45,819 nucleotides of DNA from Bacteroidales bacterium (GCA_017554135.1 JAFZIX010000275.1:1-45819), one strand, 5' to 3'. Shown: positions 1-45,819, counted from the first letter of the stretch. A program made the numbers and translations. Notes: generated by a model from the letters alone, not told the origin.

Positions 1-27
1 GGTCCTTATGGCCTGGCAGAAAGGTGT

Positions 28-558
28 TTAGATAAGAGTTAACTTCCTGCCTTCCAGATATTTATCAATGAGGTCCTGCGTGCGTATTTTCACAAAGCAG
101 GTGGGGGTGCCGTCCGTGCAGGCAAAGTAATCGGCCTGTGCTATTCCGGCATCCATCACCAGGTGGACGTTTGCGGCTTCCGGCAGCACCGCGCTGAGGA
201 TGGTGGTGGCGCCAACTTCCACGCCGGTGAGTTCCCATAGTTTACGGGCCGATGCAAATGAAACTCGCGGAATCCCTCCCATGGCGGCGCAAAAGTCACG
301 GGTGATGAAGGGTTTGTCGTCACTGGTCACATAGAGGTAGAACTGAGTCTCCTGCCTGTTGCACAGGAAGATGGTTTTCACAATATGAATGCCGATTTTT
401 GCATCAATGTTCTGGCAGTCCTCCATTGTGATGCCGGGGTCTGTGTCTACACGCGTAAAAGGGATGTCCTTAGCGGCAAATGTCTCATAGACAGTCTGTT
501 GGAGCTTTGTTGCAAATGCCTCCGGGGGCGTTGATATGGGGTCGCTTACATAAAACAT
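28..558 (-). CDS. YbaK/ProX-type aminoacyl-tRNA editing (prolyl-tRNA deacylase-like) protein
   Basis: 176 aa; 'IVKTIFLCNRQ' conserved Lys motif, 'RVSFAS..KL.ELTGVEVGATTILS' GxxxP-like loop, 'VHLVMD'; overlaps the end of the upstream gene (546-558), suggesting an operon. Confidence 0.85.
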   Translation of the reverse strand: MFYVSDPISTPPEAFATKLQQTVYETFAAKDIPFTRVDTDPGITMEDCQNIDAKIGIHIVKTIFLCNRQETQFYLYVTSDDKPFITRDFCAAMGGIPRVSFASARKLWELTGVEVGATTILSAVLPEAANVHLVMDAGIAQADYFACTDGTPTCFVKIRTQDLIDKYLEGRKLTLI

Positions 559-2111
559 AGTATTCTTCTCAGTTCTTCAATGGAATGTGCAATCTGGTGT
601 CCGGAGAGTTCCTCTTCCGTCCTGTACCCCCAACTTACCGCCACGGCATCAATCCCGCCGTTTGCCGCCGTTCGCATATCGGTGGGGGAGTCCCCAACCA
701 TTATGGCGTCTTGCTTTGCTATGGTGGGATGGCCCTCTGCTCCCGCGATGGTGGCTTTGCTCTCTGCCCCCTCGCCGGTGGCCTTGGCCAGCACCTCCCT
801 CACTATCTCCGGGTCCGGCTTCAGCGGAAGTCCGGGCCTGTTCCCAAGGATTGCAACAAACTGAATATCAGGGAAAAACTCCCTGATAAGGTGCTCCGTT
901 CCCTCCTGGAACTTGTTGGACGCCACCGCCATCTTCACGCCCCTTGCCTGCAGCTGAGTGAGCAGTTCCTGCATCCCCTTGTACGGCCTGGTATGCACAT
1001 CGATGTGCGCTGAATAATACTCCTTGAAATCCGCCAGCGCCGCATCAATGTCCGCATCTGCGAGCGTAGGGCTTGTGATGGCTGAAGGAAATTGGTTTTT
1101 CGGGCACCGTCCCGAAAAATAATTACCTTCAGCCGCCTGGCCGGCAGATGCGTCTTTGGCAAGCGACGCCTCCAGGGCCTGCTTCACAAGGTTCCGGACG
1201 CCGTGGCCCACCATTTTGCGGTATTCGGCCACACTGTGGAGTGGCAGACAGCGAAGTTCAAGGGCGTGATTCACCGCTGCAGCAAGGTCCTCCAGGGTAT
1301 CTAAGAGCGTCCCGTCCAAGTCCCAGAGTATCAGTTTATTATGTGAGAATAGCTTCCTGTACGCCTCGGCCTTTTTTTCCATCGGCATAGGATACGCCCT
1401 GGAGGTGGACGGCATTCGCCAGAATTTCACCTCTATTGCATCTGCGTGGGTGGGGCTGGTGAGGGTTGAAGGAAATTGGTTTTTCGGGCACCGTCCCGAA
1501 AAATAATTTCCTTCAGCCGCCGGGCCGGCAGATGCCCGGTCGGGGCCGGGCATGACGTTCCCGTCACCCCCCGCTGCTCTTCCGTCACCCCCGACCGCAC
1601 CACCGTCACCCCCCGCCACACCTCCGTCACCCCCGACTTGATCGGGGGTCTCCAACCACAGGGGGATCCAGCCGCCAACCGGGGGGATGGGGCAGTGGAA
1701 GGCCTCTGCCACAACCTCCGTGGCTTTCTGGCCGGTGGTGACAAGGGCGCGGCAGTGGGGGATTCGCTTCAGAAGGGCCGGGATGTCAGTGGGGGTTACT
1801 ACCTCCAGGAAGGCATCGGAGGCATTGTCCTTGAGCCGCCGGATCTCAGTGGCTGTGTCGTATAACGCCAGGCCCTGCTCAGTGCAAAAGGCACGGATAT
1901 CTTCCTCATTAAACCTCTTTTCACCAGGAATAGTAAAATGGTCCTTGTCCCCAAAGTGAATGAGGCCCATTATCCGCCAGAAATCATTGATCCAGTTGGG
2001 GTAGTAGAACGGCATACACCATCTGTGCGACTGGGGCGGAAAACTCCCCAGGAACAGCATACGCGCCCCCTCCGGCAAAAATGGCTCAAATGGATGTTTC
2101 TCAGTATTCAC
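546..2111 (-). CDS. Fusion of a uracil-DNA glycosylase superfamily domain (MUG/HDG-like) and a HAD phosphoglycolate-phosphatase-like domain, carrying four in-frame repeat insertions
   Basis: N-term 'LFLGSFPP...FYYPNWINDFWR' and 'MPSTS' UDG motifs; C-term HAD motifs 'WDLDGTLLDT', 'VASNK', 'KPDP', 'MVGDSPTD'; GTG start; single uninterrupted ORF of 521 aa. Confidence 0.85.
   Translation of the reverse strand: MNTEKHPFEPFLPEGARMLFLGSFPPQSHRWCMPFYYPNWINDFWRIMGLIHFGDKDHFTIPGEKRFNEEDIRAFCTEQGLALYDTATEIRRLKDNASDAFLEVVTPTDIPALLKRIPHCRALVTTGQKATEVVAEAFHCPIPPVGGWIPLWLETPDQVGGDGGVAGGDGGAVGGDGRAAGGDGNVMPGPDRASAGPAAEGNYFSGRCPKNQFPSTLTSPTHADAIEVKFWRMPSTSRAYPMPMEKKAEAYRKLFSHNKLILWDLDGTLLDTLEDLAAAVNHALELRCLPLHSVAEYRKMVGHGVRNLVKQALEASLAKDASAGQAAEGNYFSGRCPKNQFPSAITSPTLADADIDAALADFKEYYSAHIDVHTRPYKGMQELLTQLQARGVKMAVASNKFQEGTEHLIREFFPDIQFVAILGNRPGLPLKPDPEIVREVLAKATGEGAESKATIAGAEGHPTIAKQDAIMVGDSPTDMRTAANGGIDAVAVSWGYRTEEELSGHQIAHSIEELRRILCFM
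718..789. repeat. Degenerate 27-bp tandem repeat (~2.7 copies) inside the HAD domain
   Basis: gctatggtgggatggccctctgctccc (718-744), gcgatggtggctttgctctctgccccc (745-771), partial third copy; encodes GAESKATIA/GAEGHPTIA just before the GDS motif. Confidence 0.65.
1054..1151. repeat. Palindromic element family A, copy 1 (98 bp), in frame within the HAD domain
   Basis: Terminal inverted repeat gcatctgc...gcagatgc; internal hairpin ggctgaagg-a-aatt-gg-tttttcggg-caccgt-cccgaaaaa-t-aatt-a-ccttcagcc (1080-1134); translated as ASAGQAAEGNYFSGRCPKNQFPSAITSPTLADA. Confidence 0.9.
1438..1535. repeat. Palindromic element family A, copy 2 (98 bp), in frame within the UDG domain
   Basis: Same length, same gcatctgc/gcagatgc ends and same central hairpin as 1054-1151; translated as ASAGPAAEGNYFSGRCPKNQFPSTLTSPTHADA. 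Confidence 0.9.
1530..1651. repeat. Palindromic element family B (CGTC-tagged REP-like dimer, 122 bp), in frame within the UDG domain
   Basis: Hairpin atgcccgg-tcgggg-ccgggcat (1532-1553), three 21-bp units starting ccgtcacccc (1561, 1582, 1603), hairpin acccccga-cttga-tcgggggt (1629-1649); translated as ETPDQVGGDGGVAGGDGGAVGGDGRAAGGDGNVMPGPDRAS. Confidence 0.9.
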
Positions 2112-2219
2112 AGTCTAACTCTCAATTCTTAAGATCCGTCTCTGATTCTCTTCTCAGTTTTTCTAGCCCTTATCTGTATGCACGATTCAGTTCTTCGGGC
2201 CTTTTCTGAATTCGCAGTC

Positions 2220-2227
2220 CAAATTTA
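2220..2227 (-). promoter_or_regulatory. Putative Bacteroidetes -7 promoter box for the UDG-HAD/ProX operon
   Basis: caaattta = TAAATTTG on the minus strand, ~110 bp upstream of the start; no clear -33 box. Confidence 0.4.
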
Positions 2228-2267
2228 CAACATTTTATGTGAACTTGAAGTTCTTTCTGGCCTCCAC

Positions 2268-2357
2268 GTGCGGGTAACGTGCTCCCAAAAGTCCCGTTAC
2301 CCGCAAAAAAGGCCAAAAATGCAGTTAACCGGTCCAAATTAGTCCCGTTACCCGCAC
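2268..2357. repeat. Palindromic element family C, copy 1 (90 bp, REPIN-like)
   Basis: Perfect 12-bp terminal inverted repeat gtgcgggtaacg...cgttacccgcac; four alternating copies of the tgcgggtaac/gttacccgca motif forming two sub-hairpins. Confidence 0.9.
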
Positions 2358-2431
2358 CAGTACCTCCATCACACCAGCACAGCTCCCACACTACCCCCAG
2401 CGCTAGTTCTCACTTCCGAACCAGCCTCCAC

Positions 2432-2521
2432 GTGCAGGTAACGTGCTCCCAAAAGTCCCGTTACCCGCAAAAAAGGCCGAAAATGCAGTTAACCGGTCCA
2501 AATTAATCCCGTTACCCGCAT
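2432..2521. repeat. Palindromic element family C, copy 2 (90 bp)
   Basis: Near-identical to 2268-2357 (a few substitutions), with the same upstream gcctccac; period 164 bp. Confidence 0.9.
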
Positions 2522-2608
2522 TTATACCAGCCTCCATACCTCCGCAACGCCCGCAGACGCTCCCGGCTCCTGTCCACACTCCGACCACACCACTCCCGGC
2601 CCCGCCCC

Positions 2609-3481
2609 CTACATACTATCCAGCAGGTGGGCGGCCTCGGCGTAAGTGATCCCGCACACGCGGGCTATCTGGGTGGCGTCTGCGCTGAAACGGAAGCGGA
2701 TTTGGCGGGCAAGTTCTACCTGCTCTTCCGGAAGAAGTTGTCCAAAAGTGTCTTTGTGGAACAGGCTCCTCAGAAGGTCTGGTAGGGTGGCAAGAATGGT
2801 CTGGTCCCGGAAGGCGGGAAGGTTAGAGTCGGCATACTCCAGACGTTTACGGGCTTTGGAAGAACTGTTCAGGAAGTAGTTCAGCCTCTGCGGCGTTCTG
2901 AAAAGGGCTTCCACGCCCTTGCAGTCTACATAATTGTGGGGGAGGATATACCCTTCCTGTCCAATTATCCATTCTCCAGGAATAGCATCTTCATCGGTGT
3001 GCAACAGTCTTTTAAGTGCACGGGCCGATAAATTTTTCACGCGTGTTCCGCTAACTGCCGGCTGTCCGAAATACATTGCTCCGGACCCCCACGGGTACTG
3101 GCTGGCGTGTGCGCAGATTCCGGCCACCACGGAGTTCATAAGGGTGTATGCGATGGCTTTTTCTACGGCTTCGTCATCATACGGGATGAGTTTTATGTCC
3201 AGTCCGTTATGCTTCAGGAGCTGTTTGACTCCATACTTTTTACGGTAATAAATGGAATAGCGATGTTTGAAGCGCTCAACAAACTCTTTTACATCTTTCC
3301 TGGTTCCTTTCAGCACAAAATGCACGTGATTGGACATAAGGATGAAGGCCAGCACCCCCACATAAGGGTGCCGGGCGGCCTCTATTGCGACGTAGTTCAT
3401 GGCCACTTTGAAATCTTCTTCATCCCGGAACCACAGGCCATCTTCCAGATGTTCCGTGCTCAGTAAATATATCCTTTTCAT
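2609..3481 (-). CDS. HUH-family Y1 tyrosine transposase (IS200/REP-associated tyrosine transposase, RAYT/TnpA-REP-like) with C-terminal helical extension
   Basis: 'FRDEEDF', 'LAFILMSNHVHFVL' (HUH), 'IAYTLMNSVVAGI' (catalytic Tyr, YxxxN), 'QYPWGS' motif. Start placed at ATG 3481 (MKRIYLL) because a -7 box lies at 3513-3520; the ORF track's 3589 start is probably too long. Confidence 0.85.
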   Translation of the reverse strand: MKRIYLLSTEHLEDGLWFRDEEDFKVAMNYVAIEAARHPYVGVLAFILMSNHVHFVLKGTRKDVKEFVERFKHRYSIYYRKKYGVKQLLKHNGLDIKLIPYDDEAVEKAIAYTLMNSVVAGICAHASQYPWGSGAMYFGQPAVSGTRVKNLSARALKRLLHTDEDAIPGEWIIGQEGYILPHNYVDCKGVEALFRTPQRLNYFLNSSSKARKRLEYADSNLPAFRDQTILATLPDLLRSLFHKDTFGQLLPEEQVELARQIRFRFSADATQIARVCGITYAEAAHLLDSM

Positions 3482-3512
3482 AACTTTTCTCCCGCACTTT
3501 TGCACGGCTCTA

Positions 3513-3579
3513 CAAATATAATAAACTGTTGACAGCGCTGCAACTTTTTTTGATTTTTTGTAGAAAAGCGGTATATTTG
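3513..3579. promoter_or_regulatory. Divergent Bacteroidetes sigma70 promoters for the RAYT gene and the 74-aa ORF
   Basis: Plus: TTTG 3549-3552, 19 bp, TATATTTG 3572-3579. Minus: caaatata 3513-3520 (TATATTTG) with TTG ~20 bp upstream (caa 3541-3543). Confidence 0.7.
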
Positions 3580-3591
3580 TTCTAAGCAAAT

Positions 3592-3816
3592 ATGTTAATC
3601 CATCACAGAACCATCATTCACGTGGAGGTCAAGGACACCCGTGAACACCTCTACTTTGGGTCCGCCGCAGCAATGTTCGCAGATCCAAGGATGAGTGACC
3701 TGCTCAAAATCAAGTACCAGACTTTCCGCACCAAGAAGGTGTCGGAAGACCGTCCCTATGAAAATGAGAACGTGATTGTCCGCAAGGGCAATCTCTACAC
3801 CATTGATCACTCCTAA
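3592..3816 (+). CDS. Small hypothetical protein (74 aa), possible DNA-binding
   Basis: ATG directly behind a consensus promoter; 'IIHVE...HLYFGSAAAMF...IVRKG.L' pattern resembles small Bacteroidales mobile-element proteins (from memory). Confidence 0.65.
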   Translation: MLIHHRTIIHVEVKDTREHLYFGSAAAMFADPRMSDLLKIKYQTFRTKKVSEDRPYENENVIVRKGNLYTIDHS

Positions 3817-3819
3817 TCA

Positions 3820-3909
3820 GTGCGGGTAACGTGCTCCAAAATGTCCCGTTACCAGCAAAAATGGCCCAAAATGCAGGTAACAGGCTAAAAATAATCCCGT
3901 TACCCGCAC
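3820..3909. repeat. Palindromic element family C, copy 3 (90 bp)
   Basis: gtgcgggtaacg...cgttacccgcac ends, same length and 4-motif architecture, more diverged spacers; same orientation as copies 1 and 2. Confidence 0.9.
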
Positions 3910-3925
3910 CAGACAAGCAAAACGT

Positions 3926-4213
3926 ATGTTTGAAGTAACAAAAATCTCAGACCAGACTGAAGGAGGCATCAGAAAGGCTTCCTTCCAGACTAGCAGCGCA
4001 GTCTGTTCCCGTCAGATAGACATTGAACTGGAGGGGGATATCGTGAAAAGCGTCCGCTACACCCACGGCTGCCACGGAAACCTTCAGGGAATAGGCGCTC
4101 TCATTCAGGGAATGAATAAGGCCGATATTATCTCCCGCCTTGAAGGCATCAACTGCAAGGGCCGCGGCACCAGCTGCCCGGACCAGCTTTCAAAAGCATT
4201 GAAACAGTTATAG
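3926..4213 (+). CDS. TSCPD-domain protein (TIGR03905 family)
   Basis: 'VCSRQI', 'GCHGNLQGI', 'GINCKGRGTSCPDQL' signature. Confidence 0.92.
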   Translation: MFEVTKISDQTEGGIRKASFQTSSAVCSRQIDIELEGDIVKSVRYTHGCHGNLQGIGALIQGMNKADIISRLEGINCKGRGTSCPDQLSKALKQL

Positions 4214-4216
4214 CAT

Positions 4217-4996
4217 ATGGTACCGGTAAGCTCTCTGATTACAATGGCAATCTGTGCCGTCCTTGGCATAGCTGTGCCCATCCTCCTGAGCTGGTGGATG
4301 GTGAAAAAGTACAATGTAAAGGTAAGGACCATCCTTATTGGTGCCGGGGTATTCGTACTCTTTGCACTGGTTCTGGAAACCATCCTGCACCAGGTGGTGC
4401 TGAAAGGTCCCATCGGCCCGTCCATCATCGGAAACGTCTGGTACTATGCTCTTTACGGCGGCCTTGCTGCTGGAATCTTTGAGGAGACAGGCCGGTTCCT
4501 GGCCATGAATTTCCTCCTGAAGGATGAGCCTCAAGGAGCCAAGACTGCGGTTGCATACGGAATTGGCCACGGCGGCATAGAGATGCTCATCATCTTCGGC
4601 GTCTCCATGATTTCCAATCTTGTCATTGCCGCTTTGATTAACGCCGGGCAGACCGATACAATCCTTTCCGCAGTCCCCGCCGAAGCCCAGGCCCAGCTGG
4701 AGGGGACATTCGCGCAGTTTGAGTCTTCCACTCCAGGAACGTTCCTGACGGGCCTGTGGGAGAGGGCATCGGCCATAATTCTCCAGATTGGACTGTCCGT
4801 ATTTGTGTGGACCGCGGTGCGTAAGGGCGGCAAGTGGCTGTGGCTGTTCCCGGCCGCAATCCTCCTTCATTTCCTGGTGGATGCCAGCGCCGTGCTCCTG
4901 ATGGATTCCGTGAGTATGGTGGCCCTGGAGGCAATCGTAAGCGCTCTCGCCGTTGCAGTTGCCGCCTCCGCCGTGATGCTTGCAAAGAAACTATGA
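4217..4996 (+). CDS. YhfC-family intramembrane glutamic metalloprotease-like membrane protein
   Basis: Multiple TM helices; 'LAAGIFEETGR', 'YGIGHGGIE', 'WER', 'AILLHFLVD' motifs. Confidence 0.85.
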   Translation: MVPVSSLITMAICAVLGIAVPILLSWWMVKKYNVKVRTILIGAGVFVLFALVLETILHQVVLKGPIGPSIIGNVWYYALYGGLAAGIFEETGRFLAMNFLLKDEPQGAKTAVAYGIGHGGIEMLIIFGVSMISNLVIAALINAGQTDTILSAVPAEAQAQLEGTFAQFESSTPGTFLTGLWERASAIILQIGLSVFVWTAVRKGGKWLWLFPAAILLHFLVDASAVLLMDSVSMVALEAIVSALAVAVAASAVMLAKKL

Positions 4997-5820
4997 ATGT
5001 CCTTCTGACAAGGATGCTTTCCAAGGCCGATCCTTCTCAGGTTCCCGGCCTCTCCCGCTTTTTCAAGACCGGTCCCGGCCAGTACGGGGAAGGGGACAAG
5101 TTCCTTGGAATCAAGGTCCCCGTCACACGTGCTGTTGTGAAGGAGTGCTGGCGTTCCGTAAGTTTTCAGGACCTGGAGGAGTGCATCACCAGCCCTTATC
5201 ACGAGGTCCGTCTGGCTGCCCTCCTTGCCCTGGTGGAAATCTTTTCCCACGCCGGGAAAAGACCCCCGATCACGTCGGGGGTGAAGGAGTGGGCACCGGG
5301 GGTGACGGAGTGGGCACCGGGGGTGACGGCAGCGGCACCGGAGGTGACGCCAACGTCATGCCCGGCCCCGACCGGGCATCTCAGGCAGCAATGCGTGGAG
5401 TTCTATCTTAGCCATATGGACAGGATCAACAACTGGGACCTTGTAGACCTTAGCTGCTATCCGCTCATTGGACAGTGGCTTCTGGACAAGGAGGACCGCT
5501 CGCTCCTATATGACCTTGCCAGAAGCGGCCGCACCATCTGGGAGCAGAGAATAGGCATAGTGAGCACCATGACGTTCATCCGAAAAGGCCAGCTCAATGA
5601 TACTTTTGATATTGCCGATATCCTCCTTCACCACCCCCATGACCTTATCCACAAGGCCGTAGGCTGGCTCCTCAGGGAGGCCGGAAAGCGTGACAAGGCC
5701 GCCTTGGAGGCCTGGCTGGAACCACGTTGCCGGACTATGCCCCGCACGATGCTCCGTTACGCCATTGAGAAGTTCCCTGAAGAGGAACGTAAACGTTACT
5801 TGTTGGAAAAGAGCCGCTAA
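4993..5820 (+). CDS. AlkD-family DNA alkylation repair glycosylase with an in-frame repeat insertion
   Basis: 'FFKTGPGQYGEGDKFLGIKVP', 'HEVR', 'INNWDLVD', 'WEQR', 'HKAVGWLLRE', 'MPRTMLRYAIE'; ATG 4993 overlaps the YhfC stop (ATGA). Confidence 0.9.
   Translation: MNVLLTRMLSKADPSQVPGLSRFFKTGPGQYGEGDKFLGIKVPVTRAVVKECWRSVSFQDLEECITSPYHEVRLAALLALVEIFSHAGKRPPITSGVKEWAPGVTEWAPGVTAAAPEVTPTSCPAPTGHLRQQCVEFYLSHMDRINNWDLVDLSCYPLIGQWLLDKEDRSLLYDLARSGRTIWEQRIGIVSTMTFIRKGQLNDTFDIADILLHHPHDLIHKAVGWLLREAGKRDKAALEAWLEPRCRTMPRTMLRYAIEKFPEEERKRYLLEKSR
5260..5381. repeat. Palindromic element family B, second copy (122 bp), in frame within the AlkD gene
   Basis: Reverse-complement homolog of 1530-1651: agacccccgatcacgtcgggggtga..., 21-bp units (gggggtgacggagtgggcacc), then gtcatgcccggccccgaccgggcatct; translated as RPPITSGVKEWAPGVTEWAPGVTAAAPEVTPTSCPAPTGHL. 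Confidence 0.9.
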
Positions 5821-5833
5821 AGGCCTATATTTG
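5803..5833 (+). promoter_or_regulatory. Putative promoter of rfbA
   Basis: TTG 5803-5805, ~20 bp, TATATTTG 5826-5833, 19 bp before the ATG. Confidence 0.55.
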
Positions 5834-5852
5834 TATGCAAAACCAATAACAG

Positions 5853-6746
5853 ATGAAAGGAATTGTTCTGGCAGGAGGCTCGGGTACTCGCCTCTATCCT
5901 ATCACCAAGGGCGTTAGCAAACAGCTTCTGCCCATCTACGACAAACCTATGGTGTACTATCCCATAAGCGCACTTATGCTTGCCGGGATAAGGGATATCC
6001 TTGTCATCTCAACGCCTCAGGACCTTCCGGCTTTCAAGCGTCTGCTGGGAGATGGCTCCAATTTTGGAATCAATCTTCAGTATGCAGAGCAGCCTTCTCC
6101 AGATGGCCTGGCACAGGCATTTATCATAGGGAAGGAGTTTATCGGCACAGATTCCGCCTGCCTTGTCCTTGGAGACAATATCTTCCATGGCGCCGGCTTC
6201 ACGGGTCTTCTCACTGAAGCTGTGAAATCCGCAGAGGAAGATGGCAAGGCTACGGTTTTTGGCTATTGGGTAAGTGACCCTGAACGCTATGGCGTGGCAG
6301 AATTTGACAAGGAAGGCAACTGCCTTTCCATTGAGGAAAAACCCAGGAATCCCAAGAGCAATTACGCCGTCGTGGGCCTGTATTTCTACCCCAACAAGGT
6401 TGTTGATGTGGCCGCAAATATAAAGCCGTCGGCCCGCGGAGAACTTGAAATCACGTCCGTCAACCAAGAGTTCCTGAAGGAAGGCCTCCTTAAGGTACAG
6501 ACCCTTGGACGGGGCTTTGCCTGGCTGGATACCGGCACCCACGATTCCCTGGCAGAGGCCTCCATCTACATTGAGACCATAGAAAAGCGCCAGGGCCTCA
6601 AGGTTGCGTGCCTTGAGGGAATAGGGTTCAGCAAGGGATGGATATCGGCCGATAAACTCAGGGAGATAGCAGCCCCTATGGCAAAGAACCAATATGGGCA
6701 GTACCTTCTAAGGCTGGCCGACGATCCGGTTACACCCGTTCTGTAA
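5853..6746 (+). CDS. rfbA: Glucose-1-phosphate thymidylyltransferase
   Basis: '[18 protein letters not shown]', '[12 protein letters not shown]', '[11 protein letters not shown]', 'EEKP', 'RGELEIT', 'WLDTGT'. Confidence 0.97.
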
Positions 6747-7764
6747 TCTGGATGGGTTTTGAGAGCTGGTCTATTGCGGCCAGCTCTTCTGTTGAGAAGG
6801 TGGTGTTATTCAACGCACCAAGGTCCTCAGAGAGTTGTTTAACTGAACTTGCGCCCAGCAACACGGATGTGATGTGGGGCTTTGCAAGGAGCCAGGCCAG
6901 TGACATCTGGGCAAGTGTCTGGCCACGGCCGCGGGCTATTTCCCTGAGGCCACGGAGGGCATCCAGCATAGTCTGTGTAAGGATTTCAGGCCTCAGTGAG
7001 CCGCTCTTGGACATACGTGAACCGGAAGGTATGCCACCGTCAAGGTAGCGGTCGCTGAGTAGGCCCTGCTGCAGGGGAGAGAAGGGGATGAATCCCGCTC
7101 CGGCCTCTCCGGCAAGGGACACAAGGTCCTCGCGTTCCGGATTGCGGTCTATGATGTTGTAGCGGTCCTGGAACAGGAGGCATGGGGTCTCGTGGGAAAT
7201 CAGATAATTGTACGCATACACGGCGGCCTGCTTGGGGTAGCGGGAAACTCCAACATAGAGGGCCTTCCCTTGATGCACAATATCAACAAGTGCCTGTAGT
7301 GTCTCATCCAGCGGAGTGCGGGGGTCATATCTGTGGGTGTAGAAAAGGTCCACGTAATCCAGTTTCATACGCCTGAGGCTCTGGTCCAGACTGGAGATGA
7401 GGTACTTTCGGGAACCCCATTCCCCGTAAGGGCCGGGCCACATCAGGTAACCCGCCTTGGTGGAAATGAACAGTTCATCCCTGTAGGGCTTGAAGGAAGA
7501 GGTGAGGAGTTTTCCAAAGTTTTCTTCCGCAGCTCCCGGTTCCGGGCCGTAGTTGTTGGCAAGGTCAAAGTGGCAGATGCCCTGGTCGAAGGCATAGTGA
7601 GCCATTTCCTGGATACGCTCAAAGGGCGTTTCCGTTCCAAAGTTCTGCCATAGGCCAAGTGTGATTGCCGGGATGTCTATTCCAGACCTTCCGCAGCGGC
7701 GGTACTGCATGGAGCTGTATCGCTCCGGGGATGCTGTGTAACTCATTTCTATGCTGTTTGTCAT
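6730..7764 (-). CDS. Aldo/keto reductase, L-glyceraldehyde-3-phosphate reductase (YghZ/Gpr)-like
   Basis: 'YRRCGRSG', 'LGLWQNFG', '[10 protein letters not shown]', '[22 protein letters not shown]', 'FSPLQQGLL'. A -7 box at 7768-7775 suggests the real start may be ATG 7746. Confidence 0.92.
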
Positions 7765-7837
7765 TTACAAAGCTACAAAAAAACCTTGATTATTGGCCAA
7801 TTATTACTTATTTTTACAGGACAAAAACAGATAAACT

Positions 7838-9226
7838 ATGACTAAGAGATTATTCGGTATTGTAGTATCGGCCAGCCTTATACTGGCAATATCCTATTCC
7901 TGCACCCCAGTTCAGCAGGATGGCATCCCCGGTGATGAGCAAACCGTAGATCCTTCTACACTAGATGCTCTTGTTGTCACGGCCCCAATTCCTGAGAATA
8001 ATTTCATCTTTGAAGGAAAGCCTCAATTTGTCCTTAAGATTAATAACAAGAATACTGTCCCTATAAGTGACAAGTTGTCAATAAAGGTACTCTCGGACAA
8101 GAAAAAAACCGTTACTTCCTCTGAACTGGGAGAGTTCACAGTTCCCGCAAACACCACAATAGACAAAGATATTACTCTGGATTTTGACTTCCAGCCAGGT
8201 TTCTACAAGGCCCAATGCAGCGTCGAGGGTAGGACTGCATGCAGCGTGAATTTCGGTATCAGCCCTACTAAGATTGTATCGGCCCCGGATATGCAGGAAG
8301 ACTTTACCTCTTTCTGGGAAGATGCCATCTACCAACTTGAGAATATGGTTCAGATGAATCCTAAGATTACTGCTCTCCCCGGGAGGACCAACATGTATCT
8401 TGTAGAGATGAACTCTATTCCTGATAATGTCACTGGAGAAGATGCTGTAATCCACGCATATCTGTCAATTCCAAAAGATGCATCAGCTACAAAAAAATAT
8501 CCGGTACTCATTCACTTTTTTGGATATGACGACCAAAAACCTTCCGGCAAATTGTCCGGTCCGTCCGTCGCAATGTCTTTCATAGAACTGTATGTGTCAA
8601 CTCGCGGCCAGATGATTAACAATCGTACTGCTGACCAGCGGTCGGACGGCATAGATGAGGACTATCATAACAACTACGGGGACTGGTTTGCCTACAATTT
8701 TGGCCAGAAGGGAAGTTACTATTACCGCGGCGCATATATGGACTGCGTCCAGGCAGTGCGTTTCATTGCAACGCTAGAGGAGGCCGATACAAACAATATC
8801 TTTGCGGAAGGGAACAGCCAGGGCGGTGCATTCTCATACGCCTGCGCGGCCCTCAGTCCCATTCCCCTTGCCGGTATCGCGCCCGGCGTAGCTTTTATGG
8901 GAGACTTCCCGGATTATTTCCAGATAGTGGATTGGCCGGCATCTACCGCCAGGGCCAACAAGGGCTCTATGACGGATGAAGAGATGTATGCATTCCTTTC
9001 CTACTTTGACACCAAGAACCTTGCAACCCGTGTTTCATGCCCCATCATGGCAACTATGGGCTTGAAGGACACTACATGCCCTCCTCACACCAACATTGCC
9101 CCGTTCAACAATGCAAAGACCCCTGCAGAGGATAAGGTTATGTATTATTACGCAGATATGGGCCATCAGATTGCCGCGAACTGGGATGTCAATATGAAGA
9201 ACTTCTTCAAGAATCACATGAAGTAA
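7838..9226 (+). CDS. Lipoprotein, acetylxylan esterase / cephalosporin-C deacetylase (CE7, AXE1-like) with N-terminal Ig-like domain
   Basis: Lipobox 'ISYSC'; 'DFTSFW', 'RGQ', 'YYYRGAYMD', nucleophile 'GNSQGG', 'GLKDTTCPP', 'MGH'. Confidence 0.88.
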   Translation: MTKRLFGIVVSASLILAISYSCTPVQQDGIPGDEQTVDPSTLDALVVTAPIPENNFIFEGKPQFVLKINNKNTVPISDKLSIKVLSDKKKTVTSSELGEFTVPANTTIDKDITLDFDFQPGFYKAQCSVEGRTACSVNFGISPTKIVSAPDMQEDFTSFWEDAIYQLENMVQMNPKITALPGRTNMYLVEMNSIPDNVTGEDAVIHAYLSIPKDASATKKYPVLIHFFGYDDQKPSGKLSGPSVAMSFIELYVSTRGQMINNRTADQRSDGIDEDYHNNYGDWFAYNFGQKGSYYYRGAYMDCVQAVRFIATLEEADTNNIFAEGNSQGGAFSYACAALSPIPLAGIAPGVAFMGDFPDYFQIVDWPASTARANKGSMTDEEMYAFLSYFDTKNLATRVSCPIMATMGLKDTTCPPHTNIAPFNNAKTPAEDKVMYYYADMGHQIAANWDVNMKNFFKNHMK

Positions 9227-9264
9227 GGCCGCAGAATGTAAATTTCTCATTTACAGCATATTAT

Positions 9265-9302
9265 GCAAAATGCCCTGGGCGAATTCGCTCAGGGCATTTT
9301 GC
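9265..9302. terminator. Intrinsic terminator-like hairpin after the CE7 gene
   Basis: gcaaaatgccctgggcg-aatt-cgctcagggcattttgc, long stem with A/T tails on both sides. Confidence 0.8.
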
Positions 9303-9506
9303 GTAAACTATTGACAATTAATAGTTTACATTCTACGCTAATACTCCTCCTCGTTCCACAAATGGTGTAACTTCTGTAGGCTGATTATTATCAGTTAGTT
9401 ACGCTCGTGTTTAAAAACTTGGATAGCCACAGGGATAGTCTGAGGCAGGCTGAGATGCCATTAAGTGGCTGTATACAATTACACCCACTATCCCCGGACA
9501 GAATAG

Positions 9507-10757
9507 TTATTCTATCCAGTCTGATAATGACACTTTCTCCTTTGTTTTGTCATAAGGGAGGAACACTGTTTCGCCTGTGCACCAGGATGTCCGGAGGTCG
9601 GCAACAACCCCATCGTCATAGAGATAAAGACTGAATATTTTCGGCATAGATTCAAAATGCCAATACCCACCCCAATGGCCTCTGTTAACTTGGATAAGAT
9701 ACCTGAGTTCAGTTAATCTGTCCTCATTAATCTTTGTCCATTTAGTATAGTCTAAAACATCATCCTCATCAGACTCACAGACACCTCCAACATATAGTGA
9801 AAGGAGCCTGTCAATTTCTGATGTTATGTATACAATCTCCTTATCAGAATCAAAACTTGGAACATAAGCAAAACGGTCTGATGCTTTCATCATATAATCC
9901 CATTTGAGAGTCTTATCCCAAAGAGCATCAAAAGGGTATTCATTGAAGGTCCCAGGATACCTCCTGACCTCTATGCTGCCAGGCAATGAACAAATAACAC
10001 AACTATCAGGAATGGTCTTATTGTATTCAATGAAGACTCTTTTAACGGCTTGATTAATCAAAGAATCAGTTGAAAACGACCTCAATTGCACTGACCAATT
10101 CTTCCACTCTTTGAGAAATGTTTTGAAATTGTTATCAGTCAAGGATGGATACTTCTTGACAAATGATGGCTTGATAGGAGTCGTTATTACCAGTGTGTCC
10201 GGATGTTCTGATACCCATTGTTTATATTCCTCATCCATTTCCTCTCCGAATGTTTCCTCCAAGCTGGAAACACCCCATATGCCATCTATATTCTTATAAT
10301 AGTATTCTTCCCAATCATCAATATTACGAGCAAGGTTAAAGAAAGGTATAGTATGGAAGAATGCGAAAGAGGAATATTTAAGAATGGTTGACTTTTTCCC
10401 AGTCTTTTCAAAGACAACAGGAATAGATTCTTCCAGTTTATCTTCTGATACAATAAACTTAACCCCATTTATAATAACCTGTCCAAATAGACTGTCCTTA
10501 ACCATACAGGTGCTAGGATGCTCTGGACTAGCAATAATGGAATTTCTAGTGGTATGGGTATATATGAACATCTCTGGAGTATTAGACTTGGCCTTCTCTT
10601 TATCTGCAATTTCTTCGAGCCAAGATCTCACATTGTTATCAGCAATCTCGACCTTGTCAACTCTCATTATGCGGAAGTTCAAGCAAACAAAGACGAGCAA
10701 AGCAATCACAATAGTAATTACTATGGCAATCAAACAATATGACTTTTTGTTCTTCAT
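9507..10757 (-). CDS. Hypothetical membrane-anchored protein, low GC
   Basis: 416-aa ORF with N-terminal hydrophobic helix; sampled lines are ~32-33% GC versus roughly 50-60% in neighbours; -7 box caaagata at 10763-10770. Confidence 0.7.
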   Translation of the reverse strand: MKNKKSYCLIAIVITIVIALLVFVCLNFRIMRVDKVEIADNNVRSWLEEIADKEKAKSNTPEMFIYTHTTRNSIIASPEHPSTCMVKDSLFGQVIINGVKFIVSEDKLEESIPVVFEKTGKKSTILKYSSFAFFHTIPFFNLARNIDDWEEYYYKNIDGIWGVSSLEETFGEEMDEEYKQWVSEHPDTLVITTPIKPSFVKKYPSLTDNNFKTFLKEWKNWSVQLRSFSTDSLINQAVKRVFIEYNKTIPDSCVICSLPGSIEVRRYPGTFNEYPFDALWDKTLKWDYMMKASDRFAYVPSFDSDKEIVYITSEIDRLLSLYVGGVCESDEDDVLDYTKWTKINEDRLTELRYLIQVNRGHWGGYWHFESMPKIFSLYLYDDGVVADLRTSWCTGETVFLPYDKTKEKVSLSDWIE

Positions 10758-10834
10758 ACTTACAAAGATAGTAATATTTCCCCACCAACTATTCCTTTTC
10801 TTTCAGGGATAGTCCCAATGTGGCTGAAAAACCA

Positions 10835-10866
10835 AAAACTGCCAAGGATGATTCCTTGGCAGTTTT
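10835..10866 (-). terminator. Intrinsic terminator downstream of the DUF2795 gene
   Basis: aaaactgccaagga-tgat-tccttggcagtttt perfect 14-bp stem. Confidence 0.85.
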
Positions 10867-10897
10867 GTGATTTATTGATTTTCAATATATTATCAAA

Positions 10898-11119
10898 TCA
10901 ATATTCTTCCTCATTCCACATGAAGTCTTCCTTGGTGGGGTAGTCTGGCCAGATGTCCTCTATGGATTCGTAGATCTCGGTGTCATCGTCCAGTTCCTCA
11001 AGGTTTTCTATTACTTCTTCGGGGGCGCAGGTGCGGTTTGCGTAGTCTATGAGCTCCTCTTTGGTTGCGGGCCACGGGGCGTCGTCCAGTGAGCTTGCAA
11101 GTTCAAGTGTCCAAAACAT
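10898..11119 (-). CDS. DUF2795 domain protein (conserved small Bacteroidetes protein)
   Basis: 'MFWTLELASSLDDAPWPATKEELIDYA...IWPDYPTKEDF'. Confidence 0.92.
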   Translation of the reverse strand: MFWTLELASSLDDAPWPATKEELIDYANRTCAPEEVIENLEELDDDTEIYESIEDIWPDYPTKEDFMWNEEEY

Positions 11120-11174
11120 TGTATTATAGCGTTTTAATTGTTAAAAATCTTACAGGTTCCCGCAATTGGGGCTG

Positions 11175-11222
11175 CAAAGATAGGAAAAAAACTTATATAA
11201 TGAATTTTTTTCGCTATTTTTG
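11175..11222. promoter_or_regulatory. Divergent -7 promoter boxes for DUF2795 and folE
   Basis: caaagata 11175-11182 (TATCTTTG, minus) and TATTTTTG 11215-11222 (plus). Confidence 0.6.
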
Positions 11223-11249
11223 TAGACAATTGCTTCAAATTACAGGCCA

Positions 11250-11840
11250 ATGGCATACAGAAAGATAGAACAATACGACCAAGATACCACAGAGCAGATA
11301 GCCGCCCACATCAAGGCTATCCTGGGTCTTTTGGGAGAAGACGTAGAGAGGGAAGGCCTCCATAAAACCCCGGAGCGCGTGGCTAAGGCCATGCAGTTCC
11401 TCACGCAGGGCTATTTCCAGAGCGGAGAAACCATAGTAAAGAGTGCCCTTTTCACAGAGCCCTACAACCATATGGTAATTGTGAAGGACATAGAGCTTTT
11501 CTCCCTCTGCGAGCATCACATGCTGCCTTTTATCGGCAAAGCCCACGTAGCTTACATCCCCAACGGCCAAATTACCGGCCTCAGTAAAATCGCCCGCGTG
11601 GTGGAAACCTACGCCCGCAGGCTCCAGGTTCAGGAGCGTCTCACGGAACAGATTCGTGACTGCATCCAGGACAGCCTCCAGCCTCTTGGCGTTGCAGTTG
11701 TAATTGAGGCCATGCACACCTGCATGTCCATGCGCGGGGTGCAGAAATCCAACGCAATCACCACCACAAGTGCCTTCTCCGGCATCTTCCTCAAGAGCAG
11801 CAAAACACGTAACGAATTCCTAAAACTAATAGAACATTAA
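11250..11840 (+). CDS. folE: GTP cyclohydrolase I
   Basis: '[14 protein letters not shown]', '[10 protein letters not shown]', 'GLSKIAR', '[10 protein letters not shown]', 'HTCMSMRGV'. Confidence 0.97.
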
Positions 11841-11863
11841 TATGGGTGCATTTCACGCTTATG
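11839..11863 (+). repeat. attL core: 25-bp direct repeat
   Basis: aatatgggtgcatttcacgcttatg, identical to 44862-44886; encodes MGAFHAY, the first codons of pmm, one base after the folE stop. Confidence 0.95.
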
Positions 11864-11904
11864 GAGGTCTCCCGGTGAAATGAAAAAGTTACAAAAATGC
11901 CATA

Positions 11905-11946
11905 AAAATGCCGTTACAAATGCGTGTGGCGGCGTTTTCCTTTTTT
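11905..11946 (+). terminator. Putative terminator just inside attL
   Basis: aaaatgccgttaca-aatgcg-tgtggcggcgtttt stem (with G:U pairs) followed by cc and a T6 run. Confidence 0.55.
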
Positions 11947-11993
11947 ACCCTCAGAGGCCTTCGATGACAATGATAACACAATAATACCCTCAT

Positions 11994-12013
11994 TTTTGTT
12001 ACCCGTTTGTTAC
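11994..12013 (+). promoter_or_regulatory. Putative integrase arm-type binding sites (left)
   Basis: ttttgttacccgtttgttac (tandem tttgttac), identical to 44783-44802. Confidence 0.75.
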
Positions 12014-12057
12014 TCGAAACAAATTTTCACTATCTATTGCAGGCAAAGGGAAATGCT

Positions 12058-12510
12058 ATGAGAAAGCTGAAACAAAACAAGGAACCCATACGCCTGCGGG
12101 CAAAGAAACTGAAGGACGGAAGCCAGTCCCTGTACCTGGATTACTACTCCGGCGGGGGTGCGCCAGTACGAGTTCCTGAAACTGTACCTGGTCCCGGAGC
12201 GTTCGGGCGTGGAGAAAGACAAGAATGCAGAGACGCTGAGGACGGCGAACGCATACAAGGCGCAAAAGATTGTGGAGCTCCAGAACGGCGAGTTCGGTTT
12301 CAGCAACGCCCGTCTACGCTGCCAGATGAACTTTGTGGATTATATGCGCTCTCTTTCTCAGAAGGCGAAGGAAAGGGGGACCAGCACCTACCAGACATAC
12401 GACAACGGCATTAATCATTTCATTAAGTACGCCGGCGACCAGGTGGAGATAGGAAGCATAGACAAAGAGTTCTGTATGGGCTTTGTATCCTATCTGAAGC
12501 GCGCCAAGAC
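12058..12510 (+). pseudogene. Tyrosine integrase pseudogene (arm-binding + SAM-like domains only)
   Basis: MRKLKQNKEPIRLRAKKLKDGSQSLYLDYYSGG / VRQYEFLKLYL...AQKIVELQNG...NFVDYM...IDKEFCMGFVSYLK; one extra G in ggcgggggtg (12151-12160) shifts the frame; catalytic domain absent; 3' end approximate. Confidence 0.88.
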
Positions 12511-12987
12511 ATTGCCACCGTCAAGCTTCCCGGAACGTGGACGTACTACAGCGTGGCGACTGCAATCAGCAGCGACAACACCCTCGTTACCCTTGCATCC
12601 TCGGCCTACAAGACCAAGATAGAGAACAAGCTCAACTCCTACCTCGCAAAAGTGGGGATCAGGCAGGGCAGTGCGGTCTTCACCTTCACCGAGGCCGGCG
12701 AGTTCACAATCACCAACGGCACCAAGCAGATAGCTTCCGGCACCTACACGGTTGACAAGGAAAACAACGTCGAAATGAAGTTCGGCAAGGTTTACAGTTA
12801 CCTCACCCTCAAGGGGAAACTTGCCGCCACCACATCTGGCTGCCAGATTCTCTTCAACGCCGACAAGTTCCTTGAATTCTTGAAGAAGGCCGTGGCCGTC
12901 GCCGGCAAGCTCATCAGCACCGATTCTCTCGCATCCCTCCTTTCAGACGCCAGCGGGCTCCAGCTGGGATTCATACTCACCAAGTAG
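12508..12987 (+). pseudogene. 5'-truncated DUF4923-like (lipocalin-like) gene fused to the integrase remnant
   Basis: In-frame 'LPGTWTYYSVATAISSDN...KIENKLNSYLAKVGIRQG..FTFT..GEFT...SGTYT...ILFNADK...GLQLGF'; no signal peptide or N-terminus; 5' end approximate. Confidence 0.7.
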
Positions 12988-12989
12988 AA

Positions 12990-13523
12990 TTAGGGAAGAA
13001 GCTTTTTCCGGAGATACTGCGTGGCATGGAAAAGATGTGTCTCGACAGTTCTCACGGAAAGCTCGCAGAGGGAGGCGATGCTTTTGTTGTCCATTCCGTA
13101 AAAACGGCTTAACAGGAACACCTTCCTTCTTGCAGGCGGCATCCAGGAAACGGCCTTCTGCACCCTCCGAAGAAATTCGTCGGCTTCGTATCTGCGGGCT
13201 GTTTCCTCCGATACCTCATCGAATGTAACCCGGAAGTTCTCCGCGAATTTCCGGGTTACCTGTATATGGTCACATCTGTCAAGCACCGCATTCTTTGCGA
13301 TATTCATCAGATAGGGCTCGAAAGAATTAATGCGAAGCAGCCGGGAACGGTATACCCAGAGCCTGACGAAGATATCCTGCGTGATATCCGCAGCCTCCTC
13401 GGGATCTTTCAGCAGACTCCTGACGAAACCTGCGCACTTGGGAGCATAGCGTTCGTACAGCAGGGCGAACGCTTGCCTGTCCCCGTGGGCACAGGACAGC
13501 AATATATTATTATCCGAAGACAA
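12990..13523 (-). CDS. ECF-type RNA polymerase sigma-70 factor
   Basis: 'AFALLYERY', 'AADITQDIFVRLW', 'YLMNIAKNAVLD', 'RRKVFLLSRF.G...SIA...LSVRTVETHL'; TTG start; -7 box caaaggta 13546-13553. Confidence 0.92.
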   Translation of the reverse strand: MSSDNNILLSCAHGDRQAFALLYERYAPKCAGFVRSLLKDPEEAADITQDIFVRLWVYRSRLLRINSFEPYLMNIAKNAVLDRCDHIQVTRKFAENFRVTFDEVSEETARRYEADEFLRRVQKAVSWMPPARRKVFLLSRFYGMDNKSIASLCELSVRTVETHLFHATQYLRKKLLP

Positions 13524-13634
13524 GTCAGTTATTATTTAGCAGATACAAAGGTAAGATTTTTTACAAAATGGTTAAGTATCCGGACGCAGAAAACCGTCAT
13601 AATAATATAAAAGAGACATAATATCATCAAGCAT

Positions 13635-14435
13635 ATGAACAAGAACAAAGATATAATGGACGCGTGGAATAGTTCCACTCCCATGGACGCAACTATGCTG
13701 CACTCTGCCGGTAGTGTACTGGAAAAGGCGGAAGCGAAGGAAAAGGCCGTAAGAAAAGCGCGGAGAGCGTGGATCTCTTCCGTCATGGCCCTGATGGTTG
13801 TGGCGCTCGGCACAGGTATTTATGTGAAAAACAATGCCCCTGTGCGCCTTGTGGCTGAAGGGAAAAAGCAGCACTACGAACTGCCCGACGGTTCTTCCAT
13901 CTGGCTCAACCGCAGTTCTTCCCTCAGTTACAAATCATCGTTCGGAAAGTCGGAGCGCCGGGTGAAGCTCACAGGCGAGGCCTTTTTCGATGTCGCCAAA
14001 GACTCCCGGGCCTTCGTGGTTGAAACCGGCCGGATGGACATAACCGTCCACGGCACCAGGTTCACAGTATCGGCCTACGGGGACGGAGAACAGTCTGCAT
14101 GGCTCGAAGAAGGGTCAATCTCAGTAAAGGGCCACGGCCTTTCTGAAACCACGCTTTCTCCCGACCAGAAGGTGTGCTACGAGGGGGGAGAATGGACAGT
14201 TTCTGAAGAACCCGCATCCTGCCACACTTCGTGGATAAACGACAGGCTTGTGCTGGAAAACCGCTCCCTGTCGGAGATTGTCTCCGCGCTGGAGCATTGG
14301 TACGGCACTGGCCTCACTGTAAGCGACCCGGAAGAAGCAAAAGTCATCTTCCTGTCCCTTACCGTAAGGAGCGAAGAGCTTGATGCCATACTGGAAGCCA
14401 TAAACCTTCTTTCGGATGTACAGGTAAGCAGGTAA
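13635..14435 (+). CDS. FecR-family anti-sigma factor
   Basis: Single TM; 'LPDGSSIWLNRSSSLSY', 'RRVKLTGEAFFDVAKD', 'VHGTRF', 'LEEGSI'. Confidence 0.93.
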   Translation: MNKNKDIMDAWNSSTPMDATMLHSAGSVLEKAEAKEKAVRKARRAWISSVMALMVVALGTGIYVKNNAPVRLVAEGKKQHYELPDGSSIWLNRSSSLSYKSSFGKSERRVKLTGEAFFDVAKDSRAFVVETGRMDITVHGTRFTVSAYGDGEQSAWLEEGSISVKGHGLSETTLSPDQKVCYEGGEWTVSEEPASCHTSWINDRLVLENRSLSEIVSALEHWYGTGLTVSDPEEAKVIFLSLTVRSEELDAILEAINLLSDVQVSR

Positions 14436-17400
14436 TGCTACGCAAGACCGTCATACTCTCCTTCTTCCTGCTGCTGGCCGGAGCCTTCTGGACCGGTCTG
14501 TCGGCTCAGAAGCTCTCGCTCGACCTGGACAACGTGAGCATACGGGAGCTGCTCTACAACATCGAGGAAGAAACGGGACTTGCATTCTTCTACAGCAACA
14601 ACGAAATCGACGTGGAGGCAAAAGTGTCCGTCCACGTGAAAGGAGTTCAGCTCGAAGAAGTGCTGCGAAGCGTGCTTCCGGGCATACGCTGCATCATCCT
14701 CGAAGAGCGGATAATCCTTGTGCCCGAGCGCAAGAGAGCCGAGTTCCCACCCCCATCTGACGACAGTCCGGACGTTCCGGACAAAGCGGATTCGTTGCGG
14801 CTGCGTCCGCTTCTGCCTATGGTCAACTGGTTGAAGGAATCGGTGGTCGTGGGCTATGGAGTGCAGCAGAAAGCCAATGTCACCGGTGCCGTCTCCGTAC
14901 TTGCCAGCAAAGAACTCAAAGACCGTCCGGTTTCCGGTGTGGGTCAGGTGATGCAGGGAATGGTGGGAAACCTGAACATCCTTCAGGAATCCGGGCAGCC
15001 CGGCGCCATCTCCCTGTACAACATCAGGGGAAAAACCTCCCTCAACGGAGGCGATCCGCTCATCCTGGTGGACGGGGTGGAGACCGATCCGATGAGCGTG
15101 AATCCCTCAGACATAGAATCCATATCCATCCTGAAGGACGCCTCGTCTTCGGCCATCTACGGCATACGCGGTGCTTTCGGGGTGATACTCATAACGACCC
15201 GTGGAGGAGAAAAAGATATGGCTCCCAAGGTGGTGTTCAACGCCAGGTATTCCCTTTCGGCAAACACGGTTTCAACCGACTATGAAACGCGCGGTTACGA
15301 CGCCGCCAAGATAGCCGACACCTTTATGCTCACCTCGGTTTCGGGCATTCCGTACACCAGATACACCGACTACGATTACCAACGGCTCTACGAGCGCCGC
15401 GGAGACAAATATGAGGTTGCAGAAAGACCGTGGGTTGTAAAGGAAACAAGGGACGGCATACCTTCCTACACCTACCTTGGCAACTACGACTGGTATCATT
15501 ACCTGTATGACGAATCCCGTCCCACCCAGGACTACAACATAGATATCACAGGAGGTTCGCGCCGCATCTCCTACAAACTCAGCGGCCGTTATTACGACCA
15601 ACGCGGCATCCAGCGCCACGGGCCCGACCGTTTCCGTTCATATACTCTTTCCAGCAGGGTGCAGATGCAGCTCCGCAGCTGGCTTGCGCTGGGCTATAGC
15701 GTGCGCTTCTACCAGTCTGACTACTCTTACCTGGGACTCGAATCCCAATATATCAATTTCTACAGGCCCACCATTCATGCCCTTCCGTCCTTTGTTCCGG
15801 AGAATCCCGACGGAACCACCGTCTCGCACACCGTCCTCACAAATTCTTCGGCGCATTACATCATGTCGGGCTACAACTCCATGATACGCAGTGGAAATAC
15901 AGGAGGGAGCAATTCCGACGAGCAGAGTTACAATACCCTGGATCTCACGGCGGACATTCTCCCCGGACTTGTGTTCAAGACATCCTGGACCTATCATTCT
16001 TCCACTGTTCAGAAGCTTTTCCGCAGCGCACCGGCCTCCTATTCGATGTATCCGGGCGAAACCGCGTATGAGCCAGAGAACGCCTACGAAGACTATCTCT
16101 CAGAAAGGGACAACCGCCTGCGCAGGAACTCCGTGGATGCATTCCTTACATACGAAGGTCATTTCCGGAAAGGGCATCATCTCACGGCCGTAGCCGGCGT
16201 AAACTACGAAGACTGGCGCAGGACCGCGCTTACGGTGCAGCGCAAAGACCTGCTTTCGGAAACCATGTCCGACTTTAACCTTGCCACCGGAGAACTCAAG
16301 CGCCTTAACGGCGGAGTGCGGGAATACAGTCTGATGGGCGTATTCTACCGTTTATCCTACGATTGGAAGGGCCGTTATCTGGTGGAGACGAACGGCCGTC
16401 TGGACGGCTCCTCCCGTTTCCCGGAAGGCAAGAAGTGGGGCCTGTTCCCGTCAGTTTCGCTCGGATGGCAGCTCAGCGGAGAGCCGTTCTGGGCTCCGCT
16501 GCTCCCGGTGATTTCCCAGGCCAAACTGCGTGCTTCAGTGGGTTCTCTCGGGAATCAGTCCATAAACGAATATGCCTACTGGCAGACAATCCGGACAGGA
16601 GGAACCATGAATTATTCCTTCGACGGCGAAACGCGCAGCCGTTACGCTGAGGCCGACGACCCCGTGTCCACCGGAACATGGGAGACAATACAGACCAGGA
16701 ACCTGGGGGCCGATCTCGGATTCTTCGGAGGAAGGCTGCGACTCACCGGGGATTTCTATATTCGGGACGCGCTTGGCATCCTCACTTCCGGGCCGCTGTT
16801 GCCATCGTTCTACGGAGCCTCCGAGCCGATGGTGAATGCCCACGACATACGCACGCGCGGGTGCGAATTCTCTATAGAGTGGAACAACTCGGCACAGCTT
16901 CTCGGAAAGCCATTTTCCTATGGGGCCATCGCCACTCTGTCCGACTATATTTCCACCTATACGCGTTGCGACAACCCGTCAGGCCTTCTGTCGGAACCCT
17001 ATCCAGGCCGCCGACTCGGGGAAATCTGGGGATACAGGGTGGACGGTCTTTTTGCAGACGATGCGGAAGCGGCGGCTTATGCTGCGGAGGTTGACATGTC
17101 GCAGGTGAGCCCCGGCTATTACTACTCCTTCAACGAGGCATCACGAGGAGTGCGAGGAGGAGACATGAAATACGTGGACCTTAAGAAAGACGGGGTTATC
17201 GATGCCGGGAAGAACACCCTGGACGACCACGGAGACCTGGAGGTTATAGGCAACAGCCTTCCCCGCTGGAGTTACGGTTTCCGTTTCCATGCGGCCTGGA
17301 ACGGATGGGACGCACAGGCATTTTTCCAGGGAATAGGCCACATGGACTGGTATCCGGGCCATGAAAACATTCGTTTCTGGGGTCCATACTGCCGGCCTTA

Positions 17401-17782
17401 TGCCTCGTTCGTTCCCAAAGGCTTCATGGATGACGTATGGTCGGAGGAAAATCCGGATGCCTACTTCCCGCGTCCAAGAGGATACGCGGCCCTCAATGCC
17501 ACTGGTGGTTCCCTCTACTATACCAACTCCCGCTATCTGCAGAACCTGGCGTACTTGCGGTTGAAGAACCTTTCGGTCGGCTATACACTCCCTGCAAAGA
17601 GCCTGTCGAGGACCGGCATTTCAAACGCGAGAATCTGCCTGAGCGGCGAGAATCTACTTACCTGGAGTGCTGTGCACGGCAACTACATAGACCCCGAACA
17701 GATTTCGGCCGATGGCGACCGCAACGGCAACACCTATCCTTGGTACAGGGTGTTCTCGCTCGGCATAACACTTACTTTCTGA
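14435..17782 (+). CDS. SusC/RagA TonB-dependent transducer with N-terminal STN signalling domain
   Basis: STN 'LLYNIEEETGLAFFYSN'; 'VVVGYGVQQKANVTGAVS', 'DIESISILKDASSSAIYG', 'RLDGSSRF', 'YLRLKNLSVGY', C-terminal F. Confidence 0.95.
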   Translation: MLRKTVILSFFLLLAGAFWTGLSAQKLSLDLDNVSIRELLYNIEEETGLAFFYSNNEIDVEAKVSVHVKGVQLEEVLRSVLPGIRCIILEERIILVPERKRAEFPPPSDDSPDVPDKADSLRLRPLLPMVNWLKESVVVGYGVQQKANVTGAVSVLASKELKDRPVSGVGQVMQGMVGNLNILQESGQPGAISLYNIRGKTSLNGGDPLILVDGVETDPMSVNPSDIESISILKDASSSAIYGIRGAFGVILITTRGGEKDMAPKVVFNARYSLSANTVSTDYETRGYDAAKIADTFMLTSVSGIPYTRYTDYDYQRLYERRGDKYEVAERPWVVKETRDGIPSYTYLGNYDWYHYLYDESRPTQDYNIDITGGSRRISYKLSGRYYDQRGIQRHGPDRFRSYTLSSRVQMQLRSWLALGYSVRFYQSDYSYLGLESQYINFYRPTIHALPSFVPENPDGTTVSHTVLTNSSAHYIMSGYNSMIRSGNTGGSNSDEQSYNTLDLTADILPGLVFKTSWTYHSSTVQKLFRSAPASYSMYPGETAYEPENAYEDYLSERDNRLRRNSVDAFLTYEGHFRKGHHLTAVAGVNYEDWRRTALTVQRKDLLSETMSDFNLATGELKRLNGGVREYSLMGVFYRLSYDWKGRYLVETNGRLDGSSRFPEGKKWGLFPSVSLGWQLSGEPFWAPLLPVISQAKLRASVGSLGNQSINEYAYWQTIRTGGTMNYSFDGETRSRYAEADDPVSTGTWETIQTRNLGADLGFFGGRLRLTGDFYIRDALGILTSGPLLPSFYGASEPMVNAHDIRTRGCEFSIEWNNSAQLLGKPFSYGAIATLSDYISTYTRCDNPSGLLSEPYPGRRLGEIWGYRVDGLFADDAEAAAYAAEVDMSQVSPGYYYSFNEASRGVRGGDMKYVDLKKDGVIDAGKNTLDDHGDLEVIGNSLPRWSYGFRFHAAWNGWDAQAFFQGIGHMDWYPGHENIRFWGPYCRPYASFVPKGFMDDVWSEENPDAYFPRPRGYAALNATGGSLYYTNSRYLQNLAYLRLKNLSVGYTLPAKSLSRTGISNARICLSGENLLTWSAVHGNYIDPEQISADGDRNGNTYPWYRVFSLGITLTF

Positions 17783-17786
17783 CGGC

Positions 17787-19514
17787 ATGGCAAGACGACT
17801 TCTCATAATCGCAAGCCTCCTGGCTCTCACCGCCTGCTCGGATTTCCTTACCAGGGAACCCGAAGATGCCCTGCCGGTCGGAGAGTTCTTTAAGGACGAG
17901 GAGCAGTGCCGGCTCTACACAAACCAGTTCTACCGCATGCTGCCGTCGGGCATGGACATCTTCAACGAAGGGGCCGACATCATCATCAAGAGCACTCTCG
18001 CCCCCGAGGTCCGCGGTTCCCGTTTCGTATCGTCAAAAGACAGTCACTGGACATGGGGCGACCTGCGCGACATCAATTTCTTCCTCGAGCACGCCGACCA
18101 GTGCAGCGACACTTCTGCTCGCAGGGAATACGTTGGACTCGCGAAGTTCTTCCGGGCGTGGTTCTACTACGACAAAGTGCGGCGATTCGGCGACGTGCCG
18201 TGGTTCGAGCATACTCTCGGAATGAACGACGCCAACCTGTACAAAGGAAGGGATTCCAGGGTCCTCATCATGCAGCACGTACTGTCCGATATCGACGAGG
18301 CCGCATCTGTCCTTCCCGACAGGCACGAAGACTACAGGGTGACCCGCTGGACAGCGCTTGCGTTGAAAAGCCGCATCTTCCTTTTCGAAGGCTCTTTCCG
18401 CAAGTACCACGGCATTCCCGGGTGGGAAGACTGTCTGGCGGAGTGTGTGAATGCCAGCAGGGAACTTATGGAAAACGGCGGTTATTTCCTGTACACCGCG
18501 GGAGACACTCCCTACGGCGACCTTTTCCGGAGTTCGAAGACCATCAACCAGGAAGTGATACTCTCCCAGGCTTACGGCCTTTCAATGTGTATCACCCACA
18601 ACGTGAACGACTATTTTACATCCACTACAATGGGGCGTTCCGGGGTATTGAAAGATATTGTGGACAGCTACCTCAATGCAGACGGAAGCCGCTTTACCGA
18701 TATCCCCGGTTTTGGCACGATGAGCTTCATACAGGAATGCCAGAACAGAGACCCGCGCCTTTCTCAGACCATACGCACTCCGGGGTATACACGCGTGGGC
18801 AGCAAGGTTTGGGTTGCTCCAGATATGAACGCCACCCTCACCGGATACCAGATCGTGAAGTATGTGGGAGAGCCGAAGTACGATATCTCCAACACATCCG
18901 AAAATGACCTTCCTCTTTTCCGTATAGCAGAAACTTATCTGAACTATGCGGAGGCGAAGGCGGAGCTTGGAACCATCACCCAGGACGACCTCGATGCTAC
19001 GGTTTGCCTGCTTCGCGCCCGTGCCGGAATGCCACCGCTGATTCTTGCTGCGGCCGATTCCGATCCGGACCCGTTCCTTTCCAATCCCATTACCGGATAC
19101 AAGAACGTTACCGGAGCCCACAAAGGCGTGATACTGGAGATACGCAGGGAAAGGACCATCGAGCTCATCTGTGAGGGCTTCCGCTACTGGGATATTATGC
19201 GATGGAAAGAAGGTAAACGCTTCGACCGCCCGTTCAGGGGAATGTATTTCCCCGGCCCCGGCTCCTACGACCTCGACGGTAGTGGCACCGACGACTTCTG
19301 TATCTATTCTGGAGAAGCCCCGGCCGTTGAAAGCGGAATGGCTTATTCCAACATAGACGACCTTTCGCTTACCGAGGGGACGAGCGGAAATATCGTGCGT
19401 TTCTCAAACGTCCCGCGCAACTGGAGGGAAGACAGGGATTATCTCTTCCCCATACCCACTGACGACATTGTTCTGACCGGCGGTGCCGTAGTTCAAAACC
19501 CCAATTGGGAATGA
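17787..19514 (+). CDS. SusD/RagB nutrient-binding lipoprotein
   Basis: Lipobox 'ALTAC'; 'FFRAWFYYDKVRRFGDVPW', 'FRIAETYLNYAEA', 'IRRERTIEL..EGFRYWD', 'PIP...QNPNW'. Confidence 0.95.
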   Translation: MARRLLIIASLLALTACSDFLTREPEDALPVGEFFKDEEQCRLYTNQFYRMLPSGMDIFNEGADIIIKSTLAPEVRGSRFVSSKDSHWTWGDLRDINFFLEHADQCSDTSARREYVGLAKFFRAWFYYDKVRRFGDVPWFEHTLGMNDANLYKGRDSRVLIMQHVLSDIDEAASVLPDRHEDYRVTRWTALALKSRIFLFEGSFRKYHGIPGWEDCLAECVNASRELMENGGYFLYTAGDTPYGDLFRSSKTINQEVILSQAYGLSMCITHNVNDYFTSTTMGRSGVLKDIVDSYLNADGSRFTDIPGFGTMSFIQECQNRDPRLSQTIRTPGYTRVGSKVWVAPDMNATLTGYQIVKYVGEPKYDISNTSENDLPLFRIAETYLNYAEAKAELGTITQDDLDATVCLLRARAGMPPLILAAADSDPDPFLSNPITGYKNVTGAHKGVILEIRRERTIELICEGFRYWDIMRWKEGKRFDRPFRGMYFPGPGSYDLDGSGTDDFCIYSGEAPAVESGMAYSNIDDLSLTEGTSGNIVRFSNVPRNWREDRDYLFPIPTDDIVLTGGAVVQNPNWE

Positions 19515-19515
19515 T

Positions 19516-21978
19516 ATGAAAAACAACAGATTATATGCGTTTCTTATCCTGGGGCTGCTCTTCGCTGCCTGCGAAGGGGAACCTTCGGATAACGGGAAAA
19601 ACAACAAAGAAGACATCAACGACAAGACAGAAGAATCCATCCGTCCCGGAGATCCGATAACGGTAGTGGACGGAAAAGTGCGTTTCTACCTGGCAGAAAG
19701 CGATAACTCTGTGCGCCAAGCCGCAGGAATCTCTACTTTCGACTGGTCTGCTTTCAGGGTGAGCATAAGCGGTGTGGATTATCCGATCCTGCTCACGGAA
19801 AACGGCGAACCGTACATCGAGGCAGACGCGGCCGCATCGTACAATGCCGTTCTTTACAGGGAGGAATCTGCGATGTACTACGGATTGTCGCGCTACGTGA
19901 ACGTGGTGATTCCTCCGATGTCCTTCTATCATTGTCTCACTAAGGACATTGACGCACTGCCCCTCTATGGCAGCTATTCCTCCGAGGACGGCAATGTGCT
20001 TAAGATGACCCCGCTCGTAGCGGCAGTAAAGCTGACCTTGAGCGGAGACGCAAAAATCTCTTCGATCAAGATAGACGCGGGAGTGCCAATCTCCGGTATT
20101 GGCAGCTACCAGGCGTCCAAGAAAACGCTTTCCATCACAAAGGCCCTTCCTTTCACGGTGCTTAACTGCACCAACAGGGGGACCGGAGTAAGTCTTTCTT
20201 CCGGCGGGCAGTTTGTCCTTCTCCTCGCCCCCGGCGAATACCCGGACGGTCTCAAGCTGAACATATGCGACATGTCCCATAAGAAAATCACTCTCGACCT
20301 CAACGTCACCAGCCTCAAGGCAGGCGAAGTATATGAGGCGAAGGCCAACTGGTCTCCAAGCAAAAACCTTCTTTTCTACGAGGGCTTTGACAATTTCGCG
20401 TGGGGAGGAGACTACGTTGGCGGATCCTCTACCTTCGGATTCTCTCCGGATGGAGTTGAGACTTCTTCGAGTTACGGCTCCTCCCTGACCGGTTATGAGC
20501 ACGCATTCAAGAATGCCGAATATACCTGGGCAGGCAGCGGATATATTCAGGGCGGCTCCCTGTCCCAGGCTTCCGGAAAGACAGTTGAGGGTTATCATTC
20601 AATGAGCGGATCGTATGTCCGAAGCCGTAACCTTGGCGACTATCTTCTGTTGCATCACTGTCAGGAATACCAGGGTTACCTTGGAGTTGGAACCGCTGAC
20701 GCCACGAGGGGCATCTTCCAGGCCCCGGACCTTGGAATCAGCGAACTCTGCGATCTGGAGATTTCTTTCGACTATTGTCCGCGTGTCGGTTTCAAAGACC
20801 AGGTCTGTCTGGAGACATACAACAGCGGAATCGTTTCAAGCGTCACCGTTGACGGGGAGCAGGCCGTGCTTGACAACAAACTCTGCCGGTACGAAGGATG
20901 CGGAGGAAGATGGGCCATCTCCGCGGCCAGCGTTCCCGTTCCCACCAGCACTCCCGCCGCAAAGCAGTGGCGCCATGTCGTGATGTATGTGGAGAATGTC
21001 AACAACGCAACTCAGATCCGTCTCACCACGGCTCTTGAGGAAGGCGGCTACCATGGCTTCTATCTCGACAATGTCAGCATCTCTATAGCCAAATACCGCC
21101 GCACGCCGGTGAACGGAATCCGCATACTCTACTGGAACATCCAGTGCGGAATGTGGTCCGACCAGACAAACAACTACAACAATTTCGTGGCCTGGCTGAA
21201 TAAATACAAACCCGATGTCTGCGTGTTCTGCGAAGCCCGTTCCCTTTATGACGAAAAAGGCGAGTGGCTCAAAACCAGCGCCCGTACTCTCGAAAAAGGA
21301 TGGCCAGCCCTTGCAAAGCGCTATGGTCATAACTACACTATGTCTTGTCAGAAAGACAACTATCCCGAGATGATAACCTCCAAGTATCCGATAACCAAAC
21401 TGAAGGAGCTGGAAACATCGGAAGTGGCTCACGGAGCGGCAGTGGTTCAGATTTCCATCGGCGGCAAGGATCTTCATTTCCTGTCCACGCATCTGTGGCC
21501 GGCAGATTACGCCAGGGGTATAGCGGAAGCCGACCGCCCGGCGTCTCAGGCCGCCCGAGAGGGAGATATTGAGCGCGAGAACGAGATGAAAAATATAGTG
21601 AACAACCTGCTTTCGGACTACAGCGGAGTGGACTACCTCTTTATGATGGGAGACTTCAACTGCCCCAGTTCCGTGGACGAGTGGTATTATAACAAAGGCG
21701 CCTCTCACACGGACTATCTCGCCCAGAATTACCTAAGGAACAACTCCAACCTGATAGACGTAATCGGCGAGTACTGGCCGGGCAACTGGCTGAGTTCCGT
21801 AAATAAGGATTTCGAGAGAATGGATATGTTTTATGCCACGCCGAAGGCATACGAGGGCGTGCAGAACGCAATGATAATTGTTGACGACTGGACCCTGCTG
21901 TATCAGGACAATACCGTCAGCGGCTACTTCTGCCGTCCCTCCGACCACAGGCCTGTTTTGGTTGATGTAAAGTACTAA
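19516..21978 (+). CDS. Lipoprotein: fimbrillin-like N-terminus, putative jelly-roll domain, C-terminal endonuclease/exonuclease/phosphatase (EEP) domain
   Basis: Lipobox 'LFAAC'; EEP motifs 'ILYWNIQ', 'PDVCVFCEA', 'STHL', 'MGDFN', 'RMDMFY', 'PSDHRPV'. Confidence 0.85.
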   Translation: MKNNRLYAFLILGLLFAACEGEPSDNGKNNKEDINDKTEESIRPGDPITVVDGKVRFYLAESDNSVRQAAGISTFDWSAFRVSISGVDYPILLTENGEPYIEADAAASYNAVLYREESAMYYGLSRYVNVVIPPMSFYHCLTKDIDALPLYGSYSSEDGNVLKMTPLVAAVKLTLSGDAKISSIKIDAGVPISGIGSYQASKKTLSITKALPFTVLNCTNRGTGVSLSSGGQFVLLLAPGEYPDGLKLNICDMSHKKITLDLNVTSLKAGEVYEAKANWSPSKNLLFYEGFDNFAWGGDYVGGSSTFGFSPDGVETSSSYGSSLTGYEHAFKNAEYTWAGSGYIQGGSLSQASGKTVEGYHSMSGSYVRSRNLGDYLLLHHCQEYQGYLGVGTADATRGIFQAPDLGISELCDLEISFDYCPRVGFKDQVCLETYNSGIVSSVTVDGEQAVLDNKLCRYEGCGGRWAISAASVPVPTSTPAAKQWRHVVMYVENVNNATQIRLTTALEEGGYHGFYLDNVSISIAKYRRTPVNGIRILYWNIQCGMWSDQTNNYNNFVAWLNKYKPDVCVFCEARSLYDEKGEWLKTSARTLEKGWPALAKRYGHNYTMSCQKDNYPEMITSKYPITKLKELETSEVAHGAAVVQISIGGKDLHFLSTHLWPADYARGIAEADRPASQAAREGDIERENEMKNIVNNLLSDYSGVDYLFMMGDFNCPSSVDEWYYNKGASHTDYLAQNYLRNNSNLIDVIGEYWPGNWLSSVNKDFERMDMFYATPKAYEGVQNAMIIVDDWTLLYQDNTVSGYFCRPSDHRPVLVDVKY

Positions 21979-21989
21979 CAATCAATAAA

Positions 21990-23054
21990 ATGTATTTAAA
22001 GAAACTGCTTATTGCAATCGGCATCGCTGCTGTCGTGCTTTCCTGTTCCAAGGAGCAGACCGGCCAGACGCGTGAAGACAAGCTGAGTTTTCACGCCCAG
22101 GCGGACTGTTCCGATGAACCGATGAAGGAAGCGGCTGTCAGTGTTCTTGCAGGAACCAGGACGCTCTATCTCAAGAGTTCCTTCGACAAGGAGATAGACC
22201 TGTTTTGGCAGGATGCCGCAACGTATCCGTGGGCGAAGATCGAGGAATTCGAACCCACAGGGACAAAGGGAGTGTACAGAATTACGCTCAGTTATCCCGA
22301 CCGTTATCCTGGAGTCTGGTATGCCAGAAGGGTCGGCACCCTGTCAGCGGTGGTGCCAGGTGAAGATTTCGGAGTATTCCTTCCCGTCAGGCAGGGCGCG
22401 ACCGACCGTGTCGTCGAAGATTTCTCCGCCTGGACCTACGGCAGCGCCGATCCGTGGTCGGACATCTCCGATACGCCGCTGGACAATTGGACCACTGCCC
22501 TCAAGGACAGGGGATTCTCATCTGAACCCGTAGGCTCGGACACCCTTGGCCGCTGTTACGGCCGTGTAGGCTACATCCGTCTCGGCGATAAGGAGGCCCA
22601 CCGTGGCAGCGTGCTCACCCCGAGGAACGACAGCTTCCGTTTTGACACTCTCCTTATGGTTTCGTTCCGTGCCGCCGCCTTCAAAGAAAAGGTCGGTTCA
22701 AAGGACGACAACCACTTCCGCGTCGAAGTCACCGGGGGAGGATTCATCAGGGATTATGCTGAGACGGAACAGACGTGGATAGACCTTGAGGCGCCATACA
22801 TCCAGAACAAGGAGGATTTCTTCGGATCAGACAGCTGGTTCCTTGTTTTCATTGCCGACAGCGACTCAAACCAGATGACCGCCACCACGCGAATCAAGAT
22901 CACCTCCGGCACCGACACTTCCGAGGGATGCTCCCGACTCTTCCTGGACGACATCAGCATAACCAGGCTCGTTCCCGATGTGGACGAGGACTTCTATACT
23001 GAGAACGAAGGCAGCGGGAAAGATAAAATCATGACCACCATCAATACGGAATAA
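21990..23054 (+). CDS. PUL-associated surface lipoprotein (BACON-like + beta-sandwich)
   Basis: Lipobox 'VLSC'; BACON-like 'PWA...R.GTL...VRQ'; ends 'LFLDDISIT'. Confidence 0.7.
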   Translation: MYLKKLLIAIGIAAVVLSCSKEQTGQTREDKLSFHAQADCSDEPMKEAAVSVLAGTRTLYLKSSFDKEIDLFWQDAATYPWAKIEEFEPTGTKGVYRITLSYPDRYPGVWYARRVGTLSAVVPGEDFGVFLPVRQGATDRVVEDFSAWTYGSADPWSDISDTPLDNWTTALKDRGFSSEPVGSDTLGRCYGRVGYIRLGDKEAHRGSVLTPRNDSFRFDTLLMVSFRAAAFKEKVGSKDDNHFRVEVTGGGFIRDYAETEQTWIDLEAPYIQNKEDFFGSDSWFLVFIADSDSNQMTATTRIKITSGTDTSEGCSRLFLDDISITRLVPDVDEDFYTENEGSGKDKIMTTINTE

Positions 23055-23058
23055 GCCT

Positions 23059-26000
23059 ATGAACGGAATTATTAAAAAGACAATTCTGGCAGTGCTGGCG
23101 CTGATAATCGGCACTGCCGCATGGGCGCAGACCATCACCGTCACCGGTGTGGTGAACGACGCTTCCGGAGAGCCTCTCCCCGGGGCGGCCGTAATGGTGA
23201 AAGGCACCAGGAACGGTGTCACCACCGACCTGGACGGCAGATATTCCATCAAAGCCGCGGCCGACGCGACCCTTTCTGTGGAGTGTCTTGGATACGAGAG
23301 TGTTTCTGAAAAGGTGGACGGCCGCAGGACCATCGACTTTTCCCTGCGTGAAGAAGCCAATATGATAGAGGCTCTGGTCGTCATCGGTTACGGTACGTCC
23401 AAGAAAACCGACCTCACCGGTTCGGTAGCTTCCGTCAAGATGACCGATATCAAGGATGCTCCGGTGCTTTCTGTGGACAACGCCCTTCAGGGCCGTATCG
23501 CCGGTGCGGACTTCATGTCCACCGACGGAGCTCCCGGCTCCACCACCACCATCCGTATCCGCGGAACACGTTCCATCACTGCTTCCAACGAGCCGCTCAT
23601 CATCGTGGACGGAATCACCGATGCCATCCACGACCTGAACGATATCAACCCGGACGATATCGCTTCCATCTCTGTCCTGAAGGACGCCTCCTCCACCGCA
23701 ATATACGGTTCCAGGGGCGCGAACGGCGTTATCATCGTCACCACCAAGGCGGGTATGGGAAGCGACCATCCGCGCATCTCCTTCAAGGCCGACCTGGGTA
23801 TAGCGGAACTGCCGAGAAGCCTCGATATAATGAACGCATCCGAGTTCGCCCAGTACCGCAACGACTACGCCTATTTCGGCAAGGACGCCAGTCATTCCGC
23901 GGTTGGTGCCTCGACTCCTCTGAGCGGTACCGTCTATCCCGACCCGCTCAGCCTTGGCGAGGGAACCGACTGGATAAAGGAGATCACCCGCAGGGCGGTC
24001 AACCAGAACTACGGTCTTTCCGTTACCGGAGGCGACAAGAACCATTCCTACTTCACCTCCCTCTCTTACAACGACACGGAGGGTATCGTGGACGGAACGG
24101 GCCAGAGGCGTTTCACCGGCCGAATCAAAGTTGACCGTAACCTGTTCCCCTGGCTCAAGGTGGGATACAACGGCTCCTATACCTACCGTATCACCGACGA
24201 GAACACCACGTCCATCGGCGGTAAGGAATGGTGGGGAGCGGCCCAGTACCTCTCGCCGATGATCAAGGTGACCGATTCCGAGAACCCCCTGTATAACCTG
24301 GGCTCCAAGATCAACACCCCGCGCTCCAAGATAGACCTCATCGACTACCAGACCGAGCGTCATTCCAGCAACCACTCCTTCAATGCGGAACTGAATCCCA
24401 TAAAGGACCTGCACATCAAGAGCCTGTTCTCGTACTATAACTATTTCCGTTCAACATTCCGTTACGATCCCGGCAACCTGCCCAACCGTACGGTCAACCA
24501 GGGCGGCGACGCCCAGAGGGCGGAATACCACGAGAAATCAATGTCCACCGAAACCACGGCGATGTATCACGGCTCTTTCGGCAAACACACCCTCGTGCCG
24601 CTGGTAGGTTTCTCCACATATAATTTCGACACCCGCAACTTCTCCCTCTCGGGAAAGGGATATATGGACGACGAGGTGAAATGGAATAATATGAACGCCG
24701 TGCTCGACAAGCAGACCTATTCCGCGGGAACCTCCATGAGCGAACGCAAGAAGATGTCTTTCTTCGGCCGTCTCGACTGGAACTACGATTCCCGTTATTA
24801 CATCACTGCGACCATGCGTTACGACGGTGCGTCGAACTTCGCGTCCAACCACAAATGGGCGCCTTTCCCGTCGGCGGCAATCAGGTGGAATATCTCTAAC
24901 GAGCGCTTCATGAAGGCCCTGCCGTGGGTGAACAACCTATCCGTGAGGTTCTCCGCCGGCCGTACCGGAAACGATGCCATCAGCGCCTATTATTCCCTGG
25001 CCGCCCTGTCCTCCACCACCGGAGGATACATCTTCGACGGCACCCAGCCGGTATCGTTCTATCAGAGCAGACTCAATCAGCCGGAACTCACCTGGGAAAA
25101 GACAGATTCCTATAACCTGGCAATCGAAGGCTCCTTCCTGAAAGACAGGATCATCTTCACGGCAGAGGCATACAAGTCATACACTTCCGACCTTCTGCTC
25201 CAGGTTCAGGTGGCCCAGCAGACGGGCTTCCACAACCATATGATGAACCTCGGCAAGGTTTCCAACCAGGGCGTCGAGTTTACCCTTGACACTCGTAACA
25301 TTGAAACCAAGAAGTTCCAGTGGACTACCACCTTCACGATTTCTCACAACGATCAGATGGTGCTCGACATCGGCTCCGAAGATTTCGTCTCCGCCCTGGA
25401 TTCTCCGGGAAACAATCCGTACCGCATGTACGGCTATGTCGCAGGCTATCCCCTCAACTCCCTCTGGGGATTCAAGTACGCCGGCGTATGGAAGAACGAC
25501 GAAGAGCGTGCCCGCAACGAGGTGACCAATTCCTATGTGAGCCTCACCTCCAAGTGGGAAGACGGAACGCCGCGCTACTATGATATCAACCACGACGGGG
25601 TACTCAACCAGCTCGACCTTATCTATCAGGGCAATGCCGATCCGTTCATCTACGGCGGTCTCCAGAACTCCTTCTACTGGAACAACTGGAAGCTGGGTGT
25701 TTACCTCTCGTATTCGCTGGGAGGAAAGATTTACAACTACGGCGAATTCTATATGTCGGGTGGTATGTACACCAACCAGTACCGGTATATGCTCAATTCC
25801 TGGCATCCCGAGAGGAATCCGGAAAGCAATATCCCCCGTGCCGGCTACACCGACGTCGCCATTCCTTCCGACTTCCTTATCCACGACGCTTCCTACCTGA
25901 GGATCAAGACCGTCAGCCTCGGCTACACCCTCAATCTCCAGAAGCGTTATCTCAGGGATATTACCTTCACGCTTTCCGGAGACAACCTGTATCTCTGGAA

Positions 26001-26124
26001 GAACTACAACGGCTTCGATCCGGACGTGAGTTCGGAGGGATCATCCTCTACCTTGCGTCGTGCGGATATCGGGGCATACCCGAAAGCCCGTACCATCACA
26101 TTCTCGGTTCAAGTCAGATACTAA
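23059..26124 (+). CDS. Second SusC/RagA TonB-dependent transporter (no STN domain)
   Basis: 'VTGVVNDASGEPLPGAAVMVKGT.NG..TDLDG', 'VVIGYGT..K.DLTGSV', 'LKDASSTAIYGSRGANGVI', 'RYDGAS.F', 'YPKART'. Confidence 0.96.
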   Translation: MNGIIKKTILAVLALIIGTAAWAQTITVTGVVNDASGEPLPGAAVMVKGTRNGVTTDLDGRYSIKAAADATLSVECLGYESVSEKVDGRRTIDFSLREEANMIEALVVIGYGTSKKTDLTGSVASVKMTDIKDAPVLSVDNALQGRIAGADFMSTDGAPGSTTTIRIRGTRSITASNEPLIIVDGITDAIHDLNDINPDDIASISVLKDASSTAIYGSRGANGVIIVTTKAGMGSDHPRISFKADLGIAELPRSLDIMNASEFAQYRNDYAYFGKDASHSAVGASTPLSGTVYPDPLSLGEGTDWIKEITRRAVNQNYGLSVTGGDKNHSYFTSLSYNDTEGIVDGTGQRRFTGRIKVDRNLFPWLKVGYNGSYTYRITDENTTSIGGKEWWGAAQYLSPMIKVTDSENPLYNLGSKINTPRSKIDLIDYQTERHSSNHSFNAELNPIKDLHIKSLFSYYNYFRSTFRYDPGNLPNRTVNQGGDAQRAEYHEKSMSTETTAMYHGSFGKHTLVPLVGFSTYNFDTRNFSLSGKGYMDDEVKWNNMNAVLDKQTYSAGTSMSERKKMSFFGRLDWNYDSRYYITATMRYDGASNFASNHKWAPFPSAAIRWNISNERFMKALPWVNNLSVRFSAGRTGNDAISAYYSLAALSSTTGGYIFDGTQPVSFYQSRLNQPELTWEKTDSYNLAIEGSFLKDRIIFTAEAYKSYTSDLLLQVQVAQQTGFHNHMMNLGKVSNQGVEFTLDTRNIETKKFQWTTTFTISHNDQMVLDIGSEDFVSALDSPGNNPYRMYGYVAGYPLNSLWGFKYAGVWKNDEERARNEVTNSYVSLTSKWEDGTPRYYDINHDGVLNQLDLIYQGNADPFIYGGLQNSFYWNNWKLGVYLSYSLGGKIYNYGEFYMSGGMYTNQYRYMLNSWHPERNPESNIPRAGYTDVAIPSDFLIHDASYLRIKTVSLGYTLNLQKRYLRDITFTLSGDNLYLWKNYNGFDPDVSSEGSSSTLRRADIGAYPKARTITFSVQVRY

Positions 26125-26129
26125 TAGCC

Positions 26130-27617
26130 ATGAAAAAATTATATAAGATTCTGATACTGGCCCTGGCTGTAACGTCCTGTTCCCTCGACGAGAACACCGA
26201 CGCCCTTTCCACCCCGGACAACTTCTTCCGAAAGTATTCCGAATGCCAGAGCGTGGTGAACGGCTGTTACACGCCCATAAAGAGCATCTACACCGCACCC
26301 TTCTTCATGGCCACAGAGTGCGCGTCCGACATCATGTGGATAGCCTCCGGCACCCTGGACGCCCAGCTCGACATATCCCCGGTAAAGCCGCGTTTCGGCG
26401 CCACCGTGTGGGACCAGTGTTACCAGGGCATACGCCGCTGCAATTTCGCAGTTTACGGAATAGAAAAGACCGATGCCGTCACTGAAGAACAGAGGATGTC
26501 TCTCCTCTGCGAAGCCAAGGCGCTGCGCGGCCTGTACTACTGGTTGCTCACGTCCTTCTTCGGGGATGTCCCGTTCTACCTGGAACCGATTCTCGACAAT
26601 GCCGCCCTCGAGCGGATCGCAGTCCTTCCCAGGATGTCGGCCGACACTACCAGGGCCGTTCTCGTGCGCGACCTGCAGCAGATAGCCCCGCTGGCCGCCC
26701 AGACACGTACGTCGGATAATGAAGGCGCCCGCCTGGGAGCATCCATGGCCTATATGCTCATAGCCGAGATGGCCGCATGGAACAAGGACTGGGACGCGGT
26801 CATCGAAGCGGTCGGCCATCTGGAAGACATCTACGGCGACCTCTCGAAATACGATCTCACCGAGAATACGCTCTGGCGCAACAAGAATACGCCGGAATCC
26901 ATATTCGAAGTTCAGCACACCTACGTCGAAGGCGGACTCAACTACACCTCCAACGTGGCCTGCGTAACCACTCCCAAGCGCAACAAGGACGATATCTACG
27001 ACGGAATTCATATTCCCGAACTCGGCAACGAGGCGACCACCTGGCAGAGCGCGCAGCCCTGTGTGTTCTTCAGCCAGGGCCTGCAGCCGAGAATGGGTAA
27101 AGACCTGCGCAAGGACATCAATTATGCCTGGGCTTACGAAGGCGAGATTTTCACCAGCCTGAAGAACGCGACCCGTCCGTGGATGGGACCCAAGTTCTGG
27201 TGCCCGGGAATGAAGGCCTCGGCCGACCACAACAACTACAAGGTGTTCCGCTATGCCGGTGCTCTGCTCCTCAAGGCTGAAGCCCTGTGCGAAACGGGCA
27301 GCAGCGCGGAAAGCGTGCGCTATCTGAATATGACACGTAACCGTGCGGGCCTTTCCGACTACGTCTTCCGTACCGACGTCCGTCTGCAGGAAGAGATACG
27401 TCTCGAGCGCGCCCGCGAACTCTTCGGCGAGTTCCAGCGCAAGTTCGACCTCGTTCGCTGGGACATCTGGTACAGGAGCGTGGTGGAATACAACGACTAC
27501 GGCACTCTGCTGAACAACGTCCTTCCTTGCCACCGCTATTATCCCATCCCCGATACCCAGGTGGTTTATTCCAAGTATAACCTTGACAATAATGAATATG
27601 CGCAATACGGTATGTAA
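26130..27617 (+). CDS. Second SusD/RagB lipoprotein
   Basis: Lipobox 'VTSC'; 'EAKALRGLYY..L...FGDVP', 'ESIFEVQ', 'FRYAGALLLKAEA', 'ERARELFGE..RKFDLVRW', 'YYPIP'. Confidence 0.94.
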   Translation: MKKLYKILILALAVTSCSLDENTDALSTPDNFFRKYSECQSVVNGCYTPIKSIYTAPFFMATECASDIMWIASGTLDAQLDISPVKPRFGATVWDQCYQGIRRCNFAVYGIEKTDAVTEEQRMSLLCEAKALRGLYYWLLTSFFGDVPFYLEPILDNAALERIAVLPRMSADTTRAVLVRDLQQIAPLAAQTRTSDNEGARLGASMAYMLIAEMAAWNKDWDAVIEAVGHLEDIYGDLSKYDLTENTLWRNKNTPESIFEVQHTYVEGGLNYTSNVACVTTPKRNKDDIYDGIHIPELGNEATTWQSAQPCVFFSQGLQPRMGKDLRKDINYAWAYEGEIFTSLKNATRPWMGPKFWCPGMKASADHNNYKVFRYAGALLLKAEALCETGSSAESVRYLNMTRNRAGLSDYVFRTDVRLQEEIRLERARELFGEFQRKFDLVRWDIWYRSVVEYNDYGTLLNNVLPCHRYYPIPDTQVVYSKYNLDNNEYAQYGM

Positions 27618-28566
27618 GATACTCGTCCTGGCGGCTATGGTTGCCGCCTGCGACAAGCCATATGAAATGGATCTTCCGCTTTCGGTGGACGGACGCCACA
27701 TCACACTGTCGAAAGACGGCGGCTCCACCCACGTGCTGGTATATTCCACCGGAGACTGGACGGCGCATTTCGATCACAGCGTGCGCTGGGCGGCAATCGA
27801 CCGCACTTCCGGCCACGGCAACTCCGAACTCGTCTTCTCGTTCGGCGCCAACTATGGCATCGCCCGCCAGGTTGGGATTGTGCTGGAGAGCGGCTCTGTG
27901 CGCGATACTGTCTTTATGTTGCAGAACGGTCCCGTCACCACCCCGTCGTTCCGTTTCACCGACGCTTCCGTTCCAATCCTGAGGGTTGGCGGAGAGGTGC
28001 GTGTATCGGCGACCAGCAACCTTTACTACAGCGCGGATGCGCTGGTGGCGAAGGCCATCTATACCACACCGGAAAACGTGAAGGACACCGTTGTCATCAC
28101 CGGCAACGATTCCGACCCGTCGCACTGGATCCTATCCGCCACTCCCGCTTGGAACGGACTTGCTTTTACGGTGGCGGACAATGCTTCCGGGAGTCTGCGT
28201 AACGCACAGATTCTTATGAACATCAACGATCCCACCGGGCGTACGCTTAAGAGCGTGATAACCGTGAACCAGACCATGGACGGTCCGAAATTCACCCTCA
28301 AAAGCGTAAGCGGAACCTATGAAAAAGAGGCCGCGACCGTGACGGCGGAGACGACTCTCAACAATATCTATCCGTACGGCGTCTCCATCACGGTACCGGA
28401 GACCTGCGACTGGATAAGCGCCCTGCGGCTCACTTCCCAGGGCCTTCAGTTCAATCTGTCGGAAAACGTTTCCGGAAAACTGCGTTCGGCAAAGATCAGC
28501 ATCGATTTCACCGATGATTCCGGAGCTAACGTAAAGGCATCATTTACTGTCATGCAAAAGGGTTAG
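27598..28566 (+). CDS. BACON-domain lipoprotein
   Basis: Lipobox 'MVAAC'; BACON repeats 'GDWTA...RWA...SGHGN...AN.G.AR', 'DWI...EN.SG..RSA.I'; start ATG 27598 (or 27592) overlaps the SusD end. Confidence 0.8.
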   Translation: MRNTVCKILVLAAMVAACDKPYEMDLPLSVDGRHITLSKDGGSTHVLVYSTGDWTAHFDHSVRWAAIDRTSGHGNSELVFSFGANYGIARQVGIVLESGSVRDTVFMLQNGPVTTPSFRFTDASVPILRVGGEVRVSATSNLYYSADALVAKAIYTTPENVKDTVVITGNDSDPSHWILSATPAWNGLAFTVADNASGSLRNAQILMNINDPTGRTLKSVITVNQTMDGPKFTLKSVSGTYEKEAATVTAETTLNNIYPYGVSITVPETCDWISALRLTSQGLQFNLSENVSGKLRSAKISIDFTDDSGANVKASFTVMQKG

Positions 28567-28569
28567 TAT

Positions 28570-30948
28570 ATGAAAAAGACAATAATTATACTGGCATCTC
28601 TTCTCCTGCTTGCCGCCTGCAAGGTGGACGACTCCGCCTTCGTTCCTCTCGTGGAACTGGGTACTCCGGAGGAGTCTTATCTGCTCGAAGCGGACGGAGG
28701 AAAGATAGACCTTCAGATCTTCTCCAACAGCGACTATACCGTAAAGCTCGACAGGGAAGCCTCCTGGCTTACCCTCGGGGCGACCGAAGGCAGGGGTGAC
28801 GGAGTTCTCTCCGTTACCGCAGCGCTCAACGAAGGTTTCCGCCGCATGGCCGGCGTGGTGCTCTGCTCGGAACTTGACACGCGTCGCGACACCGTGCTGA
28901 TCAAGCAGAAAGGAATGATGGAAACCACCCTTTCCATCGCCAACACCTCAATAGTCGGAGCGGGTAAGGGCGGGACAACAGAGGCCCCGATCAATACCAA
29001 TATCGACTTCAGCGAGATGCAGGTTGTCGTCAACTATCTGGAAGACAGCGACTGGATTACCGGAGTGACCATCGAAGGCGGGAACATAGAGATTACTACG
29101 CTTCCCAACGAAGACCCGGTAAAGGTGCGCACCGCCGCGATTGTCCTGTCTTTTATGGACGGTTGGGGCGAACTGTTCGAGCTGCAGCTTAACTTCTCCC
29201 AGAAAAACGCCAATGAGATCCTTGGCGAGCTCATCTCCCTGGCAGACCTCAAGAGCTTCTATGAGGACGGGGTCATCAACGAAGACATCCTCGTGGAAGG
29301 CATTGTGGTGAGCAATACTCCGGGCGGCAACGCCGGAGAGAACGAGCAGAAGACAACGTCTTCCATCGATTACAGCGGCAGCAAGAGCACCGTTTACCTG
29401 GAAGCTTACGACGGCAGCTGCGGGGTGATGCTCCTTACGGCCACTCCCGAAGACAACATCTTCAACCGTTATGACCACGTCACCGTCCGTATCAAGGGAA
29501 CGGAACTGGAGAAAAACAAGGAACCGACCCGTTTCTGCGTCAAAGGCGTCGCATCATCGATGATTGTCTCCCAGACGGCCGGCAGCAAGAGCGACGTCCC
29601 GGTAAAAGTAAAGGCATTCAAAGACCTTACCGACGACGACATCTTCACGTACGTTACCCTGAAAGACGTGGAGTTCCCGCTGCGCAAGGGAGCCATCATG
29701 CCGATCAATGAGGGCTACTCCATTGCCAGCAACGTGAACCGCATAAGCAAGTATCCGCGTCTTCTTCGCGACAAGGATGGGAACAGCTTCTATATGTACA
29801 CCAATTCCGTGTGTCTTTACCGTAACGACGGAACCCGCCTTCCATACGGCAGCGGCAATGTCTCGGGTGTGATAGTGCACGAGCGTTATTCCCGTTTCAC
29901 CTGGAAGCAGGGAGCCGACCTTCTGGACATCGATATGGACCAGGAACTCGGGAACATCGGCCGCTACCAGATCCGCCATCAGGACAAGGAGGACATCTGG
30001 GGCGAGATGAATGACAGCGTGGAAGACAGCTTCTCCGCCCTGCTCACCGAGTACCGTTTCTGGAATCCGGATCCGGCCGACTCCGTGATGCGTCCGACCT
30101 ATGGCACCAACGGCTGGTTCACTCACACATATCAGAAGAAATACACCGGATCCGACATCAAGGATTTCACTTATGATGTTGAGGATTTCCGCAGAGGCCA
30201 GCACCTGCAGTCGGAAGTGTGCTTCAGTTATCTCGGTCCGATGGGAATGAATGCCGACTATTTGTTCGGTCTCCATCCGGGCAATGTGAACGGACTCGGC
30301 ATCGTGCTCGATCCGGCAAAAGAACACTGGAACGCGGAAATGGACGACTGGGTTGCGGAGAACAAGGACGGCAATCCAGAATGGATGGAAGGTTCTGTAA
30401 CCGATGAGGAGAACAAAATCCGCATCGCCAACGGCGGTAACATGTTTGGCCGTACCTGGTGTGCAGCCGACACCTACTGCACTTTCCGTTCGCAGAACTG
30501 GTGGGACTACGACCTCGGCCGCGGTTACGCCTGGATGCTGAACTTCTCAACCGAGGGCGTTGCCACCGACCATCTGTCCCTCCAGATTTCCCAGCTCAAT
30601 ACCGCACAGAAGTTCTATGCTCCGCGTTATTGGAAAGCCGAATGGAGTGAAGTGGATTCGATGAATCCGGCCGATGACGATAAGTGGCATCTCATCGCCG
30701 AATACACTGTTCCCGACATTTCACAGTGGTCGAACACTCTGTACAGTTCGATTGTCGGATTCAAGTCGATGGACTTCCCCCTCCCGCTTGAAATGCTTGG
30801 AAAGCGCAATGTTTACATCCGTCTGATGCCCACGTCCGACGTCTGTTCCGACGGCGGCGACTATGCGGATGCCGTGATGGGGACCGAAACGGGCAGCGGC
30901 TATCACGATAACACTATAGAGTATATAGCAATACGTTATAACAAATAA
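28570..30948 (+). CDS. Lipoprotein with BACON domains and DUF5689-like OB-fold region
   Basis: Lipobox 'LLAAC'; two BACON-like repeats; 'ISLADLK...VEGIVVS...GN', 'YVTLKDVEF', 'LPYGSGNVSGV', 'YQIR'. Confidence 0.75.
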   Translation: MKKTIIILASLLLLAACKVDDSAFVPLVELGTPEESYLLEADGGKIDLQIFSNSDYTVKLDREASWLTLGATEGRGDGVLSVTAALNEGFRRMAGVVLCSELDTRRDTVLIKQKGMMETTLSIANTSIVGAGKGGTTEAPINTNIDFSEMQVVVNYLEDSDWITGVTIEGGNIEITTLPNEDPVKVRTAAIVLSFMDGWGELFELQLNFSQKNANEILGELISLADLKSFYEDGVINEDILVEGIVVSNTPGGNAGENEQKTTSSIDYSGSKSTVYLEAYDGSCGVMLLTATPEDNIFNRYDHVTVRIKGTELEKNKEPTRFCVKGVASSMIVSQTAGSKSDVPVKVKAFKDLTDDDIFTYVTLKDVEFPLRKGAIMPINEGYSIASNVNRISKYPRLLRDKDGNSFYMYTNSVCLYRNDGTRLPYGSGNVSGVIVHERYSRFTWKQGADLLDIDMDQELGNIGRYQIRHQDKEDIWGEMNDSVEDSFSALLTEYRFWNPDPADSVMRPTYGTNGWFTHTYQKKYTGSDIKDFTYDVEDFRRGQHLQSEVCFSYLGPMGMNADYLFGLHPGNVNGLGIVLDPAKEHWNAEMDDWVAENKDGNPEWMEGSVTDEENKIRIANGGNMFGRTWCAADTYCTFRSQNWWDYDLGRGYAWMLNFSTEGVATDHLSLQISQLNTAQKFYAPRYWKAEWSEVDSMNPADDDKWHLIAEYTVPDISQWSNTLYSSIVGFKSMDFPLPLEMLGKRNVYIRLMPTSDVCSDGGDYADAVMGTETGSGYHDNTIEYIAIRYNK

Positions 30949-30968
30949 CCCTATTAAAACACAAAACA

Positions 30969-32816
30969 ATGAAAAAGTTATTATTGATTGCGGCAGCAGC
31001 CATCGTGGCTTTCGCCGCCTGTCAGAAAGACCCGGAAGATACCGGCAAACAGGAAGCTAAGGCTCCCGTTCTGACAAAGATTCAGCCTTCAAGCGGCTAC
31101 GCCGGAGACGTGGCGACCATTACCGGTGAGAACTTCTCCGCCAAAGCAGCTGACAACAAGGTTGTCGTCGGCACTGCCGAAGCTGAGGTGAAGGAAGCTA
31201 CTGCTACCACCCTCAAGATCGTCCTTCCCGAGAATCCTGAAGGAGCGGCAAAGATTGCCGTTACCGTGGGCGGAAAGAGCTCCAAGGAGGATATCACTTT
31301 CACCTATCTGAAGCTCGTCCTTCCCATGACCGTGAGCGGAATCGCTCCTGCAGAGGCGAAGATCGGCGACGTGGTTGTCATTTCAGGTGAGAATTTCGGC
31401 ACCGATCCCAGCGCTGTCACCGTTCTCTTCGGAGAGGCTGTAGCAGAGATCAAGACCATCACCGAAACCGCTATCACCGTCATCGTTCCCGAAGGGAATG
31501 GCGATGTGGCCGTTCTGGTGCTTAAGGGCGACGAGACATCCGATCCTCAGATGTTCACCTACAAGTTCGACCGCGTGATCACGATCACCGAGGTTTCCCC
31601 GCTTATGGTCACCAAGGATGACGAAGTTACCGTTGTGGGTACCGGTTTCACCGATAATGTTGAGGACGTAACCGTTCTTTTCGGTGAAACAGAGGCTACT
31701 GTCACCGTTTCCGGTGAAGACGGCATCAAGTTCGACGTCCCCGCCGGTCTTGAGAGCCTCAAGGATTACGAGATCACAATCAAGGTAGCGGGTGCAGCGC
31801 CGGTTACCGCAGGTCTCGTCCGTTTCTATCAGGTTGCGAAATATCGTGTTGATTGCGTCCTTGGTAATTTCACCAGCGGCACTTCCACCAACATCGAAGG
31901 TGTCGGCCTCGCGGCTAACATCGCAATGCCAGAATGTATGGCACTCAACCCCGACGGAACAGAGATCTGGACAACCAGCCGCGGCGGCTCCGGTGACTAT
32001 CACGGAATTCAGCGCATCAATCTCACCAACATGGAGATGAAGATGGTTGCAACGAAAAATGAGATCGGCACGGGTAAATATCCTTGGGGAGGCGCATTCA
32101 ACTCAAAGGGTGAGTTCCACGTGTGTCTTAAAGCTACCGGCTCTTTCGGTAAAGTTGTGGACGGCGAATACACCGCATACTCAATCTTCAAGGAAGACGG
32201 TACGACAAAGGCTGCTGCCGTCCCGATGACCTGCATCTTCGACGCCAGCGACAATATGTACATCGCAAACCGCGATGCCAAGGAAGTTGTGGTTGCATAC
32301 GACGGAAAGTATGTCAAGTCCTATACTGATGCTCCGACCGGCATCTACACAATCGCTTTCAATCCCGAAAAGACCATCATCGCTGTCGGATGTAACGGCG
32401 GCTACAAGATGTCTCTGCTCGATGTTGAGAAAGGCGAGTACACCGTAGTTGCAGGAACAGGTACCAAGCCGACGAAGGATAATTATACCGATGGAGACGC
32501 GGGCAACCCGCAGTCTGCCATCATCGGCGCAATCTGCGGTATCTATTGGGACAACGACGGCTGTATCTATTTCAACGATCAGACCTCTCTTACCTTCCGT
32601 GTTCTCATCCCCGGAGTCGGTGGAGATTATTCCAAGGGTGTTGTCAAGACACTCGCCGGACAGCCTCTAACAAGTGGTTGTGTTGACGGCGACGGCCTCT
32701 CTGAAGTAAAATTCAGGGCCCAGGGCATGCTCACCAAGGATCCCAAGACCGGATTCTTCTATATGGCGGACGGCGGTAGCCATCGCGTTCGCAAGATTTC
32801 TGTCGTTGCAGAATAA
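30969..32816 (+). CDS. Lipoprotein with three IPT/TIG domains and a C-terminal NHL-like beta-propeller
   Basis: Lipobox 'FAAC'; repeats 'I.P..G..GD..TI.GENF...V.FG..AE'; propeller motifs 'DNMYIANR', 'VKTLAG...G.VDG', 'FYMADGGSHRVRKI'. Confidence 0.85.
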   Translation: MKKLLLIAAAAIVAFAACQKDPEDTGKQEAKAPVLTKIQPSSGYAGDVATITGENFSAKAADNKVVVGTAEAEVKEATATTLKIVLPENPEGAAKIAVTVGGKSSKEDITFTYLKLVLPMTVSGIAPAEAKIGDVVVISGENFGTDPSAVTVLFGEAVAEIKTITETAITVIVPEGNGDVAVLVLKGDETSDPQMFTYKFDRVITITEVSPLMVTKDDEVTVVGTGFTDNVEDVTVLFGETEATVTVSGEDGIKFDVPAGLESLKDYEITIKVAGAAPVTAGLVRFYQVAKYRVDCVLGNFTSGTSTNIEGVGLAANIAMPECMALNPDGTEIWTTSRGGSGDYHGIQRINLTNMEMKMVATKNEIGTGKYPWGGAFNSKGEFHVCLKATGSFGKVVDGEYTAYSIFKEDGTTKAAAVPMTCIFDASDNMYIANRDAKEVVVAYDGKYVKSYTDAPTGIYTIAFNPEKTIIAVGCNGGYKMSLLDVEKGEYTVVAGTGTKPTKDNYTDGDAGNPQSAIIGAICGIYWDNDGCIYFNDQTSLTFRVLIPGVGGDYSKGVVKTLAGQPLTSGCVDGDGLSEVKFRAQGMLTKDPKTGFFYMADGGSHRVRKISVVAE

Positions 32817-32819
32817 ACT

Positions 32820-33782
32820 ATGAAAAGAATCCTGACACTCTGCACGTTTTTAGTGCTGTGTTTCAGTGCTGTGAGTTGGGGCGGCGAAAAGCCGCTCCGG
32901 CTCCTGTACTGGAATATCCAGAACGGAATGTGGTCGGGGCAGGAGGACAACTACAATGCCTTTGTCTCTTGGGTGAAGGAGCGCAGGCCGGACATCTGCG
33001 TCTGGTGCGAAGCCGAAACCATCTACAAGACAGGCACCGACAATAAACTGTCGGCGGAAGACCGTTATCTGGTGGGCGGGTGGAAGAAGCTCGCCCGCCG
33101 TTACGGTCACCGGTACATTTACGTGGGGGCGCACCGCGACAGTTACCCGCAGGTGATAACCTCGCGTTATCCCATCAGTAACATCGCTCGCATAACAGGT
33201 CCCACACCCGATTCGCTCGTGGTGCACGGGGCGGGATGGGCCAGGGTAAAAGTCCGCGGTAAAACCCTCAACATAGTCACTCTGCATGCGAGTCCCCTTG
33301 CGTATGATTTCCGGCTCAAGCATGCCCCGAAGGAAGACCAGAAAGCCGATGCCGCCCGCCATGGAGGCGACCGCTACCGCCGCATGGAAATGGAAATAAT
33401 CTGCCGGAACACTGTCCTCACCGAGCCTGCTGCCTCCAAAGGCTACTGGCTGATGATGGGCGATTTCAATTCGGTGTCCCGCCTTGACAACGCCTTCTAC
33501 TGCTACCCTGAGGACGACCTGCGCTTTCTCGCCCACGACTATATTCTCGACAATACCCCGTACCTTGACGTGGTGAAAGAAAAACACCCGGACGCTTTCT
33601 TCCGTTCCGCCCAGAGCAACACCCGCATCGACTTCGTTTACGCCACCCCGGCGCTTATGGACAGGGTGATCGGCGCAGACATCATTGAAGATACATATAC
33701 TACGCCTGTGCGCAGTTCAGAGGTGCACGGCTTTTTCCTCCCGTCGGACCACCTGCCCATCCTGATAGATTTCTCTTTATGA
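32820..33782 (+). CDS. Secreted (SPI) endonuclease/exonuclease/phosphatase family protein
   Basis: 'LLYWNIQNG', 'PDICVWCEA', 'TLH', 'MGDFN', 'RIDFVY', 'PSDHLPI'. Confidence 0.9.
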   Translation: MKRILTLCTFLVLCFSAVSWGGEKPLRLLYWNIQNGMWSGQEDNYNAFVSWVKERRPDICVWCEAETIYKTGTDNKLSAEDRYLVGGWKKLARRYGHRYIYVGAHRDSYPQVITSRYPISNIARITGPTPDSLVVHGAGWARVKVRGKTLNIVTLHASPLAYDFRLKHAPKEDQKADAARHGGDRYRRMEMEIICRNTVLTEPAASKGYWLMMGDFNSVSRLDNAFYCYPEDDLRFLAHDYILDNTPYLDVVKEKHPDAFFRSAQSNTRIDFVYATPALMDRVIGADIIEDTYTTPVRSSEVHGFFLPSDHLPILIDFSL

Positions 33783-36487
33783 AAAAACTCTGTTTTGTAA
33801 AAACATTTGCGATTCTTACAATGACGGCGTTAGTAGGAGCCGCCTGCCGGAAGCAAGAATCGGGAACAACTCCTGGCGGTGAGCAGTCGGAGATTGAGAA
33901 TGTCTCAGCCGACAGTCTCAAGGCTGTTTTCGCAGAACCGGTGAGCAAGACAGCCTTCGTCGGCCCGGTGTATTCCTGGATGACGGACGACCGCATCCGG
34001 GTGGCAGCAGCCGAGGAAGGCACCATCGACTTCAAGTATTCAGGGATGCCGTCGGCAGGAGAGGTTACCTTTGTGAAAAATGAGTCTACTGCGAAAACGG
34101 TTCTGTTCGGCGCTGAAGGATTTGCCATATATCCTTCGCTTGCCGAGGAGAATTGCATTGTGGATGCGGGTACTATGACATTGAACCTCAAGAACCGTTA
34201 CGACTGGTCAGAGGGTAATCTCGAGGCCCCGATGATTGCAAAAGTCCTTTCCGGAACGCCTCTCAGTTTTACCAATATGTGCGGCCTGCTCAAGGTTGTT
34301 TACACCAACATTCCTTCCGATGCCGCGAGCCTCGTTGTCGTGACGCCGGGCTACGAAACCACCAGTTCCCTGCAGGTTGTCGGCTGGAACGGCGCGTTCG
34401 AATCGGACACTCCATACCTGCAGGCGAGGTCTGGCGGAGACGGGGAAATAAACATATCGTTCCCTCCCGGTTCTTCATCGGAGAAAACCTTCTATATCCC
34501 GTTGCCCGTGGGGCCCGGAGCGTCACATCTGTATCCGAAAATCAGGCTGTATCTTGCAACCTTAGAGGGAGAACTCATCCCGGGAACGCTACGAACGGCG
34601 ACAAACCTTCAAATTGAACGCACAGCAATCAAGCCTATGCCGGAAGTTCCTGTTCCAAGTCCGTATTCCGTAACGACGCTGTTCGGGCAGAAAGGCCGCA
34701 ATACGGCTGCTGGCTCTAAAACCGGGGGAGATTACTCAAACGTGGTGATGGGCTGCCCTCGCGGTCTTGGCTGGATAAATCCCGGCCATACGGCATTCAT
34801 TCTCGACCAGAACCAGAGCGTGCGTATCTGGAATCTCGATTCCAAAACGGTTTCCGAGCCACAAACCTATGAGAGTTCGTCCTATGTCCCGTGGTACGGC
34901 ACTTATAGGGACGGTTTGGTTTATTTTGCGGAAAAAGCCCAGGGTAAGATTTATTCGTACAACGTTTCTTCCGGCGCATTCACCCTCCTGCGCTCCGATT
35001 ATTCCGGAAAGAGCCCGGTGGACGTCAAATTCGATTCTGCCGGGAACGCCTATGTGGCGGTATGGGACAATTATGCAATTTATCGTTTCGACGGAGGAAA
35101 CCTTAACGCAGCCTCGCCGTCGGCAACCTACAGTTTTGACGGCAAGCGTCCGCTAAGCATGGCGTTCGACCCTTATGGCGACATGATTGTCACAACCAAC
35201 GGCGGCCAGGTGATTCGGCTCGACACTGTTAGTGGCGAGCAGGAGCTCATTGCCGGGGAAAAAGCCGCCAACACCATTGATGACGGCACTGCCGGTCGTC
35301 CCCGCACCGCCAAATTTACCAACAACCTGAATTCTGTTGTGGTTACTTCCGGAGGAGTCATCTACCTGGGAGACAATTACCGTTTGAGAAAGATAGTGCC
35401 CGGTCTGGCCGGTTACGCGGATGCAGTCGTATCTACCGTTGCCGGGTCGACACAGGCAGCCTATCGCGAGGTGGGCGACGGAGTAGGGAGTGGCGCTACA
35501 TTCAATTCCTTCGGCGGCATGATGCTGAGTCCGGACGAATCGGTTCTCTATATGACCGAGCAGACGGGAGGCTATGTGCGGGAGATCTTCCTTGGTAACG
35601 CCGATGCTTCCGTTTCTCCCTCACCAAGGCTCAGAGCCGGAACATTCAATATCCGTTTCATAACCGACAAGGACACAGGCGACAGAGCATGGGACGTACG
35701 CAAGACCAAGGTGGTGCGCCTCATACAGGACTACGGCTTCGACGTTATCGGTTTCCAGGAGTCCACGTCTGATCAAAGGACTTACCTCAAGTCGCAGCTC
35801 TCCGGCTATTCTTTCCAGGAATCCGGCTATGAAGAGCCGTGCATCGCATGGAAGAGTTCCCGTTTTACCAAACTCGACTGGGGCCAGTTCTGGCTGAGTC
35901 CGAATCCGGACACGCCTAATTCGAAGCCTGGCTCGCCATGGATAGACGTTACCATCCCGCGCAGCCGCATCTGCATCTGGGTCAAGCTGCGCGACACACA
36001 GACAGGCAATACCCTTCTGTTTATGAATACTCACCTTGAGGTGTACTCGTCCGGTATTGCCGGAACAGGAGGCCTTTCGGAGGAAGAACTTGAGGAGCGT
36101 TGTGTCACGGTGAGGGACAAATCGGCCGAACTGATTATCGAAAGGGCAACAACCTTGAGCGGAGGAAGCATACCGACGATACTTGTGGGCGACATGAACA
36201 GCGCCACCACCGAATCTGGAAACGAGCGATTCAAGGCCTTCTTCACCGATGCCTACTACGACGACTTGCTGGTTGAAACTAACTGCAAATACGGCCCCGT
36301 AGCCACTTATAACGCATGGAGCGACACGGATGAGCAGGCGGCCAAGTGGTATCACCGCTACGATGACGTTTATTTCAAATGGGGCCTTGTTCCCGATTCA
36401 TACAGGGTAATACGACGCAATTACGACGATGTTTTACCCTCCGATCACTGGCCGGTTTTAGTAGAATTTATGTTAAACTCATTATAA
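33779..36487 (+). CDS. Lipoprotein: fimbrillin-like domain + NHL-like propeller + C-terminal EEP domain
   Basis: Lipobox 'GAAC'; 'KTAF...W..DD.I.V', 'APM.A...L.F'; NHL motifs; EEP 'GTFNIR', 'DVIGFQE', 'GQFWLS', 'NTHL', 'VGDMN', 'PSDHWPV'. Confidence 0.85.
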   Translation: MKKLCFVKTFAILTMTALVGAACRKQESGTTPGGEQSEIENVSADSLKAVFAEPVSKTAFVGPVYSWMTDDRIRVAAAEEGTIDFKYSGMPSAGEVTFVKNESTAKTVLFGAEGFAIYPSLAEENCIVDAGTMTLNLKNRYDWSEGNLEAPMIAKVLSGTPLSFTNMCGLLKVVYTNIPSDAASLVVVTPGYETTSSLQVVGWNGAFESDTPYLQARSGGDGEINISFPPGSSSEKTFYIPLPVGPGASHLYPKIRLYLATLEGELIPGTLRTATNLQIERTAIKPMPEVPVPSPYSVTTLFGQKGRNTAAGSKTGGDYSNVVMGCPRGLGWINPGHTAFILDQNQSVRIWNLDSKTVSEPQTYESSSYVPWYGTYRDGLVYFAEKAQGKIYSYNVSSGAFTLLRSDYSGKSPVDVKFDSAGNAYVAVWDNYAIYRFDGGNLNAASPSATYSFDGKRPLSMAFDPYGDMIVTTNGGQVIRLDTVSGEQELIAGEKAANTIDDGTAGRPRTAKFTNNLNSVVVTSGGVIYLGDNYRLRKIVPGLAGYADAVVSTVAGSTQAAYREVGDGVGSGATFNSFGGMMLSPDESVLYMTEQTGGYVREIFLGNADASVSPSPRLRAGTFNIRFITDKDTGDRAWDVRKTKVVRLIQDYGFDVIGFQESTSDQRTYLKSQLSGYSFQESGYEEPCIAWKSSRFTKLDWGQFWLSPNPDTPNSKPGSPWIDVTIPRSRICIWVKLRDTQTGNTLLFMNTHLEVYSSGIAGTGGLSEEELEERCVTVRDKSAELIIERATTLSGGSIPTILVGDMNSATTESGNERFKAFFTDAYYDDLLVETNCKYGPVATYNAWSDTDEQAAKWYHRYDDVYFKWGLVPDSYRVIRRNYDDVLPSDHWPVLVEFMLNSL

Positions 36488-36506
36488 TCAATCATTTATT
36501 ATAACC

Positions 36507-36656
36507 ATGAAAACAAAAAACTACCAAATTCCTCTCTGCGAGGAAATACTGCTCGCAGGAGAGGGTGTCATCTGTGCGTCCGTTCTTCTTCTTCCGACGG
36601 ATTTGTCGTCCGGACTTGAAGATTGGAGCACTTTGAGTGAAGGTTCATGGGATTAA
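36507..36656 (+). CDS. Small 49-aa peptide not in the ORF track
   Basis: MKTKNYQIPLCEEILLAGEGVICASVLLLPTDLSSGLEDWSTLSEGSWD*; AT-rich initiation region; fills the gap between two operon genes. Confidence 0.75.
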   Translation: MKTKNYQIPLCEEILLAGEGVICASVLLLPTDLSSGLEDWSTLSEGSWD

Positions 36657-36669
36657 GGAGGAAAGTAAC

Positions 36670-38604
36670 ATGAAAAGCGTAAAATTCTTCCTTATGATTA
36701 TTGTTGCCGCAGCGGCAGCTTTCGTATCATGTGACAAGGAATCCCGTGTTTCCGTTCCGGGAAGTGATGCCAAGGTGCAGACCCTCACCGCATGCTTCGC
36801 TCCCGGCGAAACCAAAACTGCGTTCGTGGGCGGTACCTACATGTGGAAGACAAACGACGATATCGTCGTCCGCAGCAGTAACGCCAATGGTTACTCCACA
36901 TTCATATACACAGGTGACGACACGAATGGAGAAGCCATCTTCACCAATACTTCAGAAGATGTAATCACTTACGGGCAGAAATCATTCGCCATTTATCCTG
37001 GGAAGGTAAACGGTTCATATCCGTGCGAGGAAGACGGCTCCCTCAAGGTTGTCCTTGAGGATACCTATACCTGGGCGACGGGCAATGTGGAAGCACCGAT
37101 GCTTGCCCGTGTCGAATCCGGCGAGCCCCTCCAGTTCAAGCATCTCGGCGGATGTCTCAAGGTTACCTACAAGTATATCCCACCCAAGGCCACGAAACTG
37201 GTTATAAAAGCTCCGGTGGTAGACGCCGAGCTTCTGGCTGCAGGTAAGAATACATACAAAATCTGCAAGACCATGAACCAGACATACAACTGGACGACGG
37301 CAGGTGGAGGTTTCGATCTGGATCCGGCCAACGTTCCCTATGTCAAGGCGTACGACCATTCCGGAGATTATAAGATTACGGTCAATATTTCCGCCGCAAC
37401 GGCTGCCCAGAGGGCATCGGACGAAGGTGTTACCGTATATATTCCCCTTCCTGTGGGTCCCGTGGTCGTCAGTGAGAAGAACGTCTATCCCAAGATCCAG
37501 ATGTGGCTTGCGTTTAACGACGACTCGGTTGTGCCGGGTTCTCTCAAGACTGCCACGAATGTGCAGATAGAGCGCGCCAGCATCAAGCCGATGCAGCCCA
37601 TCGCGCTCACGAAGTACAGTGTGGCTACAATTGCTGGAAGAAACGGAACCGTGCAGAATGATCCAACAAAAAAAGTCAACGCCGAAGGCACTTCTGCAGT
37701 ATTCGGCAATGTGAGGGGATTGGTGCTGAAAGACGCAAATACCCTTTATGCCCTCGATGCAAATTGCAACATTCGAAAGGTCGATATAAGTCCTTCCGGT
37801 TCATATGCCGTAACCACTTCATATAGCGAAACGGATAAAACCAATATTTCCGTTCCGTGGCGCGGTACCATGTATAATGGTAAACTATACTTTGCAGACA
37901 AAGACAAGTCCCGACTGATAGAATACACCGAAGGTAATACCCCGGAGAACAAAAAATCTTTGTGGGGTTTTCCGTCATCAGGCAATAAATCTCCCATGGA
38001 TTTACAATTTGACTCAGAAGGCTATCCTTACGTTCCAATTCGTGATGCATTCAAGGTTTATAAACTGCCCAAAATCTTCACTGGAAGCACGCCTGCGGTC
38101 TTTGCGGATTTTTCCAGCGAAAATGCTGAGATTACAGGTGGTAAAGACATGCAGGTCAGCAGCATTTGCTTTGATTCTTCAGGTAATCTTCTTGTACTTA
38201 CCATTAATAACGGTTGCTGCCTGTTCCGTGTCACCCCGGAAGGCAATATCAAGAAAATTGCCGGAGTCGGAACAGCTGCCGGCTCATTTGACGCTGTGGT
38301 GGACGGAAACGCCTTGACGTCCGCCACATTAACGGCCAGCATGTATGGTATCGCCATCGATACCGATGGCAGCATCTTCATAGGCAACCGCTGGTGTATC
38401 AGAAAGATAACGTTCGGAGGTCCGGATTATACCGAAGGCATTGTGACAACCATTGTGGGAAATACCACAACAGGTATTGTTGATGGAGTCGGAGGCGTTG
38501 CCTCTACTAAAGAAGTTTGTGACCTTGTATTTAACTCGGATCACTCAAAACTCTATTTCTCCGAACCGAATGCCGGAGTCATACGTGTTATCACCATCGA
38601 ATAG
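36670..38604 (+). CDS. Lipoprotein: fimbrillin-like domain + NHL-like beta-propeller
   Basis: ATG 36670 (MKSVKFF), lipobox 'FVSC'; N-half paralogous to the 33779 protein; propeller 'VATIAG', 'LYFAD', 'GIAIDTDGSIFI', 'LYFSE...IRVI'. Confidence 0.82.
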   Translation: MKSVKFFLMIIVAAAAAFVSCDKESRVSVPGSDAKVQTLTACFAPGETKTAFVGGTYMWKTNDDIVVRSSNANGYSTFIYTGDDTNGEAIFTNTSEDVITYGQKSFAIYPGKVNGSYPCEEDGSLKVVLEDTYTWATGNVEAPMLARVESGEPLQFKHLGGCLKVTYKYIPPKATKLVIKAPVVDAELLAAGKNTYKICKTMNQTYNWTTAGGGFDLDPANVPYVKAYDHSGDYKITVNISAATAAQRASDEGVTVYIPLPVGPVVVSEKNVYPKIQMWLAFNDDSVVPGSLKTATNVQIERASIKPMQPIALTKYSVATIAGRNGTVQNDPTKKVNAEGTSAVFGNVRGLVLKDANTLYALDANCNIRKVDISPSGSYAVTTSYSETDKTNISVPWRGTMYNGKLYFADKDKSRLIEYTEGNTPENKKSLWGFPSSGNKSPMDLQFDSEGYPYVPIRDAFKVYKLPKIFTGSTPAVFADFSSENAEITGGKDMQVSSICFDSSGNLLVLTINNGCCLFRVTPEGNIKKIAGVGTAAGSFDAVVDGNALTSATLTASMYGIAIDTDGSIFIGNRWCIRKITFGGPDYTEGIVTTIVGNTTTGIVDGVGGVASTKEVCDLVFNSDHSKLYFSEPNAGVIRVITIE

Positions 38605-38607
38605 GCC

Positions 38608-39708
38608 ATGAAAAAACTGATTACAACGGCAATTGCCCTGCTGGCGGTACTTTCGGCGGGAGCGCAAAAGGCTCCGGAACGTGAATTCAATTATGTTGAA
38701 GCGACGGAGCTGACGATAACCGGAAAAGTGTTTCCCGATACTCCCAATCCGTATCATCGTATGGATACGGTGCGGTTCAACGCCGGATTCACCAAAGAGG
38801 AGAAATACCTGCTTAGGGACGCAGCGGGCATTGCCGTGGCATTCAGGACAGACGCCGATGAAATCCGCCTCCTTTCGAAGTACGCCCATGCGTACTTCGG
38901 AGGCGGAACCACCGGCTTCGCAGGCCGTGGCTTCGACCTGTACATAAGAAGAGATGGAATGTGGCTGTGGGCGGCATCGGCCCTTAACAACGACAACCGT
39001 CTTGAACAGCCCATGAAACTCATCCAGCATCTCCCGGAAGGCATGAAGGAATGCCTTGTATATCTTCCGGTGAGAAGCGAGATGAATTCCGTTAAAATAG
39101 GCGTCCCGGAAGATGCTCACATTGAGCCTATCCCCAATCCCTTCCGTTACAGGGTTGCCGTCTTTGGTTCCAGTTTCACCCACGGAGCCTCAACTTCCAA
39201 ATCAGGAATGGCCTATCCCTCGATTCTTTCCAGGGAAACGGGAATACAGTTTCTCAATCTTGGAGTGAGCGGCCGCTGCCGTCTTCAGGACTACTTCGCG
39301 AAGGCTCTCTGTGAAGCTCCGGATGTGGACGCCTTCCTGTTTGATACTTTCTCGAATCCCACGCCTGACGAAATCAGAGACCGCCTTTTCCCCTTTATTG
39401 AAACGCTGCAATCTTCCCATCCCGGGAAACCCCTCATCTTCCAAAAGACCATTTACAGGGAACGCCGGAATTTCAATACCGAAGCCGAAGCATATGAATC
39501 CTCCCGAATGGATTTGGTGGATTCGCTCATGCGGGTCGCATGCAAACGATATAAGGATGTGTATTACGTAAAAACCACCAATGCCACGTCTCCGGACCAT
39601 TACACCTCGGTGGACGGCACTCATCCCGGAGATTACGGATACACCCTGTGGGCTCGCTCCGTAAAAAAGCCCGTTCTCAGAATTCTCAGGAAATACGGTA
39701 TTAAATGA
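38608..39708 (+). CDS. SGNH/GDSL hydrolase with N-terminal GxDLY domain
   Basis: Signal peptide; 'GFDLY', 'YLP', 'FGSSFTHG', 'NLGVSG', 'SN', 'DGTHP'. Confidence 0.9.
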   Translation: MKKLITTAIALLAVLSAGAQKAPEREFNYVEATELTITGKVFPDTPNPYHRMDTVRFNAGFTKEEKYLLRDAAGIAVAFRTDADEIRLLSKYAHAYFGGGTTGFAGRGFDLYIRRDGMWLWAASALNNDNRLEQPMKLIQHLPEGMKECLVYLPVRSEMNSVKIGVPEDAHIEPIPNPFRYRVAVFGSSFTHGASTSKSGMAYPSILSRETGIQFLNLGVSGRCRLQDYFAKALCEAPDVDAFLFDTFSNPTPDEIRDRLFPFIETLQSSHPGKPLIFQKTIYRERRNFNTEAEAYESSRMDLVDSLMRVACKRYKDVYYVKTTNATSPDHYTSVDGTHPGDYGYTLWARSVKKPVLRILRKYGIK

Positions 39709-41816
39709 CTATGAAAAAGACACTGCTTATCGTTTCGCTCGCGCTGGTTTCCAGCCTTGCACTGGCCGGACCCGGAATTTCCGGGGCCGACAGGGAACGC
39801 GCCGCTGCGCTCGTGGCCCAAATGACTCTTGACGAGAAGATTGACTTCATCGCCGGCAAGACCGGCGGGTTCAGCACTTACGGCATTCCCCGGCTTGGCA
39901 TTCCTGCCCTGTGGATGGCCGACGGCCCCCAGGGCGTGCGCAACATAGGCAGCACCTACATCCAAAGCACATTCTACCCCTGCGGGATGTCCGCCGCCGC
40001 CAGCTGGAACCGCGACGCGATGCGCCAGATGGGGGCCGGCATCGGCTGCGCCGCCAAGGCACACGGAGTGTCCATTATGCTGGGCCCTGGCGTCAACATC
40101 TACCGCAGCGCCCTGTGCGGACGCAATTTCGAGTATTTCGGGGAGGATCCGTACCTGACCGGCGAACTGGCCTTGAGCTATATCGAAGGGATGCAGGCAG
40201 AGGGAGTGATGGCTACCATCAAGCATTTCGCCCTGAACAACCAGGAATATGCCCGCCACAAGGTAAGCTCCGAAGCCGATGAGCGTACGATGAACGAAAT
40301 CTACTTCCCCGCCTTCCGCAAGGCGGTGGAAGTGGGCGGCGTCGGCGCCGTAATGACCAGCTACAACCCGGTCAACGGGCAGCACGCGGCGGAGAATCCA
40401 TGGCTTGTCCGCGACAACCTCCGCGCCTGGGGGCATAAAGGCATTGTGATGAGCGACTGGAATTCCACCTACCGCACACTGGATTTCCTGACCTCCGGGG
40501 TGGATCTGGAGATGCCCGGCGGGACGGTGGTCAAGGCCGGTTTCATTAAGCAACTGCTTGAGAACGGGGTGATTACGGAAGACGCTCTGGACGAAAAGTG
40601 CATCAACATTCTCTCGGCTTTCTCCGCTTTCGGTTTCCTTGACGGGCCGGTGGAACCGGACCCGGCTGCCGAAGACCCTTCCCTGTCGCAGCGGCGCGCC
40701 TATGAAATCGCACTGGAAGGCCCGGTGCTGCTGAAAAACGAGGATGGAATTCTGCCGCTTAAAGGCGGCCGTAAAAACCAGATTGTGGTGATGGGCCCCA
40801 ATGCCAATGAAATCGTCTGCGGCGGCGGTTCTGGCTGGGTGAATCCGGAAGACGGAAAGGCCGTGACACTGGTGGACGGGCTCCGGAGACTGGGGAAAAA
40901 CTGGGATATCGAAGTGCTTGGGTCTCCTCAGCCGGAAGTACTGAAAAAGGCTTCCGCAGTAATAGTTTCGCTGGGCTTCAACAGCGAGACCGAAAAGGAA
41001 GACCATGACCGGTCCTACAAACTGGACAGAAGCCAGTTGACTCTGTTGGAGCGTGTCACGGCATATACGGACAAGGTGATTGTAGTTGTGAATTCCGGCG
41101 GAGAATTCGACCTGGAACCTTGGAAAGACAAGGTAAAAGCCATCATCCTGGACTGGTATCCCGGACAGGAAGGCGGCAGCGCAATGGCAGCAATCCTGAG
41201 CGGCCAGGTTTCCCCTTCGGGCCGCCTGCCCTTCACTTTCTGGGGATCGCTCAACGCCAATCCGGTTCAAAAGTGGTATAAGCCCACGCCCAATGCCTAT
41301 GCCGGAACGGGAAGGGTTTCCAGCCGTGACCAGGCGCAGTTCGCCACCTACGGGGAAGGCATATTCGTGGGGTATCGCGGAGTGGAGCATTTCGGCGTTC
41401 AGCCGCTCTATCCTTTTGGTTATGGGCTCACGTATTCGTCATTCGAGTATTCCGACGCCTCCGTAGTCCCTTCCGGGGAAGGATATGACGTATCCTTTAC
41501 AGTACGCAACACCGGCAAGGTGGCGGCGAAGGAGGTGGCGCAGGTATATGTGTCGCCCGTGAATCCGTCCGTCATGAGGCCGGACAGGGAACTTAAGGGC
41601 TTCGACAAGCAGATGATTGACGCGGGTGCTACCGCCCGCTGTACCATCCATCTGGGCCCGGAAGCTTTCAGCTATTATGACGTAAAGTCGCATAGCTGGA
41701 AAGAGGATCCCGGGGAATACCGGATTCTTATCGGCGCATCGTCGCAGAATATCCTGCTTACGGTAAACCTTGATTGGAAACGACTTTGCATAGAGCAACA
41801 GATATCCGTGCAATGA
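39705..41816 (+). CDS. Glycoside hydrolase family 3 (beta-glucosidase-like) with Fn3-like C-terminus
   Basis: 'MTLDEK', 'ADGPQG', 'LGPGVNIYR...GRNFEYFGEDP', 'KHF', nucleophile 'VMSDW', 'WYPGQEGG', 'YPFGYGLTY', 'ELKGF'. Confidence 0.95.
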   Translation: MTMKKTLLIVSLALVSSLALAGPGISGADRERAAALVAQMTLDEKIDFIAGKTGGFSTYGIPRLGIPALWMADGPQGVRNIGSTYIQSTFYPCGMSAAASWNRDAMRQMGAGIGCAAKAHGVSIMLGPGVNIYRSALCGRNFEYFGEDPYLTGELALSYIEGMQAEGVMATIKHFALNNQEYARHKVSSEADERTMNEIYFPAFRKAVEVGGVGAVMTSYNPVNGQHAAENPWLVRDNLRAWGHKGIVMSDWNSTYRTLDFLTSGVDLEMPGGTVVKAGFIKQLLENGVITEDALDEKCINILSAFSAFGFLDGPVEPDPAAEDPSLSQRRAYEIALEGPVLLKNEDGILPLKGGRKNQIVVMGPNANEIVCGGGSGWVNPEDGKAVTLVDGLRRLGKNWDIEVLGSPQPEVLKKASAVIVSLGFNSETEKEDHDRSYKLDRSQLTLLERVTAYTDKVIVVVNSGGEFDLEPWKDKVKAIILDWYPGQEGGSAMAAILSGQVSPSGRLPFTFWGSLNANPVQKWYKPTPNAYAGTGRVSSRDQAQFATYGEGIFVGYRGVEHFGVQPLYPFGYGLTYSSFEYSDASVVPSGEGYDVSFTVRNTGKVAAKEVAQVYVSPVNPSVMRPDRELKGFDKQMIDAGATARCTIHLGPEAFSYYDVKSHSWKEDPGEYRILIGASSQNILLTVNLDWKRLCIEQQISVQ

Positions 41817-42778
41817 AGAAAGTTTTGGGATTGTGGCTGCTATGCGCCTGTGCGGTTTCGTGCTGTGTGAATCATACAGCCGTAAACCGCGCCGAGGCCA
41901 TTGCCGCCGAGATTCACAATCCAACCTCAAAGTATGTTCTGGTAGCGTGCCATCGCGGCGATTGGCGCAACTGGCCGGAGAATTCCATCCCTGCCATAGA
42001 GAGCGTCATTTCCATGGGGGCCGATATCGTGGAGATTGACATTCACATGACCGCGGACTCTGTCCTGGTGCTGTGCCACGACTCCGATGTGCGTCGAACA
42101 ACCAATTTCAGGAAGGTGTTCCGGGATGATCCCGGCAAAAGCGCCAAGGTGTGCGATCTTACGCTCGCCGAGATCAAGTCCCTAAGCCTGAATCGCATGC
42201 ACCAGGCGGCGGTGATAGACACCCTCCGTATGCCCACCTTGCGGGAGGCGTTGGAGTGCACCAGGGGCCGCATCTGCGTGAATATCGACAAGGGGTATGA
42301 TTATTACGATATGGTCCTGGCACTGACGGAAGAACTTGGCGTGACCGGCCAGGTGCTCATCAAAGGCAAAAAACCTATAGAGGTTGTGAAGGCCGATATG
42401 GAAGCCCACCCGCACAATATGATGTACATGCCCATTGTGGACATCCAGAAAGAGAAGGGCAAGGCGCTGTTTGACAGCTATTTGGAACAGGGCGTTGTTC
42501 CTCTGGCCTACGAAGTGTGCTGGCAGAATAACGACGATGACGCTTTTGTATCGGCCTGCCGCCTCATCCGTGAGCAGGGCTCGAAAATCTGGGTGAACAC
42601 CATCTGGGCCAGCCTTTGCGGCGGCGACGGCAATGATGACGATGCCGCTTTTCTTGCCGGGGACCCGGGAAAAGTGTATCAGCAGTACATTGACAAGGGC
42701 GTTTCCATGATTCAGACCGACCGCCCGGAACTGCTGATAGGCTGGCTTGCCAAACACGGGCTTCATTCACTTAAATAA
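41813..42778 (+). CDS. Glycerophosphodiester phosphodiesterase (GDPD) family lipoprotein
   Basis: 'CHRG....PENS', 'VEID', 'LCHD...RTTN', 'PTLRE', 'IQTDRP'; ATG 41813 overlaps the GH3 stop (ATGA). Confidence 0.92.
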   Translation: MKKVLGLWLLCACAVSCCVNHTAVNRAEAIAAEIHNPTSKYVLVACHRGDWRNWPENSIPAIESVISMGADIVEIDIHMTADSVLVLCHDSDVRRTTNFRKVFRDDPGKSAKVCDLTLAEIKSLSLNRMHQAAVIDTLRMPTLREALECTRGRICVNIDKGYDYYDMVLALTEELGVTGQVLIKGKKPIEVVKADMEAHPHNMMYMPIVDIQKEKGKALFDSYLEQGVVPLAYEVCWQNNDDDAFVSACRLIREQGSKIWVNTIWASLCGGDGNDDDAAFLAGDPGKVYQQYIDKGVSMIQTDRPELLIGWLAKHGLHSLK

Positions 42779-42780
42779 CG

Positions 42781-44115
42781 ATGGATAATCTTCAAAAGAA
42801 ATACAAGAACTACCGGATGCAGACGTTCATAGCCGCCACGCTGGGCTATGCACTGTACTATGTATGCCGCCTGTCCATGGGTGTGATGAAGCAACCGCTC
42901 ATTGACGCGGGCCTGCTGTCGGCCACTCAGCTTGGCGTAATAGGCGCCTGCCTGTACTGGACCTATGCCGTGGGCAAACTGGTGAACGGCTTTCTTGCCG
43001 ACAGCGCCAATATCAAGCGTTTTATGGCCACCGGGATCACCATTTCCGTAGGAATGAACTTCGCTATGGGAGTGATGGGTGTGAGCGCCATGAACGGACA
43101 GATATCCAACGCGGTGCTATTTAGCGCATTCTGCCTGCTGTGGGCCGGAAACGGCTGGGCACAAAGTATGGGCGCACCGGCTTGCATCGTTTCCCTGTCC
43201 CGTTGGATGCCGCTGAAGATACGGGGAACTTTCTACGGGGTTTTCAGTGCCTCCCACAATATCGGAGAAGGTCTGTCCTTCATATTTGTCGGCGCAATAG
43301 TGGCGGCCTTCGGCTGGAAGTGGGGTTTCTTCGGTGCCGCGCTGGCGGGATTGGCGGGGCTGGTACTGGTGCTGTTGTTCTTCCACAATTCGCCGGAAAG
43401 CAAGGGGCTTGCAGCCATAGAAGTGCTTTCCGGGGAGATGACGCAGGAGGAATATGAGCAGAAGGGCAGCGAAGGCAAACCCCGGGAACAGACCCGCAGC
43501 ATGCAGCGCTCGGTAATCAAGAATCCCGGCGTATGGGTTTTGGCTGCAGCCAGTGCCTTCATGTACATGAGCCGATACGCTATAAATGAATGGGGAACAA
43601 TCTTCCTTCAGGAGGCGAAAGGCTATAATCTGGCAGAAGCGGCTACGGTTATTGGCATCAATCCGGTTTTCGGTATCATCGGCACCGTGGTATCCGGCTG
43701 GCTCTCCGATGTTCTGTTCAAAGGAGACCGAAAGTACCCCGCCCTTGTGGCAGGTGTTTTGGAGGCCATTGCCCTTGCCCTGTTCCTGTATGGCGGACCG
43801 GCTAAGTGGGTGAATATATCGGCGATGATTCTCTTCGGCATTGCCATAGGCGTACTGATTGCCTTTCTTGGCGGCCTCATGGCCATTGACCTGGTGCCCC
43901 GCAAGGCTTCCGGCGCAGCTCTTGGCATTGTTGGTATCGCTTCATATGCGGCCGCCGGCCTCCAGAACGTTATAACCGGAGTGCTGATGGACAGCAATGC
44001 CGCCTCCGGAGCACACGATTTCCATTACGTGAGCATCTTCTGGCTTGGTTCGGCAATCATTTCTTTCCTGCTGCCATTGCTGAACTGGAAGCGCAAGCCT
44101 CAAAACACCGAATAG
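42781..44115 (+). CDS. glpT: MFS organophosphate:Pi antiporter, glycerol-3-phosphate transporter-like
   Basis: 'YYVCR' and 'YMSRY' substrate arginines, 'NGWAQSMG', 'RGTF...SHNIG', 'GWLSD', 'DLVPRKASGAALG'. Confidence 0.8.
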   Translation: MDNLQKKYKNYRMQTFIAATLGYALYYVCRLSMGVMKQPLIDAGLLSATQLGVIGACLYWTYAVGKLVNGFLADSANIKRFMATGITISVGMNFAMGVMGVSAMNGQISNAVLFSAFCLLWAGNGWAQSMGAPACIVSLSRWMPLKIRGTFYGVFSASHNIGEGLSFIFVGAIVAAFGWKWGFFGAALAGLAGLVLVLLFFHNSPESKGLAAIEVLSGEMTQEEYEQKGSEGKPREQTRSMQRSVIKNPGVWVLAAASAFMYMSRYAINEWGTIFLQEAKGYNLAEAATVIGINPVFGIIGTVVSGWLSDVLFKGDRKYPALVAGVLEAIALALFLYGGPAKWVNISAMILFGIAIGVLIAFLGGLMAIDLVPRKASGAALGIVGIASYAAAGLQNVITGVLMDSNAASGAHDFHYVSIFWLGSAIISFLLPLLNWKRKPQNTE

Positions 44116-44120
44116 ATGTT

Positions 44121-44414
44121 ATGAAGAAGCCGGCCCTTTTTGTGCTTGCATTCACGATGTGTGCCGCTGCTGCCGCCCAGACCATCTGGTACGACGGTTT
44201 TCAGATGGGTTTGAGCGGCAAAGTGCTCCCTACGGAGAATCCATATCACCGGGCCGGTGCGGCGGTGCAAAAGGCGGGCGGAGAAGACAAGCCGATAACC
44301 ATGGTGGCCAACATGGACGGGAAGGAGCACGAGCGCCTGATTTACCTTCCTATGTACAGTGAGCTTAAAGTGCTGAAAATCCTTAAAAAGTATGGTATCC
44401 GCGTCGCTCGGTGA
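44121..44414 (+). pseudogene. Internally deleted SGNH-hydrolase paralog
   Basis: Three segments match the 38608 protein in order (SGKVLPTENPYHR; AGAAV...LIYLPMYSEL; VLKILKKYGI), but the GxDLY motif and the whole catalytic domain are missing. Confidence 0.8.
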
Positions 44415-44573
44415 AGAACATAGGCCACATCTCAAGCCGGTATTCCTCCTTGCGGAACCTGGAATGGCGCTGAAGTGACAGGCCGGTTTTCTGTGGCAAA
44501 ACGAGTATTGTTTTGCCGCACTTTTCTTTACGGAATTTGGACGTTTGCGAAGCATTGTTTTCCTTTGCAGTGA

Positions 44574-44726
44574 AAGTCGACGAACGCAAACCGGATTCCT
44601 TACTATCGGCCCAACGGGAAGGAAATATACTTTGACCGGGAGGAAGTGGAAAGGTGGTTGCTCTCCAACCGCCACGCTACAGATGCGGAGTTGCACTCAT
44701 TTGGCGTCATGAAGAAATTTTTGTAA
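44574..44726 (+). pseudogene. Excisionase/HTH_17-type DNA-binding protein remnant
   Basis: KSTNANRIPYYRPNGKEIYFDREEVERWLLSNRHATDAEL...*; preceded by in-frame TGA at 44571, HTH N-terminus missing; not in the ORF track. Confidence 0.8.
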
Positions 44727-44731
44727 TTTTG
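44700..44731 (+). promoter_or_regulatory. Outward-facing promoter inside the island's right end, aimed at pmm
   Basis: TTTG 44700-44703, 20 bp, TAATTTTG 44724-44731: full Bacteroidetes -33/-7 consensus. Confidence 0.65.
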
Positions 44732-44782
44732 TACGATATAGGTACGGACAGAGTGACATTGACGGCACTTTTTTATCTCCGG

Positions 44783-44802
44783 TTTTGTTACCCGTTTGTT
44801 AC
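44783..44802 (+). promoter_or_regulatory. Putative integrase arm-type binding sites (right)
   Basis: ttttgttacccgtttgttac, identical to 11994-12013. Confidence 0.75.
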
Positions 44803-44861
44803 CCAACTCCACTTAATAATAGCATAAAAGGTTTAGAATTAATAACTTAATCGATACATTC

Positions 44862-44886
44862 AATATGGGTGCATTTCACGCTTATG
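44862..44886 (+). repeat. attR core: 25-bp direct repeat
   Basis: aatatgggtgcatttcacgcttatg, identical to 11839-11863. Confidence 0.95.
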
Positions 44887-45819
44887 ACATCCGCGGTATC
44901 TACAACGTGGATTTTGACAAGGAAACCGCATACAAGGTAGGTTATTTCCTGCCGGAACTTTTGAAGGCAAATAAGGTCCTGGTGGGCCGCGACTGCCGCG
45001 TCTCCGGGCAGGAGATTCACGACTACCTTATCAAGGGCATCACGGATGCCGGTGCCGATGTAGACGATATCGGCCTCAGCAGCACGCCCCTTGTGTATTT
45101 TGGCACGGCCAATTATGGCTACAAGGCTTCGGTCCAGATTACCGCCAGCCACAACCCGCCGGAGTACAACGGTATGAAGGTAAGCCGTGAAAACGCCCTC
45201 CCGGTGGGCCTGGACACTGGTCTTGGCCAGATCAAGCAGTGGATAGACGAAGGCCGTCCCACCCCCAAGGCCGCAAAGCCCGGAAAGGTTACGGAGATTG
45301 ACATCAAGCCTGATTATATTGCCTTCCTGAAGAAATACAAGGGAGACTACTCCAACCTCAAGATTGCCTTCGACCTTTCAAACGGCATGAGCTGCCTCTT
45401 TGCAAAGGAAATCTACAAGGGGGAGAACGCCACCTTCCTCTTCGACGAGATGGACGGCCGCTTCCCCAACCACGAACCCAACCCGCTGGTAGCCAAGAAC
45501 GTAGAACCCCTCAAGAAGCTGGTGGCCGAGATTAAGGCCGATATCGGCGTCATCTACGACGGAGACGCCGACCGCGTGATGTTCGTAGACGACAAGGCCC
45601 GCTTTGTAGCACCGGATCTGGTAGTAGCCCTAATGGCCCGCTACTTCTGCGACGAGCGCGGAGAGAAGAACCCCCGCGTACTGCAGGAAATCCGTTCCAG
45701 CCTGGCCGTGGCCGAGGAACTCACCAAGAATTATGGCGCCGAGGTGCACACCTGGCGTGTGGGCCGTGCCTTCGCAGCCCCCAAACTCCGCGAGATCGAC
45801 GGTCTCTGGGGCGGGGAAC
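44865..45819 (+). CDS. Phosphomannomutase/phosphoglucomutase (3'-partial, runs off window; absent from ORF track)
   Basis: MGAFHAYDIRGIY..., 'VGRDCR', phosphoserine loop 'ITASHNPPEYNGMK', 'DGRFPNHEPNP', metal loop 'YDGDADR'. Confidence 0.95.
   Translation, partial: MGAFHAYDIRGIYNVDFDKETAYKVGYFLPELLKANKVLVGRDCRVSGQEIHDYLIKGITDAGADVDDIGLSSTPLVYFGTANYGYKASVQITASHNPPEYNGMKVSRENALPVGLDTGLGQIKQWIDEGRPTPKAAKPGKVTEIDIKPDYIAFLKKYKGDYSNLKIAFDLSNGMSCLFAKEIYKGENATFLFDEMDGRFPNHEPNPLVAKNVEPLKKLVAEIKADIGVIYDGDADRVMFVDDKARFVAPDLVVALMARYFCDERGEKNPRVLQEIRSSLAVAEELTKNYGAEVHTWRVGRAFAAPKLREIDGLWGGE

Follow-up and report, generated by a model that had tools for sequence, protein, structure and literature searches.

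In-frame palindromic repeats in predicted loops of a fused UDG-HAD gene from a Bacteroidales bacterium

How can a gene take up several repeat sequences within its coding region and stay open, and by what means do such repeats come to be there? Both questions are raised by a fused gene in a 45,819 nt stretch of DNA from a Bacteroidales bacterium (GCA_017554135.1 JAFZIX010000275.1:1-45819), the whole of which is referred to here as the window. An initial annotation, made from the sequence alone, had described the gene as a DNA-repair gene that has absorbed four in-frame repeat insertions. The features concerned, with G000 standing for the genome under which the window is filed, are as follows.

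546..2111, minus strand: fused UDG-superfamily (hypoxanthine-glycosylase-like) and HAD phosphatase gene, 521 aa, GTG start
1347..2111, minus strand: UDG-like domain, aa 1-255, broken at the tip of a predicted beta-hairpin
558..1337, minus strand: HAD_2 / phosphoglycolate-phosphatase-like domain (Pfam HAD_2), aa 259-518
1434..1655, minus strand: site 1 insert, aa 153-226, a family B dimer plus family A copy A2; 0-102 aa in homologs
1625..1652, plus strand: REP1, CGTC tag, 8-bp stem, 5-nt loop; antisense reading ETPDQVGGD
1561..1624, plus strand: three partial copies (21 bp) of the REP1 head, between REP1 and REP2
1529..1557, minus strand: REP2, CGTC tag, 8-bp stem, 6-nt loop; reading VMPGPDRAS
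1438..1535, minus strand: family A copy A2, 98 bp, 8-bp inverted ends, in site 1
1054..1151, minus strand: family A copy A1, aa 321-353, site 2, between two predicted cap-domain helices
721..786, minus strand: site 3, degenerate 27-bp tandem duplication, net 18 codons, single-copy in G000
2609..3481, minus strand: Y1/RAYT-like transposase gene, flanked by a different 97-bp repeat, neither A nor B
4993..5820, plus strand: alkD-like DNA alkylation repair gene with a B dimer inside, in frame
5260..5382, plus strand: second B dimer (REP1 antisense, 21-bp units, REP2), in alkD, read in another frame, SCPAPTGHL

The fused gene and its inserts

The reading frame is uninterrupted over 521 aa, with neither stop nor frameshift, as first described. 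The description of the catalytic motifs as intact holds for the HAD half, the nearest solved structure to which is 2hi0, since the motif residues D264-x-D266-G-T, S398-N-K, K431, and G473-D-S-x-T-D478 do not vary among the 45 rows of an alignment. In the other half GSFPP, YYPN..FW, and MPSTS, which are taken here to be UDG-like motifs, are present, but the domain scores only 37.6 bits against TIGR04274, under the cut-off of 80, and its match to PDB 2l3f is weak. Contigs of four public DNA runs (one study) tile the gene with 0-1 differences, a 26-nt stretch at approximately 1503-1528 being bridged by no contig piece among those listed; as far as testable, the gene is no assembly artefact. Among the public runs listed as containing the gene none was RNA, and a single run marked 'RNA?' is probably DNA and contains only fragments. 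An Rfam scan of 400-6000 returned no family above threshold.

Both 98-bp family A elements were found, 92 % identical to each other and folding as hairpins (z -6.1 and -6.5; none of 200 shuffles as good). Where a single 122-bp family B element had been proposed, there is indeed a repeat region (1530-1651), but this consists of two CGTC-tagged REP hairpins of 28/29 bp, facing each other head to head, and partial copies of 21 bp that separate the two (TRF: 21-bp unit x3.5 at 1561-1634). It is 80 % identical to 5260-5375 in the neighbouring alkD. REP1 is an exact match to the published SRM pattern and REP2 does not match it. The 27-bp tandem expansion is likewise confirmed by TRF (721-786, unit x2.4, 76 % matches), however it is a local duplication, not a repeat-family insert, and the expansions at this site in relatives are unrelated. 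All four modules are in frame, but they occupy only three sites, because B and A2 abut in one loop and share 1530-1535. Measured against empty alleles that are common among relatives, the gene has gained 70-74 + 31 + 18 = 119-123 codons net, rather than the roughly 130 residues estimated previously.

In an AlphaFold2 model of the protein (mean pLDDT 75), the inserts fall in segments with pLDDT <50 flanked by well-predicted strands or helices: 158-221 at the tip of a beta-hairpin, 330-346 between two helices of the cap, and 451-461 following a helix. The three sites are predicted surface loops, where the inserts had been expected. Core loops 25-40 and 89-103 of the UDG domain likewise have pLDDT <50, though these are not inserts.

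The three sites among relatives

From 121 proteins, 87 were aligned, the 34 omitted being the record of the window itself and 33 hits of lower rank, all HAD-only or HAD-YbaK. Inserts of at least 8 aa are present at site 1 in 42, at site 2 in 61, and at site 3 in 31 of these 87 fused homologs, so the segments are not carried by all homologs; they are true indels, with length variation among relatives at all three sites and largest inserts of 102, 140, and 42 aa, respectively. In one related strain's contig 21 nt stand in place of 243 nt at site 1, and in that of another site 3 is missing (54 nt) and A1 is kept. When DNA lengths were measured between fixed anchors, every distinct allele had a length that is a multiple of three (146/146, 62/62, and 58/58 for sites 1-3, and 60/60 for the alkD site); as loci were gathered by protein similarity, broken alleles were disfavoured in this count, less so for alkD.

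The sites are also filled by hairpin families other than A and B. A further hairpin type, the TGTCATTCTGAG type, is named beside REP1, REP2, and family A. Core trees, from which 7 and 1 of the 87 rows were omitted as too short, place 31 changes of content label at site 1 (80 rows) and 17 at site 2 (86 rows), the labels being rough, and part of these changes may be strain recombination rather than new insertions. The earlier suggestion of a multi-family system that continually writes new loops into proteins agrees with the differences between near-identical strains, but losses occur as well and family A is low-copy, with 0-7 copies per genome.

Core dN/dS is 0.07-0.14 in comparisons with unsaturated dS, which is not the value of a pseudogene; the UDG-HAD core is under purifying selection. 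For the A1 insert the values are 0.78 and 0.90, on just 32 codons, and nothing found here shows the encoded peptides to have an effect. The gene is a real, unusually dense case of in-frame palindromic repeats.

Repeat families in the genus and their known counterparts

Named relatives are mostly rumen Bacteroidales MAGs. G000 contains only six B and two A copies. It has second copies of ybaK, UDG, HAD, and folE at 64-78 % identity; ordinary genes of the window are 94-98 % identical to G325, and 21 other G000 homologs have a median identity of 59 % to G325-G328 genes, some of which may be paralogs. Probably, the window contig is mis-binned in G000; its tetranucleotides raise no flag. Due to this and to the few copies, close relatives were used for the genome-wide test. 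G000 proteins were often missing or too distant as empty-site controls.

G325 is the close genome sampled most completely. In the regions around all 35 of its pattern matches, 22 genes, as predicted by a codon model made for this analysis, contain 32 of the 45 REP units, about three units near a terminus being possibly non-coding. Partial samples of three other genomes gave 8/11, 7/14, and 8/13. Genes nevertheless have fewer REPs than their share of the DNA would give (71 %, with about 90 % coding in G000). A Pfam family was found in 33 of the 35 hosts scanned, and in 20 of the 21 scanned from G325, and the hosts include ATP synthase gamma, RnpA, MetRS, SOD, UvrD, DprA, TatD, pseudouridine synthase, glycosidases, and transporters. 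Repeats of several families are in frame within numerous genes of close relatives, but here the phenomenon is not particular to DNA repair: repair genes make up 2 of the 22 G325 hosts, with no clear bias towards them (no formal test).

The B pattern occurs in 72 of 251 genomes of the genus, with up to 44 copies, and its reversed control in none. Among 83 B units from four related genomes, the stems are 8 bp and start with AT or AC, the loops are 5 nt in 20 (CGTC-2-like) and 6 nt in 63, and the tails are CTC in 44 and CCA in 3. The tag is CGTC in 78 and TGTC in 3, where the search pattern included GTC and left the first base free. Both window copies are head-to-head 5-nt/6-nt pairs, and 44 such pairs were found across loci, only this arrangement being counted; dimer spacing is alike for coding and non-coding copies. 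Partial copies were found on the head side of 82 out of 321 distinct REPs and on the tail side of 3, although these REPs are not independent. The duplicated-unit length is a multiple of three in 23/23 strictly coding cases versus 40/59 others.

These properties place family B with the CGTC REPs (CGTC-1 to -4; Di Nocera et al. 2013), which are reported from five phyla, including Bacteroidetes, and include Rickettsia RPE-4/RPE-6 (PMC3733652). CGTC REPs have a CGTC tag (with TGTC/CCTC variants), an 8-9-bp stem starting from A-T, a 4-5-nt loop, other lengths being allowed, and a short tail, mostly CCA, and they are mostly head-to-head (hetero)dimers (PMC3733652). Family B shares the CGTC tag, 8-bp stem, and head-to-head heterodimers; in loop and tail the fit is partial, the tail being short but often CTC and the 6-nt loop variant being common. 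The same survey describes intragenic copies and double inserts, repair genes included, with a repair-gene bias, VIPG/VMPG peptides encoded by the intragenic copies (supplement cases S. novella and X. autotrophicus), and clusters encoding 43-82 aa. Its repeats are mostly intergenic, unlike the sampled G325 units, of which about 70 % are coding, and the turnover of the same loop among strains seen here was not met in the parts of that survey that were available (PMC3733652).

Family B probably belongs also with the Ssn-related motifs. Ssn genes are single-domain GIY-YIG genes of about 95 aa bracketed by CGTC/TGTC hairpins (NTS / Ssn-related motifs); SsnA cuts single-stranded DNA a few nt upstream of the tag and affects transformation (PMC11893778; Chenal et al. 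2025). In N. meningitidis 2 % of NTS are inside genes, unlike the mostly genic REP units of G325, and no Bacteroidales case appears in the main text, where the figures and two supplement files may hold some (PMC11893778).

Family A has no CGTC/TGTC tag and falls outside the SRM pattern; it has a fixed A/T-rich core. The core pattern occurs in 18 of the 251 genomes, with 1-7 copies each, and has no matches in 200 other genomes of the order or in viral contigs, which suggests that the family is genus-restricted. At least 16 of 67 distinct copies passed a strict coding test. A classical MITE would have terminal inverted repeats, a target-site duplication, and a cognate IS. In family A, inverted ends of 8-9 bp are found in the window subtype only, other subtypes ending differently, and neither a constant target duplication nor a parent element was seen. 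The best candidate for a parent gene between inverted A copies (G088) proved to be citC/G with several inserts. Family A frequently adjoins a B tail.

The nearest likeness to family A, by description, is RPE-1 (approximately 150 bp; Ogata 2000, 2002), found in frame in unrelated housekeeping genes (PMC10969869, PMC3733652), in that both are long hairpins translated in frame. The inserts are RPE-like in behaviour, being in frame inside conserved genes and missing from orthologs. Unlike RPE-1, family A has few copies, can be read in either orientation at identical sites, and was found in this genus only. It would seem to work like an RPE-1-type element, by analogy, and is filed under no family.

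No publication on coding REPs in Bacteroidales was found, most subscription journals being outside the search. The inserts are nevertheless of a published kind, intragenic CGTC REPs (PMC3733652) and Ssn-related motifs (PMC11893778) having been described; in-frame REPs/RPEs and the link between Ssn and hairpins are already published, and in-frame palindromes as such will not surprise specialists. The present case stands out by the turnover of several families in fixed loops, together with the high coding fraction and the head-side duplication bias.

How the repeats may spread

The S9 peptidase and SOD genes have empty outgroups, which allows junctions to be read. In these two to three hand-read cases the REP stands in place of target bases, there is no target duplication, and 4-8 nt at a junction are common to REP and target. 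The FAD oxidoreductase and L157/L155 alkD pairs read as well or better as losses. Some junctions resemble SPDIR, in which stray single-stranded DNA anneals at microhomologies and leaves 3-100-bp replacement indels, an event that is rare and sequence-nonspecific in Acinetobacter and for which no REP link was met in the portion available (bioRxiv 10.1101/2023.11.22.568220); SPDIR itself may have a role here.

A search for small single-domain GIY-YIG genes found them in four out of five relatives and in 32 of the 251 genomes. Those of the B-flanked clade encode proteins of 100-107 aa with PF01541 over its cut-off; against NCBIfam the small GIY-YIG proteins give weak GIY-YIG matches only. In this one Ssn-like clade (support 93/90), B hairpins lie within 500 bp in seven of eight loci, and on both sides in six. 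None of the other 23 Ssn-like loci has B, and 21 of these 23 have other TGTCA-headed hairpins, some of which recur in UDG, HAD, and AlkD loops. The published SRM pattern matches exactly at 3 of the 31 loci and misses 28. As in the Neisseria system, genes of about 100 aa are bracketed by hairpins and the pairing of gene and hairpin is type-specific, in relatives only (PMC11893778): an Ssn-like gene was not found in G000 or G328. DUF559, also considered as a mobiliser, was found in 0/5 genomes.

On balance, it is considered probable that an intact, selected UDG-HAD gene has received in-frame hairpins and a local duplication in predicted loops, that the repeats are selfish and near-neutral, and that the CGTC family has been helped by Ssn. 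This reading starts from the B-type hairpins around one clade of small Ssn-like genes in the genus. Ssn would nick single-stranded DNA a few nt 5′ of the CGTC tag, as published for Neisseria, and repair of the nick would duplicate the hairpin head in place, giving the 18-27-bp units. Freed hairpin fragments would be joined into other sites through microhomology, mostly at the cost of a few bases of the target. Survival would be limited to events that keep the frame and fall in tolerant loops, a cause that would suit the observed pattern, and identical loops would therefore receive different families; filled loops would later be remodelled or trimmed by short-repeat deletion. The head-side duplication bias fits Ssn nicking, by analogy with the published cut. 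A bolder extension, possible but held with less than even confidence, is that Ssn and its hairpins form a transposase-free selfish nick-and-patch system that, with family A, repeatedly rewrites identical tolerant loops of core proteins in this rumen Bacteroidales lineage, by up to 140 residues, on a within-species timescale.

It is rather unlikely, though the best of the alternatives, that no dedicated enzyme is involved, slippage at hairpins, gene conversion, and strain recombination being sufficient and Ssn genes merely lying among their own binding sites. Deletions between short direct repeats are indeed observed, and dS differs between the UDG and HAD halves (0.63-0.82 versus 0.30-0.37 in four of five close comparisons), suggesting mosaic alleles. 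B-rich genomes without a detected B-clade Ssn also favour it: no Ssn-like gene was found in G117, G150, G253, or G240, and only another Ssn type in G164 and G230, however these are MAGs and a missing gene is no proof of absence. Palindrome slippage is not obviously biased 82:3 towards the tagged side, and neither would it account for each Ssn type being flanked by its own hairpin type, nor for B occurring in 21 of 32 Ssn-positive versus 50 of 218 other genomes, kin among these not being independent.

Movement of A and B as REPINs or MITEs by the neighbouring RAYT-like (Y1/HUH) transposase is improbable. The Y1 gene is 0.5 kb from the UDG-HAD gene, Y1 homologs are present at 58 of 306 loci, and in G153 a Y1 paralog has an A copy 300 bp upstream. 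As in RAYT/REPIN and TIRYT systems (PMC6006769, PMC3733652), long hairpin repeats flank the adjacent Y1 gene, but here they are the separate 97-bp family that brackets the window's Y1 and not the coding inserts. None of 22 Y1 loci in five relatives carries A or B, which largely refutes this mobiliser for B, and for A it is unsupported, as A was near the paralog at only 1 of 30 loci, and that was the locus from which the test had arisen. The window's long Y1 also appears to resemble subclass 2.1, which is reported, in the part of the source available, to have no REP-like sequences alongside (PMC6006769). No mobiliser of family A was found among the Y1 loci and candidate parent genes examined.

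Equally hard to credit is that the inserts are adaptive, diversifying or regulating the enzymes as peptide loops or mRNA hairpins. The strong frame preference of six-nt-loop units inside genes, 37 of 42 of which are read in two frames, would suit it, as would the filled site 2 in 47/47 rows of the closest clade and the several alternative pair types in the family A stem. A mobile substrate would likewise conserve its hairpin, however, and near-identical cores differ in the content, length, and orientation of the loops, insert dN/dS is near 1, and close relatives lack the inserts of sites 1 and 3. Least credible is a decaying pseudogene, largely refuted already by core dN/dS of at most 0.14, or an assembly or binning artefact, to which the second gene copies of G000 and the mis-binned look of the contig point, since the gene is tiled by public contigs and is open in dozens of homologs that were assembled separately, and mis-binning leaves the gene itself untouched.

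The spread of CGTC REPs and RPEs is a live question: the 2013 survey found no dedicated transposase or enzyme, and a role for Ssn in repeat expansion is a hypothesis only in the 2025 paper, as far as these sources were available (PMC3733652, PMC11893778). In this lineage nucleases are paired with their own hairpins, the head-side duplications form a footprint from which a cut site is predicted, and near-identical strains have alleles with and without inserts, all of which makes the question directly testable. The inserts also show where common enzymes have loops tolerant of 30-140 foreign residues, and explain the low-complexity 'VMPGPDRAS / ETPDQVGGD / NYFSGRCPKNQF' peptides, which are set to confuse the annotation of rumen MAGs. 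If true, the nick-and-patch system would be a direct answer to how CGTC REPs spread, and a natural, repeated insertion-scanning of the proteome, in ATP synthase gamma, RnpA, MetRS, SOD, UDG-HAD, and AlkD.

Assignment of the contig and its other genes

The ordinary genes of the window (1-45819) share 94-98 % identity with the close relative G325, whereas for the remainder of the genome to which the window was assigned (G000) the identity is approximately 59 %, this being the median of 21 homologues compared with the genes of relatives G325-G328, some of which may be paralogues. In addition, ybaK, UDG, HAD, and folE each have a second copy in G000. Based on this gap in identity and on the second gene copies, the window (contig C262 of G000) has probably been mis-binned.

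A long run of co-oriented genes at 13635-44115 opens with genes labelled, from their motifs, as a FecR-like regulator and SusC-like; the run is apparently a polysaccharide-utilisation locus. No Pfam family was matched by the 416 aa ORF at 9507-10757, nor was a second copy of it found in G000.

Hairpin families and other dispersed repeats

A third hairpin family, of 97 bp, is present in G000 only as three copies, which bracket the Y1/RAYT-like gene of the window:

2260-2356, 97 bp hairpin
2424-2520, 97 bp hairpin
3812-3908, 97 bp hairpin

At least seven Y1 paralogues are present in G000. Arrays with a period of approximately 52 bp were seen in G327 (C40:7397-9469) and G325 (C57:26195-27896), those of G325 flanking both sides of the Y1 gene that adjoins the UDG-HAD orthologue. 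Also in G325, a 2.3 kb segment (C35; L268:3238-5660) is in the opposite orientation to that in G326, G327, and G328, bounded by two inverted repeats of approximately 120 bp from another dispersed family.

The 98 bp family A hairpin recurs in citrate-lyase genes and rnpA, lying in both orientations, with as many as three pieces in one gene:

citC/citG: L231, L431, L437, L439
citX: L436
rnpA: L230/L434

One loop of glycosyltransferase 2 is filled by a different element of approximately 110 bp in G327 (L330) and by the short, CGTC-tagged B REP in G325, G326, and G328. In G328 and G325, uvrC has a B-type REP directly at its 5′ end (L363 and L365, position 1772).

The UDG-HAD fusion and its gene cluster

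Across relatives (L061-L220), UDG, HAD, alkD, and ybaK are clustered, often with sodB and a Y1 gene, and the order and orientation of genes within the cluster are shuffled. UDG and HAD are separate genes in most relatives; locus L094 carries the fusion in reverse order, and in other relatives HAD is fused to YbaK. The UDG-HAD fusion (546-2111, reverse strand, and its homologues) is lineage-specific.
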